A stretch of 64,000 bases of DNA from Mytilus edulis (Eukaryota): the NCBI RefSeq assembly GCF_963676685.1, contig NC_092347.1, forward strand, positions 2,356,001-2,420,000, in the 5' to 3' direction. Shown piece by piece: positions 1-64,000 of this stretch. The position numbers were made by a program, and so were the translations under genes. The notes beneath the pieces are model-generated. The model worked only from the letters and a program-made list of their open reading frames with translations, was not told the DNA's origin and made no database searches. Position 1 is the stretch's first letter; the number at the start of each line of letters is the position of its first letter.

Positions 1-430
1 AAAATCTTTTTAAATATCGAGTTAAGTTGTCCTCGTGATGAGTTATCAATATCACTAAACCACTGTTGTACAAACTGTACACAAAGTATTTGTTTTAGTA
101 CATTTTATCACAGTGCAATGTAGCCCGTTTGATTGGCAAACATTTAACCAATGCCAGTTGTATTTAATATTGCTTCTATATAATTTACCCTTTGAAAGGT
201 GTATTTAGATTTAGGCTTTAAACCAAGCATCAGTTTATATAATAAACTACGTTCATTATTTACAATTTGACACCAATATATAATCATTCTCGTTTTCCCA
301 TTTATTTTCAGAGGAAATCTACCCAATTCTCCATAATCCACACTTAGGCATTGTGATCTCAACTTTCAGCGCCTTTTTCAGAATTTCAAGTGAGTCTCTT
401 TGATTATTTTTAGATTTTTCAAAGCCCCAT
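1..430 (-). pseudogene. Degenerate LINE ORF2 3' fragment
   Basis: ORF 144..362 carries YGELGRFPL, a motif typical of the post-RT region of LINE ORF2; paralogue at ~9900..10535 (YGEYGRFPL). Confidence 0.6.
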
Positions 431-1258
431 TTTAAATACATTTGTTGTAACTGACAACTATTCAAATTAAGAGAGTTGTGAAATGTATGTATTTAATCCC
501 GGATCAATTATAAACAGGTTTCACTATATATGATGACAGTTCTTCTAGTGTGGTTGCATATTTTACCATCGGTTCTAATGCTTCTCTCAGCTCTTTTGCA
601 TTTGTTGTCTCTCTTTGTTATCAGCGAAAAAATATCTTAATGACTTAACGGTAGTGTGGGGGTGCCTGACTAAATGCAACTATAAAAACACATACAATTG
701 CACACTCTCAATACAGTTACCTTTAGATTCTGATTAAATGATGACACATTAAAATGATTCCTAGGTACATTTGTACTTATCACATCCATTGTATTTTTAA
801 CATTATTTTTATCTCTCTTAAGATAAGATGTGTCATGAAAGCAAATGACATAACTTCAAACAGAGACAAAATGACATAGAAATATTCTTTTTGTCTTCTA
901 TAATATTAAGCATTAAAAGTATTTTTCTCAATAATTACAAATCTCATGTGGTTAACACATCATTATGACTAGAACTCTATAGGTAAAAGACAAGAAGTAG
1001 CTGGAATCCATTAAGAAACTGCTGTAAACTTGTCTAATATTTGTCATAGATATAAGAAGATGTGGTGTGAGTGTCAATGATGTTTATTTCATTCTACGTC
1101 ATAAGGTATTCAATAATCCTGTTATTCTGTTTAATTCATAACCAGACATCTCAATGTTTTCAAGATTTTTTTCCTTAAAATAATTAAAATTGACAATGGA
1201 AATGGAGAATGTGTCACAGAGACAACAACCCCACCTAAGGACAGAAAACATATACCAT

Positions 1259-1634
1259 TCTCTTGAACTGAATTTTAATGTGCGTAATGTTATTGTTTTA
1301 CTTTTCTACATTGGCTAGAGGTATAGGGGGAGGGTTGAGATCTCATAAACATGTTTAACCCCGCCGCAATTTTGCGCCTGTCCCAAGTCAGGAGCCTCTG
1401 GCCTTTGTTAGTCTTGTATGATTTTAAATTTTAGTTTCTTGTGTATAATTCGGAGTTTAGTATGACGTCCATTATCACTGTACTATTATGCATATTTTAG
1501 GGGCCAGCTGAAGGACACCTACGGGTGCGGGAATTCTCGCTACATTGAAGACCCATTGGTTGCCTTCGGCTGTTGTTTGCTCTATGGTCGGGTGGTTGTC
1601 GCTTTGACATATTCACCATTTCCTTTCTCAATTT
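1259..1634 (+). mobile_element. 3' tail fragment of PLE family 1
   Basis: Near-identical to the reverse complement of ~23580..23955. Absent from the paralogue at ~11945 (catataccatatataact); 'cat' is duplicated at the junctions. Confidence 0.85.
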
Positions 1635-2599
1635 CATATATAACTATCGTCAAGAATCAAGATCATGTTGGGAGTATTCCAATCGATTTAAAAATTGAAA
1701 CATGCGGCTGGCGCAAATACAAAACTTTTATCCTGATATATATGATGAGTTTATTATTAACACCCTCAAAAAGAAATAAATCCTTCAAATGTTCAAAAAT
1801 TTTCCTTAAAAGATTTTCAATGAGCTAATGATCATTATTTGCTTTTAACGTATAAAATGTGTATCTTTAAGTTGTGTTTTACATACCTCCAATTTTTTTT
1901 CTACTTGAATTCTTATGATGGCAATTAACAGCCACATTCCACAGCTTGTTGTGGTAATAAAAATCTTTAAAATCACCCAATATGTCTGTTTAGTCTGATA
2001 GCAGTACATTTAACTATTGGTACAACTAAACAATCAAATAATATGGATGCAGGATTATTGAATAGTGGACACAAGTCGGACTATTCTATCACTGGTTTGC
2101 TAACGTTATCAAAATATTAAGTCAAGAAAGTAGGACCACCAATACCTATTTATTTTGTTGTGTTGATGACAATAACTAAAATGGACCTTTGATCACATTA
2201 TAACTAAAAAGTGAGGACTGTTGGTCACATGGTGACAGAAGATAAAACTGAAAATGTTATTGCCCATATGATTCAATGTAATCTATATGGTATCATTGTC
2301 ATTATATATGAGAACGAAAAAAAGTTTATAAACATCCAATGAAGTATATAAGGTTAGACCTTAAGTTTTCAAAGGAAAATAATTCTTTTAATTGACTTAT
2401 CGGATTCCAGAATTTATCATTGGAGCTGTGATTTTTATTCAATTGAGTATGCATGCCCAATCTCGTTCAAATTGGCCTTGCAATTCCACTGGAATTGACA
2501 TCATGATAAAACTACATAGTAACAGGGTAATGAGTAATTGCAATAGTTTATAAAGATATCATTGAGCCAGATGAACTAATAGCATTTATAAAAATCACT

Positions 2600-3480
2600 T
2601 ACACTTTATCAGTGTACCCTTACAGTCTTAAATGAATGCAATCCAACATGGAGACAGATAAATGCAGCTGTCCCACAGGGCTCAATTGTATGTCTTTCGT
2701 CGTTAAAATCTTAACAACGAAATTGTAACTGATATTAAAGCAAATATTAAATATTTTGCAGATGACACAATTATCCATATTACGGTAGACACCCCTGCTC
2801 AGATTCTGAATAGAGATCTGAACAAGATTCATATGTGGTCCTCTGTGGTCCTCTTAACTTTATTTCACAAAAAACAAAACCCCTAGTTACTTCAATTAAT
2901 CCTAGTCATCTGTTTTTAACAATGAATGACAATGATCTTTAAGAAGTTGCTACTCATAAAGTCTTAGGTATTATTTGTTTTCAAATAATGGGTTATGAAA
3001 TAATCACAATGAATGTATAGTCAAACGAGTATAGAATAGAATAAATATCCCAGGGAAGGTCGTTTATGCTCAATGGGTTCACTTTAGAAAAAGTGTCTAT
3101 TTCATATATTCAACCAATTCTAGACTACGGGAATGTCATTTGAGATAATCAAACACAATGTTTGATTAATAAAGTAGAAAATGTTCTAATTAAAGTAATG
3201 ATAATTGTAACTGGTAGGAACAAATTAACTTAGATACAGATACGTTATGAGGAAACAGGTTGGGAAACCCTCTCAGAAAGAAAGGAAAAACACAAGCTCA
3301 CTATGTTTTATAAAATTGTGAATAAGAAAACTCCGGATTATTTACAAAACTTGGTACCAAATCAAAAAGTAAATTTGCAGAACCATTTCACATGTGAGAC
3401 TTAAATTATTTCGAAAACGGCACAAGAACAAACCACTACTCCAATTTTTTTCATTCCTTCGTCTATCAAATTGTGGAATA
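2600..3480 (+). pseudogene. Degenerate LINE (CR1-like) RT fragment
   Basis: Remnants encoding VPQGS (~2670) and YIxPILDYG (~3105); the paralogue 12440..12900 has GVPQ and LFDDDSS. Many frameshifts and stops. Confidence 0.6.
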
Positions 3481-3694
3481 AGTTAGAAGAACAATTTAAT
3501 TCTTTTCTTCTTTGTTATATTTTTATTATTTTCATTAATTTCAAGTTATATTTTCCCTCACTTTCTTTGATATGTTGTAACTTATTCATTCTAGTTCAAT
3601 ATCATTGTTACATAGCGTGCTATATTTACGTAATAGTTAATTGGAGTTGGTATTTCATAGAAACAGAGTAATGTAAGCTATATATTAGAATGGT

Positions 3695-3963
3695 ACCTAC
3701 CGAATTAGACTATTCACCGGATTTGTCATAACATAAGCAACGCTACGGGTGCCAAATGTGGAGCAGGATATGCTTACCCTTCCGGAGCACCTGAGATACC
3801 CATATTTTTTTTGGTTGGGTTCGTGTTGCTTAGTTTTTAGTTTTCTATGTTGTGTCTTCTGTACTATTATTTGTTTCTTTGTCTTTTTATTCTTAGCCAT
3901 GGCGTTGTCAGTTTATTTTCTATCTATGAGTTTGACTGTCCCTCTGGTATCTTTCGTCTCTCT
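3695..3963 (+). mobile_element. 3' UTR fragment of PLE family 2
   Basis: Matches the reverse complement of 38875..39140 (cctaccgaattagactat...gagtttgactgtccctctggtatctttcgt). Confidence 0.8.
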
Positions 3964-4429
3964 TCTATGTACTGCTTGTTTTCAAATCACATTTTAATTA
4001 TGTATTTTTGTATGATGTTATATTTGTAATGATGACGAATAAATATGAAACTAAGTCCAATAATAATTCCGTATAGAAAGACAGTAAGAGAAACGGAAAT
4101 ATTCATAAGCTTAGGAACTAAGAAAAGCACTTAAAGTGATTGGTTTATACATAGTAACTTAATTGCACCGAAACTCATTGCGAATGTCAGATAATTTATT
4201 ACAAGAATACAAAGTGTGAATATAAGGATCCTTGAACAATTAACCTCATGCATCACCTAGATGAACAACAGTTTTTTGTTGTATGAACAAAAATTTACAA
4301 GGATACTAATGTTATTTGCCTATTTTAATAATTACAGAAGTATAATGTAACATACGGTTAAATAACCTAAATCAATTAAGAGACACACATATTATATCCA
4401 AATAAGTGAAATATATATATATATAAAAC

Positions 4430-4760
4430 AAGAAATGGACTAATTTACCACTAACCAAACATAAAAATATCATTGATAGATTTATATGCAGATGATTTAA
4501 TTCAAAGTTATCAAGTGTTATAATGAACAAGAGTTAAATGATAACCTTCAAAATTATATTTACAAAATTGAAAATTGTTTTCGGAAATTGTATGAAACTA
4601 AATGCCAAATTTTTTTAATCAAGGATTAATGGGTTTAAACAGATGCTTTATTCAACTGGGAACAGTTTGGATATCAATATTTCAGATGAATGATTAGACA
4701 CTGTATATTATGTGAAACTTCTTGGTTTTTTTTTTATCAATTATAACCTAAATTAGAATG
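4430..4760 (+). pseudogene. Degenerate LINE RT fragment
   Basis: Encodes IDRFIYADD-like and MKLNAK/KLLG remnants; paralogue at 13780..14260. Confidence 0.5.
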
Positions 4761-4920
4761 AGCAAAATGAGATTATTCTCTTAAAATGAATATTACTTAT
4801 TTTATGTATTGGTTGGTGTTTAATAGAAATAATAAGATGGGTTATGGGTCCCAACGGGACAACTCCCTATCAAAGTAATAATTTATTTAAAAGTTAACAC
4901 TTATAGGTCATATTATATCA

Positions 4921-5077
4921 AGCATAGATAACCTTAGCCGTATTTGGCACAACCTTTTTGAATTTTGTACTTGTTTGGCTTTCTAACTATTTTGATATGA
5001 GCTTCGCTGGTGAGTAAATGTAGGCTAAACGAGCGTCTGGCGTATTGAATTATTAGCCTAGTACCTGTAATATCTAT
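4921..5077 (+). mobile_element. Degenerate family-1 retrozyme fragment (hammerhead core mutated)
   Basis: Aligns to the 7292..7988 unit; the core reads ctggtgag...ctaaacgagcgtc instead of CTGATGAG...CGAAACGCGCGTC. Confidence 0.7.
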
Positions 5078-5324
5078 CATAGGTCAATGCCAATTTCAGC
5101 TTTCTGTGCTATTTGTAGTGATAAATTTTTACTTAGAGAGAAAGCTTGAGTGCCTGTAGAGAACCACTGTCATTCAGTTGGAGACTGACAACACTTTGTA
5201 CATAAATTCCTCAGATCTACTTAAGAAGCTTTCACAAATCAAGAATAATAAATTCATTATGAACAATACAAAAACTTCACCTCATAACAACGGTTATCTC
5301 ATCATAATGTCATTACTAAAATAC

Positions 5325-6880
5325 ATAGTTATCTTCTCATTGTGTCATATCACTAAAATACAGAGTTCTATACTCATAGTGTCATCTATAAAATACAAAG
5401 TTATCGAAGTTATCTCCTCATAGTGCCATATATAAAATACAGAGTTATCTCCTCATTATTTCATATACCTAAAATGCAGAGTTGTCTCCTCATTATTTCA
5501 TATAACTAAAATATAGAGTTATCTCCTAATAGTGTCATATAACAAAAATACAGAGTTATCTCCTCATAGTGTAATTACTAAAATACAGAGTTATCTCCTA
5601 ATAGTGTCATATAACTAAAATACAAAGTTATCTCCTCATAGTGTAATTACTAAAATACAGAGTTATCTCCTAATAGTGTCATATATAAAATACAAAGTTA
5701 TCAAAGTTATCTCCTCATAGTGTCATATATACAATACAGAGTTATCTCCTCATTATTTCATATACCTAAAATGCAGAGTTGTCTTCTCATTATTTCATAT
5801 AACTAAAATACAGAGTTATCTCCTAATAGTGTCATATAACAAAAATACAGAGTTATCTCCTCATAGTGTAATTACTAAAATACAGAGTTATCTTCTAATA
5901 GTGTCATATAACTAAAATACAAAGTTTTCTCCTCATAGTGTAATTACTAAAATACAGAGTTATCTCCTAATAGTGTCATATAACTAATATACAAAGTTAT
6001 CTCCTCATAGTGTAATTACTAAAATACAGAGTTATCTCCTAATAGTGTCATATATAAAATACAGAGTTATCTCCTCATTATTTCATATAACTAAAATACA
6101 GAGTTATCTCCTCATAGTGTTATTACTAAAATACAGAGTTGTCTCCTCATTATTTCATGTAACTACAATACAGAGTTATTTCCTAATAGTGTCATATAAC
6201 TAAAATACAGAGTTATCTCTTCAAAGTGTAATTACTAAAATACAGAGTTATCTCCTAATAGTGTCATATAACTAAAATACAAAGTTATCTCCTCATAGTG
6301 TAATTACTAAAATACAGAGTTATCTACTAATAGTGTCATATATAAAATACAAAGTTATCAAAGTTATCTCCTCATAGTGTCATATATAAAATACAGAGTT
6401 ATCTCCTCATTATTTCATATCACTAAAATACAGAGTTATCTCCTCATAGTGTTATTACTAAAATACAGAGTTGTCTCCTCATTATTTCATGTAACTAAAA
6501 TACAGAGTTGTCTCCTCATTATTTCATGTAACTAAAATACAGAGTTATCTTCTAATAGTGTCATATAACTAAAATACAGAGTTATCTCCTCATAGTGTAA
6601 TTACTAAAATATAGAGTTATCTCCTAATAGTGTCATATAACTAAAATACAAAGTTATCTCCTCATAGTGTAAATAAAATACAAAGTTATCTCCTCATAGT
6701 GTAATTACTAAAATACAAAGTTATTTCCTAATAGTGTCAAATATAAAATACAAAGTTATATCCTCATAGTGTCATATACAAAATACTAAGTTATCTCCTG
6801 ATAGTGTCAAATATAAAATACAGAGTTATCTTCTTATAGTGTCATATATGAAATACACAGGTTTCTCCTTATAGTGTCTT
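5325..6880. repeat. Minisatellite with 35-37 bp monomers and higher-order structure
   Basis: Units such as aaaatacagagttatctcctaatagtgtcatataact (37 bp) and aaaatacagagttatctcctcatagtgtaattact (35 bp), roughly 40 copies. Confidence 0.95.
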
Positions 6881-7323
6881 ATAAATTAAAAACATTAACA
6901 TTCCTGGTTGATTATTTCCACTTGATTATTTTATTAGAGTTCAAGATCCTTTTCAATTACATATCACTTAAGCCGTGAAAATCTGTCCAGGCCTGATTAT
7001 TGAACTCAAGTTGAATGTGTGGAACCAACCATATACAGAGAATATAGGGGGAATTACAAAACAAATCAATGAACCATGAAAATATGCCAAGGGATTTGCT
7101 AATTAAAGTAAAAACTTAACATCTTAAGTGTCTTCATGCAAAATATAGATTATTGTTTACCTCTGTCTACTGACAATTATCTTAAATAACAATAAAACGA
7201 AAGTTATGTCAATGCCATTTGTCCGTGTTGAAACAAAACACTATTTCAACACCAAAGCACTACATGGCAGTTGACAAACGAAATTAGAAAATAGTTATCA
7301 AAGGTACTAGGATTATAATTTAA

Positions 7324-7370
7324 TATGCCAGACGTGCGTTTCGTCTACATAAGACCCATCAGTGACGCTC
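7324..7370 (-). ncRNA. Type I hammerhead ribozyme, A9G core variant (probably impaired)
   Basis: Minus strand gagcgtca-CTGATGG-gtct-tatgt-agac-GAAA-cgcac-GTC-tggca. Confidence 0.75.
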
Positions 7371-7677
7371 AGATCAAAATAATTATAAAGCCAAACAAGT
7401 ACAAAGTTGAAGAAAATTGAAAACCCAAAATTCCAAAACGTTGTGCCAAATACGGTTGAGGTAATCTATTCCTTTGATAAGAAAAGCCTAAGTTTTTCGA
7501 AGAATTCAAAGTTTTGTAACAGGAAATGTATAAAACCGACCATATAATTGATATTCATGTCAACACCGACGTGATTACTACTTGGCTGTTGATAACATCG
7601 GAGACGAAACGTCCACCAGATGTGGCATCGACCCAGTGGTGTATATAGTTATCAAAGGTACCAGGATTATAATTTAA

Positions 7678-7724
7678 TACGCCAGACGCGCGTTTCGTCT
7701 ACATAAGACTCATCAGTGACGGTC
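7678..7724 (-). ncRNA. Type I hammerhead ribozyme, intact core
   Basis: Minus strand cgtca-CTGATGA-gtct-tatgt-agac-GAAA-cgcgc-GTC-tggcg: stem I cgtca/tggcg, stem II gtct/agac, palindromic stem III acgcgcgt. Confidence 0.9.
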
Positions 7725-9483
7725 AGATCAAAATAGTTATAAAGCCAAACAAGTACAAAGTTGAAGAGCATTGAGGACCCAAAATTTCAAAACAATGTGC
7801 CAAATACGGCTAAGCCTTCGTTTTTCGAAAAATTCAAAGTTTTGTTACATGAAATTTATAAAAATGACCATTTAATTGATGTTCATGTCAACACCGAAGT
7901 TCTGAATACTGGACTGGTGATTCCCTAAGAGACGAAACGCCCACCGGCAGTGGCATCGACCCAGTGGTGTAAACAGTTATCAAAGGTAAGTAATTCTATT
8001 AACTAAACACACAGAAAACTAAAGAACTGGATTTTTGATAATTATTTTTCCTTTTAGACAACAGTTTTTAAAAATTCCACTCATATAGAAATATTTGGGT
8101 AAATATCTACTTCATAATTGACATAACAAATCCTTTGATGATTAAATCATTACCAATAATATGTGGTCAACTTACACAAAGTTCTCAGAAGACATACTCC
8201 AATTTAACAGACTAAAATACAAAAAATAGACACCAGGGACTTTTGTTCATTTGTATTGATCATTGTTAAAATAACACCACTATTATTCTCACACTTTCAA
8301 CAGTTCCATGAATGGGACCTGTTTACTTAATGGGCTAGAAAAATTAGGTGACTTCTTTTTTGCATTTTGGTCATGACACATTTTGAAACCAGAAAAAGAG
8401 TATTAGAAAGTATTCCTGTATTTGCATTTAAGGCAATAGATATGTTTGAACGTACTGAAGTCACCATAATTACTTTGGTTAAGGCTCGAAACAAATTCTA
8501 ACAATTTTATCTGTGTGCTTAAAATGTTAAAAAGATGTATGTAAATGGTCGTCATGCAGTTTCGTCAATGCCACTAGACTATTCATTATTTGGCTTTTTT
8601 CACTTTTTGATCAGAGTCTTTTGTGGATGATAGAACAGTCTGGCTTACAAAATCTATCAAGCAAATTTCATACCATACACCAAAGAACCAATTTACAATT
8701 TTGAAGATTGATCAATGACCCAAAATGCTAAAATACAATAAAAATAAATTAACCTGAAGAGAAAAGTAACATCGAACTTGTTTAGTAAATAAAACAACCT
8801 TAGAAGATTTAATAAAACTAATGTTCTTAGTAACAGTGTCCTCAGCTGAAGACTGAATAAAGTAAATCGAAATGTAACCAAATTTATTCCATTATGGTCT
8901 GGAGTAATTCCACACATTTGTATGGTAATGGATACATAGTCTCAAGGTTTCATCCATTTTATTTTGCCATATTATAGACTATACAAAAAAATACTTTCTT
9001 TTCAAGCACAAGATATTTCATCAATTAAATTTTTTTTTATATATTTAAACAAAATCTACAAATGATGTGTCTTCTATTTTCTGTCATTTTGATGTTGACA
9101 TCATTTTACCTAAGGGGCATATACTTCCGAATAGAGACAAAGAATGAAATAAACCTTATGTAATATGTTCTTTCTTTTTGTTCAAAATTCAAGATTTAAT
9201 GGAATACTCAGACCTAGATACATGTGTAACATTAGATTAATGATAATAGCAAACATAAACATAACGAATTAAACATGTGGTATTAATAATATAGATAAAG
9301 CATATAGATTTAACAATATTATACAAATATGTTTTTCTACATTTTCAGATCGTTATTCTTTTGAAAAATACAGAAAAAAGTATAAATGGTTATACATTAC
9401 ATGTTGAAAGAAGACCATCCATTTTTAACTAGGATTCACTGTGTAGTAGATTGGTAGAAACTTTATCTTTAATACAAACATAT

Positions 9484-9745
9484 TTTGATAATTGCATTTA
9501 ATGAATGGCTATTATTTATTTTGAATTTATTGAACCATAAAATTAATTTTTGACTCTTCCCATTGAATAATCCCTCAGTTTTAGTTTGTTACCCCGATTT
9601 TGTTTTTGTCCTTGGATTTATGTGTTTGAACATAGGTATGATACTGTTGCCTTTATGTAAAATGTGAAGAGTCAAAAATTAATTTTATGGGTCAATAAAT
9701 TCAAATAAATGATTGCCATTCATTATAAATAATTTCTATCAAAAA
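9484..9745. repeat. Inverted repeat with ~80 bp arms and ~95 bp spacer
   Basis: aatgaatggctattatttattttgaatttattgaaccataaaattaatttttgactcttc vs gaagagtcaaaaattaattttatgggtcaataaattcaaataaatgattgccattcatt. Confidence 0.75.
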
Positions 9746-10547
9746 TAAGACTCAAAGAACTTTTTATATTATTTATATTACCAATAACAACGTACGTACA
9801 CACATGTTGGCGTATGAATACACAAAGTCAGAGTGAGCGTGTCGCCATAAAAATTGACAACATTGAAAATAAAACTAATACTTTTAACCAGAAGACAGTA
9901 AATGCACCAAATTTATTTATTTAAAAAACAAATGAAATTCATCGCCACTTTTACCCCTACACAAAGTACATATTCTATCATGCCTCGGAATATTTTGCCA
10001 TCTGCCTGTTTAAATAGGCAGACGCAGATTTGAATACCTAAAGTGTGTGATCAAAAGCCTGCAATATTCAGGAAGTTTTAGAAGATATGTTTTTAAAGTA
10101 AAATCTTTTTAAATATCGAGTTAAATTGTCCTCGTGATGATTTTTTAATATCACTAAACTACTGTTGTACAAACTGTCTAAAAAATGTTCAATTTAGTAT
10201 ATTTTATCACATCATAATGTAGCCCGTTTGATGGCAAAACGTTAACCAATGCCAGTTCTGTTTAATATTGCTTCAATATAATTTACCCATTTAAAGGTGT
10301 ATTTAGATTTAGGCTTTAAACCAAGCATCAGTCTATATAATAAACTACATAGCTTTGATTCATTATTCACAATTTGACACCAATATATAATCATTCTCGT
10401 GTTCTCTTTTATTTCAAGAGGAAATCTACCATATTCTCCATAAACCATAGTTAGGCGCAGTGTTCCTAACTTTCATCGCCTTTTTCAGAATTTCAAGTGA
10501 GTCTTTTCGATAATTTTCAGGCTTCCAAAGCGCCATTTTAAATACAA

Positions 10548-11289
10548 CTAGAACACACCCGTGATATCACCGGTCCGTGACTGAATTAAAGTATACAACT
10601 ATGCACAAGCCTTATTTTAGTATTAGTATTGTCATCTGATAAAGTCATGCCGATTATAAGATACACAGTTTTTCTCTGCTTTCAAGTCTTTCTGTTTGAA
10701 CCCGTCGAACTGAAACAATAATATTAATTATTTGGAAAACAAAAGGTCCTGGGATGGAGTATTTTTTAATCAACAGCATTGTCCTATATAAGTTATAAAT
10801 AAAGTTGAATTCTTTGCTTCGCTGTTTTACGTCATGCCCACTAACAAATTGAAAACTGTACCTATACGCCTTATTTTTAGTCCAGATTTTTAGTATTCGT
10901 ATTGTTATCTTAGAAAGTCTTACTGATTAAAATACTACAATAGGTAACAATTTGACAATTTAATAGTGTCAACCCTGTGGTTATGCCCGTGTATATAGCA
11001 TATTAATCCTGAATACAACGTTTGGTGGTGCGCCTGTCAGATGCGGAACGTACAGATAAGGTAATAGGTAATAGGTGAATATACTATTGGTATGGGTAGC
11101 GGACTCGACCCGGAACTTCTTAATTATAGGCAATTTTAATTACGTGGAAAACAAAAGGGCCTGGAGTGGTGTAATTTTTAATCTACACCTTTGTACTATA
11201 TTAGTTATATATAAAGTTGAATTCTGTGATTCGTCGTTTTTACGTGATAACAGCTGACAAATTGGACCTCGTAATTTTAGTATTATATA
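10548..11289 (-). mobile_element. Non-autonomous Helitron
   Basis: The minus-strand 3' end is CTAG preceded by the palindrome ccggtgatatcacggg; the 5' end is tatataatact. Inserted at A|T with no TSD; empty site at ~433..455 (aaatacatttgttg). Confidence 0.8.
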
Positions 11290-12957
11290 TTGTTGAAACT
11301 GACAACTATTCAAATTAAGAGAGTTGTGAAATGTATCTCTTTTACATTTCTTGTCTCTCTTTGTTACCAGCGAAAAACTATCTGCATGAATAAACGGTAT
11401 TGTGGGGGTGCCTGGCCAAATACACCTATAACACATATACAATAGCACACTCTCAATATAGTTACATTAAGACTAAAGTTAAATGATGACACATTAAAAT
11501 GATTCCAAGGTACATTTGTATTTTTTAACATTATTTTAATCTCTCTTTAAATAAGATGTGTTATGATAGCAAATGACATAACCTTCAACCAGAAACAAAA
11601 TGACATAGAAATATTCTTTTGGTTTCTATAATATGGATTCACTAAAAGTATTTTTCTCAAATAATTACAAATCTGATGTGGTTTACACATCATTATGACT
11701 AAAACTCTATAGGTAAAAGACAAGAAGTAGCTGGAATCCATTAAGAAACTGCTGTAAACTTATCGAATATTTGTCATCTTCATTTTAGTCTACGTCATAA
11801 GGTATTCAATAATCATGTTATTCTTTTTAATTCATAACCAGACATCGCAACGTTTACAAGATTTGTCTCTTAAATAATTAAAACTGAGATAGGAAATGAA
11901 AATGTGTCAAATAGACAAAAACCCGACCAAAGGACAGAAAACATATACCATATATAACTATGTCAAGAATCAAGATACTGTTGGGAGTATTCCAATCAAA
12001 TTAGAAATTGAAACGCGCGATTGACACAGATACAGAATTTCTATCCTGGATGACTTTATTCATTGATACCCTCAAAAAGAAGTAAATGCTTCAAATTTTC
12101 TAAAATATTCCTTACAAGATGTTCAGTGAGCTATTGAACATTATTACAGTATGTATACATTTTTTATCATTACATACCTCCAATTTCCTTAAAAGTGTTT
12201 TTGCTCTTTTGAATCTTGTGATGCCAATAAGCAGCAACATTCCACAGCTTGTTTTGTTAGTAAAAATCCTGCAAAATTAATTATTCTGGATAGTCTGATA
12301 AAATCTTGTTCAAATTGGCCTTGCAATTCAACTGGAATTGACATCATGATAAAACTACATAGTAACAGGGTAATGATTAATTGCAATAGTTCACAGAGGT
12401 ATCATTGAGCCAGATGAACTAAAATCATATCTCGAATCAATTAAACTTTATTAGTCTACCCTTACAGTCTAAATGGGAGCAACTCAACATAGAGACAGAT
12501 TAATGCAGGTGTCCCACAGAGCTCAATTTGAGCTCCACTTATTTTTTTAAAAACTTAATTAACTCCATAGTTACTGATATCAAAGCAACTGTAACATTAT
12601 TTGACGATGACTCAAGTATTTATCTCACAATAAACATCCCTGAAAAAATTAATGAGATTCTTAAGAGAGATCTGAACAAGATTCATATGAAGTCCTTATT
12701 TGTATTTTAAGAGGCTTGTAATCTTTTATTCACAACAAGAACAGAAACCGTAATCATTTCAAGCATTCAATAAAACCTGGTCATCCATCTTAAAAATTAA
12801 AAGGAATGACAATGATCTTAAAGAGCCAGGTTGCTACTCATAAACACTTAGGTTTTATTTTTTCAAATAATGGGTTATGGAAAACATACATTTAATATAT
12901 TATAGTTTAACGAGCACACATGTAGGAAGGTGGGTTCCATATAAGCTATGTACATAT

Positions 12958-13530
12958 AAAAAAGAAGATGTTGTATGATTGCCAATGAGACAACTGTCCA
13001 CAAGAGACCACAATGACACAGACATTAACAACTATAGGTCACCGTACGGCCTTCAACAATCAGTAAAGCCCATACGGCATAGTAAGCTATAAAAGGCGCG
13101 ATATGACAATGTAAAACAATTCAAACGAGAAAACTAACGGCCGTATTAATATAAAAAAAAATAAAAAATAAAAAATAAACGATAAACAAATATGTAACAC
13201 ATAAACAAACGACAACCACTGAATTACAGGCTCCTGACTTGGGACAGACACAGATATAAAAAATGTGGCGGGGTTAAACATGTTAGCGGGATCCCAACCC
13301 TCCCTCACCTGGGACAGTGGTATAACAGTACAACATAAGCACGAACTATAAAAATCAGTTAAAAAAGGCTTAACTCATCAGATGGACAACAATACAAGTG
13401 GACGTGGCCTGGTACTTAAACATCCCGACTACAAAAGACACTAGAAAAAGATCTGAGAGTACTCGCAATTATCTGACAGCTGGTTCAAAGCCACTAACAA
13501 CTAATACAAAATATCATGCATCTAAGACTA
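12958..13530 (-). mobile_element. Non-coding retroposon 3' tail (family 3), sharing a core motif with the PLE family 1 UTR
   Basis: The aagaagatgt..gattgccaatgagacaact terminus recurs at ~47745..48020; contains ggctcctgacttgggacag...gcggggttaaacatgtt. Confidence 0.65.
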
Positions 13531-14334
13531 AACAGCTTGTCTCCGAATCCTATTATATTGTGAATAATCGGTTAATATGATAGTAACTCAAATGCACCGA
13601 AACTGAATCATTGTGAATGTCGGATAAGTTATTACAAGAAGATAATGTGAATATAAGGAATGTTATTTGTCTATTTTCATAATTATAGAAGTCTAATGTA
13701 ACATACAACCAAATGACCTTAATCAATTAAAGACAAACATACTATAAATAAGTGAAAAATACAAAAATAAGGAGATTGATTGATTTTCCACTGAACATAG
13801 ATACAATCATTGATAGATTTATATGCAGATAATTTTATACAAAATTTGAATGTTATAATGAAGATGACTGAAATCCTAACATTCAAAATGATATTTATTA
13901 AAGTGATAACTGGTGTTCTGAAATTGTATGAAACTAAATGCCAAAAATGTTAAATCAATGATAAATGGGATAAAACAGAGGCTTTATTCAACTGTGAACA
14001 GTTTAGATATCAATATTTCAGATGAATTATTAGACACTGTATATTGTGTAAAACTTCTTGGTTTATCTACCAACGATAACCTAAATTGGAATGAGCAAAT
14101 AGATAAAATAGTATGTTCAATATGGGATAGAATCAACTTATCACAACAGATACGATAGTATTTAGCATATGAATAAATGCTTATATTCTGCCATTGTTTG
14201 ATTATTCTTACCATATATGAGGTAGTTGTAATGAAAGTGGATACAATAAAATTGATAAGTTAAACTGCTTCATAACTAAAGATTTTTTAACCCTGTATAT
14301 CACCATTCCCCATGTGAAATAATAATTTTTTTGA

Positions 14335-14772
14335 ATATGCATTGAACGTCAAAATTTCGTCCCATGTGACGTTTACATTTCTGACGTCAAACACGCGAAG
14401 CAGTGAATGTGTTTTTCAATTTGATAGATGCTTTTTGTGCTTTTTTGTAAATATTGTTTGTTTTGAGATTGTAACACAGTGATGACTGCTGTAACCATAT
14501 TTTGACTACTTTATCTATTATGTCTGTTTTGTTCACGCATCATTGTAAATATAACTGAAGTTGATGCGAATGGCATACAAGTGAGAGGTTTAGCGCTATA
14601 AAACCAGGTTCAATCCACCAATTTTTACATTTGAAAATGCCTGAACGAAGTCATAAATATGACAGTTGTCCCATCGTTTGATGTGTTTTGTCAATTGAGT
14701 TTGCCATTTGATAAGGGACTTTCCGTTTTGAATTTTTCTCGGAGTTCAGTATTTTTCTATCTTTACTTTTTA
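14335..14772 (+). mobile_element. Interspersed repeat (family 4)
   Basis: Second copy at ~48420..48928; short tail remnants at ~21100..21210 and ~53430..53515. Confidence 0.65.
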
Positions 14773-16496
14773 TTAAAGAAACTTGAAAAGCTTTCGTAGA
14801 AGCTGACATAATGACATCTCTACTATTGTTTATAGTTTACATTGGTTGAATGTGGACAAAATATTCAATATCAAAAGGCAATACTTGTATCTAAATCATT
14901 AAGGGCTATAAATCCAACTATCTATAAGAAAACTTTTATTTTACAGATAATCAAAACAAACGTTTTGAAGAAAGCTTTTATATATTCTGGATTTCAAATA
15001 TGAAATAAATGATGAGAAATGCACACTTGTATCTCAAAGCAAAATTAAAATAAAATCACGAAGAAGGCCGATTAATTTGCTTTTTCATTAATATTTATGC
15101 ACAATTGTGCTATATGTATATTTTGTAAATTATCTTTAGGACTCTCATGAACATCAGTTTTATTGATTTATGTGATTATCTTCTTAAAATAAAAATTTTT
15201 GCCTCATTTTTTTTTTCATTGATTGCTGTTTAATGCAAATGTCAGCCCTAATGCCTATTGCGCTATTTGTAATATTCAGTTTATATTGATTGATTGCCAC
15301 TGACCCTACGGTAGATAAACTGACAACACTTAATCTTTATAAATAAATCCTTCAGACTTAGTTCATTCTCACAACCTTACACGTATCAAGTATCATAAAT
15401 TCATCCTAAATAATACCAAAGATTCACCAAATGACAGATTTCCAAAATAATTCCTTATTTTAGCGTAAGCTTAATCCTAAAACAGATCAAGTGTATGTTA
15501 TTTATATGTGACCTTGTAGAAAATAACTGTATCAATTAAACATATTTAGATATTTAAATATTCCTCTTACTGTTGTGGTTTCTATGAAGAGGTATTTTTC
15601 ACTTAAGTAGGATAATATTAAGAGATACCACAGATGTATTTATTTGATTGACATGTTGATCATTCACTTGATACACAGGCGGTCAACCCACTGGTTTAAA
15701 CCATTTTGTAAAATGTATATGTGTATGGGAATAACCTGTATGTTGTTAGCATTGCAAACTTAACTTAGAGTATACAGTCTGAAGTGATAAGCTGCGCATG
15801 TCAACAGTTAAACAGTTCAAAAGTCTAGCTCAATAACGCTAGTATATTATTGACCTAAAAAAAGTTCCTTTATAAATTGATGTAAATTAGACCCTTTATA
15901 ATAAAGATTTAATTAAAAATACTGTAATGTTTTTCCATTCAAATATGAGCGTAATGTACTCAAATTACAATTTTTAAATGTACATATAAAAGCCTAGTAT
16001 TCATTAAATTTAACAATTTACAACTCTTTTTAACTTTGGGTGTAGGAATAATAAGAGTTTCAAAAAAATCTCTTTAACTTTTATCGGCAGCATTTTTCTC
16101 TGTGAGAGTCTTCAATAATGAAGATACATATTAAATCTATTTACGACATCTTTTGACTATAGTTTGTCTTATGGAGAAAATTAAATCTTGACTGTACTTA
16201 TAAAAGTAACTCTGTACTACAACTGATTATAGTTGTCATACTTTTTTCCATGCGGTTATTTATATAAGTTGTAATTAAGTTTTATTATCATGATTACAGT
16301 GTACTTTACGCTCATTTTTGAATGGAAGGAAGATCTTATACTTAGTACCATATCTAATTACATCATCATTATAAAGGGTCTAATTCACATCAATTTATGT
16401 TAGGAATTTTCAGATTGATAACCTTTTATGAAAATACATTTTCTCCATTTAACTGTGGATCTTAAATATAAAATTGAGTTATTTGTTTCCAATGCA

Positions 16497-16617
16497 ATCT
16501 CCGGCGCAGAGTTCATATCCGTTCCATACATACTCCGCAATACTGCACTTAATATGACACATTAAGTGTCGTGTTACAAAGTATTGAACGGAACGGATAT
16601 GATCTCTGCGCCAGAAA
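16497..16617. mobile_element. Small palindromic MITE
   Basis: Arms ggcgcagagttcatatccgttcc / ggaacggatatgatctctgcgcc; flanked by direct repeats tgtttccaatgca / tgtttctaatgta. Confidence 0.7.
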
Positions 16618-16745
16618 TGTTTCTAATGTAGCATTTTAATTTTCTAATCCCTCTTAGTACAGACGTGTTAAATTTGTGGTGAGCTGATCTCGACAACTTT
16701 ACTTCTATAAGTGTTGAACTTTTGACCTCTGTCTGCTTAGAAGTC

Positions 16746-16866
16746 TTTACTACAATAATGCTGGTTTACTACTGAATTACTCCTTTAATATGTTCCCTCA
16801 CATTTACTACAATAATGCTGGTTTACTACTGAATTACTCCTTTAATGTGTTCCCTCACATTTACTA
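16746..16866. repeat. Tandem duplication of ~57 bp (2 copies)
   Basis: tttactacaataatgctggtttactactgaattactcctttaat(a/g)tgttccctcaca x2. Confidence 0.9.
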
Positions 16867-17717
16867 AATGGAATTAAAAGTGAGGTAAAAGATACCAAAT
16901 GGACCTTCAAACTGATCATAAGCCGTAAAAATAAACTGACGATGCCTTGGGAAAAAACCCACATACAAGTGCACACAAAGTACAACTTAAAATAATAAAA
17001 TGCTGACTGAAAATGATAATATGACTTTCTTTTATAGCTACGTATGTTACAGTTAAAACCAAAAGATATAATATCGAAAAAAAAACCAGTAATAGTTTAT
17101 TCTTGGTATACTAATATACAACCTTCATTAGAAAACTAAAAAAACATGAAGATCAATAGAATGTGGTTCCACAAAAGTCATTCATGATGAAATAAAAGCA
17201 TATAATAAAATAAAACTTAACAAAACAAAGAACAGAAGGCAAAAGCATAACGTTTCTTCCACCTACATTAGAAGAGGATATAAAAACAAAGTAAACAAAT
17301 TATGTCCAATTTATTCCTCCCTTAGTTGGAAGGTTATCTCAGTTCATTGTAAGTAGCATATGGAATTACAGCTCTCTAAACTGTATTTAGCTTTTACTTG
17401 CGACAATAAACCCCCATATGTCTACACATAAGTGGTAGTATTGTCAGTGAGAAGGGTCATTCAATTTCCCTTTTAAAACTTCCATTAACTAAACCAACAT
17501 TAAACAAGAGACATTGATTTGTACTTCAAAGTAATCTAGATATCACACAATATATTACATATATTAATAATCCAATTAAGTCTGTGAAATCATTTATGTA
17601 AAAGGTTTCAGATAGCTATAAACATCTTAAATCTTAAATAACGACACTGTAAAATATTAAGCTGAAAGTAATTACTGATAATTTTTTTTTTTTTTTTTTA
17701 AAGTTTTCACTTTTAGA

Positions 17718-17934
17718 TACTGTAAATTTAAATTATTGCGTACATTTATTATTGCAATTTTTAAAAAAAACGGACAATAATGGGAGTTTAGTTATTGCGA
17801 TTTCAGAAAATATCTACGTAGAGATCTATCTTTAAGTTATTAAAACTCGAGTTCTTATTATAGCGATCCTCACGTGCACGTAGTCACATTATTTGTCTTA
17901 ATAAAACCTGGCATTAATTTCTGAGTTTACAGTA
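17718..17934. mobile_element. Tc1/mariner-type MITE
   Basis: Termini tactgtaaa...tttacagta (TA TSD plus TIR), with imperfect extension of the TIR. Confidence 0.6.
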
Positions 17935-18110
17935 TCATTAGAGTTTTAAGAGACAGTCATATTTAAATACTGACTAGTTACAAAACAAATTTTAATTATT
18001 AAAGATACAAATCGATTTCCAATAATTACAGTTATCTGTGTAATTTCCATAGACTTATGATTTTTAACTTTTAAGTGACTATTTTTCTTACAAATTATTA
18101 TATCATTCTA

Positions 18111-19205
18111 AAGCCTCGATCACACATTAAAGGATAGCTCGAACGGATGCCGATAGCTATTTTTTTCAATCCGTCCATGTCCATCAGACGACCGTTCTTA
18201 TCCGTGAGACGTCCGTCCATATCCGTTTAATCTTTGTTTAACGTACGTTTTCTCCGTCGACGTCCATTCTGTCCGGTGGAAAATTTTGAGCATATTCTAA
18301 ACTTTGAACGGACGTCCGACGCATACATGTCAAGTGACATGATATTCGCGTGTAATACACGCTTTTTCAACGGTTTACACGCGAGGATTTTGTCACATGG
18401 CGTGTACACGCTTTTCACCACTTTACACGCAATTACTCCGACGGATGGAGGATTCCGTTGAACATCCGGTAGGCGTTCGTCTTGTATGGTACAAGTCCGT
18501 TTCGTTTACGTTTTGTATCCGTTACTTGTCCGTTATACATCCGTTGGAGATCTAGTAGACAAATTCAGAAACGGACTTCTACTGGACGCTTAATGGATAA
18601 AACGGATGTTGAAAGAATGTGAAACGGACTTTTACCGGAAGTATGACGGATAAAATGGATGATGAACGGATCTGAAACGGATAAATACCAATTGAAAAAT
18701 TCGCTAAAGAATCGCCAATCATTGGTATGTCAAATTTCTTGAGTGTCGTATATTCATATTATTCATAAGCGATCTTAGAGTAAGGGCACGTATTTACTAT
18801 CAGCTGTTATTTAGGCCAGACACTACCCTTTGGCGGCATCCAGAACAAACCAAAATCAGATACACAGAATTTTTTGAATATTTTTGCGATTTACATGTAT
18901 TATTATTGTCGTGTTTAATTTTCCGTATATCTTGGTTATCCGTTTCATACGGTACGCTTCCGTTATGTGTCCGTTTTATGCGGTACTCATCCGTTGGATG
19001 TTCGTTCGACATCCGTTCTGTCCGTTATGTTTCAATATTTTGAACATCGCATGTCCGGTGTGTGTCCGTTTTGCATTCGTTACGCGTCCGTTTTATTTGG
19101 TCAGTACATCAACGGACTCCCAACGGATAACAATTTTCTCAACGGACAACTTTTATTTTCATCAGTTAAGCATCCGTTCGTGCTATCCGGAAAGGTCTGA
19201 CCGCT
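18111..19205. mobile_element. Non-autonomous DNA transposon (PIF/Harbinger-like) rich in TCCGTT/AACGGA motifs
   Basis: Imperfect TIRs cgatcacacattaaaggatagctcgaacggatgc / gcatccgttcgtgctatccggaaaggtctgaccg; second partial copy from ~27985. Confidence 0.65.
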
Positions 19206-19208
19206 TTT

Positions 19209-20473
19209 TTCAATTCAATTCAATTCAAAGTTTTATTTAGAGTCGATATTCAATAAACTACATAACACAAGCTCTAGTGAGCTTTTCAAATCGACTTAAT
19301 AACAAAATACAATACACACACACACAATACACACATACAAAAGTCATGAAAACAACACAATTTTATAATGCATAGCAAGATACCATAATGCAATATATAA
19401 GTTAAAAGCATATAGTACACCTAAAACATAGCACAAGTTAATAATAAGATTGCACAAATCAAATAGTCACACAGAAAATAAAAGTAAAATAAAACAGGCA
19501 TAAACACTATATGCATGCACTGCACTGACATGAGCTGTTACTTGGATCCCATGTTTGTACCAATTTTTTGAATTGGTCGAAAGATGTTTCCACTCGACAA
19601 TGGTTCGGTAGCTCATTCCAGATTTGTGCAGCATTATAGCGAAATGATCTTAAGCCATATTTAGTAGTTCGAACTCTTGGGAGTACTGCTGTTTCTTGTG
19701 ATCTTAAATCATACTTGTTAATTTTTATATCAATCAAATCAAGAAGGTAGCTCGGACTTTTTTGGTGAATTATTTTAAATGTTTCTATTGCAATTGTTTT
19801 TATTCTTCCTATTTTTAAAGATGGTAATTTAGATTTTTCTAGCAATTTTTTGTAAGGAATATCATAATCTTCATAAATGAATCTTAGAGCTCTTTCTTGA
19901 ATTTTTTCCCATTTTAAAAGATTTTTTTTCACTACAGTAGTGCCAAATTACTGTACAATAGTTAAAGTTCGAAAGTATGAATGAGTAGTATGCTGTTAAC
20001 CTACCTAGCCTGTTTAATTATTTTCCCATACGTTTTAGAATATTTAATTGTCTTGATGCCTTTTTACATATTTCAGAAATATGATTGTTAAAATTTAAGT
20101 CCGAATCTATAGTTATTCCAAGAAGTTTAACATTTTCTTCACAAGAAATTTTATTTCCATTTAAATTAAATATCAAATTATGTTTATTTGTTTTTTTCCC
20201 AATGGCTATAGCCTGGATTTTGTCAGGATTAGCCTTCATTAAATTTATAGAAAACCAGTTTATTAGATTTAAACTATCAGTTTCTAAACTTTCAACAACT
20301 TTATCTAAATTGTGATCACTGTATGATACAGTGTTGTCATCAGCATAATTATAAATGGTGCTTTTTTGTACAAAATGAAATATGTCATTTATGAAGACAT
20401 TGAAAAGAACAGGACCAAGAATTGACCCTTGTGGTACGCCTTTAAACATACGGTCCCATTCGCTGGTTAACAT
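19209..20473 (-). mobile_element. 5'-truncated LINE (CR1/L2 type), RT C-terminal half, frameshifted
   Basis: GVPQGSILGPVLF, YADD and LLGITIDSDLNF motifs; ends with AATAAA followed by a (TTGAA)n tail. Confidence 0.9.
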
Positions 20474-21450
20474 TCATCAGGCATTTGTCATTTTAGAGTC
20501 TTTTATGTTGTCATTTGCTGCAATTTGTAAGTACATGAACCAAGGCTTTAATTATATCTAAGGTTACTGTAGTTTGACCAAATAGAGTCATTTATATAGA
20601 CACACAAAAATCTTAAAAATTTCAGTCAATTGACCAATATGACTAAAACTTGTTCTTTTTAACAATTCAAAGGCCAAAATAAAACTATTGTCCTTAATAG
20701 CCTGTGTTTCGACAGAAGACTAGCAAAGATTTAGTTTGCAGTTTGGGCATTTATCTGTAGAAAACTTTGTATTTACAGATAAATGTCAAATCCGAGTGTG
20801 AACCACCTAAAACTATGTTACACATCCATAAGTTTTTGCTACCGCATTAAAATTGACTCTGCGAATTATGCAAAGACAGCATAACAAATATGTTAACATA
20901 TGAATAATTAAATCTATTTTGGTGTTCATAATATGATGGAACAAATGATAATGTCAACTCCTACAGAACAAAAAAAAACTATAAACCAAACTAGTAATCA
21001 TTTTCTTGTATAACCTCCACCATGTCTTTAAAACTATCTGATCAACGTACAATATGATCTATTAAATAACCTAACTAATCACCGAAGGATGTTCTATACT
21101 CTGTTATCCATTCGTTTGATGTGTTTGAGCTTTTTATTTTGCCATTTAATTTGAGACTTTCCGTTTTGAATTTTCGTCGGTTTTCAGTATTTTTTGTGAA
21201 TTGACTTTTTTCATAATAACAAGCTTTTTAAAAGTCTGTTAAAAATTGATACATATAAAAAAACTGCTGAGACCATCTATGTAAATCAAAGAAACAGAGA
21301 TGTAATTACAACATGCTGACAATTCAAGTCAACTTGATACACTTTTAAGGAAGATGTAATTATTTTCGTTTCTCATCGTTTTTAATTTTTGATATATAAT
21401 CATCAAAAGAGAGGCGAAAGATACCAAAGTACATTCTAGCTTATAAGTTA

Positions 21451-21800
21451 GTTTAAATATTTATTTATAGTGGATTGGAAAACAAGTTTTGCAACTTATA
21501 TTAATCCCTTTCCACTTTGCGGGTGCGAGTGCTGCCTTGTAGCGGCATTAGCCTGCTCTTTTTTCGAAATCTACAAGGATGTCTTTAACGTGCAAGAAAT
21601 ATGGCTCTCTCTTAACACGGGTCAGCAATTTATCGTCCCCTTCCGACGGACTATCATCGTTTCCTCAAGACCATACTCGCAAATGGTGTCAAAGGAAAGC
21701 CGAAAATTCAGTCCCTGAAATTTTCATCCCAAACGGGAATCGAACCAGGAACCTTTGTGATAGTATTCCGATGCACTAAGCACTACACCACGGCACTGAA
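21451..21800 (-). mobile_element. tRNA-derived SINE with a Deu/Nin-like central domain
   Basis: Head with A box tggtgtagtg and B box ggttcgattcc; central gcacgttaaagacatcc...tcgaaaaaagagcagg; 11-bp TSD cttataagtta; inserted in a PLE family 2 tail remnant. Confidence 0.8.
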
Positions 21801-23009
21801 CTTATAAGTTAAAAATAAACTGAGAACACCCTCCTCAATTGACTTTTGTGTTTTTTATGAAAAGGAAAATAAAAGCTCGCTCATATGGCATATGATAAGT
21901 TAAAGTCACAACAAGTCTCAAGTCAATATATGTCCTATGTAAGTTGACCGCTATAGTTCAGAGTAATGAATTTCAAACTGAATAATTGTTTGGATACATT
22001 CTTTCATTTCTTTTTTTTTTTCTTATTGTGTACAAATCTTTGTTTTGGACAGTATACACTTTATAAGATTATGTTAATTATGTATGTGTCTTTGAGTTCT
22101 TTTTTTTTTACAATGCTTTGACAGTTAACAAATTTTTAGATTGATAAAGATGACTAAATCTGCATTTTGATTGATTTTGACAAATTGTGGTTATATATAT
22201 ATTCCAATAATGACTCCGACTATTTTTTAAACTAGTTTTAATTGTGTATATTCCTATGTGTTTGTTATTCTACATGGTATAAAGGTATAATGAGTGATTA
22301 CATCTCATAAAACAAAATTGACCCCACTCAATTCATGCACATGTCCCCAATCAAAACCTCTTGCCTTTGAGAGTAGTATGTACTTTTTAATTTTAGTTCT
22401 ATTAAATGTTTCTGCGTGAAGAGATTGTTTCATTTTGACCAACTAGTATACATCATATTTTGGAGCCAGATGAAGTCCCCCTGCAGGTGCCGTGATGTCT
22501 TACAATGTTGAAGACCCTTAAGTAGCCTTGAGTTGATTTCTGCTCTTTAATAAGATTGTTGTCTTTTTTGTTTTTAACCTTTTGAGTGAAATAAATTCAA
22601 CGGAAATTGGCGCTACTTTGCAGATTTTTTTCCAAATGACTTGTTTAACCTTAAACAACATAATATGAAGGTTTCCAGCCAAGGTTTTTCACACTTTGTT
22701 ATTAGACTTTTGTACTTTTCTATTCCATGATTGCCCATTAACTTATTAAAGATCAATACAATGTTATCCAGTAGGATGAAACCCTGCTTGTATTGTACTG
22801 AACCGACTGTCATTGTAATATACTGCTGACAAAAACCTAAATGGACTTCATTGATAGCAACAAATGGGTTGTCTTAAGCATTCATGATCAAATGGTTTAC
22901 AATGAAATAAGGTTTAATTGGTAAACAAAATGCTCTTGTACAAAAATTATAACAATGCTAGCTCACTTTTATTTTCTGTAAAGAGTAACACACACACTAA
23001 TTGTTAATG

Positions 23010-23118
23010 CGTACTATTGTTTGTCTGTTTGTATTTTTCATTTTTAGCTATGGCGTTGTGAGTTTATTTTCGATTTATGAGTTTGACTGTCCCTCTGGTA
23101 TCTTTCGTCCCTCTTTTT
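23010..23118 (+). mobile_element. 3' tail fragment of PLE family 2
   Basis: gtactattgtttgtctg...ggtatctttcgtccctctttt. Confidence 0.8.
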
Positions 23119-24096
23119 GAATTGAATGCATACACAACTGTACACGAGTTGCTATGGATATAGTAACTATTGCAACTGCATGGCAACTGGGAACTATTAA
23201 TTAAGGTATATATCACAGTTTAATGGGGCATAACTGCAAAACAACTAAGATAAATTCAGTCGACCACTGTTTAGTAAACCCTAAATATGGGTCAATGCTG
23301 AAATTGCCATATATGTATAACTAATCAATGTAGACCGTTTATGTTGTTGCAATTATATGAAAGTGGTAAATGTTATGTCGTTGATGTTCTAAGATTTTGG
23401 TTGAAAACTGTAGGAGATGATGAACCCTAAGTTAATGCCTACTTTAACACACTTTCAATTAAGTAAGCAGTAATCATTTTTGTTAAACAGATGAAAGAAG
23501 ATGTTGGGTATACTCCCTTTGGTCATTCAATATATATAAGCTCATATAATATAGGCCAATAGCAGTTAATCTAACTTTAAAATTGAGAAAGGAAATGGTG
23601 AATATGTCAAAGCGACAACCACCCGACCATAGAGCAAACAACAGCCGAAGGCAACCAATGGGTCTTCAATGTAGCGAGGATTCCCGCACCCGTAGGTGTC
23701 CTTCAGCTGGCCCCTAAAATATGCATAATAGTACAGTGATAATGGACGTCATACTAAACTCCGAATTATACACAAGAAACTAAAATTTAAAATCATACAA
23801 GACTAACAAAGGCCAGAGGCTCCTGACTTGGGACAGGCGCAAAATTGCGGCGGGGTTAAACATGTTTATGAGATCTCAACCCTCCCCCTATACCTCTAGC
23901 CAATGTAGAAAAGTAAAAGAATAACAATACGCACATTAAAATTCAGTTCAAGAGAAGTCCGAGTCTGATGTCAAAAGATGTAACAAAAGAAAATAAATAA
24001 AATGACAATAATACATAAATAACAACAGACTACTAGCAGTTAACTGACAAGCCAGCTACAGACCTCAATTAAACTGATTGAAAGATTATGTCTTCA

Positions 24097-24163
24097 TCAT
24101 ATGAATATCAGGTACAATCCCTCCCGTTAGGGGTTTAGTATCATACTATCATAAAATATATGA
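24097..24163 (-). promoter_or_regulatory. SECIS element (form 2)
   Basis: Minus strand tcatat-atttt-ATGAT-agtatgatact-AAA-cccc-taac-ggg-a-gggattgtacc-TGAT-attc-atatga: helix I, AUGA/GA core, ~11-bp helix II, apical AAA and mini-helix. Confidence 0.85.
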
Positions 24164-24216
24164 GAAGAACATAACCCGTGTCATGCCAACAACTGTTTTT
24201 TTAGAAATAAATGTGT

Positions 24217-26193
24217 TTAGTTCCGATGCAAAGACCCTATCAGTGAATCAATGTTAAAGCCAAAATATGCAATCTTTAATGACCTGACAACAGTATCGTA
24301 ACTATATCCCCTTTTAATAAGTCTATTTAAAGGTTTTGTTAGTTTCTGAGGAGAATACTGACATTTTTGTGCTTTATAAAGAATATTTCCATAAAATTTT
24401 GGATGTGAAATACCTGAACGTATAAGATGTCTGCATGTTGAGTTATATTTACGATTTATTTCCTTATACCGGTGATAAAATTTAGTAAATGTTTTGACCA
24501 GTTTGTGATATCGAAAACCCTGGTGTAATAATTTTTCAGTAATACATAAATTTCTCTCGCTAAAATCTAATACATTGTTACATACACGAGCGAATCGTAC
24601 AAGTTGAGATATATAAACACCATAAGATGGTAACAAGGGAACGTCACCATCTAAAAATGGATAATTAACAATAGGAAATGAAAAATCATCTCTTTTATCA
24701 TAAATTTTTGTATTAAGCTTCCCGTTTATGATATAGATATCAAGATCGAGGAAAGGGCAGTGGTCATTGTTATCATTAGCTTTATTTAAAGTAAGTTCTA
24801 CAGGATAAATTTCTTTAGTATACATACTGAAGTCGTCATTATTTAGAGCCAATATATCATCCAAATATCTAAAAGTATTGTTAAATTTTTGTATCAAATG
24901 TTGTTTTGATGGGTCTTTGCTAATTTTAGTCATAAATTGTAACTCATAACAATACAAAAACAGGTCCGCAATAAGTGGTGCACAGTTAGTCCCTATTGGA
25001 ATTCCAATAACTTGACGATATACGGAATCTCCAAAGCGAACAAAAATGTTATCAAGTAAAAATTCAAGTGCATAAATAGTATCAAAGCATGTCCAATTGA
25101 CATAGTTCTTTTGTTTATTGCTACTAAAAAATGATCTAAAAGAGTTTGAACATATGTACTCGCATTCCGACTTTTTAAATGCCCAGTTAATTAGGGATGT
25201 GAATTTTTTTTTAATAAGAATATGAGGTAAAGTGGTATATAGGGTAGAAAAATCAAAACTTTGAACAGATTCAAAATCACCAATATATGCATGCAATTTA
25301 TCAAGTACTTCCAACGAGTTTTTGACACTCCAAAAGTAATTAATTCCACTATTTTCAAAGGCCTTATTTGAACAATTTATTATCAGGTTTTTTATTGTAC
25401 CAAGTGTACTAGTAAGTAAAACAGACAATTTAGTAGTTGAACAATGGCTGGAAGATGAAATAAATCTATATTTGTAAGGTTTTTTGTGCAGCTTCGGAAG
25501 CCAGTACATAGTTGGGACTTTCATTGTGTTTGGTTCTGCTTGTAAAGAAGTAGCTAAAAGTTTATGTTTGTTACAGATGTCGTTTTCTGAAAATGAAGTC
25601 AGTTGGAATGTTGGTGAATTCGTGATTTTCTTTTGCAGAACCTCTATATAAAATTTACGTCAAACAATAATGATATTATTAGCAGCTTTATCAGCCGGGA
25701 CAAAAACAAATTCCTTGGCTAGTTCTGTTAGTTTATTTTTGATACGCGAAATAGGGTTTTTATAGTTTTTGTTGAGGGTAAAATGTTCTTTAAAATGTTG
25801 TATTCGAATATCAACTATCTTCATTACTGAATTAAAAAAAGAGTCCAAAGATTTTTTGTCAGCTTTTTCCCGTTTTACCCATTTCAAACAGTAGGCGCGG
25901 AGTGAGTCGTTGATGATATTACGACACTCATTCCAGTTAATAGTTGACGGGGGACGATATTTAGGTCCTTTACTGAGGAATGATTTTAACTCTCGGTCGC
26001 GAACGATGTTAAGGTCTCCTGTTATAACATGGGAAATTGGTCCATAGGTGTATTCTGAATTACTGCAATTACACGACATAGGTGTATTTTCAGTGATATT
26101 TACATCTTTACACAATTGGCTATAATTAAACACATATTTTCGGGTAGATTTCTTGTAAATATAACAAATGAGAGGGAGTTCAGTATTATCAAA
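24217..26193 (-). CDS. PLE reverse transcriptase, 658 aa if the TGA at 25660..25662 is read as Sec; N-terminus missing
   Basis: YWLPKLHK, FDFSTLYT, GIPIGTNCAP, FRYLDD, FLDL and YDKRDDF motifs. The 45 codons between the TGA and the ATG at 25524 are open and in frame. No C-terminal GIY-YIG domain. Confidence 0.85.
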
Positions 26194-26194
26194 A

Positions 26195-26489
26195 TTTCAA
26201 AGGCCTTATTTGAACAATTTATTATCAGGTTTTTTATTGTACCAAGTGTACTAGTAAGTAAAACAGACAATTTAGTAGTTGAACAATGGCTGGAAGATGA
26301 AATAAATCTATATTTGTAAGGTTTTTTGTGCAGCTTCGGAAGCCAGTACATAGTTGGGACTTTCATTGTGTTTGGTTCTGCTTGTAAAGAAGTAGCTTAA
26401 AGTTTATGTTTGTTACAGATGTCGTTTTCTGAAAATGAAGTCAGTTGGAATGTTGGTGAATTCGTGATTTCCTTTTGCAGAACCTCTAT
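26195..26489 (-). repeat. Direct duplication of RT segment 25353..25647
   Basis: 295 bp with only two substitutions seen, one of which creates TAA. Confidence 0.9.
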
Positions 26490-27006
26490 CAGACCGGAGA
26501 TAACCCTTCACCTACATTACAGAAAATTGTTTTGATTCCAAGGTAAATAAAACAATAAAACTGGTGATCGATATTGCCGTGCACGCGACCAAATATACGA
26601 CATATGACTATACTGTCTATTCTTAGTTTTCACATGTTTATTCAAGTGTTTACAAATAGAACCAACATGAATAAATCAGTATATATCACACCATAAAATT
26701 AAATTAGCTAACTTATTGGTTTAAAATTACAAAATTTACAGCATTGAAAAACCCATATTTCAAATTAGAATAAAATTGTTGCCACTTTTATAATGATACT
26801 TTAAAAGCATTTATTGGTAATGTATTCATCCAAAAACAAATACTTAAGATAAGTATTGCACACAGGTAAACACATTTGTATTTGAACTACCTTTTATAAC
26901 TTCATGACTATTTCGTAAAAAGAATAGGACACTCACATTTTTGCTTGCCTCCCTTTTCAATAGCCTCCCCTGCCCAAAAAAATATGGGCGCACACAATAT
27001 TTTCTC

Positions 27007-27147
27007 TTGTCTTCATTAGACTCATCAGTGACGCTCACATCAAAATATTTATAAAGCCAAACAAGTACAAAATTAAAGAGCATTATGATCCAAAGTTCCA
27101 AAAAGTTGTGACAAATACGGCTAAGTTAATCTATGCCTGGGATAAGA
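27007..27147 (-). mobile_element. Family-1 retrozyme fragment with a half hammerhead
   Basis: Minus strand gagcgtcaCTGATGAgtctaatgaagac, then truncated. Confidence 0.75.
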
Positions 27148-27984
27148 CTGTATGCTTTCTTTTATGACTTTTGATTATTTGTGTTCTTGGTTTGCTGTCT
27201 CAGTGATATACACCCCCACATCTTTGTTTTATTCATACTAAATACGAACGCCCTGTGACAATTGACAGACACTCTAACATCCCACCTTATATTTCAGATA
27301 AAACAATATGCATGTCTTTTAACCATTATTCACAACCTTTGTAATTCCCTAATACTAAATGTCTCGAGATAATAAAAATTTACCTTACAAATATTCTATA
27401 ACTTTGTGTTTTCTCCTCTAATTAGCCATCTCCATCCCTAAGGAGTGCATTTAATAAAGTCACATTGTGTACGTCAATTACAATAAGAATGTTTAAAAAT
27501 AAATAACTCTGAATGATTGACTATGTCATATTTACGAAGATGGCAGATTTTCTTCAGTTCTACACACAAATTAGGCATCTAAATTAAGTTTGTCAGGCAA
27601 AGATTATTATTATATACTTGTAAAGAGTGACATTATGTAATGTTTGCAGAGATAATATACCACAGATGTCATTGACGAGACTTTGAAAATAGCAAAGGAA
27701 AATAAGCTGCCATCTCTAATAAAAATATTATATAACATCAATGACTATATAGGGACCTTAAAAGTTGTAATATAGACAAAACTGTGCAATATAAACTGTC
27801 GGGACTACTTTTTTTATCCTAAATTTGAAACAATTAGCACATTACTTTGTCATTTGTCGTCTGTGGCATTGAAACTTGATGGAAAATTCATCCTAAATAA
27901 ACTGACAACATGCAATGGATCAATTCAGTTACAAACTACATAAATGTTCATAGTCAAACTATATAAAAATGTTCTTTAATGTTC

Positions 27985-28460
27985 AAACCCCGGTCACTCC
28001 TTTTTGGATAGTGTGAACGGACGCGGAACGGATAACTTTTTTTCGATCTATTCGTGTCCGTTAGACGTCCGTTCGACATCCGTTCATATCCGTTTCATGT
28101 CAATTCAGTGTCTGGCTTATCCGCAGACGTTCGTTTTGTCCGATGGAAAGTTTTTAGCTTGTTTAAAACTTTGAACGGACGTCCCATAAATGAAGGGTCC
28201 GTTGCACATCCGGTCGTCGTCCATTATTGACGGTACTTGTCCGTTCCAGTTCCGTTTTGTATCCATCACTCTTCCGTTATACATGCATTGGAGGTCCAGT
28301 AGACCATTTCATCAACGGACTTCCAACGGACGTACAACAGTAGTCCGGATGACGGACAGATGGATAACGGATAAATGTCAATTAAAAATTTCGGTTGATA
28401 AATACCAAGTATGGTCATTCAGATTTCTTGAGTGTCGTTCACTTTTATTCTTCATGATGG
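27985..28460. mobile_element. Partial copy of the 18111 DNA transposon
   Basis: Colinear similarity with 18111..18770. Confidence 0.7.
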
Positions 28461-29628
28461 ATCTTGGAGTAAGAGCATGTCTTCACTGATCGTGGAGTAA
28501 GAGCATGTCTTCACTGATCGTGGAGTAAGAGCATGTCTTCACTGATCGTGGAGTAAGAGCATGTTTTCACTGATCGTGGAGTAAGAGCATGTCGTCACTG
28601 ATCTTGGAGTAAGAGCATGTCTTCACTGATCGTGGAGTAAGAGCATGTCTTCACTGATCGTGGAGTAAGAGCATGTCGTCACTGATCGTGGAGTAAGAGC
28701 ATGTCGTCACTGATCGTGGAGTAAGAGCATGTCGTCACTGATCGTGGAGTAAGAGCATGTCGTCACTGATCGTGGAGTAAGAGCATGTCGTCACTGATCG
28801 TGGAGTAAGAGCATGTCTTCACTGATCGTGGAGTAAGAGCATGTCTTCACTGATCGTGGAGTAAGAGCATGTCTTCACTGATCGTGGAGCAAGAGCATGT
28901 CTTCACTGATCGTGGAGCAAGAGCATGTCTTCACTGATCGTGGAGCAAGAGCATGTCTTCACTGATCGTGGAGCAAGAGCATGTCTTCACTGATCGTGGA
29001 GTAAGAGCATGTCTTCACTGATCTTGGCGTAAGAGCATGTCTTCACTGATCTTGGAGTAAGAGCATGTCGTCACTGATCGTGGCGTAAGAGCATGTCGTC
29101 ACTGATCGTGGAGTAAGAGCATGTCTTCACTGATCGTGGAGTAAGAGCATGTCATCTTGGAGTAAGAGCATGTCTTCACTGATCGTGGAGTAAGAGCATG
29201 TCTTCACTGATCGTGGAGTAAGAGCATGTCTTCACTGATCGTGGAGTAAGAGCATGTCTTCACTGATCTTGGAGTAAGAGCATGTCTTCACTGATCTTGG
29301 AGTAAGAGCATGTCTTCACTGATCGTGGAGTAAGAGCATGTCTTCACTGATCGATGAGTAAGAGCATGTCTTCACTGATCGTGGAGTAAGAGCATGTCTT
29401 CACTGATCTTGGAGTAAGAGCATGTCGTCACTGATCGTGGAGTAAGAGCATGTCTTCACTGATCGTGGAGTAAGAGCATGTCGTCACTGATCGTGGAGTA
29501 AGAGCATGTCTTCACTGATCGTGGCGTAAGAGCATGTCGTCACTGATCGTGGAGTAAGAGCATGTCGTCACTGATCGTGGAGTAAGAGCATGTCTTCACT
29601 GATCTTGGAGTAAGAGCATGTCTTCGCT
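28460..29628. repeat. 28-bp minisatellite, ~42 copies
   Basis: Unit gatcgtggagtaagagcatgtcttcact. Confidence 0.97.
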
Positions 29629-31688
29629 ATTAGGCAGCTCATATTCAGGACAGATTTAGACTGAAATTAAATGTAGCAAATATAAATCTACTATAAAACA
29701 GTTACACGTAAACTTTTAAAATATTTTTAATTCATGTGTATGATATTTAGATGTATTATCTTCATACGTTTTATCTTTTGCTTTTCTGTGTATTTTGATG
29801 TTGTAAAAACCTCATTTCATCCTTTTAGATTATTGCTTCAAATTATAACTTCACAATCCTATTTAGAAATAGAAATATTGTTTTTGGACAGATATTGGAA
29901 TTTTGATATTTTTCTTTTATTCATTATCATAATTTTTACGTATCTAATAGGAATACAAGTAATTGAATTCTGAACTATCAATTTTCATCAATTCAAGATA
30001 ATGATTTTCAAAATTTTTCATATTCAATTAATAAATTTGTTAATACAGATTAAATTCTTTACAATAACTATACTAGAGGGACGTTGAACAACAGTAAATA
30101 ATCCAACAAACTTAAAAACATAAATGAATAAACAAATAAGGAGCTATAAAAGTCATTACTTTTCCCTTGGAATTGCACAAGTAGAATAATTACTTAACCC
30201 TTTCAAAATTAATCAGAATGCTATCTGCAGTAATAATTGAACAGGTTAATAAAATCTAGACACTTTAATGCAGAGAAGTCACTTTTGATGTCATAAGCAT
30301 GTTAAAACTGACATAATTGAAACACGAGGAACAGCCAAAATGATATCTTTCAGCAACATTAAAATCTGATTAAAATACATCTTATAAAAAATATATTTTG
30401 GGGTAAAGCTATCTATTGTTAATATCTAGATAATGACATTACGCGTATGTTTTACGAGAATCCGTTACTTTGAATTGAATTCAAAAATTAACCTTCATAT
30501 CAAAATTAAATTTTACCTTAGTGATAACTAAAAAGTCCACAGGTTATTCAAGAAAAACTTTTTTTCATGGTCTTATTAGCATCAAAAGTAATTATATGAA
30601 ATGAATGCTTCCTTTTGTAATTTCATTGGAGTGTAATAGTGCGTCATACACAATGTGCTTCAGTCATTAATTTTACACCCTAATAAAAATACAAAAACAA
30701 AAACACTGAAGTTTCGTATTACGAAGTTCACAATGTAATTCTTCTGCTTTCTTAAATTATAAGATTTTACAGTAGAAGAAAGAAGTTATTTCATATAACA
30801 TTTTAACAGAATTTGAAACACAATCGGTATCTTATTTTGAAATACATAGATCTTTGAAGTACCTCATAAAAAAAACTCTGTTGCCTGTTACTTCAACCCT
30901 TTTTACAAAATTCTGTTACAAATTAATGGGAAAAAAAGTTACTAAGACATCTGTTTGTCAAGTTTACAATTTATGAAGAGAACTCTCAAATGTCAGTTAT
31001 TGTTTAAAATCATGTCAAAACCCATAAATTTACAAACATACTGACACTTTTCTATTTCCCATTTGTTATATCACTTATTTTAGAATTTTATATTTAGAAT
31101 ATTTATAACCAAGGATTACATTTTAATAGTATCTTCAACCACACATAATACAGAAATGAACAAAAGCCACCTGACGGTTAGATATCTGTTTTGGTCAATC
31201 AACAAATAGAAGAATTATTGAAAAAGAGCTGGTCAGTGATTTGAGATTTCCAGATCCATATTACACCATTATATTATTAACAGTGCTACAAACACAGCGT
31301 ACTAGAGGCTCTCACTCAAAATTCAATGACGAAACTTAATGATGATACTTAAACAATTGAAATCATTGATGAACATGTCGCATTAAGGAATTGGATTGGA
31401 TATTACTGGGTGTAAAAATTTCTACATGCGTAAAACTTATTAATCAGAGTGACGTATAATGATTGACAGACTCATATATAAGGAAAAAATCAAAGTTATG
31501 TTTGTAAAATCTTAAAATCATTTTATACAGAGAGGAAAAGTACATGATTCCAAACCAATTGTGAGAAATGTATAAAACTTTGAAAAATAATCGAATCTTG
31601 ATCCAAGTTAGAAATATAGAATTTGGAAAACAAGTAAGATGCCAATACTTTTATAACTGGTAAGAAAATTTTTTGCATTTCAAGTTTA

Positions 31689-32984
31689 ATGAACATTTTT
31701 ATTATGAGAGAAACAACCATGTTTAGGGAAAATATAACGGAAAACATCACCATAACAACATCCATCATTCCTGAGATTGGAGGAGACCCACCAAGACGAC
31801 CAACATTGCAAGAAATTCTTATGGCATATTCAGAATATGTCTGGGCAGTGAATCTCGGAACTTATGTTTTCCCCATTATAATAGGACTAGGAACAATTGG
31901 TAACGTTTTGAGTTTTCTCATTATGATCCGCAGAACCATGATTATAACTCCAACATGCTTTTACATGGCAATATTGGCCATCTCCGACACTACCATTCTG
32001 TACGTAGACTGTCTTAGGAAGTGGGTTTTCCTTATGTATGGGGAAGATGCCTGGAACATCAATACAGCAGCATGTCGGGCTTTCTATTATCTGAGTTATT
32101 CTTCATTTCACTATTCAGTATGGATTATTGTTGCAATGACTACAGAAAGATTTTTTGCAATTCGGTACCCACTAAAATTTTTGACGGTTGGAAGCATAAG
32201 AAAAACAAAAGTGGCGTGTCTTATTATTCTAATTTGTGTTTTGCTTCTCAATTGCCAGTTTACTTGGTCAGTGAAAATAACGGAGAAAGGAACGTGTGTG
32301 CCAGAAGAAAATTATGTAAACTTTCACAAAGACGTTATGCCTTGGATAGATGCCGTATTCTATTCATTTCTACCATTTGTAATATTAATCACATTTAATG
32401 TGTTAATTATTTGTTCCTTCAGAAAGGCCCACAGAAGACAGAAAACTCTCCATGGCAACCCTACTTCAAATAAATCTGCATCTCACAATCGCTCATCTAT
32501 AAACCACAGAATGACAGCTATGTTGTTGTCAGTGACTTTTACTTTCATTATAATGACTGCTCCAAAGACAATTTTATTCTGTATAAGGAATGAAGTTTTC
32601 ATGTTTCTTAAGTATAACACATATGACTTCCAAGAGATTGCACTGTACACGCTAATAACTCGAATTGCTGACTTGTGCATGTATACAAATCATGCAATTA
32701 ATTTCTTTCTTTATTGTGTAAGTGGACAGAGATTCAGAAAAGAAATGAAACAGCTGTTTTTATGTCGCAAATCCCGCAGTGCAAGTCTGTCGCTATATTC
32801 ATCAAAATTTCCGCCATCATCTCGTTACCAAACAATGCAGACAGTCAGCAGGGGATCATATGAAAATGACAATGGACTAGAATCCTATCACACAATGCGC
32901 ACTGTCAGCAGTAATTTGGGATCAAACAATAATGAAAATTGCCAGGATGTTAATGAACAAAATGAACGTGAAAACAGCCTGTGA
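31689..32984 (+). CDS. Class A (rhodopsin-like) peptide GPCR, FMRFamide-receptor/GPR139-like; intronless ORF
   Basis: Seven hydrophobic segments; GN in TM1, LAISD in TM2, Cys at the top of TM3, SVWIIVAMTTERF, LPF in TM5, NHAINFFLY in TM7, helix 8 FRKEM; N-terminal NIT sequons. The true start may be a downstream Met. Confidence 0.93.
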   Translation: MNIFIMRETTMFRENITENITITTSIIPEIGGDPPRRPTLQEILMAYSEYVWAVNLGTYVFPIIIGLGTIGNVLSFLIMIRRTMIITPTCFYMAILAISDTTILYVDCLRKWVFLMYGEDAWNINTAACRAFYYLSYSSFHYSVWIIVAMTTERFFAIRYPLKFLTVGSIRKTKVACLIILICVLLLNCQFTWSVKITEKGTCVPEENYVNFHKDVMPWIDAVFYSFLPFVILITFNVLIICSFRKAHRRQKTLHGNPTSNKSASHNRSSINHRMTAMLLSVTFTFIIMTAPKTILFCIRNEVFMFLKYNTYDFQEIALYTLITRIADLCMYTNHAINFFLYCVSGQRFRKEMKQLFLCRKSRSASLSLYSSKFPPSSRYQTMQTVSRGSYENDNGLESYHTMRTVSSNLGSNNNENCQDVNEQNERENSL

Positions 32985-33454
32985 GTAAATCACATGTTAT
33001 AAATCATTGTATCTAATCATTAAAATACACCATTATCTTAATCCATTTGACTTTTATTTCTTACAGTTTTGTTCAAATTGACATCTGGTGATTACAGCAC
33101 ATCATTAAAGACTGTTTCATACCTTTAATGTAGACAATAAAAAGTTTCATAGTTATTAATTTTGAATAATGACTTAATATTTCTGCATGACGTTTGGTGA
33201 CAAGAGCCTAATAATACCCTTATAAATTGGTAAACAAACATTAGAGTAGTATAGAGGTTAAAAGCAAAAATGAAAGCTCCATATTATTCGATTGAAATTG
33301 TTATTTCGCCAACAGAGTTTGTTTTAAATTATATGTTATAGCTGTGAACATTTTTGGTTTAATGATATATACATCTTTCAGAGGTATCCAGATCGTTTCT
33401 GCAATATTTTTAGATCAAAATTTAAAAAGTTTGAGTGATGTATGATAACTATGA

Positions 33455-34540
33455 TAAAAGAGGGACGAAATATACCAAAGGGACAGTCAAACTCATAAAT
33501 AAAAAATAAACTGACAACGCCATGGCTAAAAATGAAAAAGACAAACAGACAAACAATAGTACACATGACACAACATAGAAATCTAAAAAATAAACAACAC
33601 GAACCTCACCAAAAACTAGGGGTGATCTCAGGTCCTCCTGAAGGGTAAGCAGATCCTGCTCCACATGTTGCATCCGTCGTGTTGCTTATGTGATAACAAA
33701 TCCGGTAAATAGTCTAATTCGGTAGGTCACATTCATGAAAGGGAAGGGGATTGTAGTTACGACGTAAGAAACATATCCGATTTCATTTGTGAAACGGTTA
33801 TTCCATAACGGTCAACCAACTCGTGATGGCGTCCGTAAAATTTACGAAGGGATGATTTCAACTTCACCATTTGGAACTCTTGGTTTAATGGCTTCCTTGT
33901 GAGCAGCAACCATCTATCAAGAAAATAATGATAGGAAATGCAAGCACGGGAATATCGTATCAATAGACCACTTTCGAGTTCATCCGTCACCGGAAAAAAA
34001 TCGTCAACTATACGCGCCTTTATGACGTCATTTACCAGATAGAGGGGGTTGCCTGTATCCCTGCACTATTTACGTTGTTCATCAAGCGTCTTAGTGATCG
34101 TCATTGTGCAGGATAAACTAGAAATAATGGTTGTTCTGTAGGTACTTAATGACAATTCTCTAATGACAGCAATGCTGATTGTCAATTTTGAGAATTCAAT
34201 TTGCCGAATAATTCGTACAATATAGAATTATAGTTTTCCAACCACTCGCTCAACATTGGAATGGAAGTGACGACGCCCCTAAACGCATAAATGACGTTCA
34301 CTAAAACCAGAGTTTTTGACGTAAATGCATCGAACTCGAAAGTTGTCTGTTGGGACATATATACCCCGTATGCAGGTGCTGCTGGAATGTTGCTACTTAG
34401 AAATGGAAAGTTCACAACTGGAAAGCTGAAATCATCTCTTGTGTCGTAAAGTTTTGTTTCAGCCGACCCTCATTGTCAATTTCTAGATGAAAGTCAAGAT
34501 ATAAGGCCGACTTAACTGTATCTGTAGTATCCTTTATCCT
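33455..34540 (-). mobile_element. PLE family 2 3' fragment interrupted by a MITE
   Basis: NFPFLSSNIPAAPAYGVY and LIRYSRAC..KFYGRHH motifs split by the insertion at 33965..34348. Confidence 0.85.
33965..34348. mobile_element. MITE with 17-bp TIRs
   Basis: agaccactttcgagttc / gaactcgaaagttgtct (16/17 match); empty site cgtatcaattggga at ~39370. Confidence 0.85.
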
Positions 34541-35219
34541 TAGTAAAAATATAAATTACGATATTGTAGCATGTAACGCTTATTTTGTTTTCCGATACTT
34601 TATATACCAAGACTGTAATCAAATTTTTACTGAACTAAAAAATAATCCGTGAATTTCTGTGGCTTGAATTTTGAGAAATTCAGGATGCATGCAAATTTGT
34701 ATCAATATGTTTTCAAGTGTATTTTATACCTTTATAGTTCTTTTTCAAATTGTTTTATTTGATATTATCTCAAAAATATACACATTTCACTTTTTTTTAA
34801 AAGTCTTTATATGCAGCTCAATGAGCTCAAAATGCATTGAAAAAAGTTCTTACTTGGTAAAACAACTGTCCATAGAACTGGATTTTCAAAACTGTCACTT
34901 GCGTAGACGCTTGTCCATGTTAGAACACTAGATGGTTATAAACTCAACATATTCATCTTACTTTATATGAGAATATGAATTTGGAACAATAAATAAAATA
35001 ATCAACTATGTAAAGTCGAGAGCCGTTTAGAGTAAGAGGTTTGACATTTTTTTCTGAAACCCAGTAACATTATCTCGAGGAGGAGGAAAATAAGAAACAT
35101 GAGACATAGAAAACTGCTCAACATCTGGTGTCTATACATGTATTATATAAAACAAGTTGAAGGTCCTGCTGTAAAGATATAGCTTAATCCAAGAAGTCAC
35201 TTGTTAATACAGATTTTTT

Positions 35220-35720
35220 TAAAAGAGGAGCGAAAGATAAAAGATGGACAGTCAAACTCATAGATCGAAAATAAACTGACAACGCCTGGATAACAATGTT
35301 TAAGACAAACAGAGAAATAATAATATACATGACACAACATAGAAAATTAGAAACTAAGCAACACGAGCCCCACCAAAACTGGGGTGGTCTCATGTGCTCC
35401 AAAAGGGTAAGCAGATCCTGCTCCACATGTGGCATCCGTAGAGTTCCTCATGTTAATACAAACCGGAGAATAGTCTAATTCGGTAGGTCACATTCGTGAA
35501 AAGGGAAGGTGATTGTGGTGAGGATATAAGGTACATATCCGATATCATCTATAGAACGGTTATTCAATGACAAACAACCAACTTGTGGTGGTATCCGTAA
35601 ATTTAGGAAGGGATGATTTCAACTTCAACATTTGGAACCTTTTTAATAGCTTTCTTGTGAGCAGCAAACTTCTATAATGGAAATCATGATAGAAAATATA
35701 AGCCCGGGAATATCGTATTA
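35220..35720 (-). mobile_element. Older PLE family 2 3' fragment
   Basis: Diverged copy of 38875..39375. Confidence 0.8.
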
Positions 35721-37091
35721 TAAATTTGTGATTGTGTTTGTTTAAAAAAAAAAAGGTAAAACAAAACATTGCAGTTTACACTAGTAATTTTACTTTAAGG
35801 GTAATCATTTATTGAAAATCTTAAGAAATTGCCTCAAAGAGTTTTATTTCATCTTGCACTTTACAGAAATTAGCACAGAAAGCTATTATCAATTCATGTC
35901 ATTCTCCTTGATAAAGGGATAATTATTATGCCAAGTTCATTTTATATAATGACATCAGATTTTTTTATGGCGTATAACTGCCAAGCAAAAAAAAACATAT
36001 TGTAATTATCAGAGGAGAAAATAATAAAAAACATGTAAAAATTGTGCTGTCATGTGAAGTCCTTAGTCGGTGGTTGTCGTCATTTAATCTTAATGTTTTT
36101 GTCGTTTAGGGAATTTATAGCTGATGGCATATCTTTGATAGTCTTTATAAAATTCATTCACAACTTTACTACACTCAGTGTTATTACGATGTTCACATAT
36201 TGATCACAAAAGTACAAAAAAGTAAGGAGATGTGCTATGATTGCCAATCAGACTATTTATCCACTTGATACAAAAGACAAGGATGTTTTTAACTATATGT
36301 TATGGTACATGTACCGCCTTTAGTAAAACCAATTCCGTATAGTAAGTTACAATAGCCATGACAAAAATAAAACTATTCAAAGATCTTTCTACAGTGTTAA
36401 ATCAATGACCCTAAAGAAGAAGTTTATTCTAAGTTCCAATACGTTTATATAAATTGTTCCTTAACTTACAGTCTTTAAGCAACAAAAGGTCATATGGTGT
36501 TCTGCATGATGAAATTTGGTATAAGAGCGTAACTTGTTATCAAGGTAAACACTTTTTATGCAAATCTTTATCTTTATTGCTTTGTAGTCATAGGTTGCTT
36601 GATGAACATTTCGACAAAAGGTCATCCGAAAAGAAGCAAATTTTGAGATAAAAACTGCAGGTGACTGAAAAAAGGCACGGGCGTTAATAAAAAAAAGGGG
36701 CGGGCACTGCGCCCTGTTTAAATTTGGTAGCAGTTGTATTCGTCTAGTAGTGTTTTGTGATAAACCAAAGATAAACCTGATGGCAGGATATAAAATGAAC
36801 TTTAGAGGCATCTAATCCATGTCAATATTAGGGAGATTGAGTATAGACGACCATATTTAAGAGCTACACAGACTTTGAGATACAAAAGGTCATTTGGTGT
36901 TAATCTGCAAGAAACTGTCAAAAATAATGTTTCATACTTCCACTTTGTATCAATGACCGAGTCTAGCAAGGGTAATTTGTAGAAACAAAATTCCTTATCT
37001 AATAATTATCCATATAATAAAACAGATTAAGTTCGCCAAAATTCTAAAACATCTGTACAGATAATACAACTAGCAGGGAGTTATCACACAA

Positions 37092-38245
37092 TTTAGGGAA
37101 ATTACACACTGTAAGATGGGACAAAAGTAACACCAGTATCCAAACATAACACTTTGGGAAAGCTACACACTGTAATATGGCACAAAAGGTACATTATTGT
37201 CCAAACATGACACTTTGGGAAAGTTACACACTGCAATATGGCACAAAATGTACATCGTTATCCTAACATGACACTTTGGGAAAGTTACACACTGTAATAT
37301 GGCACAAAAGGTACATCATTATCCAAACATGACACTTTGGGAAAGTTACACACTGTAATATGGCACAAAAGGTACACCAGTATCGAAACATGACACTTTG
37401 GGAAAGTTACACACTGTACGATGGGACAAAAAGTACACCAGTATCCAAACATGACACTTTGGGAAAGTTACACACTGTAAGATTGGACAAAAGGTACAGC
37501 AGTATCCAAACATGACACTTTGGGAAAGTTACACACTATAAGATTGGACAAAAGGTACAGCAGTATCCAAACATGACACTTTGGGAAAGTTACACACTGT
37601 AAGATTGGACAAAAGGTACGGTAGTATCCAAACATGACACTTTGGGAAAGTTACACACTGTAAAATTGGACAAAAGGTACACCAGTATCCAAACATGACA
37701 CTTTGGGAAAGTTGCACACTGTAAGTTTGGACAAAAGGTACAGCAGTATCCAAACATGACACTTTGGGAAAGTTACACACTGTAAGATTGGACAAAAGGT
37801 ACAGCAGTATCCAAACATGACACTTTGGGAAAGTTACACACTGTAAGATTGGACAAAAGGTACAGCAGTATCCTAACATGACACTTTGGGAAAGTTACAC
37901 ACTGTAAGATTGGACAAAAGGTACAGCAGTATCCAAACATGACACTTTGGGAAAGTTACACACTGTAAGATTGGACAAAAGGTACAGCAGTATCCAAACA
38001 TGACACTTTGGGAAAGTTACACACTGTAAGTTTGGACAAAAGGTACAGCAGTATCCAAACATGACACTTTGGGAAAGTTACACACTGTAAGATTGGACAA
38101 AAGGTACAGCAGTATCCAAACATGACACTTTGGGAAAGTTACACACTATAAGATTGGACAAAAGGTACAGCAGTATCCAAACATGACACTTTGGGAAAGT
38201 TACACACTGTAAGTTTGGACAAAAGGTACACCAGTATCCAAACAA
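37092..38245. repeat. 61-bp minisatellite, ~19 copies
   Basis: Unit gacactttgggaaagttacacactgtaagattggacaaaaggtacagcagtatccaaacat. Confidence 0.97.
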
Positions 38246-38874
38246 GACACGAATCATTGACATTAGAATAAGGTCTGTGTAGATTGTTTTCAATACATCA
38301 ATGCATTCTACCACTTAAATAAATGTTATTGCTATTACAAGTCTGGGATCTGAAATTAACAGTCCTTAATCAAAATTGATTAACAAAATCTTATCAGAGT
38401 TACTGGTTTTTTTTTAGCATGACCAGTTCTTTTCTAAGTTATTGTTAAGTTTAGCCCGTACTTATCCATCAGAAGGTTCTAATTATGGGTCAAAATCGGA
38501 ACGAAGGCCGCACTTCAGAATTCTATAAAAGGTATCAATATCAATCCAGAATTGTATAGAAGGTATTATTAGAAGTCTGATTGGCAAATATGGGTAACCC
38601 TTTACGGCATTTTGTTAAAACAATGTACACGTAATTCATTATTTTTTTTTCGTCACTGTGTTGCCCCCTCAATGTCTTTTTGTTATTTGTGTTGATTGCT
38701 TGTTGTCTCATAGAGTAGTTCCACTACATCTCGTTTTACTGAGAAAAATGGAGTCTTATTGATTAATTGATTGAGGATAAATATATACAAAATAAAATCT
38801 TGACTATTGTTGAAGACTGTAATGCACATATGTCACTTTCATTTTATTGCGTTAATAGAAAGCTCCTTTCTTAA

Positions 38875-39524
38875 AAGAGGGACGAAAGATACCAAAGGGA
38901 CTGTCAAACTCATAAATCTAAAACAAACTGACAACGCCATGGCTAAAAATGAAAAAGACAAACAAACAACAGCACACACGACACAACATAGAAAACTAAA
39001 GAATAAACAACACGAACCCCACCAAAAAACTAGGGGTGATCTTAGGTGCTCCGGAAGAGTAAGCAGATCCTGCTCCACATGCTGCACCCGTCGTGTTGCT
39101 TATGTGATAACAAATCCGGTAAATAGTCTAATTCGGTAGGTCACATTCATGAAAGGGAAGGGGATTGTAGTTACGACGTAAGAAACATATCCGATATCTT
39201 TTGTGATACGGTTATTCGATAACGGTCAACCAACTCGTGATGGCGTCCGTAAAATTTACGAAGGGATGATTTCAACTTCATCATTTGGAACTCTTGGTTT
39301 AATAGCTTCCTTGTGAGCAGCAACTCTCTATCAAGAAAATCATGATAGGAAATGCAAGCACGGGAATATCGTATCAATTGGGAGATATATACCCCGTATG
39401 CAGGTGCTTCTGGAATGTTGCTACTTAGAAATGGAAAGTTCACAATTGGAAAGCTGAAATCATCTCTTTTGTCGTAATGTTTTGTTTTCAACCGACCCTC
39501 ATTGTCAATTTCTAGATGTAAGTA
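38875..39524 (-). mobile_element. PLE family 2 3' fragment with TSD
   Basis: YDKRDDFSFPIVNFPFLSSNIP..YGVYISQLIRYSRAC; TSD tcttaa; empty site at ~52860. Confidence 0.9.
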
Positions 39525-39919
39525 TCTTAACATTATCCGTATTTTTTCTTTAAATCAACAAGAAAATGTAATACTGTCATTCCATGCTTGTTAAATCTGA
39601 GCATCAAAACATTTTCTCCTTGACATGTTAAATTATGAACTTTTTGATTTTTGAATATTGTTTCTCAAGATCTTTCAAGACTAATTCACAAAAGGTAATT
39701 CACCCATAAATCAAATAACCTATTTTCATTAAATTGACACTGCAAATATAAAATTATTATCATAATTCGTCCAGATTTTTGCCATTTCGTTATTAGATAT
39801 GTGTTATGTCACTTCCAATTGCTGAAATATCTCGCCTGCTTTACTGACCAAGATTATTTTATAATGTCAAGAGTCTAAAAGGAAAAGTTTTCCCACAAGT
39901 ATCACATGCAAATAACAGT

Positions 39920-40860
39920 ACCAATGATCCATGACAATGCGGTTAAGGTAGGGTAAACACTGCCTGACAGACTTGTATCCTCATTAAAATTTTCCATTCT
40001 CAATTCTATGTATACCTGACTATTATTCCATACACCAAATATATATAGTTTACCTATTGGTTACATTAGTACCAAAGAAACAGACATAACAAGGGAAACT
40101 TTACATTGACAGATAAATATTAAAAATGAGGTCACGGTCAGATGATGCTAACCAGACTAAATGTACACATAAACAATTATTCCATTCACGAAATAAAGTT
40201 GACCTATTGCTTATCAAAGTATAGAAAAAGGCTTACCTGTTAAACTGGAAAACGTAACATTGAGCAATGAACCATTAACAATTATAAAGGACGAGTGAAA
40301 TTTGCCAGACAGAGATGTACACCTTACAATCATTTCATAAACCAAATATAGTTGACATACTACTAAACACTATTTAAACAACAGACCAAAACACTAAAAA
40401 TAAATATTGCCCAACGAACCATGAAAATGAAACCAAGTTCAGATGAAACCTGATAGACTGACATGTATACCTTACAATTATTCCATATTCCACATGTAAA
40501 TTACCTGCAGCTTATAGTATAGTTATCAAAGGTTCCAGGATTATAATTTAATACGCCAGACGCGCGTTTCGTCTACATAAGACTCATCAGTGACGGTCAT
40601 ATCAAAACAGTATCTGCGAAACTAACCGAATCATGTAATTTTTTCATTGATCCTTGAAATAAGGTAAAAGTCAGTTGATCACTATCTGACAGAAATCATA
40701 ACACACGTTAAGACCTTACAAGGAAGCCATATACCAAATATAGTTCATCTTGTATTCATAAGTGAGAAACTCACTTGATAAACATAAAAATACCTTTTTT
40801 AAAAAGCAGTCGCTGAACCATGAAAATAAAGTCCAGGACAATGGACATATGAAGGACGAT
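39920..40860. repeat. Degenerate ~150-bp tandem repeats (bivalve satellite/Helentron-associated type)
   Basis: Recurrent ccatgaaaatgaggtca...accaaatatagttgacc; paralogous arrays at ~54180..54970, ~56860..57440 and ~62260..62850. Confidence 0.6.
40552..40598 (-). ncRNA. Type I hammerhead ribozyme (solo insert 40521..40608), intact
   Basis: cgtca-CTGATGA-gtcttatgtagac-GAAA-cgcgc-GTC-tggcg. Confidence 0.9.
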
Positions 40861-41169
40861 TTGGGCCAGGTTTAATTACAATACCCCTAGAAGAGAAGAT
40901 TTATGCAAAGATAATGGAATGATCCAAAATAATCAGGATAAGCCACTCTGACATTTTTGGTTTTATAAAAGCTGAATTGGACATGCCATAATATCAGAAC
41001 AGAAAAAAAGCACCAACACTAAAATACGATGTCTATACATCTAATTTAATTGTGGATGTAACGCGTCTTCTGATAGGCTGACTTTGTTATCTTATCAGCT
41101 CATAAATAGAATTTTGTCATGTGTTTTCATTGTTTAACCTGTTTAAAATGGAATTTAAAATTAAATTAT

Positions 41170-41322
41170 AAGAAATGACTGTAATATTTTTTTCTGTCTA
41201 TTCGAAAAAAACATAAAAAGTGTGGTGCACACTTTAAAATAACCCGCTACGCGGGTTATTCAGTGTGCACCAGTTTTTTGTGTTATTTCTTCATGGACAG
41301 AAATATTACAGTTATTCCTTAA
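41170..41322. repeat. ~150-bp palindromic element
   Basis: Centred on ataacccgctacgcgggttat with arms ggtgcacact/agtgtgcacc and actgtaatatt/aatattacagt; paralogue at ~57695..57842. Confidence 0.75.
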
Positions 41323-43627
41323 AAAATATATTAAAATACAGGTAAAGGCAGAAGATAATGTATCATATATTTCTACTATACTTTGACTGTTAAATTATAA
41401 AGTGTTATTAAATTACAATCATTGTTGTATGATCAGGTGTTTAATCTTTTGCTACTATTGAAAGAAATCTGGAGTGTGCATTCAGTTCTAAGGTCGTAGT
41501 AAGAATGGTAAAGTAAGTATACATTTGAATTTTTTAGACTGTCCCTCACTCTATTAGGTAGAACATTTTGTTCATCTAGCTGTCAGACTAATGGGACAAT
41601 GTCTATACCCTCTGCAAATGTGTAACGGATATATATTTATCTGTCAAACTGAAGGATCCTAATAAGTATGTTTTGACAGTTTTTTTTAATGACCTTGACA
41701 ACCAATGAGAGTCTTGCACGGTCAAAGTATCTATATAACTCTTGTGTAAAGGGGATATATTAAGCACCTTCATCTATAGAATCTAATGTGAACTGAATAA
41801 TAAAACATGAGTTTTTCACAACTAGTGCCATCATTTTAGAGACATGTCTTTTTCTAGGGTTAAATGATTTAATAACATCAATTGTTTGAACACGTAATTG
41901 ATGTTGTATCTTCTACTGAATATTCTTTCACCTTACTGTTTAATAAAACCATTGCATGTAAACAGTCTGTTACTATGTTTAAACTATATTTTGACAGGAA
42001 TAATTTCTGCTGAATGAAGGTTTTTTTCTGATAATAATTCAGTTAATGATCAAAATCTAGTCTGACAAATAGTCATGACCTGTGCAGTTATAAGTAAGGC
42101 TATTTCCCACAAGATAACGTGATTACCAGTATTTAGTTAATATCAGTCAATCAAGTTTATTTTTCTATGGCTTTTAATCTGTAGCATTTTGACTAAAACA
42201 ACCAAATTATTCATTGACTTTCAGATTACTTTGAAAAAATGTTTTGTGGAAAATAATTAAACTAACTTGATCATATTTAAATAATGTGATATTTACACAT
42301 TGGTAAGTTCATACTATGCGATAATTACTCAGTTGGCATCAACTTTTATCCTACAAGTAAATCTAAATTTTTCATAGAATTTAATTTGATTTGTAGATAC
42401 CACCAACGACTACTGTTCCAGCCAAATCCCTAAAACAAATTATTGTAAAGACGATTTCTCTGTCACGAAACTGCAACTTGGGCTGAAATCATTCAACTTG
42501 ACATAAATCTTGATAAACTTTGATTTCTAGAATATCTCTTCATTTAAAGATCTTATATTTAGTAAAACATATCAGGAATTACAATCCGTTTTTATAAGTT
42601 TCAGTGAGAAATGATCTAAAAGCATTGACCATGTTGATATTTTGAAATATTGAGCCTTATTTCCATAGCTTAAATTTCTTTCAAAAAGCGTTTAATTGTT
42701 GAAAATCAGTAGATATTGCCCAAAGATTAATGTTTTAAAAAAAAATAATTAACACTGAAATGTACAGTAATCTTTTTAAAAGAACGTCAAGTTTAGTAAA
42801 TGACTTCAAATTCAGATAATTGTTTGTTTATTCCATATTTCTTTCTACGTAATATTTTTCATTAACACCAAATGCACCTTTGTTTCTTAAACCCTGTTTA
42901 ACTATTGGTTTTTTGTTCGTCTATACCTCAAAACAATCTCCCTAATATTGACATGGAATAAATGCCTCTAACAGTTTTTTTTCCTTAATGAAAGTAATGC
43001 CAAGTTCATTTTATATAATGACATCAGGGTTTTTTAGGGGGCGTATAACTGCCAAGCGTCTATAAACTGTATTGTAACTATCAGAGTAAAAAGTAAACAA
43101 AGCATGTAAACATTGTGCTGTCATGTGACGTCCTTAGTCAGTGGTTGTCGTCAGTTAATCTTAAGGATTTTGTCATTTAGGGAATAACTTGCTGATGGCA
43201 AATCTTTGATAGTCTTTATAAAATTCTTTCACAACTTTACAACACTCAGCGTTATTTTGAGATGTTCACATATTGATGACGAAAGTACAAAAAAATTAGG
43301 AGATGTGTTATGATTGCAAATGAGTCTATTTATCCACCTGAGACCAAAAGACGAGGATGTTTACAACATTATGTCATAGATCCGCCTTTAGCGAAACCTC
43401 TTCTGTATAGTAAGTTGTAATAGGCATGACAAAATACAACTATTCAAAGATCTTTCTACAGTGTTTAATCAATCATCTTAAAGAAGAAATTTATTTTAAG
43501 GACAATAAGTTTACATGAAATTGTCCCTAAACCTATAGGCTTTAAAATAATGTCATTTGGTGTTCTGCACTATGGAATTTGTTTTTAGAGTACACGGGTT
43601 CTGAGCGGGTGTATCAGTCTGTCATTT

Positions 43628-43885
43628 TTTGTGATATAATTAAATATCAAAAATAAATCTGATGTCATTATAGGAATTGAACTTGATTAAGGAGAATGAA
43701 CTGTGAGAGACATTTATTCCATGTTCAGATTGTATTGGAGTAAAGACGAACAAATATATTTGTGATATATTTAAATATCAAAAATAAATCTGATGTCATT
43801 ATAGGAATTGAACTGGATTAAGGAGAATGAACTGTGAGAGACATTTATTCCATGTTCAGATTGTATTGGAGTAAAGACGAACAAA
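43628..43885. repeat. Tandem duplication of ~130 bp (2 copies)
   Basis: ttgtgatata...gtaaagacgaacaaa x2. Confidence 0.9.
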
Positions 43886-43903
43886 ACTTAAAGGAACACA
43901 GGC

Positions 43904-44177
43904 CTTAAGGTGGTACTAAACACCTTGGCCAAGATTAACTTGGCTCGTTTAATTTTCTTAAAATTTTGACAGCATATTTACTTTCACCCTTTGACAACAA
44001 TATAAAAATTTTAAAAAAACTTGAACCACATACATTCTCGGAAATATTTCATTTGATAAATAGCAGTTTGACACACCTTAATTTTGATCATTGAGAAGCT
44101 TACTATTCTTTTACAATAAAACTTCAATAAGTTGATTTTACAGAGTTATCTCCCTGTAGTGGCATGTACCACCTTTA
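43904..44177. mobile_element. Kolobok-like MITE
   Basis: ttaa-ggtggtac ... gtaccacc-ttta termini; decayed paralogues at ~60352..60590 and, inverted, ~49030..49255. Confidence 0.55.
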
Positions 44178-44327
44178 GAAACAAAGGTCTGTGATATTAA
44201 TCCAAGACATCTGTACATATAATAATAAGCATATCAAACAAGTTGTAAAAGTTATACACTGTTAGATTGAACAAATGGTAAATCATTATCCAAACAAATA
44301 TGACACAAAACACTGACACTTTATTGT

Positions 44328-44504
44328 CACCTGAGATCACCCCAGTTTTTGGTGGAGTTCGTGTTGCTTATTCTTAAGTTCTATATGTTGTGTCATGTGT
44401 ACTATTGTTTGTCTGTTTGTCTTTTTCATTTTTGGCCATGGTGTTGTCAGTTTATTTTCGATTTATGAGCTTGGCTGTCCCTCTGGTATCTTTCGTCCCT
44501 CTTT
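44328..44504 (+). mobile_element. PLE family 2 3' tail
   Basis: cacctgagatcacc...ctttcgtccctcttt. Confidence 0.8.
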
Positions 44505-45357
44505 ATTGAATAAGGTCTGTGCAGATAGTTTTTGATACATAAATGAAGCATTCCACTCAATTTAAGGTTATCACTATTATGAAACTAACAGTCCTTAATA
44601 AAAAAATAAATTAAAAAACATTTATTAGCATGACCAGTTATTTTATAAGTCATTGTTAAGTTAAGCCGGTACTTATCCATCAGAAGGTTATAATTATGGG
44701 ACAAAATCAGAACAAAGGTTACACTTCGGAACTCTATAAAAGGTATCAAAATCTATTCTGAACTCTATAAAAGGTATCAAAATCTATTCTGAACTCTATA
44801 AAAGGTATAATTAGTAGTCTGATTGGCAAATTATAGGTAGTCCTTTACAGCCATGTGATACTAAATAAATGTACACAATTCATGACTTTTTCGTCAATGT
44901 GTTGCCCTTTCAATGTCTTTTGGTAATTTGTGTTGATTGTTTGTTGTCTCATAACTGTTTTCTATAAATATCCCCTTTTTCATAAAACTGGGACCTAATT
45001 AAGGATCAATATGTACAAAAAAAACTGTATATATTGTTAAAGATTGTTATGTACTGCGAAGATGTTAATTTTGTTTTATTGTGTTAATATAAAGCTCTTT
45101 TCTTAATATATTTCTTTTTTCCTTCATTAAACTTACAAGCAAATAAAATACTGGCATTCCATGCTTGTTATATTTGAGCTTCAAAACATTTTCTCCTTGC
45201 TATATTCAATTATAAACGTTTTGGTTATTTATTCACAATATATATATATATATATATATATCTGTCAAGACTAATTCATATACAGTAATTCAACCATAGA
45301 TTAAATAACCTATTTTTACTTAAACAATTGACATAGAAAATAAGAAATTATTATCAT

Positions 45358-46247
45358 AAAATGGAGAATGGAAATTGGGAATGTGTCAAAGAGACAACAA
45401 CCCGACCATAGAATAGACAACATCAGCAGGTCACCAACAGGTCTTCAATGCAGCGAAAAATTCCTGCACCCGGAGGCGTCCTTCAGCTGGCCCCTAAACA
45501 AATATACAAAAATAAACCAATATACTTGTTCAGTGATAATGAACGCCATACTTAAAATTAAAAAAGACTAACAAAGGCCAGAGGCACCTGACTTGGAACA
45601 GGCGTAAACATGCGGCGGGGTTAAACATGTTTGTGAGATCTCAACCCTCCCCCTATACCTCTAACCAATGCAGGAAAGTAAACGCATAACAATACGCACA
45701 TTAAAATTCAGTTCAAGAGAAGTCCGAGTCTGATGTCATAAGATGTAACTAAAGAAAATAAAACGAAATGACAATAATACATAAATAACAACAGACTACT
45801 AGCAGTTAACTGACATGCCAGCTCCAGACTTCAATTAAACTGATTGAAAGACTATGTCTTCATCATATGAATATCATACACAATCCTTCCCGTTAGGGGT
45901 TTAGTATCATACCATCATAACATATATGAGAAGAGCATAACCCGTGTCATGCCAACAACTGGTGTTTAAATAAATGTGTTTAGTTCCGATGCAAAGACCC
46001 TCTAAGTGAATCAATATTAACGCCAAAATATGCAATCTTTAATGACCTGACAACAGTATCGTAACTATGTCCCTTCTTAATAAGTCTATTTAAAGGTTTG
46101 AGGTGAATACTGACATTTTTGTGCTTTATAAAGAATATTTCCATAAAAAATTGGATGTGAAATACCTAAACGTATAAGAAGTCTGCATATTGAGCTATAT
46201 TTACGAATAATGTCCTTATACCGATGATAACATTTATTAATGTTTTG
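45358..46247 (-). mobile_element. PLE family 1 3' fragment (RT C-terminus plus UTR)
   Basis: Colinear with 23580..24495. Confidence 0.9.
45863..45929 (-). promoter_or_regulatory. SECIS element copy
   Basis: ATGAT-ggtatgatact-AAA-cccctaacggga-aggattgtgta-TGAT. Confidence 0.7.
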
Positions 46248-46499
46248 CATACTTCATCTAAGTGTGTAGCTTGGTACGTTTTAAACACTAAATACCCAAG
46301 GAAAATCAAGGGGCCAGGTTTGATTGCATTACCCCCAGAAAAGACGATTTTGGGCAAAAAAATGGAATGATCTTAAATACTATGAATAAGCCACTCTGGC
46401 AATTTATGTCAGGTTTAAGAGCTAAATAGTTTATGCAATACTATCAGAATAGAAGAAAAAACATCAATACAAAAATGTCATGTATTTAAATGTAAACTA

Positions 46500-46768
46500 T
46501 TGAAAACAACGCGTTATTAATTTCATCCGAAGCGCTTTTCATCAGAAACGCTCAAAGCCAAACATTTGAAATCCGAAGCTGTATAAGTACCGAAACCGTT
46601 GAAGAGCTATATGTCAAAAATACCTAAAATAGATAGCCAAATTCTTCGAAAGCCAACTATGCCTGAGAGAGTTGAAACCTTAGTTTCTTGATAATTTTAA
46701 AATTTATAAACGGACAATTTTAGTAAAGTTTGTTAAATCATGTCAGTACGGAAATACTGACTACTGAG
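46500..46768 (-). mobile_element. Family-2 retrozyme fragment, hammerhead stem II deleted
   Basis: Minus strand gagcgttt-CTGATGA-aaagcgc-TTC-ggatg; colinear with 48085..48366. Confidence 0.65.
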
Positions 46769-46981
46769 CTAATAGATTTAAAAAAACTAGGTAAAAACAG
46801 AAATAAATTATGAAAATAATGTATAAATGATTTTAACCATATTTTGACAATCAGAATTATAAAGTACAATATTGTATGATCAGGTGTTAAAGATTTTGCT
46901 ACAATCGCAAAGAAATCTCCCCATCTGGAGTCTTTAATCAGTTTCAAGGTCTCAGTTAGAATGAAATAGTAAGTATACATA

Positions 46982-47630
46982 TGCATCGGAACTAAACATA
47001 TTTATTCTAAAAACAGTTGTTGGCATGACACGGGTTATGTTCTTCTCATATATGTTATGATGGTATGATACTAAACCCCTAACGGGAAGGATTGTGCCTG
47101 ATGTTCATATGATGAAATCATAATCTTTCAGTCAGTTTAATTGAAGTCTGGAGCTGGCATGTCAGTTAACTGCTAGTAGTCTGTTGTTATTTATGTATTA
47201 TTGTCATTTTGTTTATTTTCTTTGGTTACATCTTCTGACATCAGACTCGGACTTTTCTTGAACTGAATTTTAATGTGCGTATTGTTATGCGTTTACTTTT
47301 CTACATTGGTTAGAGGTATAGGGGGAGGGTTGAGATCTCACAAACATGTTTAACCCCGCCGCATTTTTGCGCCTGTCCCAAGTCAGGAGCCTCTGGCCTT
47401 TGTTAGTCTTGTATTATTTTAATTTTAGTTTCTTGTGTACAATTTGGAAATTAGTATGGCGTTCATTATCACTGGACTAGTATATATTTGTTTAGGGGCC
47501 AGCTGTAGGACGCCTCCGGGTGCGGGAATTTCTCGCTACATTGAAGACCTGTTGGTGACCCTCTGCTGTTGTTTTTTATTTGGTCGGTTTGTTGTCTCTT
47601 TGACACAGTCCCCATTTCCATTCTCAATTT
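46982..47630 (+). mobile_element. PLE family 1 3' UTR copy
   Basis: Starts at the last RT codons (catcggaactaa) and ends ctcaatttt; flanked by an atatg duplication; empty site at ~55470. Confidence 0.9.
47046..47112 (+). promoter_or_regulatory. SECIS element copy (best-paired)
   Basis: tcatat-atgtt-ATGAT-ggtatgatact-AAA-cccc-taac-ggg-a-aggattgtgcc-TGAT-gttc-atatga. Confidence 0.85.
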
Positions 47631-47744
47631 TATATGAACATTCAAACTGTCCCTTACTTTGGGACAATGTCTAGACCCCTTGCAATTGTGTAATAGGGAT
47701 ATATTAAGCTGTCAGACTAAATAATCCTAATTGTTATGTCTATA

Positions 47745-48021
47745 TAAAAAAAAAAGAACAAGAGGTATAATTGCCAATGAGACAACTCTCCACAAGAGAC
47801 CATTAAATTACCAAAGATTTAAAAAATTAACAATTATATGTCACCGTACGGCCTTCAAAAATGAGCAAAGCGCATACCACATAGTCAGCTATAAAAGGCC
47901 CCGAAATGACAATGTAAAACGATTCAAACGAGAAAACGGCCTTATTTATTTTAAAAAACGAACGAAAAACAAATACGTTACACATAAACAAACGACAACC
48001 ACTGATTTACAAGCTCCTGAC
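47745..48021 (-). mobile_element. Family-3 retroposon tail
   Basis: Matches 12958..13240. Confidence 0.7.
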
Positions 48022-48084
48022 TGTTTTTGTTTAATCACATTGACTTCAAATGAGGGTCTTGCACGGTCGCAGTTTGTCTATAAA

Positions 48085-48366
48085 AAATTGAAAACAACAC
48101 GTTAAATAATTTCTTGCGTCCGACGCGCTTTTCTGGATTTAGCTTCATCAGGAACGGTCAAAGCCAAACAATTGAAATCCGAAGATGTATAGCTACCGAA
48201 AACGTTGGAGAGCTATATGTCAAAAATTCCTAAAATAATTAGCCAGATTCATCTAAAGCCAACTTTGCCTGAGGGAGTTGAAACCGTAGTTTCTTAATAA
48301 TTTCGAAATTTATAAACGGACAATTTTAGTAAGGTTTGTTAAATCATGTACGTACCGAAGCACTGA
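48085..48366 (-). mobile_element. Family-2 retrozyme fragment with hammerhead motif (48115..48160)
   Basis: Minus strand cgttc-CTGATGA-agctaaatcca-GAAA-agcgc-GTC-ggacg; empty site at ~55755. Confidence 0.7.
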
Positions 48367-48419
48367 ATTTTGTGTAAAGGTGGTATATTTAATACCTACA
48401 TCATCATCAACGTCATAAG

Positions 48420-48928
48420 CATTCAATCTTTTGGACTATTTTCAATCTCGGTCTATTTCTGAAATTTATTCTTACATTCTTTTGATTTTTCAACCCTATT
48501 TGCTAACATTGCCTATGTAAATTTTAAAATTGTTTGTATTTTCTGACGTCAGACACACAAATCAATGAATGCGTTTGTAGATAGATATTTTAGTGTTCTG
48601 TTAAATTATTCCTTTTAAAATTGTTATACGATGATGACTGATATACCAATGCTTTTACTATTTTATTTATTGTGTCTGTTTAGTTAACGCTTCAATGTAA
48701 ATATAACGGAATTTGATGAGACTGTCATCAAAGTGAGAAGGTTAGCGCTATAAAACCAGGTTTAATCCACCATTTTCTACATTTGAAAATGCCTGTACCA
48801 AGTCAGGAATATGACAGTTCGTGTCCATTCGTTTTTGATGCGTTTTGTTATTTGATTTTGCCATGTGATTATGGACTTTCCGAATTGATTTTCCTCTAAG
48901 TTCAGTATTTTTATAATTTTACTTTTTA
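48420..48928 (+). mobile_element. Interspersed repeat (family 4)
   Basis: Matches 14335..14772. Confidence 0.65.
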
Positions 48929-49803
48929 AATGGTTAGGTTAGATAAGGAATTTTGTAACCACAAATTACCCTTACTAGACTCTTTCATTTATAGGAAGAT
49001 ATAGTATGGTGTTTGGCTAAACATGGCTACCACTACAAGGAGATAACTCTGTAAAATCAGCTTTACGTTTTGTTGACGTTGTATTGTTAAAGCAATAGTG
49101 AGCTTCTCAAAGATCAAAATTAAACTGCTATTTATCCAATGACAAATTTTTGAAATTTTTATATTGCTGTCAAAGGGTGAGAGGAAATTATTTGTCTAAA
49201 TGATTACACGTTGAACAAGCCAAATTTATTTTAGCCAATAAGTTTCCACCTTAAGCCCTGTGTAACTCTTAGTTTTGTTTGTCTATACTCCAATACAATC
49301 TCCCAAATTTTTACATGGAAAACACCCGCTCAGAATCATGCACACTCTAAAACAAATTTCTTCCTGTTGATCACCAAACGACCTTTTGTGTAAAGTCTAT
49401 GAGTTTAGGGACAATTCATGTCAACTTATTGGTCCTTATAATAAACTTCTTCTTTAAGATGATTGTTTAAATACTGAAGGAAGATCTTTGAAAAGTTATA
49501 TTTTGTCATGCTTATTACAACTTACTATATAGAAGAGGTTTTGCTAAAGGCATAACTATAACCTATTGTTGTAAACATCCTCGTCTTTGGGTCTCAGGTG
49601 GATAAATAGTCTCATTTGCAATCCTAACACATCTCCTTACTTTTTTGTACTTTCGTCATCAATATGTGAACATCTCAAAATAACCCCGAGTGTAGTAAAG
49701 TTGTGAATGAATTTTCTAAAGACTATCAATGATTTGCCATCAGCAAGTTATTCCCTAAATGACAAAATCATTAAACTGTACTGACGACAACCATTTACAA
49801 TTT
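48927..49803 (-). repeat. Inverted copy of ~59803..61184, lacking the retrozyme insert
   Basis: Both ends and the interior match the reverse complement. Confidence 0.85.
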
Positions 49804-51594
49804 CAATTACAAAATTGACCATGTTGATCTTTTGAAAGTTTAAAAGAAATAATTCAAAAACTGAAATTTGAAAATTTTGATTGCAATTACCATCTAAATA
49901 TTTACCTTTCACAGGACAACTCTAATAACATTTTGATAAATAAATTCGTAGCAAAACATTCGTAATAACAAAGTGGAAATGATAATCAGTAGAAATTGCC
50001 CCAAGATTAATGATTTGAAAAATAAATTGAAACTAAAATGTATAATTCACTTGTGTTTGTTTTGTTTTCAAAGAGTTTTATTTATCTGGTACTTTACACA
50101 CAGGAAGCTAGGATCAATGAACTGCTGCCAAAGAAACTCCTACAGAAATTTTTTAAGAGAAAGTCAATTTTAGTAAATGACTTCAAATTCAGATTAATGT
50201 TTGTTTATTCAATATTTCTTTCTTAATATTTTGTATCAACACCAAATGCCCGTTTGTGTCTTAAAGCCTGTGTATCTCTAATTTTTTAGTTCGTCTATAC
50301 TTCAAAACAACCTAATTTATATTGACATGGAATAAATGCCTCTAACATTTCATCTTCCTTAATGAATGTAATGCCAAGTTCATTTTATACAATGACATCA
50401 GTTTTTTTTGAAAGCGTATAACTGCCAAGCGTCCAAACTGTATTGTAACTAACAGAGTAAAAACTAACAAAAGCATGTTAACATTTTGCTGTCATGTTAC
50501 ATCCTTAGTCAGGAAAATTGTAAGTGGTTGTCGTCAGTACAGTTTAATGATTTTGTCATTTAGAGAATTACTTGCTGATGGCAAATCTTTGATAGTCTTT
50601 ATAAAATTCATTCACAACTTTACTACACTCAGTGTTATTACGATGTTCACATATTGATCACAAAAGTACAAAAAAGTAAGGAGATGTTCTATTATTGCCA
50701 ATCGGACTATTTATCCACCTGATACCAAAGACAAGGATGTTTTTAATTATATGTCATGGTACATGTACCGCCTTTATTAAAACCAATTCCGTATAGTAAG
50801 TTATAATAGCCATGACAAAAATTAAAATAATTCAAAGATCTTTCTACAGTGTTAAATCAATGACCCTAAAGAAGAAGTTTATTCTATGGTCCAATACGTT
50901 TATATGAATTGTTCCTTAACTTACAGGCTTTAAGAAACAAAAGGTCATATGGTGTTCTGCATAATGAAATTTGTTATAAGAGCGTAACTTTTTATCAAGG
51001 TAAACACTTTTTATGCAAATCTTTATTGCTTTGTAGTCATAGGTTGCGCGTTACGCATTGTCGACAAGGAAGAACAATGGTGATGAACATTTCGACAAAA
51101 GGTCATCCTAGAAAAAGCAAATTTTGAGATAAAAACGGCAAGTGACTGAAAAAAAGGCAAACAAAAAAGGCACGGGCGTTAATAAAAAAAAAAAGAGGGG
51201 CGGGCACTGCGCCCTTTTTAAACTTGGTAGCAGTTATATTCGTCTAGTAGTGTTTTGTGATAAACCAAAGATAAACCTGATGGCAGGATATAAAATGACC
51301 TTTAGAGGCATCTTATCCATGTAAATATTAGGGAGATTGAGTATAGACGACCTTATTTAAGAGCTACACAGACTTTGAGATACAAAAGGTCATTTGGTGT
51401 TAATCTGCAAGAAACTGTCAAAAATAATATTTCATACTTCCTCTTTGTAACAATGAACGAGTCTAGCTAGGGTAATTTGTGGTAACAAAATTCCTTATCT
51501 AATAATTATCCATAGAATAAAACAGATTAAGTTCGCCAAAATTCTAAGACATCTGTACAGATAATACAATTAGCAGGGAGTTAACAAACAATTT

Positions 51595-52240
51595 AGGGAA
51601 ATTACACACTGTAAGATGGGACAAAAGGTACACCAGTATCCAAACATGACACTTTAGGAAAGTTACACACTGTAATATGACACAAAAGGTACATCATTAT
51701 CCAAACATTACACTTTGGGAAAGTTACACACTTACTATGGCACAAAATGTACATCATTATCCAAACATGACACTTTGGGATATTTACACACTGTTATATG
51801 GCACAAAAGGTACATCATTAACCAAACATGACACTTTGGAAAAGTTACACTCTGTAATATGGCACAAAAGGTACATCATTATTCAAATATGACTCTTTGA
51901 GAAAGTTACACACTGTAATATGGCACAAAAGGTACACCATGACACTTTGGGAAAGTTACACACTGTAAGATGGAACAAAAGGTACACCAGTATCCAAACA
52001 TGACACTTTCGGAAAGTTACACACTGTAAGATGGGACAAAAGGTACACCAGTATCCAAACATGACACTTTAGGAAAGTTACACACTGTAAGATGGGACAA
52101 AAGGTACACCAGTATCCAAACATGACACTTTGGGAAAGTTACACACTGTAAGATGGGACAAAAGGTACACCAGTATCCAAACATGGCACTTTGAGAAAGT
52201 TACACACTGTAAGATGGGACAAAAGGTACACCAGTATCCT
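51595..52240. repeat. 61-bp minisatellite, ~10 copies
   Basis: Same unit family as 37092..38245. Confidence 0.95.
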
Positions 52241-53136
52241 AAGAAGACATGAATCATTGACATTTGAATAAGGTCTGTGTAGATTGTTTTCAATACATTA
52301 ATAAATTCTACCACTTGAATAAATGTTATTGCTATTACAAGTCTGGGATCTGATATTAACAGTCCTAAATCAAAATTGATTAACAAAATCTTATCAGAGT
52401 TACTGGGTTTTTTTTAGCATGACCTGTTCTTTTCTAAGTTATTGTTAAGTTAAACCAGTACGTATCCATCAGAAGGTTCTAATTATGGTCGAAAATCGGA
52501 ACGAAGGCCGCACTTCAGAACTTCAGAATTCTATAAAAGGTATCAATATCAATCCAGAATTGTATAGAAGGTATGGTTAGAAGTCTGATTGGCAAATATG
52601 GGTAGCCCTTTACGGCATTTTGTGAAAACAATGTACACGTAATTCATTACTTTTCCGTCAATGTATTGCCTCCTTAATGTCTTTTCGTTATTTGTGTTGA
52701 TTGCTTGTTGTCTCATAGATTATGTCCACTACATCTCGTTTTACTGAATCTAATTGATTAATTGATTGAGGATAAATATATACAAAACAAAATCTTGACT
52801 ATTGTTGAAGACTGTAATGCACATATGTCACTTTAATTTTATTGCGTTAATAGAAAGCTCCTTTCTTAACATATTCCGTTTTTCTTCTGTTAAATCAACA
52901 AGAAAATGTAATACTGTCATTCCATGCTTGTTAAATATGAGCATCAAAACATTTTCTCCTTCACATGTTAAATTATAAACTTTTTGATTTTTTAATATTG
53001 TTTCTCAATATCTTTCAAGACTTATTCACAAAAGGTAATTCACCCATAAATCAAATAACCTATTTTCATTAAATCAATTGACACCGCAAATATAAAATTA
53101 TTATCATAATTCGTCCAGGTTTTTACCATTTCGTTA

Positions 53137-54042
53137 CAGAGATGGGTCCGATTTCTTTCAATGTAATTGATTAAATTACAATTACTTTGTCAATTGTACG
53201 ATTAAATTGAATTAATGATTACACCATTTCTCACAGTAGCTGATTAAATTGATGATTACATTGGCAAGTAATCATGATTACATCTGATTACAATGAATTT
53301 GAAACAAACAGTTGAAAGATGTTAATATATGTAGATAATAACTGAAGCATGTTTCGAGTAAGGATTTTATTTCATTAAATTGTCTAAATTAGCATGATTA
53401 TACTTAGGTAATGCCTGTACTATATGTACTGAGTCAGGAATATAGTTATCCATTTATTTTAAATGTTTGAGCTTTTGATTTTCCATGGAATATGGTATTT
53501 TGTTATTTTACCTTTTGATATGTCATTAAATGATAACTCTTTTTTTGTAGAAAAAAAGTCCATAATGTTCACTATAAATCAGAATTAAATCAGAAACATA
53601 GATTTTGTAATCCTTATTAATTTATTATTCATATCATTCATATTTCTTAAGATTTATTCAATAAAAATTAAATTCAGGGTCGTGTAAGATTGATATTTTT
53701 AACCTCGAATAAATCTGATAAATCAAACATATAAAATATTGATCCTTATTTATAGATGTATCAAAAAGTTTGAAGTTGTCTTTGGATATCAGATAAATCA
53801 TCTAACAGTAGCCTGTTATATGTACAACTTAAAAAATGTTCAGACAATTTAAATATTGTTTTTCTTTGTAATCGGAACGTAATCAAAAGTATTCAGAATT
53901 ACAAGGGATTGAGAAAAGTGATTGATTAAATTAAATTACATGTAATCAGATTTTTGGCTGATTAATGATTACACTGATTACTTGGGAAATTGTAATCAAT
54001 TACAGCTGATTAATGATTACAATTACAATTACCCCAACTCTG
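53137..54042. mobile_element. hAT-type non-autonomous DNA transposon
   Basis: TIRs cagagatggg / cccaactctg, perfect 8-bp TSD tttcgtta, subterminal gattac repeats; empty site at ~39785. Confidence 0.9.
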
Positions 54043-55506
54043 TTTCGTTATTGGATATGTGTTATGTCTCTTCCAATTGCTTAAATGTCTCGCCTGCTTT
54101 ACTGACCAAGATTAGTTATAATGTCAGGAGTCTAAAAGGAAAAGTTTTCCCACAAGTATCACATGCAAATAACAGTACCAATGATCAATGACAATGCGGT
54201 CAAGGTCAGAAAAACACTGCCTGACAGACTTGTATCCCCATTTCCATTCTCAATTCCATGTATACCTGACTATTATTCCATACACCAAATATATAGTTTA
54301 CCTATTGGTTATATAAGTACCCAAGAAACAGACATCACAAGGAAAACTTTACATTGACAGATACATATTAAAAATGAGGTCACGGTCAGATGATGCTAAC
54401 TAGACTAAATGTACACATAAACAATAAGTCCATTCACGAAATAAAGTTGACCTATTGCTTATCAAAGTATAGAAAAGGCTTACCTGTTAAACTGGAAAAC
54501 GTAATATTGAGCAATGAACCATTAACATAATATAAAGGACGGGTGAAATCTGCCAGACAGACATGTACACATTACAATCATTTTATAATCCAAATATAGT
54601 TGACCTACTACTAAATACTATTTAAACAACAGATCAAAACACTAAAAATAAATATTGCCAAACGAACCTTGAAAACAAAGCCAAGTTCAGATGAAACCTG
54701 ACAGACTTAAACTGCAGTTTATAGTATCTGAGAAACTAATTTAATCATGGATTTTTTTACTTTTTCACTGAGCCATGAAATAAGGTCGAGGTCAGGGGAA
54801 CTCTGCCTGACAGACATCGCCACACATGAATTCCTTGCAAGGAACCCATATACCAAATATAGTTCATCTTGTACTCATAAGTGAGAAACTCACTTGACAA
54901 AACAAAATTATACCTTTTTTTAAAAGCAGTTCTGCTGAACCATGAAAATAAAGTCAAGGACAATGAAAATATGATTAACCAAAACTTCTTCTGAAATATT
55001 TTAGCTCTGCCAGATTTTAACTATAGTATACAGGTTTTTAATATCTTTGCAATTTCTCTCATTTTATCCTTTGTTCTCTTCATAGTTTTGGCGGCTATTC
55101 TTTTTGACAAAGTGCAATTTTTGGACACAATTTTTACACTTAATACCCCGAGTACGAATGGGCAAGTTTGTTTTTTTATTACAGTACCCCAAGAAAAGAA
55201 CATTTTGCGAAAGACAAATGAATGATCCAAAAACACCATGTATGTACTTGTAATAGATAAAAACAAAAACACAAGTAAAGACAAAACGATAATATGAAAG
55301 TACTGTATACAAGATTTCTATTATATTTCGACAGTCAGAATTATATAAGTTTTAACAAACTAAAAAATAGTATGATCAGGTTTTAAACATTTTGCAGCAA
55401 TCGCACAGAAATCTCTTTATCTGAAGTGTGCAATCAGTTTCAAGGTCTCAGTTAGAATGGTAAAGTAAGTATACATTTGAACATTTAAGCTGTCCCTTAC
55501 TTAATA

Positions 55507-55572
55507 GAAGGTAAATCCAGAAAAGCACTTCGGTCCCATGAAATTATTAAACGTGTTGTTTTCATTTTTTTT
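55507..55572 (+). mobile_element. Family-2 retrozyme 3' fragment (half hammerhead)
   Basis: gaaggtaaatcca-GAAA-agcac-TTC-ggtcc...aacgtgttgttttca; absent from the paralogues at ~41550 and ~63415. Confidence 0.65.
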
Positions 55573-57148
55573 TATTAGGTAGATAATTTTGTTCATCTAG
55601 ATGTCGACTGATCATAATGGGATATGTCTAGACCCCTTGCAATAGTGTAAAGGGTATATATTTAGCTGTCAGACTGAAAGATTCTAATGAGTATGTCTTT
55701 TAAGGTTGATTTGTTATGGCCTTGACTACCAATGTATGTCTTGTACGATCGGAGTATGTCTATAACTCTTGTGTAAAGAGGTATATTTAGTACCTATAGA
55801 AGTTAATGTCAACTGTCTAATAAAACAAATAGTTTTTTCTCAGGTTGTGCCATCATTGTAGAGAAATGTCTTTTTCCGGAGTTAAATGATGAAATAACAT
55901 CAATAGTTCAGACACATAATTGATGCAGATACTTCTATTGAATAACCTTTCACTTTGAATAAAAACGTTGCATGTAAACAGTCTGTTACTTGTGTTCTAT
56001 CAATACACTGCTCATTTTGACTGGAACAATTTTTGTTAAATGAAAGTTTTTTTTCTGATAATGATTTTTAGGTAAATGATAATCTAATCTGTCACTGAAG
56101 CTTATTTTATCTCCTTGCACTTTTACGACTTGACTATGATTTTATACAGAAGTCTATTAAAATGTCTTGTTCGTTATGATAAAATCAAACTGCAATTTGG
56201 TTAGAATTTTCAAAAAACTGCAATAGATGGCAAGCAAAACGTACATGGAAGTCGCAATAATAAAGAACAAAATTAAGAATGTTGGGAATAAACAAACAAT
56301 GCTCGAAATATATTCACCACACCGTATATTAGAATGTAAATTTGGTAAAATAAATAATATTATCAGTTATGTAGAGTCGAGAACTGTTCAAATTAAGACG
56401 TTTGACAGGGTTTTATTTTTCTTTCTTTCTGAAAGCATTTAAAAATATCTCCCACATGAAACATGAACAACTGCTCAACATCTGGGGTCGGTATGTTTCC
56501 CCAAACCCCTGTACAATTTAATGCCTCCTTTTAAACAAGTTCTTATTTTAGGCCCTGCTAGAAAGACATAGCTTAATCTAAGATGTGTTTATTTGTTATT
56601 AAATTTTTTTAAATTTGTGACTTTTTGTTTTTTCTCAAAATTAATTTTTCAAAAATTTCAATGGAAACTCAAATGTTTAATTTTATCTTGTCATTCATAG
56701 AAGTCAGCACAGAAAGCAATGATCAATGGTAAAGACACTCTTTAAGAGAAAGTCGAGTTTAGGAAATTACTTAAAATTCAGATAAATTATGATCTTATAA
56801 GGAAATCTTGCTAAAGAATCAAACAATGATTATTTATTCATATTTGTCAATAGAATCGACCAATAAACCATGAAAATGAAGTAAAGGACGGATGAAATTA
56901 GCCAGACAGAGATATACACCTCACAATCATTTCATAAACCAAATATAGTTGACATACTACTAAACACTATTTAAACAACAGACCAAAACACTAAAAATAA
57001 ATATTGCCCAACGTACCATGAAAATGGTACCAAGTTAAAATGAAACCTGACAGACTGACATGTAAACCTTACAATTATTCCATATTCCAGATGTAAATTA
57101 CCTGCAGCTTATAGTATAGTTATCAAAGGTTCCAGGATTATAATTTAA

Positions 57149-57195
57149 TACGCCAGACGCGCGTTTCGTCTACATAAGACTCATCAGTGACGGTC
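57149..57195 (-). ncRNA. Type I hammerhead ribozyme (solo insert 57118..57205), intact
   Basis: Insert identical to 40521..40608. Confidence 0.9.
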
Positions 57196-60100
57196 ATATC
57201 AAAACAGTATCTGCGAAACTAATCGAATCATGTAATTTTTTTTATTAATCCATGAAATGAGGTAAAAGTCAGGTGAACACTATCTGACAGATATCATAAG
57301 ACACATTAATACCTTAAAAGGAAGCCATATACCAAATATAGTTCATCTTGTATTCATAAGTGAGAAACTCACTTGATAAAAATAAATATACCTTTTTTAA
57401 AAAGCAATCGCTGAACCATGAAAATAAAGTCCAGGACAATGGATATACGAAGGACGATTAGGGTCAGGTTTTATTACAATACCCGTAGAAGAGAAGATTT
57501 ATGCAAAGATAATGGAATGATCCACAATAATGAGAATAAGCCACTCTGACATTTTTGGTTTTATAAAAGCTGAATTGGACATGCCATGATATCAGAACAG
57601 AGAAAAAGCATCAACACTAAAATTAGATATAATTTTGTCATGTGTTTTCATTGTTTGTCCTGTTTAAAATGGAATTTAGAATTAAATTATAAAAAATGAC
57701 TGTAATATTTTTCCTGTCTATTAGAAATAACATAAAAAATGTGGTTCACACTTTAAAATAACCCGTTACGCGGGTTATTCAGTGTGCACCAGATTGTTTG
57801 TGTTATTTCTTCATGGACAGAAATATAACAGTCATTCCTTAAGTAATATATTAAAAATACAGGTAAAGGCAGAAGATAATGTATCATATATTTCTACCAT
57901 ATTTTGATTGTTCGAATAATAAAGTGTTATTAAATTACAATCATTGTTGTATGATCAGGTTTTTAATCTTTTGCTACTAATAAAAGAAATCTGGAGTGTG
58001 CACTCAGTTCTAAGGTCGCAGTAAGAATGGTAAAGTAAGTATACATTTGAATTATTTCGACTGTCTCTCGCTCTATTAGGTAGAACATTTTGTTCATCTA
58101 GCTGTCAGACTAATGGGACAATGTCTATACCCCTTTCAAATGTGTAACGGATATATATATTTATCTGTCAAACTTAAGGATCCTTATAAGTATATTTTGA
58201 AAGGTTTTGTAATGACCTTGACCACCAAAAGAGGGATTTGCACGATCGGAGTATGTCTAAAACTATAGTGTAAAGGGGATATATTAAGCACCTCCATCTA
58301 TAGAATCTAGAAACTGTATAATAAAACATATGGGTTTTTCTCAACTAGTGCCATCATTTTAGAGACATGTCTTTTTCTAGAGTTAAATGATTTAATAACA
58401 TCAATAGTTTGAACACATAATTGATGTTGTATCTTCTACTGAATATTCTTTCACCTTACTGTTTAATAAAACCATTGCATGTAAACAGTCTGTTACTATG
58501 TTCAAACTACATTTTGACAGGAATAATTTCTGCTGAATGAAGGTTTTTTTCTGATAATAATTCAGTTAATGATCAATATCTAATCTGACAAATAGTCATG
58601 ACCTGTGCAGTAATAAGTAAGGCTATTTCCCACAAGATAACATGATTATTAGTAGTTAGTTAATATCAGTCAATCAAGTTTATTTTTCTATGGCTTTCAA
58701 TCTGTAAGCATTTTGACTAAGACAACCAAATTATTCATTGACTTTCAGAACGCTTTGACAAAATGTTATGTGGAAAATAATTAAACTGACTTGATCATAT
58801 TTAAATAATGTGATATTTACACATTGGGTAAGTTCATACTATTGCGATATTTACTCAGTTGGCGTCAACTTTTATCTTACAAGTATATCTAAATTCATAG
58901 TATTTAATTAAATTTGTAGATACCACCAACGACTACTGTTCCTGCCAAATCCCTAAAACAATTATTGTAAAGAAGATTTCTCTGTCACGAAACTGCAACT
59001 TTAGCTGAAATCATTCAATTTGAAATAAAACTTGATCAACTTTAATTTCTAAAACAATTCTTCATTTAAAGATCTTATATTTAGTAAAACATATGAGAAA
59101 TTACAATACGGTTTTATAAGTTTCAGTGAGAAATAATCTAAAATCATTGATCATGTTGATATTTTGAAATATTGAGCCTTATCTCCATAGCTTAAAAATA
59201 TCTTTCAAAAAGCGTTGTAGCATGCACCTAAAAAGCATTTAATTTGTTGAAAATCAGTAGATATTGCCCCAAAATTAATGTTTAAAAAAAAAATTAACAC
59301 TGAAATGTATCATACATTGGTGTCTGTTTTGTTTTCAAAGAGTTTTATTTATCTTGCACTTCACAGAAGTCAGCACAGAAAGCTCACGTTATGATCAATG
59401 AAGTGCTGGTTAAGAAACTTCTACAGCAATCTTTTTAAGAGAACGTCAAGTTAAGTAAATGAATTCAAATTCAGATAAATGTTTGTTTATTCCATATTGG
59501 TTCTAAGTAATATTTTTCATTAACACCAAATGCCCTTTTGTTTCTTAAAGCCTGTATAACTCTTGGTTTTTTGTTCGTCTATACTTCAAAATAATCTCTC
59601 TAATATTGACATGGAATAAATGCCTCCAACAGGTTTTTTTCCTTGATGAAGGTAATGCCAAGTTCATTTTATATAATGACATCAGGGTTTTTTTTTTGGA
59701 GGCGTATAACTGCCAAGCGTCTATAAACTGTATTGTAACTATCAGAGTAAAAAGTAAACAAAGCATGTAAACATTGTGTTGTCATGTGACATCCTTAGTC
59801 AGGAAAATTGTAAGTGGTTGTCGTCAGTACAGTTCAATGATTTTGTCATTTAGGGAATAACTTGCTGATAGTAAATCTTTGATAGTCTTTATAAAATTCA
59901 TTCACAACTTTACTATACTCAGCGTTATTTTGAAATGTTCACATATCGATGACGAAAGTTCAAAAAAATAAGGAGATTGTTATGATTGCAAATGAGACTA
60001 TTTATCCACCTGAGACCCAAAGACGAGGATGTTTACAATAATAGGTCATAAACCGCCTTTAGAAAAATACCTTCTGTATAGCAAGTTGTAATAAGCATGA

Positions 60101-60632
60101 CAAAATATAACTTTTCAAAGATCTTCCTACAGTATTTAAACAATCATCTTAAAGAAGGAGTTTATCATAAGGACCAGTAAGTTGACATGAATTGTCCCTA
60201 AACTCATAGACTTTACAAAAAAGGTCATTTGGTGTTCTGCAGGAAGGAATTCGTTTTAGAGTGTGCATGATTCTGAGCGGGTGTTTTCCATGTAAAAATT
60301 TTGGAGATTGTATTGGAGTTTAGACAAACAAAACTTAGAGTTACACAGGGCTTAAGGTGGGAACATCTTGGCAAAAAATAATTTGACTCAAACAACGTTT
60401 AATCATTTTGACAAAATAATTACTCTCACCCTTTGACATTAATATAAAAATTTCAAAAATCTTGGAAATTTTTCATTGGATAAATAGCAGTTTAATTTTG
60501 ATCATTGAGAAGTTTAATATTTCTTTAACAATACAACGTCAATAAAACGTAAAGCTGATTTTACAGATCTATCTCCCTGTGGTGGTAGGTAGAAACGGTC
60601 AAAACACAAAGTTTTTTCATGTTTACCCAAAA

Positions 60633-61096
60633 TAGTTATCAAAGGTACCAGGATTAAAATTAATACGCCAGACGCACGTTTCGTCTACATAAGACTCATC
60701 AGTGACGCTCATATCAAAATATTTATAAAGCCAAAGAAGTACAAAGTTGAAGAGCATTGTGGATTCAAAATTCCAAAAAGTTGTGCCTATTATGGCTAAG
60801 GTAATCTATGCCTGGGATAAGAAAATCCTAGTTTTTCGATAAAAACAAAGTTTTGTAAACGGAAAATTTATAAAAATGAACACATTATTGATATTCATGT
60901 CAACACCGAATTCGAAGTGTTGACTACTGGGCTGGTGATGCCCTCGGAGACAAAACGTCCACCAGCAGTGGCATCGACACAGTGGTTAAAATAGTTATCA
61001 AAGGTACCAGGTTTATAGTTTAGTACGCCAGACGCGCGGTTAGTCTACATAATACTCATCAGTGACGCTCATATCAAAATATTTGTAAAGCCAAAC
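60633..61096 (-). mobile_element. Family-1 retrozyme monomer bounded by two hammerheads 360 nt apart
   Basis: The hammerhead at 60664..60710 has an intact core; the one at 61024..61070 has GAAA mutated to TAAC. Confidence 0.9.
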
Positions 61097-62356
61097 GAAA
61101 ACCATACTAAATCTTCATATAAATGAAAGAGTCTAGTAAGGGTAATTTGTGGTTACAAAAGTCCTTATCTAACCTAACCATTTAATACACAGATTAAGTT
61201 CATCAAAATCGAAGACATCTGTACAGATAATAATTGGCATATCAAATAAAATGAGAAAGTAACACAGTGTTAGATGGAACAAATGGTCAATAATTATCCA
61301 AACATAACACGAAACACTGACACTTAATTGAATTAGGTCTGTGCAGATAGTTTTCAATACATGAATAAATTATACCACTTAATTAAGGTTATCACTATAA
61401 CGAAACAAAAAGTCCTAAATAAAAATAAATTAAAAAAAACTTTATTAGCGTCAACCGGTTATTTTCTAAGTTATTGTTTAGTTAAGCCGGTACTTATCCA
61501 TCTGAAGGTTCTAATTATGTGACAGAATCAGAACAAAGGTTACACTTCGGAACTGTATGAAAGGTATCAAAATCAAATCTGAACTCTATAAAAGGTATAA
61601 TTAGTAGTCTGATTGTCAAATTATTGGTAGTCTTTTACAGCAAATTGATACAAAATAAATGTACACAGTTCATGACTTGTCCGTCAATGTGTTGCCCTCT
61701 CAATGTCTTTTGGTTATTTGTGTGAAGTGTTTGCTGTCTCATGGGTGTTTTCTACACACCTTCTTTTATTGAAAATAACATAACATAATTAAGAATCAAT
61801 ATATACAAAAACAAAAACTTGCTTATTGTTGATGAATGCCATGCCCAGATATCATTTTTGCTTTTAGTGTGTTCATATAAAGCTTTTTCCTAAACTAATT
61901 CCCTTTTCTTAGGGTAAATAAAAAACAAGCAAATGAAATACTGTCACTCCATGTTTGTTAAATTTGAGCATCAAACATGTTCTCCTGTACATGTTGAATT
62001 CTTAACTTTTTGGCATCTCTAAATATTGTTAAACAATTTTTTTGTTAATTCAGCGATAGATCAAACAACCTTTTTTCAGTAAAACGATTGACATAGAAAC
62101 TTTAAAATTATTATCATAATTCATCCAAGTTTTAATTCAGGAGCATTTAATTTTTTTATTTCGTTAACAAATATGTGTTTTGTCACTTTTAATTTGAAAA
62201 AAAAGCAAGGTAAAATGATTCCCCTGCTTTACTGAACAAGAATAATTGGAATGTTGACTTGTATCCCAAATTATTTCTCAATTTTATGCATACCTTATAA
62301 TTATTCCATACACCAAATATAGTTGATCTTTTTGTTACATTAATATCCAAGAAACA

Positions 62357-62438
62357 GTTGGTGACCTTCTGCTGTTGTCTGTTCTATGGTCGGGTTGTTG
62401 TCTCTTTGACACATTCCCAATTTCCATTCTCAATTTTT
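62357..62438 (+). mobile_element. Short PLE family 1 3' tail
   Basis: gttggtgaccttctgctg...ccattctcaatttt. Confidence 0.8.
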
Positions 62439-64000
62439 ATTACAAGGAAAACCTTACATTGACAGATGAGCCATGACAATGAGGTCCAGGTCAGATGTTG
62501 CTAGTCTGTCAGACATGTACACGTAAACAATTGTTCCCATTCACAAAATATATTTGACCTATTGCTTATCATAGTATGGAAAAAGGCTGAACAATTAAAA
62601 CTTAACATTAACCAATGAACCATGAATATGAGGTGAAGGACAGACAAAATCTGCCAGAGAGACACTTTCACCTTACAATTATTTCTTAATCCAAATATAG
62701 TTGACCTAGTACTTAATGCCATTTAAAAACAGACAAAATCACAAAATTAGAATATTGAATTGCCCAACGAAAAAAACTACACCTTTTCTTAAACAGTCGA
62801 TGTGACATGAAAATGAGGTCAAGGACAATGGACATATGATAGACGAAAACTTGATCTTCTCAATATTTAGCTCTGCCTGATTTTCTCTAAAACGGTTCTC
62901 AATATATTTGCAATTTCTCACATCCTATACTATGTTCTCTCCCTAGTGTCGGCAAACTTTTTTTTGTGGACAAAGTGCAGTTTTTGGACATATTTTTAAA
63001 ACTGAATACCCGAAGATGATTAGGGCCAGGTTTGACTACAGTACCCCAAGGAAAGAAGATTTTAGCAAAATAAAAATACAATGATCTATATTAATAATGA
63101 GAATAAGTCACACTGGCAATTTATGTTATGGTTGAATAGCTAGATAGGTAATGCAATGAAATCATAACAGAAAAATAACATCAACTCTAAAATACCCAAG
63201 ACAATATGAAAATAATATATCAAAGATTGTTATTGTATTTTTACTTCAAGAATCATAAAGTGTTATCAAAGTACAAAGTTGTATGATCAGGATTATAAAA
63301 CTTTAGTAACAATCTCAAAGAAATCTCCTTATCTGAAGTGTGCAATCATTTGCAAGGTCTTAGTAAGAATTGTATAGTAAGTATACATTTGAACATCTAA
63401 TCTGTCTCATACTTAATAAGGTAGATATGTTGTTCATCTAGACATCAGACTGATCCTAATGGGAATGTCTAGACCCCTTGCAATTGTGTAAAGGGGATAT
63501 ATTTAGCTGTCAGAGCGATAGATCCTAATGAGTATATCTATGCTAGTTTGGTTTTACTGACCTTGACTATCAATCAGGGTTTTGCACGGTTGAAGTATCT
63601 TTATAACCCTTGTGTAAAAGGGATATATTTAGAACCTTATGTGAATTGTCTAATAAAACACATTTTGTTTCTCAAGTTTTGCCATCATAGTAGAGACATG
63701 TCATTTTTTGGAGTTAAATTATTAAATAACATCAGTAGTTTTGACCCATTACTTGATGCAGTAACTTTTACTGAATAATGTTTCACTATTGAATAAAACA
63801 TTTGTATGTAAACAGTCTGTTACTTGTGTTCTATCAATACACTTTTTCATACTTTTTATGAAGCCTTAAAAAAGTTTTATAGTTGTTATTTTTAAATAAT
63901 GACCTAATATATCTTCATTGAGTTTGAGAAAGAGAGAAGTTGCTTACAAAACCCCCTTTTGGTCCTTATTAACTGTTAAAAAGTAATTAGAATGGTGTAG

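What the first reader, a model, noticed from the sequence alone, without database searches (positions are those of the whole stretch)
24097..26193. Retrotransposon encoding a selenoprotein reverse transcriptase: in-frame UGA plus SECIS
Seen: the ORF track splits the RT at TGA 25660..25662, but the frame continues as DKAANNIIIV-U-RKFYIEVLQKK...AEPNT-MKVPTMYWLPK. This gives one 658-aa frame with this TGA as its only interruption. A complete form-2 SECIS lies ~54 nt after the stop, on the same strand. Established: eukaryotic Sec insertion needs a UGA plus a 3' UTR SECIS, and Naiad-clade PLEs (N-terminal GIY-YIG) have been reported to encode selenoproteins. Inference: homologues usually have Cys here (DKAxNN...C-K/R-x-x-Y, from memory), so the UGA is Sec rather than decay. 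Full-length RT synthesis, and so mobility, would then depend on selenium supply. The absence of a C-terminal endonuclease fits a domain-permuted PLE whose EN was lost by 5' truncation.
Basis: partly seen in the sequence, partly recalled or inferred. Interest (0 to 1): 0.92.

Follow-up and report, generated by a model that had tools for sequence, protein, structure and literature searches.

The report
Selenocysteine-coding Naiad retrotransposon, truncated copy
This is a 5'-truncated, dead copy of a very young and abundant Naiad-type Penelope-like retrotransposon whose full-length protein needs four UGA codons read as selenocysteine with help from an RNA signal in its own 3' UTR. This kind of element is already published for clams and spiders, and is here found in another genome that looks like a mussel's.

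Summary
TGA 25660-25662 (-) is the only interruption of a 658-codon frame, and Rfam SECIS_1 matches 24098-24162 (-), 54 nt after the TAA (30.9 bits, below the curated 35, E 0.0004-0.003).

The window copy is unit positions 1413-4030 of a 4,030-bp Naiad Penelope-like element. Full-length copies elsewhere in this genome encode 1,002 codons: an N-terminal GIY-YIG endonuclease, a CxC/GxKY/DKA linker and a TERT-like reverse transcriptase. They carry four in-frame TGAs (codons 55, 86, 97, 522) and no TAA or TAG.

All four TGAs align with near-invariant cysteines of homologues. The window's TGA sits 8 residues after DKA, a Sec site published for Naiads (Craig et al. 2021).

- TGA is fixed in 405 of 408 exact-flank genomic copies.
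- 17 of 19 full-ORF copies are intact.
- Variants shared between copies are mostly synonymous.
- Related families whose ORF stops at this site form one well-supported clade.
- The genome has tRNA-Sec and SepSecS.

Verdict: a new member of a known kind. Sec insertion itself is inferred, not shown. Other first readers of this scan noted the same family elsewhere in this genome.

The parts
23578..24216 (-). 3' UTR of the element (639 nt), down to the element's 3' end at 23578
   Evidence: blastn of a full-length genomic unit (L031:5095-9124) against the window: 99.58% identity over 2,618 bp, window 26195-23578. In tandem copies the unit ends at the same base.
24098..24162 (-). SECIS element, form-2-like: AUGA core, AAA bulge, CCC/GGG apical mini-stem and a 3' UGAU
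   Evidence: Rfam SECIS_1 model positions 1-64, 30.9 bits (gathering score 35), E 0.0026 and 0.00044. RNAfold gives the helix I / internal loop / helix II layout. The AUGA, AAA and GA nucleotides are invariant between the young and old subfamilies.
24217..24219 (-). TAA, the true stop codon of the ORF
24220..25659 (-). Reverse-transcriptase segment, 480 codons (YLDD at 24867-24856)
   Evidence: 24,524 homologues at E<=0.001 in the representative library. AlphaFold model with mean pLDDT 89.7. Best structural matches are telomerase RTs (E 3e-9, TMq up to 0.53), then DRT2 and group II intron RTs. A profile search of PDB sequences hits DRT1 weakly (E 0.01). No Pfam RVT_1 hit for the single sequence.
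25660..25662 (-). In-frame TGA, codon 522 of the full-length ORF, candidate selenocysteine, 8th residue after DKA
   Evidence: Aligned with Cys in 37/37 and 86/86 homologues. This Sec site is published for Naiads.
25663..26195 (-). Linker segment of the ORF (codons ~344-521) with CxC (26073-26065), GPKY (25968-25957) and DKA (25692-25684). The copy is 5'-truncated at unit position 1413 and has no endonuclease.
   Evidence: Diagnostic motifs as defined in PMC8557442 section 6.
26196..26489 (-). 295-bp internal fragment of the same element (unit 1961-2255, the stretch just after the TGA), joined head-on to the truncated copy. This kind of complex junction is typical of PLE insertions.
   Evidence: blastn 99.66% to L031:7055-7349, and a second hit. 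It explains the duplicated MKVPTMYWLPK ORF at 26100-26366.

Best explanation
Window 23578-26195 (-) is a 5'-truncated, non-autonomous insertion of a young, high-copy Naiad-clade Penelope-like retrotransposon. The full element is 4,030 bp: a 382-nt 5' UTR, one ORF of 1,002 codons and a 639-nt 3' UTR.

The ORF encodes, in order, an N-terminal GIY-YIG endonuclease with two zinc-finger-like motifs, a KR-rich/CxC/GxKY/DKA linker, and a TERT-like reverse transcriptase. Four codons that are cysteine in homologues are UGA here:
- codon 55, the second Cys of CX2-5CxxC;
- codon 86, the Cys just before GIY-YIG;
- codon 97, the first Cys of the CCHH finger;
- codon 522, the 8th residue after DKA.

The proposed mechanism is inferred, not shown. 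The SECIS hairpin, 54 nt after the TAA in the element's own mRNA, recruits the host Sec machinery (SBP2, eEFSec, Sec-tRNA). All four UGAs are then read as selenocysteine and the full EN-RT protein is made. A read that terminates at codon 55 would give a useless peptide.

The window copy kept only the fourth UGA and the SECIS. It has neither endonuclease nor 5' UTR, so these features are inherited and idle at this locus.
For: Shown:
- All four in-frame stops are TGA and the ORF holds no TAA or TAG.
- Each TGA aligns with a near-invariant Cys of homologues: 24/25, 30/30, 32/32 and 37/37.
- The DKA+8 site, the Cys before GIY-YIG and the first CCHH Cys are the published Sec sites of clam Naiads.
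- TGA is present at all four sites in every sampled copy that covers them: 24/24 for the first three and 41/41 for the fourth.
- Genome-wide, exact-flank copies at codon 522 read TGA 405 times, TGT 3 times, and TGC or TGG never. At codon 97 there are 189 exact-flank copies, and the 100 listed are all TGA.
- 17 of 19 copies spanning the ORF are fully open apart from the four TGAs.
- Variants shared by two or more copies are 15 synonymous against 8 non-synonymous, where about 1:3.8 is expected (binomial p 5e-6, or 5e-4 with a generous synonymous fraction of 0.30). They lie on both sides of the TGAs.
- 37 diverged protein clusters (40-94% identity) end exactly at ...DKAxNNxxx[V/I], meaning a stop at the same site.
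- In a tree these fall in one clade of 45 tips (38 are 'stop' tips, counting this element itself; support 0.997). Four Cys and three Trp tips are nested inside it, and all 23 tips outside are Cys.
- The three TGT copies in this genome share three further diagnostic substitutions, which marks a Sec-to-Cys subfamily.
- SECIS_1 is hit at the expected place and strand.
- The genome has five tRNA-Sec genes (79.6 bits, anticodon TCA) and a SepSecS gene.
Against:
- The SECIS scores 30.9 bits, under Rfam's gathering score of 35. SECISearch3 could not be run. The fold's energy is not better than shuffles (z -0.92).
- There is little SECIS covariation, because the available copies are too alike.
That they are TGA is therefore inferred.
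- The length filter of the homologue search favours ORFs cut at the stop.
- Four recoding events per protein demand efficient, processive decoding.
Confidence: 0.85

Rival explanations
1. The TGAs are real terminators. The family is then a non-autonomous or defective lineage, copied in trans by a Cys-type Naiad. Relatives at about 80% identity do read Cys at the DKA+8 site.
For: Cys-reading relatives exist: P0152, P0153 and P0155 read DKAANNII[IV]VC. PLE copies are often mobilised as fragments. No expression data could be obtained.
Against: Purifying selection acts on variants shared between copies, including downstream of the first TGA. Stops occur only at four invariant-Cys codons and are all TGA, within an otherwise intact 1,002-codon frame in 17 of 19 copies. 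The stop at DKA+8 is kept across a clade down to about 40% identity. A SECIS sits where a selenoprotein gene needs it.
Confidence: 0.06
2. The UGAs are read through without Sec, either by near-cognate tRNAs (Trp, Cys, Arg) or by reinitiation. The SECIS-like hairpin would then be coincidental or serve another role.
For: Two of the four sites have the leaky UGA-C context (codons 55 and 522). The SECIS is below Rfam's threshold. Three related clusters carry Trp at the site.
Against: The other two sites are UGA-A, a strong termination context. Four successive low-efficiency read-throughs would yield almost no protein. Exchanges at the site are overwhelmingly with Cys, the usual Sec partner. The SECIS core is invariant between subfamilies, and SECIS hits in the window occur only in this family's 3' UTR.
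Confidence: 0.06
3. This is ordinary decay: the TGA is a chance nonsense mutation in a dead retrotransposon copy.
For: The window copy itself is truncated and dead.
Against: The TGA is fixed in 405 of 408 exact-flank copies and in every sampled copy. It coincides with a published Sec site.
Confidence: 0.01

Closest known systems
[quoted passage not shown]
   Same: N-terminal GIY-YIG plus C-terminal RT. UGA at the Cys before GIY-YIG, at the first Cys of CCHH and at DKA+8. 3-4 UGAs per ORF. SECIS in the 3' UTR. High copy number, 5' truncation and partial tandems.
   Different: This element has a fourth UGA at the second Cys of CX2-5CxxC, a position reported only for a spider family. It has no UGA in RT6(D). 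Its SECIS lies 54 nt after the stop and is form-2-like, whereas the published ones are type I and 1-21 nt after the stop. The host genome is different: 1.37 Gb, 14 chromosome-scale contigs, mussel-like by inference. Sequence-level kinship to the published families could not be tested because the supplements are not held.
Naiad_Sdum and Naiad_Smim (Stegodyphus spiders; same paper)
   Same: UGA at DKA+8, at the Cys before GIY-YIG, and in the CX2-5CxxC finger. Naiad_Sdum has both the first and second Cys as UGA.
   Different: The spider families keep Cys at the first CCHH position. Chelicerate Naiads lack the IFD. The paper infers an independent origin for spiders and clams.
Cys-type Naiads of bivalves (e.g. 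the Mytilus and oyster families, Penelope-2_CGi) and the ~80%-identical Cys-reading relatives P0152, P0153 and P0155
   Same: Same architecture and motifs. DKAANNII[IV]V-C-RK[YH]Y differs from this element essentially by Cys in place of UGA.
   Different: They read through with Cys. Whether they keep a SECIS or UGAs in the endonuclease could not be checked.
Selenoprotein P (multi-Sec proteins; up to 132 UGAs in molluscs, Baclaocos et al. 2019 as cited in PMC8557442)
   Same: Several UGAs are decoded from one mRNA by a 3'-UTR SECIS in a Sec-rich host lineage.
   Different: It is an unrelated protein and a host gene, not a mobile element. SelP typically has two SECIS elements.
Canonical EN+ PLEs (Penelope/Poseidon, Neptune, Nematis)
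   Same: TERT-like RT, GIY-YIG endonuclease, pLTR/tandem/inverted insertion structures.
   Different: Their endonuclease is C-terminal, they carry hammerhead ribozymes in pLTRs, and they have DKG rather than DKA. None is known to encode Sec.

Membership tests
Naiad clade of Penelope-like elements | Permuted order: GIY-YIG endonuclease N-terminal to the RT in one ORF | tested here: met
   Full-length genomic copies read ...IIYLLT-U-NKPGCGIQYVGET... about 425 codons before the DKA motif. This aligns with homologues whose N-terminus hits Pfam PF01541: P0012 32.9, P0020 32.6 and P0324 25.5 bits, cut-off 22.6. The window copy itself lacks it through 5' truncation. The element's own pieces give no Pfam hit, because the UGAs split the domain.
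Naiad clade of Penelope-like elements | Diagnostic linker motifs: CxC, GxKF/Y, and DKA instead of DKG | tested here: met
   CNC at 26073-26065, GPKY at 25968-25957 and DKA at 25692-25684 (-). Definitions from PMC8557442 section 6.
Naiad clade of Penelope-like elements | CX2-5CxxC and CCHH zinc-finger-like motifs around GIY-YIG | tested here: met
   C-HAKK-U-LT-C, and U-x6-C inside the GIY-YIG core, with UGA in place of two of the cysteines.
Naiad clade of Penelope-like elements | RT related to telomerase RT; IFD between RT3 and RT4 | tested here: inconclusive
   The predicted fold (pLDDT 89.7) is closest to TERTs (E 3e-9). The IFD as such was not delimited.
Naiad clade of Penelope-like elements | Insertion anatomy: 5' truncation, partial tandems (pLTR), inverted adjacent copies, unit of 3.4-4.4 kb | tested here: met
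   The unit is 4,030 bp, with tandems at 4,030-4,031-bp spacing. Truncation gradient: 6,940 SECIS cores, 408 codon-522 sites, 189 codon-97 sites. An inverted pair lies at 45356-46247 (-) and 46982-47633 (+).
Naiad clade of Penelope-like elements | No canonical hammerhead ribozyme in the element | tested here: met
   No Hammerhead hit inside 23000-27000 at E<=10. The hammerhead hits elsewhere in the window belong to other repeats.
Eukaryotic selenoprotein gene | In-frame UGA aligned with Cys (or Sec) in homologues, with coding conservation continuing downstream | tested here: met
   All four sites align with Cys. The ORF is intact downstream in 17/19 copies. Shared variants are mostly synonymous.
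Eukaryotic selenoprotein gene | SECIS element in the 3' UTR, same strand, more than ~50 nt from the UGA | tested here: inconclusive
   Full-length SECIS_1 match with AUGA, AAA and GA, 54 nt after the stop and 1,497 nt after the UGA, E 0.0004-0.003. At 30.9 bits it is below Rfam's gathering score of 35. SECISearch3 is not available here.
Eukaryotic selenoprotein gene | Host has the Sec machinery | tested here: met
   Five tRNA-Sec genes at 77-79.6 bits (cut-off 47). ARAGORN calls one of them tRNA-SeC with anticodon TCA. SepSecS exons lie at C4:25.72 Mb.
Eukaryotic selenoprotein gene | Sec actually incorporated (75Se labelling, mass spectrometry, SECIS-dependent reporter) | not testable with these tools
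   This needs wet-lab work.

The most novel reading that the evidence does not exclude
The element is an undescribed, apparently still active four-Sec Naiad lineage in a mussel-like genome. It belongs to a large clade in which the UGA at DKA+8 arose once and has been kept down to ~40% protein identity, with occasional reversions to Cys or Trp. Some sister families may have gained a further Sec at the first Cys of the diagnostic CxC motif. Its 3' UTR may also pair the SECIS with a permuted twister-like self-cleaving motif in place of the hammerhead of other PLEs. About 7,000 dispersed SECIS copies would be raw material for new host selenoprotein genes.
Probability: 0.2. Interest if true: 0.7.

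Novelty: new member of a known kind. Interest (0 to 1): 0.5.

Why it matters
Transposable elements that encode selenoproteins are so far known from one paper and four families. That paper's authors predicted that more had been overlooked in bivalves, because the UGAs look like stops.

This family is a well-supported additional case, based on chromosome-scale data:
- hundreds of near-identical copies, with most sampled full-length ORFs intact;
- four Sec codons in a combination not reported before;
- evidence of purifying selection across the UGAs;
- a subfamily that switched Sec back to Cys;
- about 7,000 SECIS cores scattered through the genome by 5'-truncated insertions.

It is a practical system for asking three questions. 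Why would zinc-finger-like cysteines of an endonuclease and RT be replaced by Sec? Does transposition respond to selenium supply? Do TE-borne SECIS elements seed new selenoprotein genes?

It is also a warning for annotation. ORF callers split this element into pieces and Pfam sees neither domain.

Tried and rejected
- Pfam on the element's own pieces gave no RVT_1 and no GIY-YIG hit. The domains were recognised only through homologues, a profile and a predicted fold.
- phmmer of the RT piece against PDB sequences found nothing meaningful.
- The RNAfold energy of the SECIS is not better than shuffles (z -0.92). This is uninformative for a short AU-rich kink-turn motif.
- SECIS covariation could not be assessed. 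The young and old subfamilies differ at only five positions, of which one turns a U-G pair into U-A and one a G-C pair into A-C.
- The TGY pattern with mismatches allowed also caught TGA copies, so it was repeated without mismatches.
- A search with an old TGT copy found no close kin among the 40 best-scored places. Kinship of the three TGT copies was shown instead by shared diagnostic sites.
- A twister ribozyme in the 3' UTR, noted by other readers, gets no Rfam support at E<=10. It is kept only as a lead.
The script machine gave no answer twice, and the tree was redone.
Copies were compared only with one real genomic copy.
Full report
**1. What is in the window**

On the minus strand, the frame from 26193 to 24220 is open for 658 codons apart from TGA at 25660-25662, and it ends in TAA at 24217-24219.

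Rfam's SECIS_1 model matches 24098-24162 (-) over its whole length (model positions 1-64). The match has the AUGA core, an AAA bulge, a 3-bp apical mini-stem and the 3' UGAU. It scores 30.9 bits against a curated gathering score of 35. The E-value is 0.0026 in a 4-kb search and 0.00044 in a 671-nt search, both counted over all 4,227 families. The match starts 54 nt after the stop codon and 1,497 nt after the TGA.

In the whole 64-kb window, both strands, the only other SECIS hit at E<=1 is the homologous site of another copy of the same family (47047-47111, 32.3 bits).

**2. What the element is**

A DNA search of the window's own genome (1.37 Gb, 14 chromosome-scale contigs) gave more than 4,000 first-look candidates. 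The 40 scored copies are 99.6-100% identical over 2,051 bp, and several sit in tandems spaced 4,030-4,031 bp apart. A real genomic copy, L031:5095-9124, defines a 4,030-bp unit.

The window copy corresponds to unit positions 1413-4030 (window 26195-23578, 99.58% identity). Directly upstream, at 26196-26489, lies a 295-bp internal fragment of the same unit. This explains the duplicated MKVPTMYWLPK ORF seen.

The linker carries the Naiad-diagnostic motifs CxC (CNC), GxKY (GPKY) and DKA, as defined by Craig et al. 2021 (PMC8557442).

**3. The full-length ORF**

In full-length copies the ORF runs from an ATG at unit position 383 to the TAA at 3389. That is 1,002 codons with exactly four in-frame stops, all TGA, at codons 55, 86, 97 and 522, and no TAA or TAG.

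An alignment with X at the four sites was made against 37 full-length homologues from a 1.84-billion-protein library. Each site falls on a near-invariant cysteine:

| Codon | Position in the protein | Cys in homologues |
|---|---|---|
| 55 | second Cys of CX2-5CxxC | 24 of 25 |
| 86 | Cys just before GIY-YIG | 30 of 30 |
| 97 | first Cys of the CCHH finger | 32 of 32 |
| 522 | 8th residue after DKA | 37 of 37 (86 of 86 by motif) |

The homologues carry an N-terminal Pfam GIY-YIG domain.

The RT piece gives no Pfam hit as a single sequence. It has 24,524 relatives at E<=0.001, and it folds with pLDDT 89.7 into a structure whose best PDB matches are telomerase RTs (E 3e-9). This fits the published kinship between PLE RTs and TERT.

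**4. Comparison with the literature**

Craig et al. 2021 describe four Naiad families, two from clams and two from spiders, with three or four in-frame UGAs and a SECIS. [quoted passage not shown] In the clams UGA also replaces the first CCHH cysteine. In the spiders it replaces the first, or the first and second, cysteines of CX2-5CxxC.

The present family has the three clam positions plus the second CX2-5CxxC cysteine. Its SECIS is 54 nt from the stop and form-2-like, whereas the published ones are type I and 1-21 nt from the stop.

The same paper counted Naiads in Mytilus galloprovincialis but did not list a mussel family as Sec-encoding. Three further full-text searches found no later report. 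That this genome belongs to a mussel is my inference from its size and its 14 large contigs. No tool named the organism.

**5. Is the TGA functional or decay?**

- *Fixation.* All sampled copies that cover the sites have TGA: 24 of 24 at codons 55, 86 and 97, and 41 of 41 at codon 522. Genome-wide, with exact 30-nt flanks, codon 522 reads TGA 405 times, TGT 3 times, and TGC or TGG never. Codon 97 has 189 exact-flank copies, and the 100 listed are all TGA.
- *Intactness.* 17 of 19 copies spanning the ORF are open throughout apart from the four TGAs.
- *Selection.* Variants shared by two or more copies arose in lineages that went on transposing. They are 15 synonymous against 8 non-synonymous, where about 1:3.8 is expected (p 5e-6, or 5e-4 under a generous synonymous fraction). 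They lie before, between and after the TGAs. Singletons, which are mostly post-insertion changes, are 32 against 48.
- *Depth.* A homologue search with the 424-residue piece between codons 97 and 522 returned 37 clusters at 40-94% identity whose predicted ORFs end exactly at ...DKAxNNxxx[V/I]. Several of them start right after the codon-97 site. In a FastTree tree of the linker region, all 38 'stop' tips (these 37 plus this element) fall in one clade of 45 tips with support 0.997. Four Cys tips and one group of three Trp tips are nested in that clade, and all 23 tips outside it are Cys. This pattern points to one origin of the stop, long retention, and a few reversions.
- *Cys exchange within this genome.* The three TGT copies are old (89-94% identity to the young unit). 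Besides the T at position 1948 they share three further substitutions that neither the young copies nor the other old subfamily (which has TGA) carry. This marks a Sec-to-Cys subfamily.
- *Host machinery.* The genome has five tRNA-Sec genes, one confirmed with anticodon TCA, and a SepSecS gene.

The homologue search's length filter favours ORFs that are cut at the stop. No expression or protein data could be obtained.

**6. Mechanism (inferred)**

The element's mRNA carries one SECIS in its 3' UTR. With the host's SBP2, eEFSec and Sec-tRNA, the four UGAs would be read as Sec and the EN-RT protein completed.

Generic read-through is an unlikely substitute. Two of the sites are UGA-A, a strong termination context, and four successive leaky events would leave almost no product.

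Dependence of transposition on selenium supply follows logically but is untested. The window copy itself cannot be expressed as an autonomous element.

**7. SECIS details**

The young and old subfamilies differ at five positions in the 85-nt region around the SECIS. AUGA, the AAA and the GA are unchanged. In helix II one change turns a U-G pair into U-A, and another turns a G-C pair into A-C. This is too little variation for a covariation test.

The SECIS core occurs about 6,940 times in the genome with at most one mismatch. The reversed-pattern control finds none. This far exceeds the roughly 1,200 copies that reach codon 522.

**8. Side observations**

- Eight related clusters end exactly before the first Cys of the CxC motif. 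This may be an additional Sec site in sister families.
- The 3' UTR at about 23806-23898 (-) contains blocks that resemble a permuted twister ribozyme. The resemblance is to a consensus I recall from memory, and other first readers of this genome noted the same. Rfam reports no twister at E<=10 and the fold energy is unremarkable. I treat it as an untested lead.

**9. Verdict**

The thing is a new member, with a new combination of Sec sites, of a kind of element described in 2021. Other first readers of this scan noted the same family on other pieces of this genome. My four-TGA result was obtained before I saw those notes.

Noticed in passing
window 23806-23898 (-), inside the element's 3' UTR: Twister-like sequence blocks (an outer 9-bp stem GGCUAGAGG/CCUCUGGCC, AGGGGGAGGG, UAA-CCCC-GCC, and a CCUG-UCCCAAGU-CAGG hairpin) suggest a P5-type permuted twister ribozyme. 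The region is almost invariant between the young and old subfamilies. Rfam finds no twister at E<=10 and the fold z-score is -0.75, so this is unconfirmed. The consensus is recalled from memory.
   Followed up: partly
proteins P0280, P0287, P0291, P0292, P0294, P0307, P0320, P0322: Eight related clusters (45-72% identity) end exactly one residue before the first Cys of the linker CxC motif. This suggests a further in-frame stop (Sec?) at that Cys in sister families, a position not in the published list. Their DNA could not be fetched.
   Followed up: partly
window 45356-46247 (-) and 46982-47633 (+): Two older 5'-truncated copies of the same family (87% and 91% identity to the young unit) lie in inverted orientation. 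The second keeps a SECIS at 47047-47111 (32.3 bits); the first has lost a detectable one.
   Followed up: partly
window 1258-1634 (+): A 377-bp 3'-terminal fragment of the young family (99.7% identity). It is too short to include the SECIS.
   Followed up: no
window 39189-39524 (-) and 34290-34546 (-): Short C-terminal RT fragments of other Naiad-like families (~50% protein identity to relatives of this element).
   Followed up: no
window 7325-7368, 7679-7722, 40553-40596, 57150-57193, 60665-60708 (-): Sub-threshold Hammerhead_1 hits (26.6-31.7 bits, gathering score 34). They look like retrozyme-like repeats unrelated to this element.
   Followed up: no
genome-wide: There is a steep 5'-truncation gradient: about 6,940 SECIS cores, about 1,200 copies reaching codon 522 (408 with exact flanks) and 189 exact-flank copies reaching codon 97. 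Thousands of orphan SECIS elements are therefore dispersed in the genome.
   Followed up: yes
G000 C10:14401393-14442259 and contig C945: About 45 tRNA-like genes repeat every ~895 bp and score 45.9 bits on the tRNA-Sec model, just under its cut-off of 47. They are probably a tandem array of another long-arm tRNA.
   Followed up: no
L032 1-4254 (G000 C2:6410000-6414253): A 41-bp satellite array of about 4.2 kb directly abuts a triple tandem of the element.
   Followed up: no
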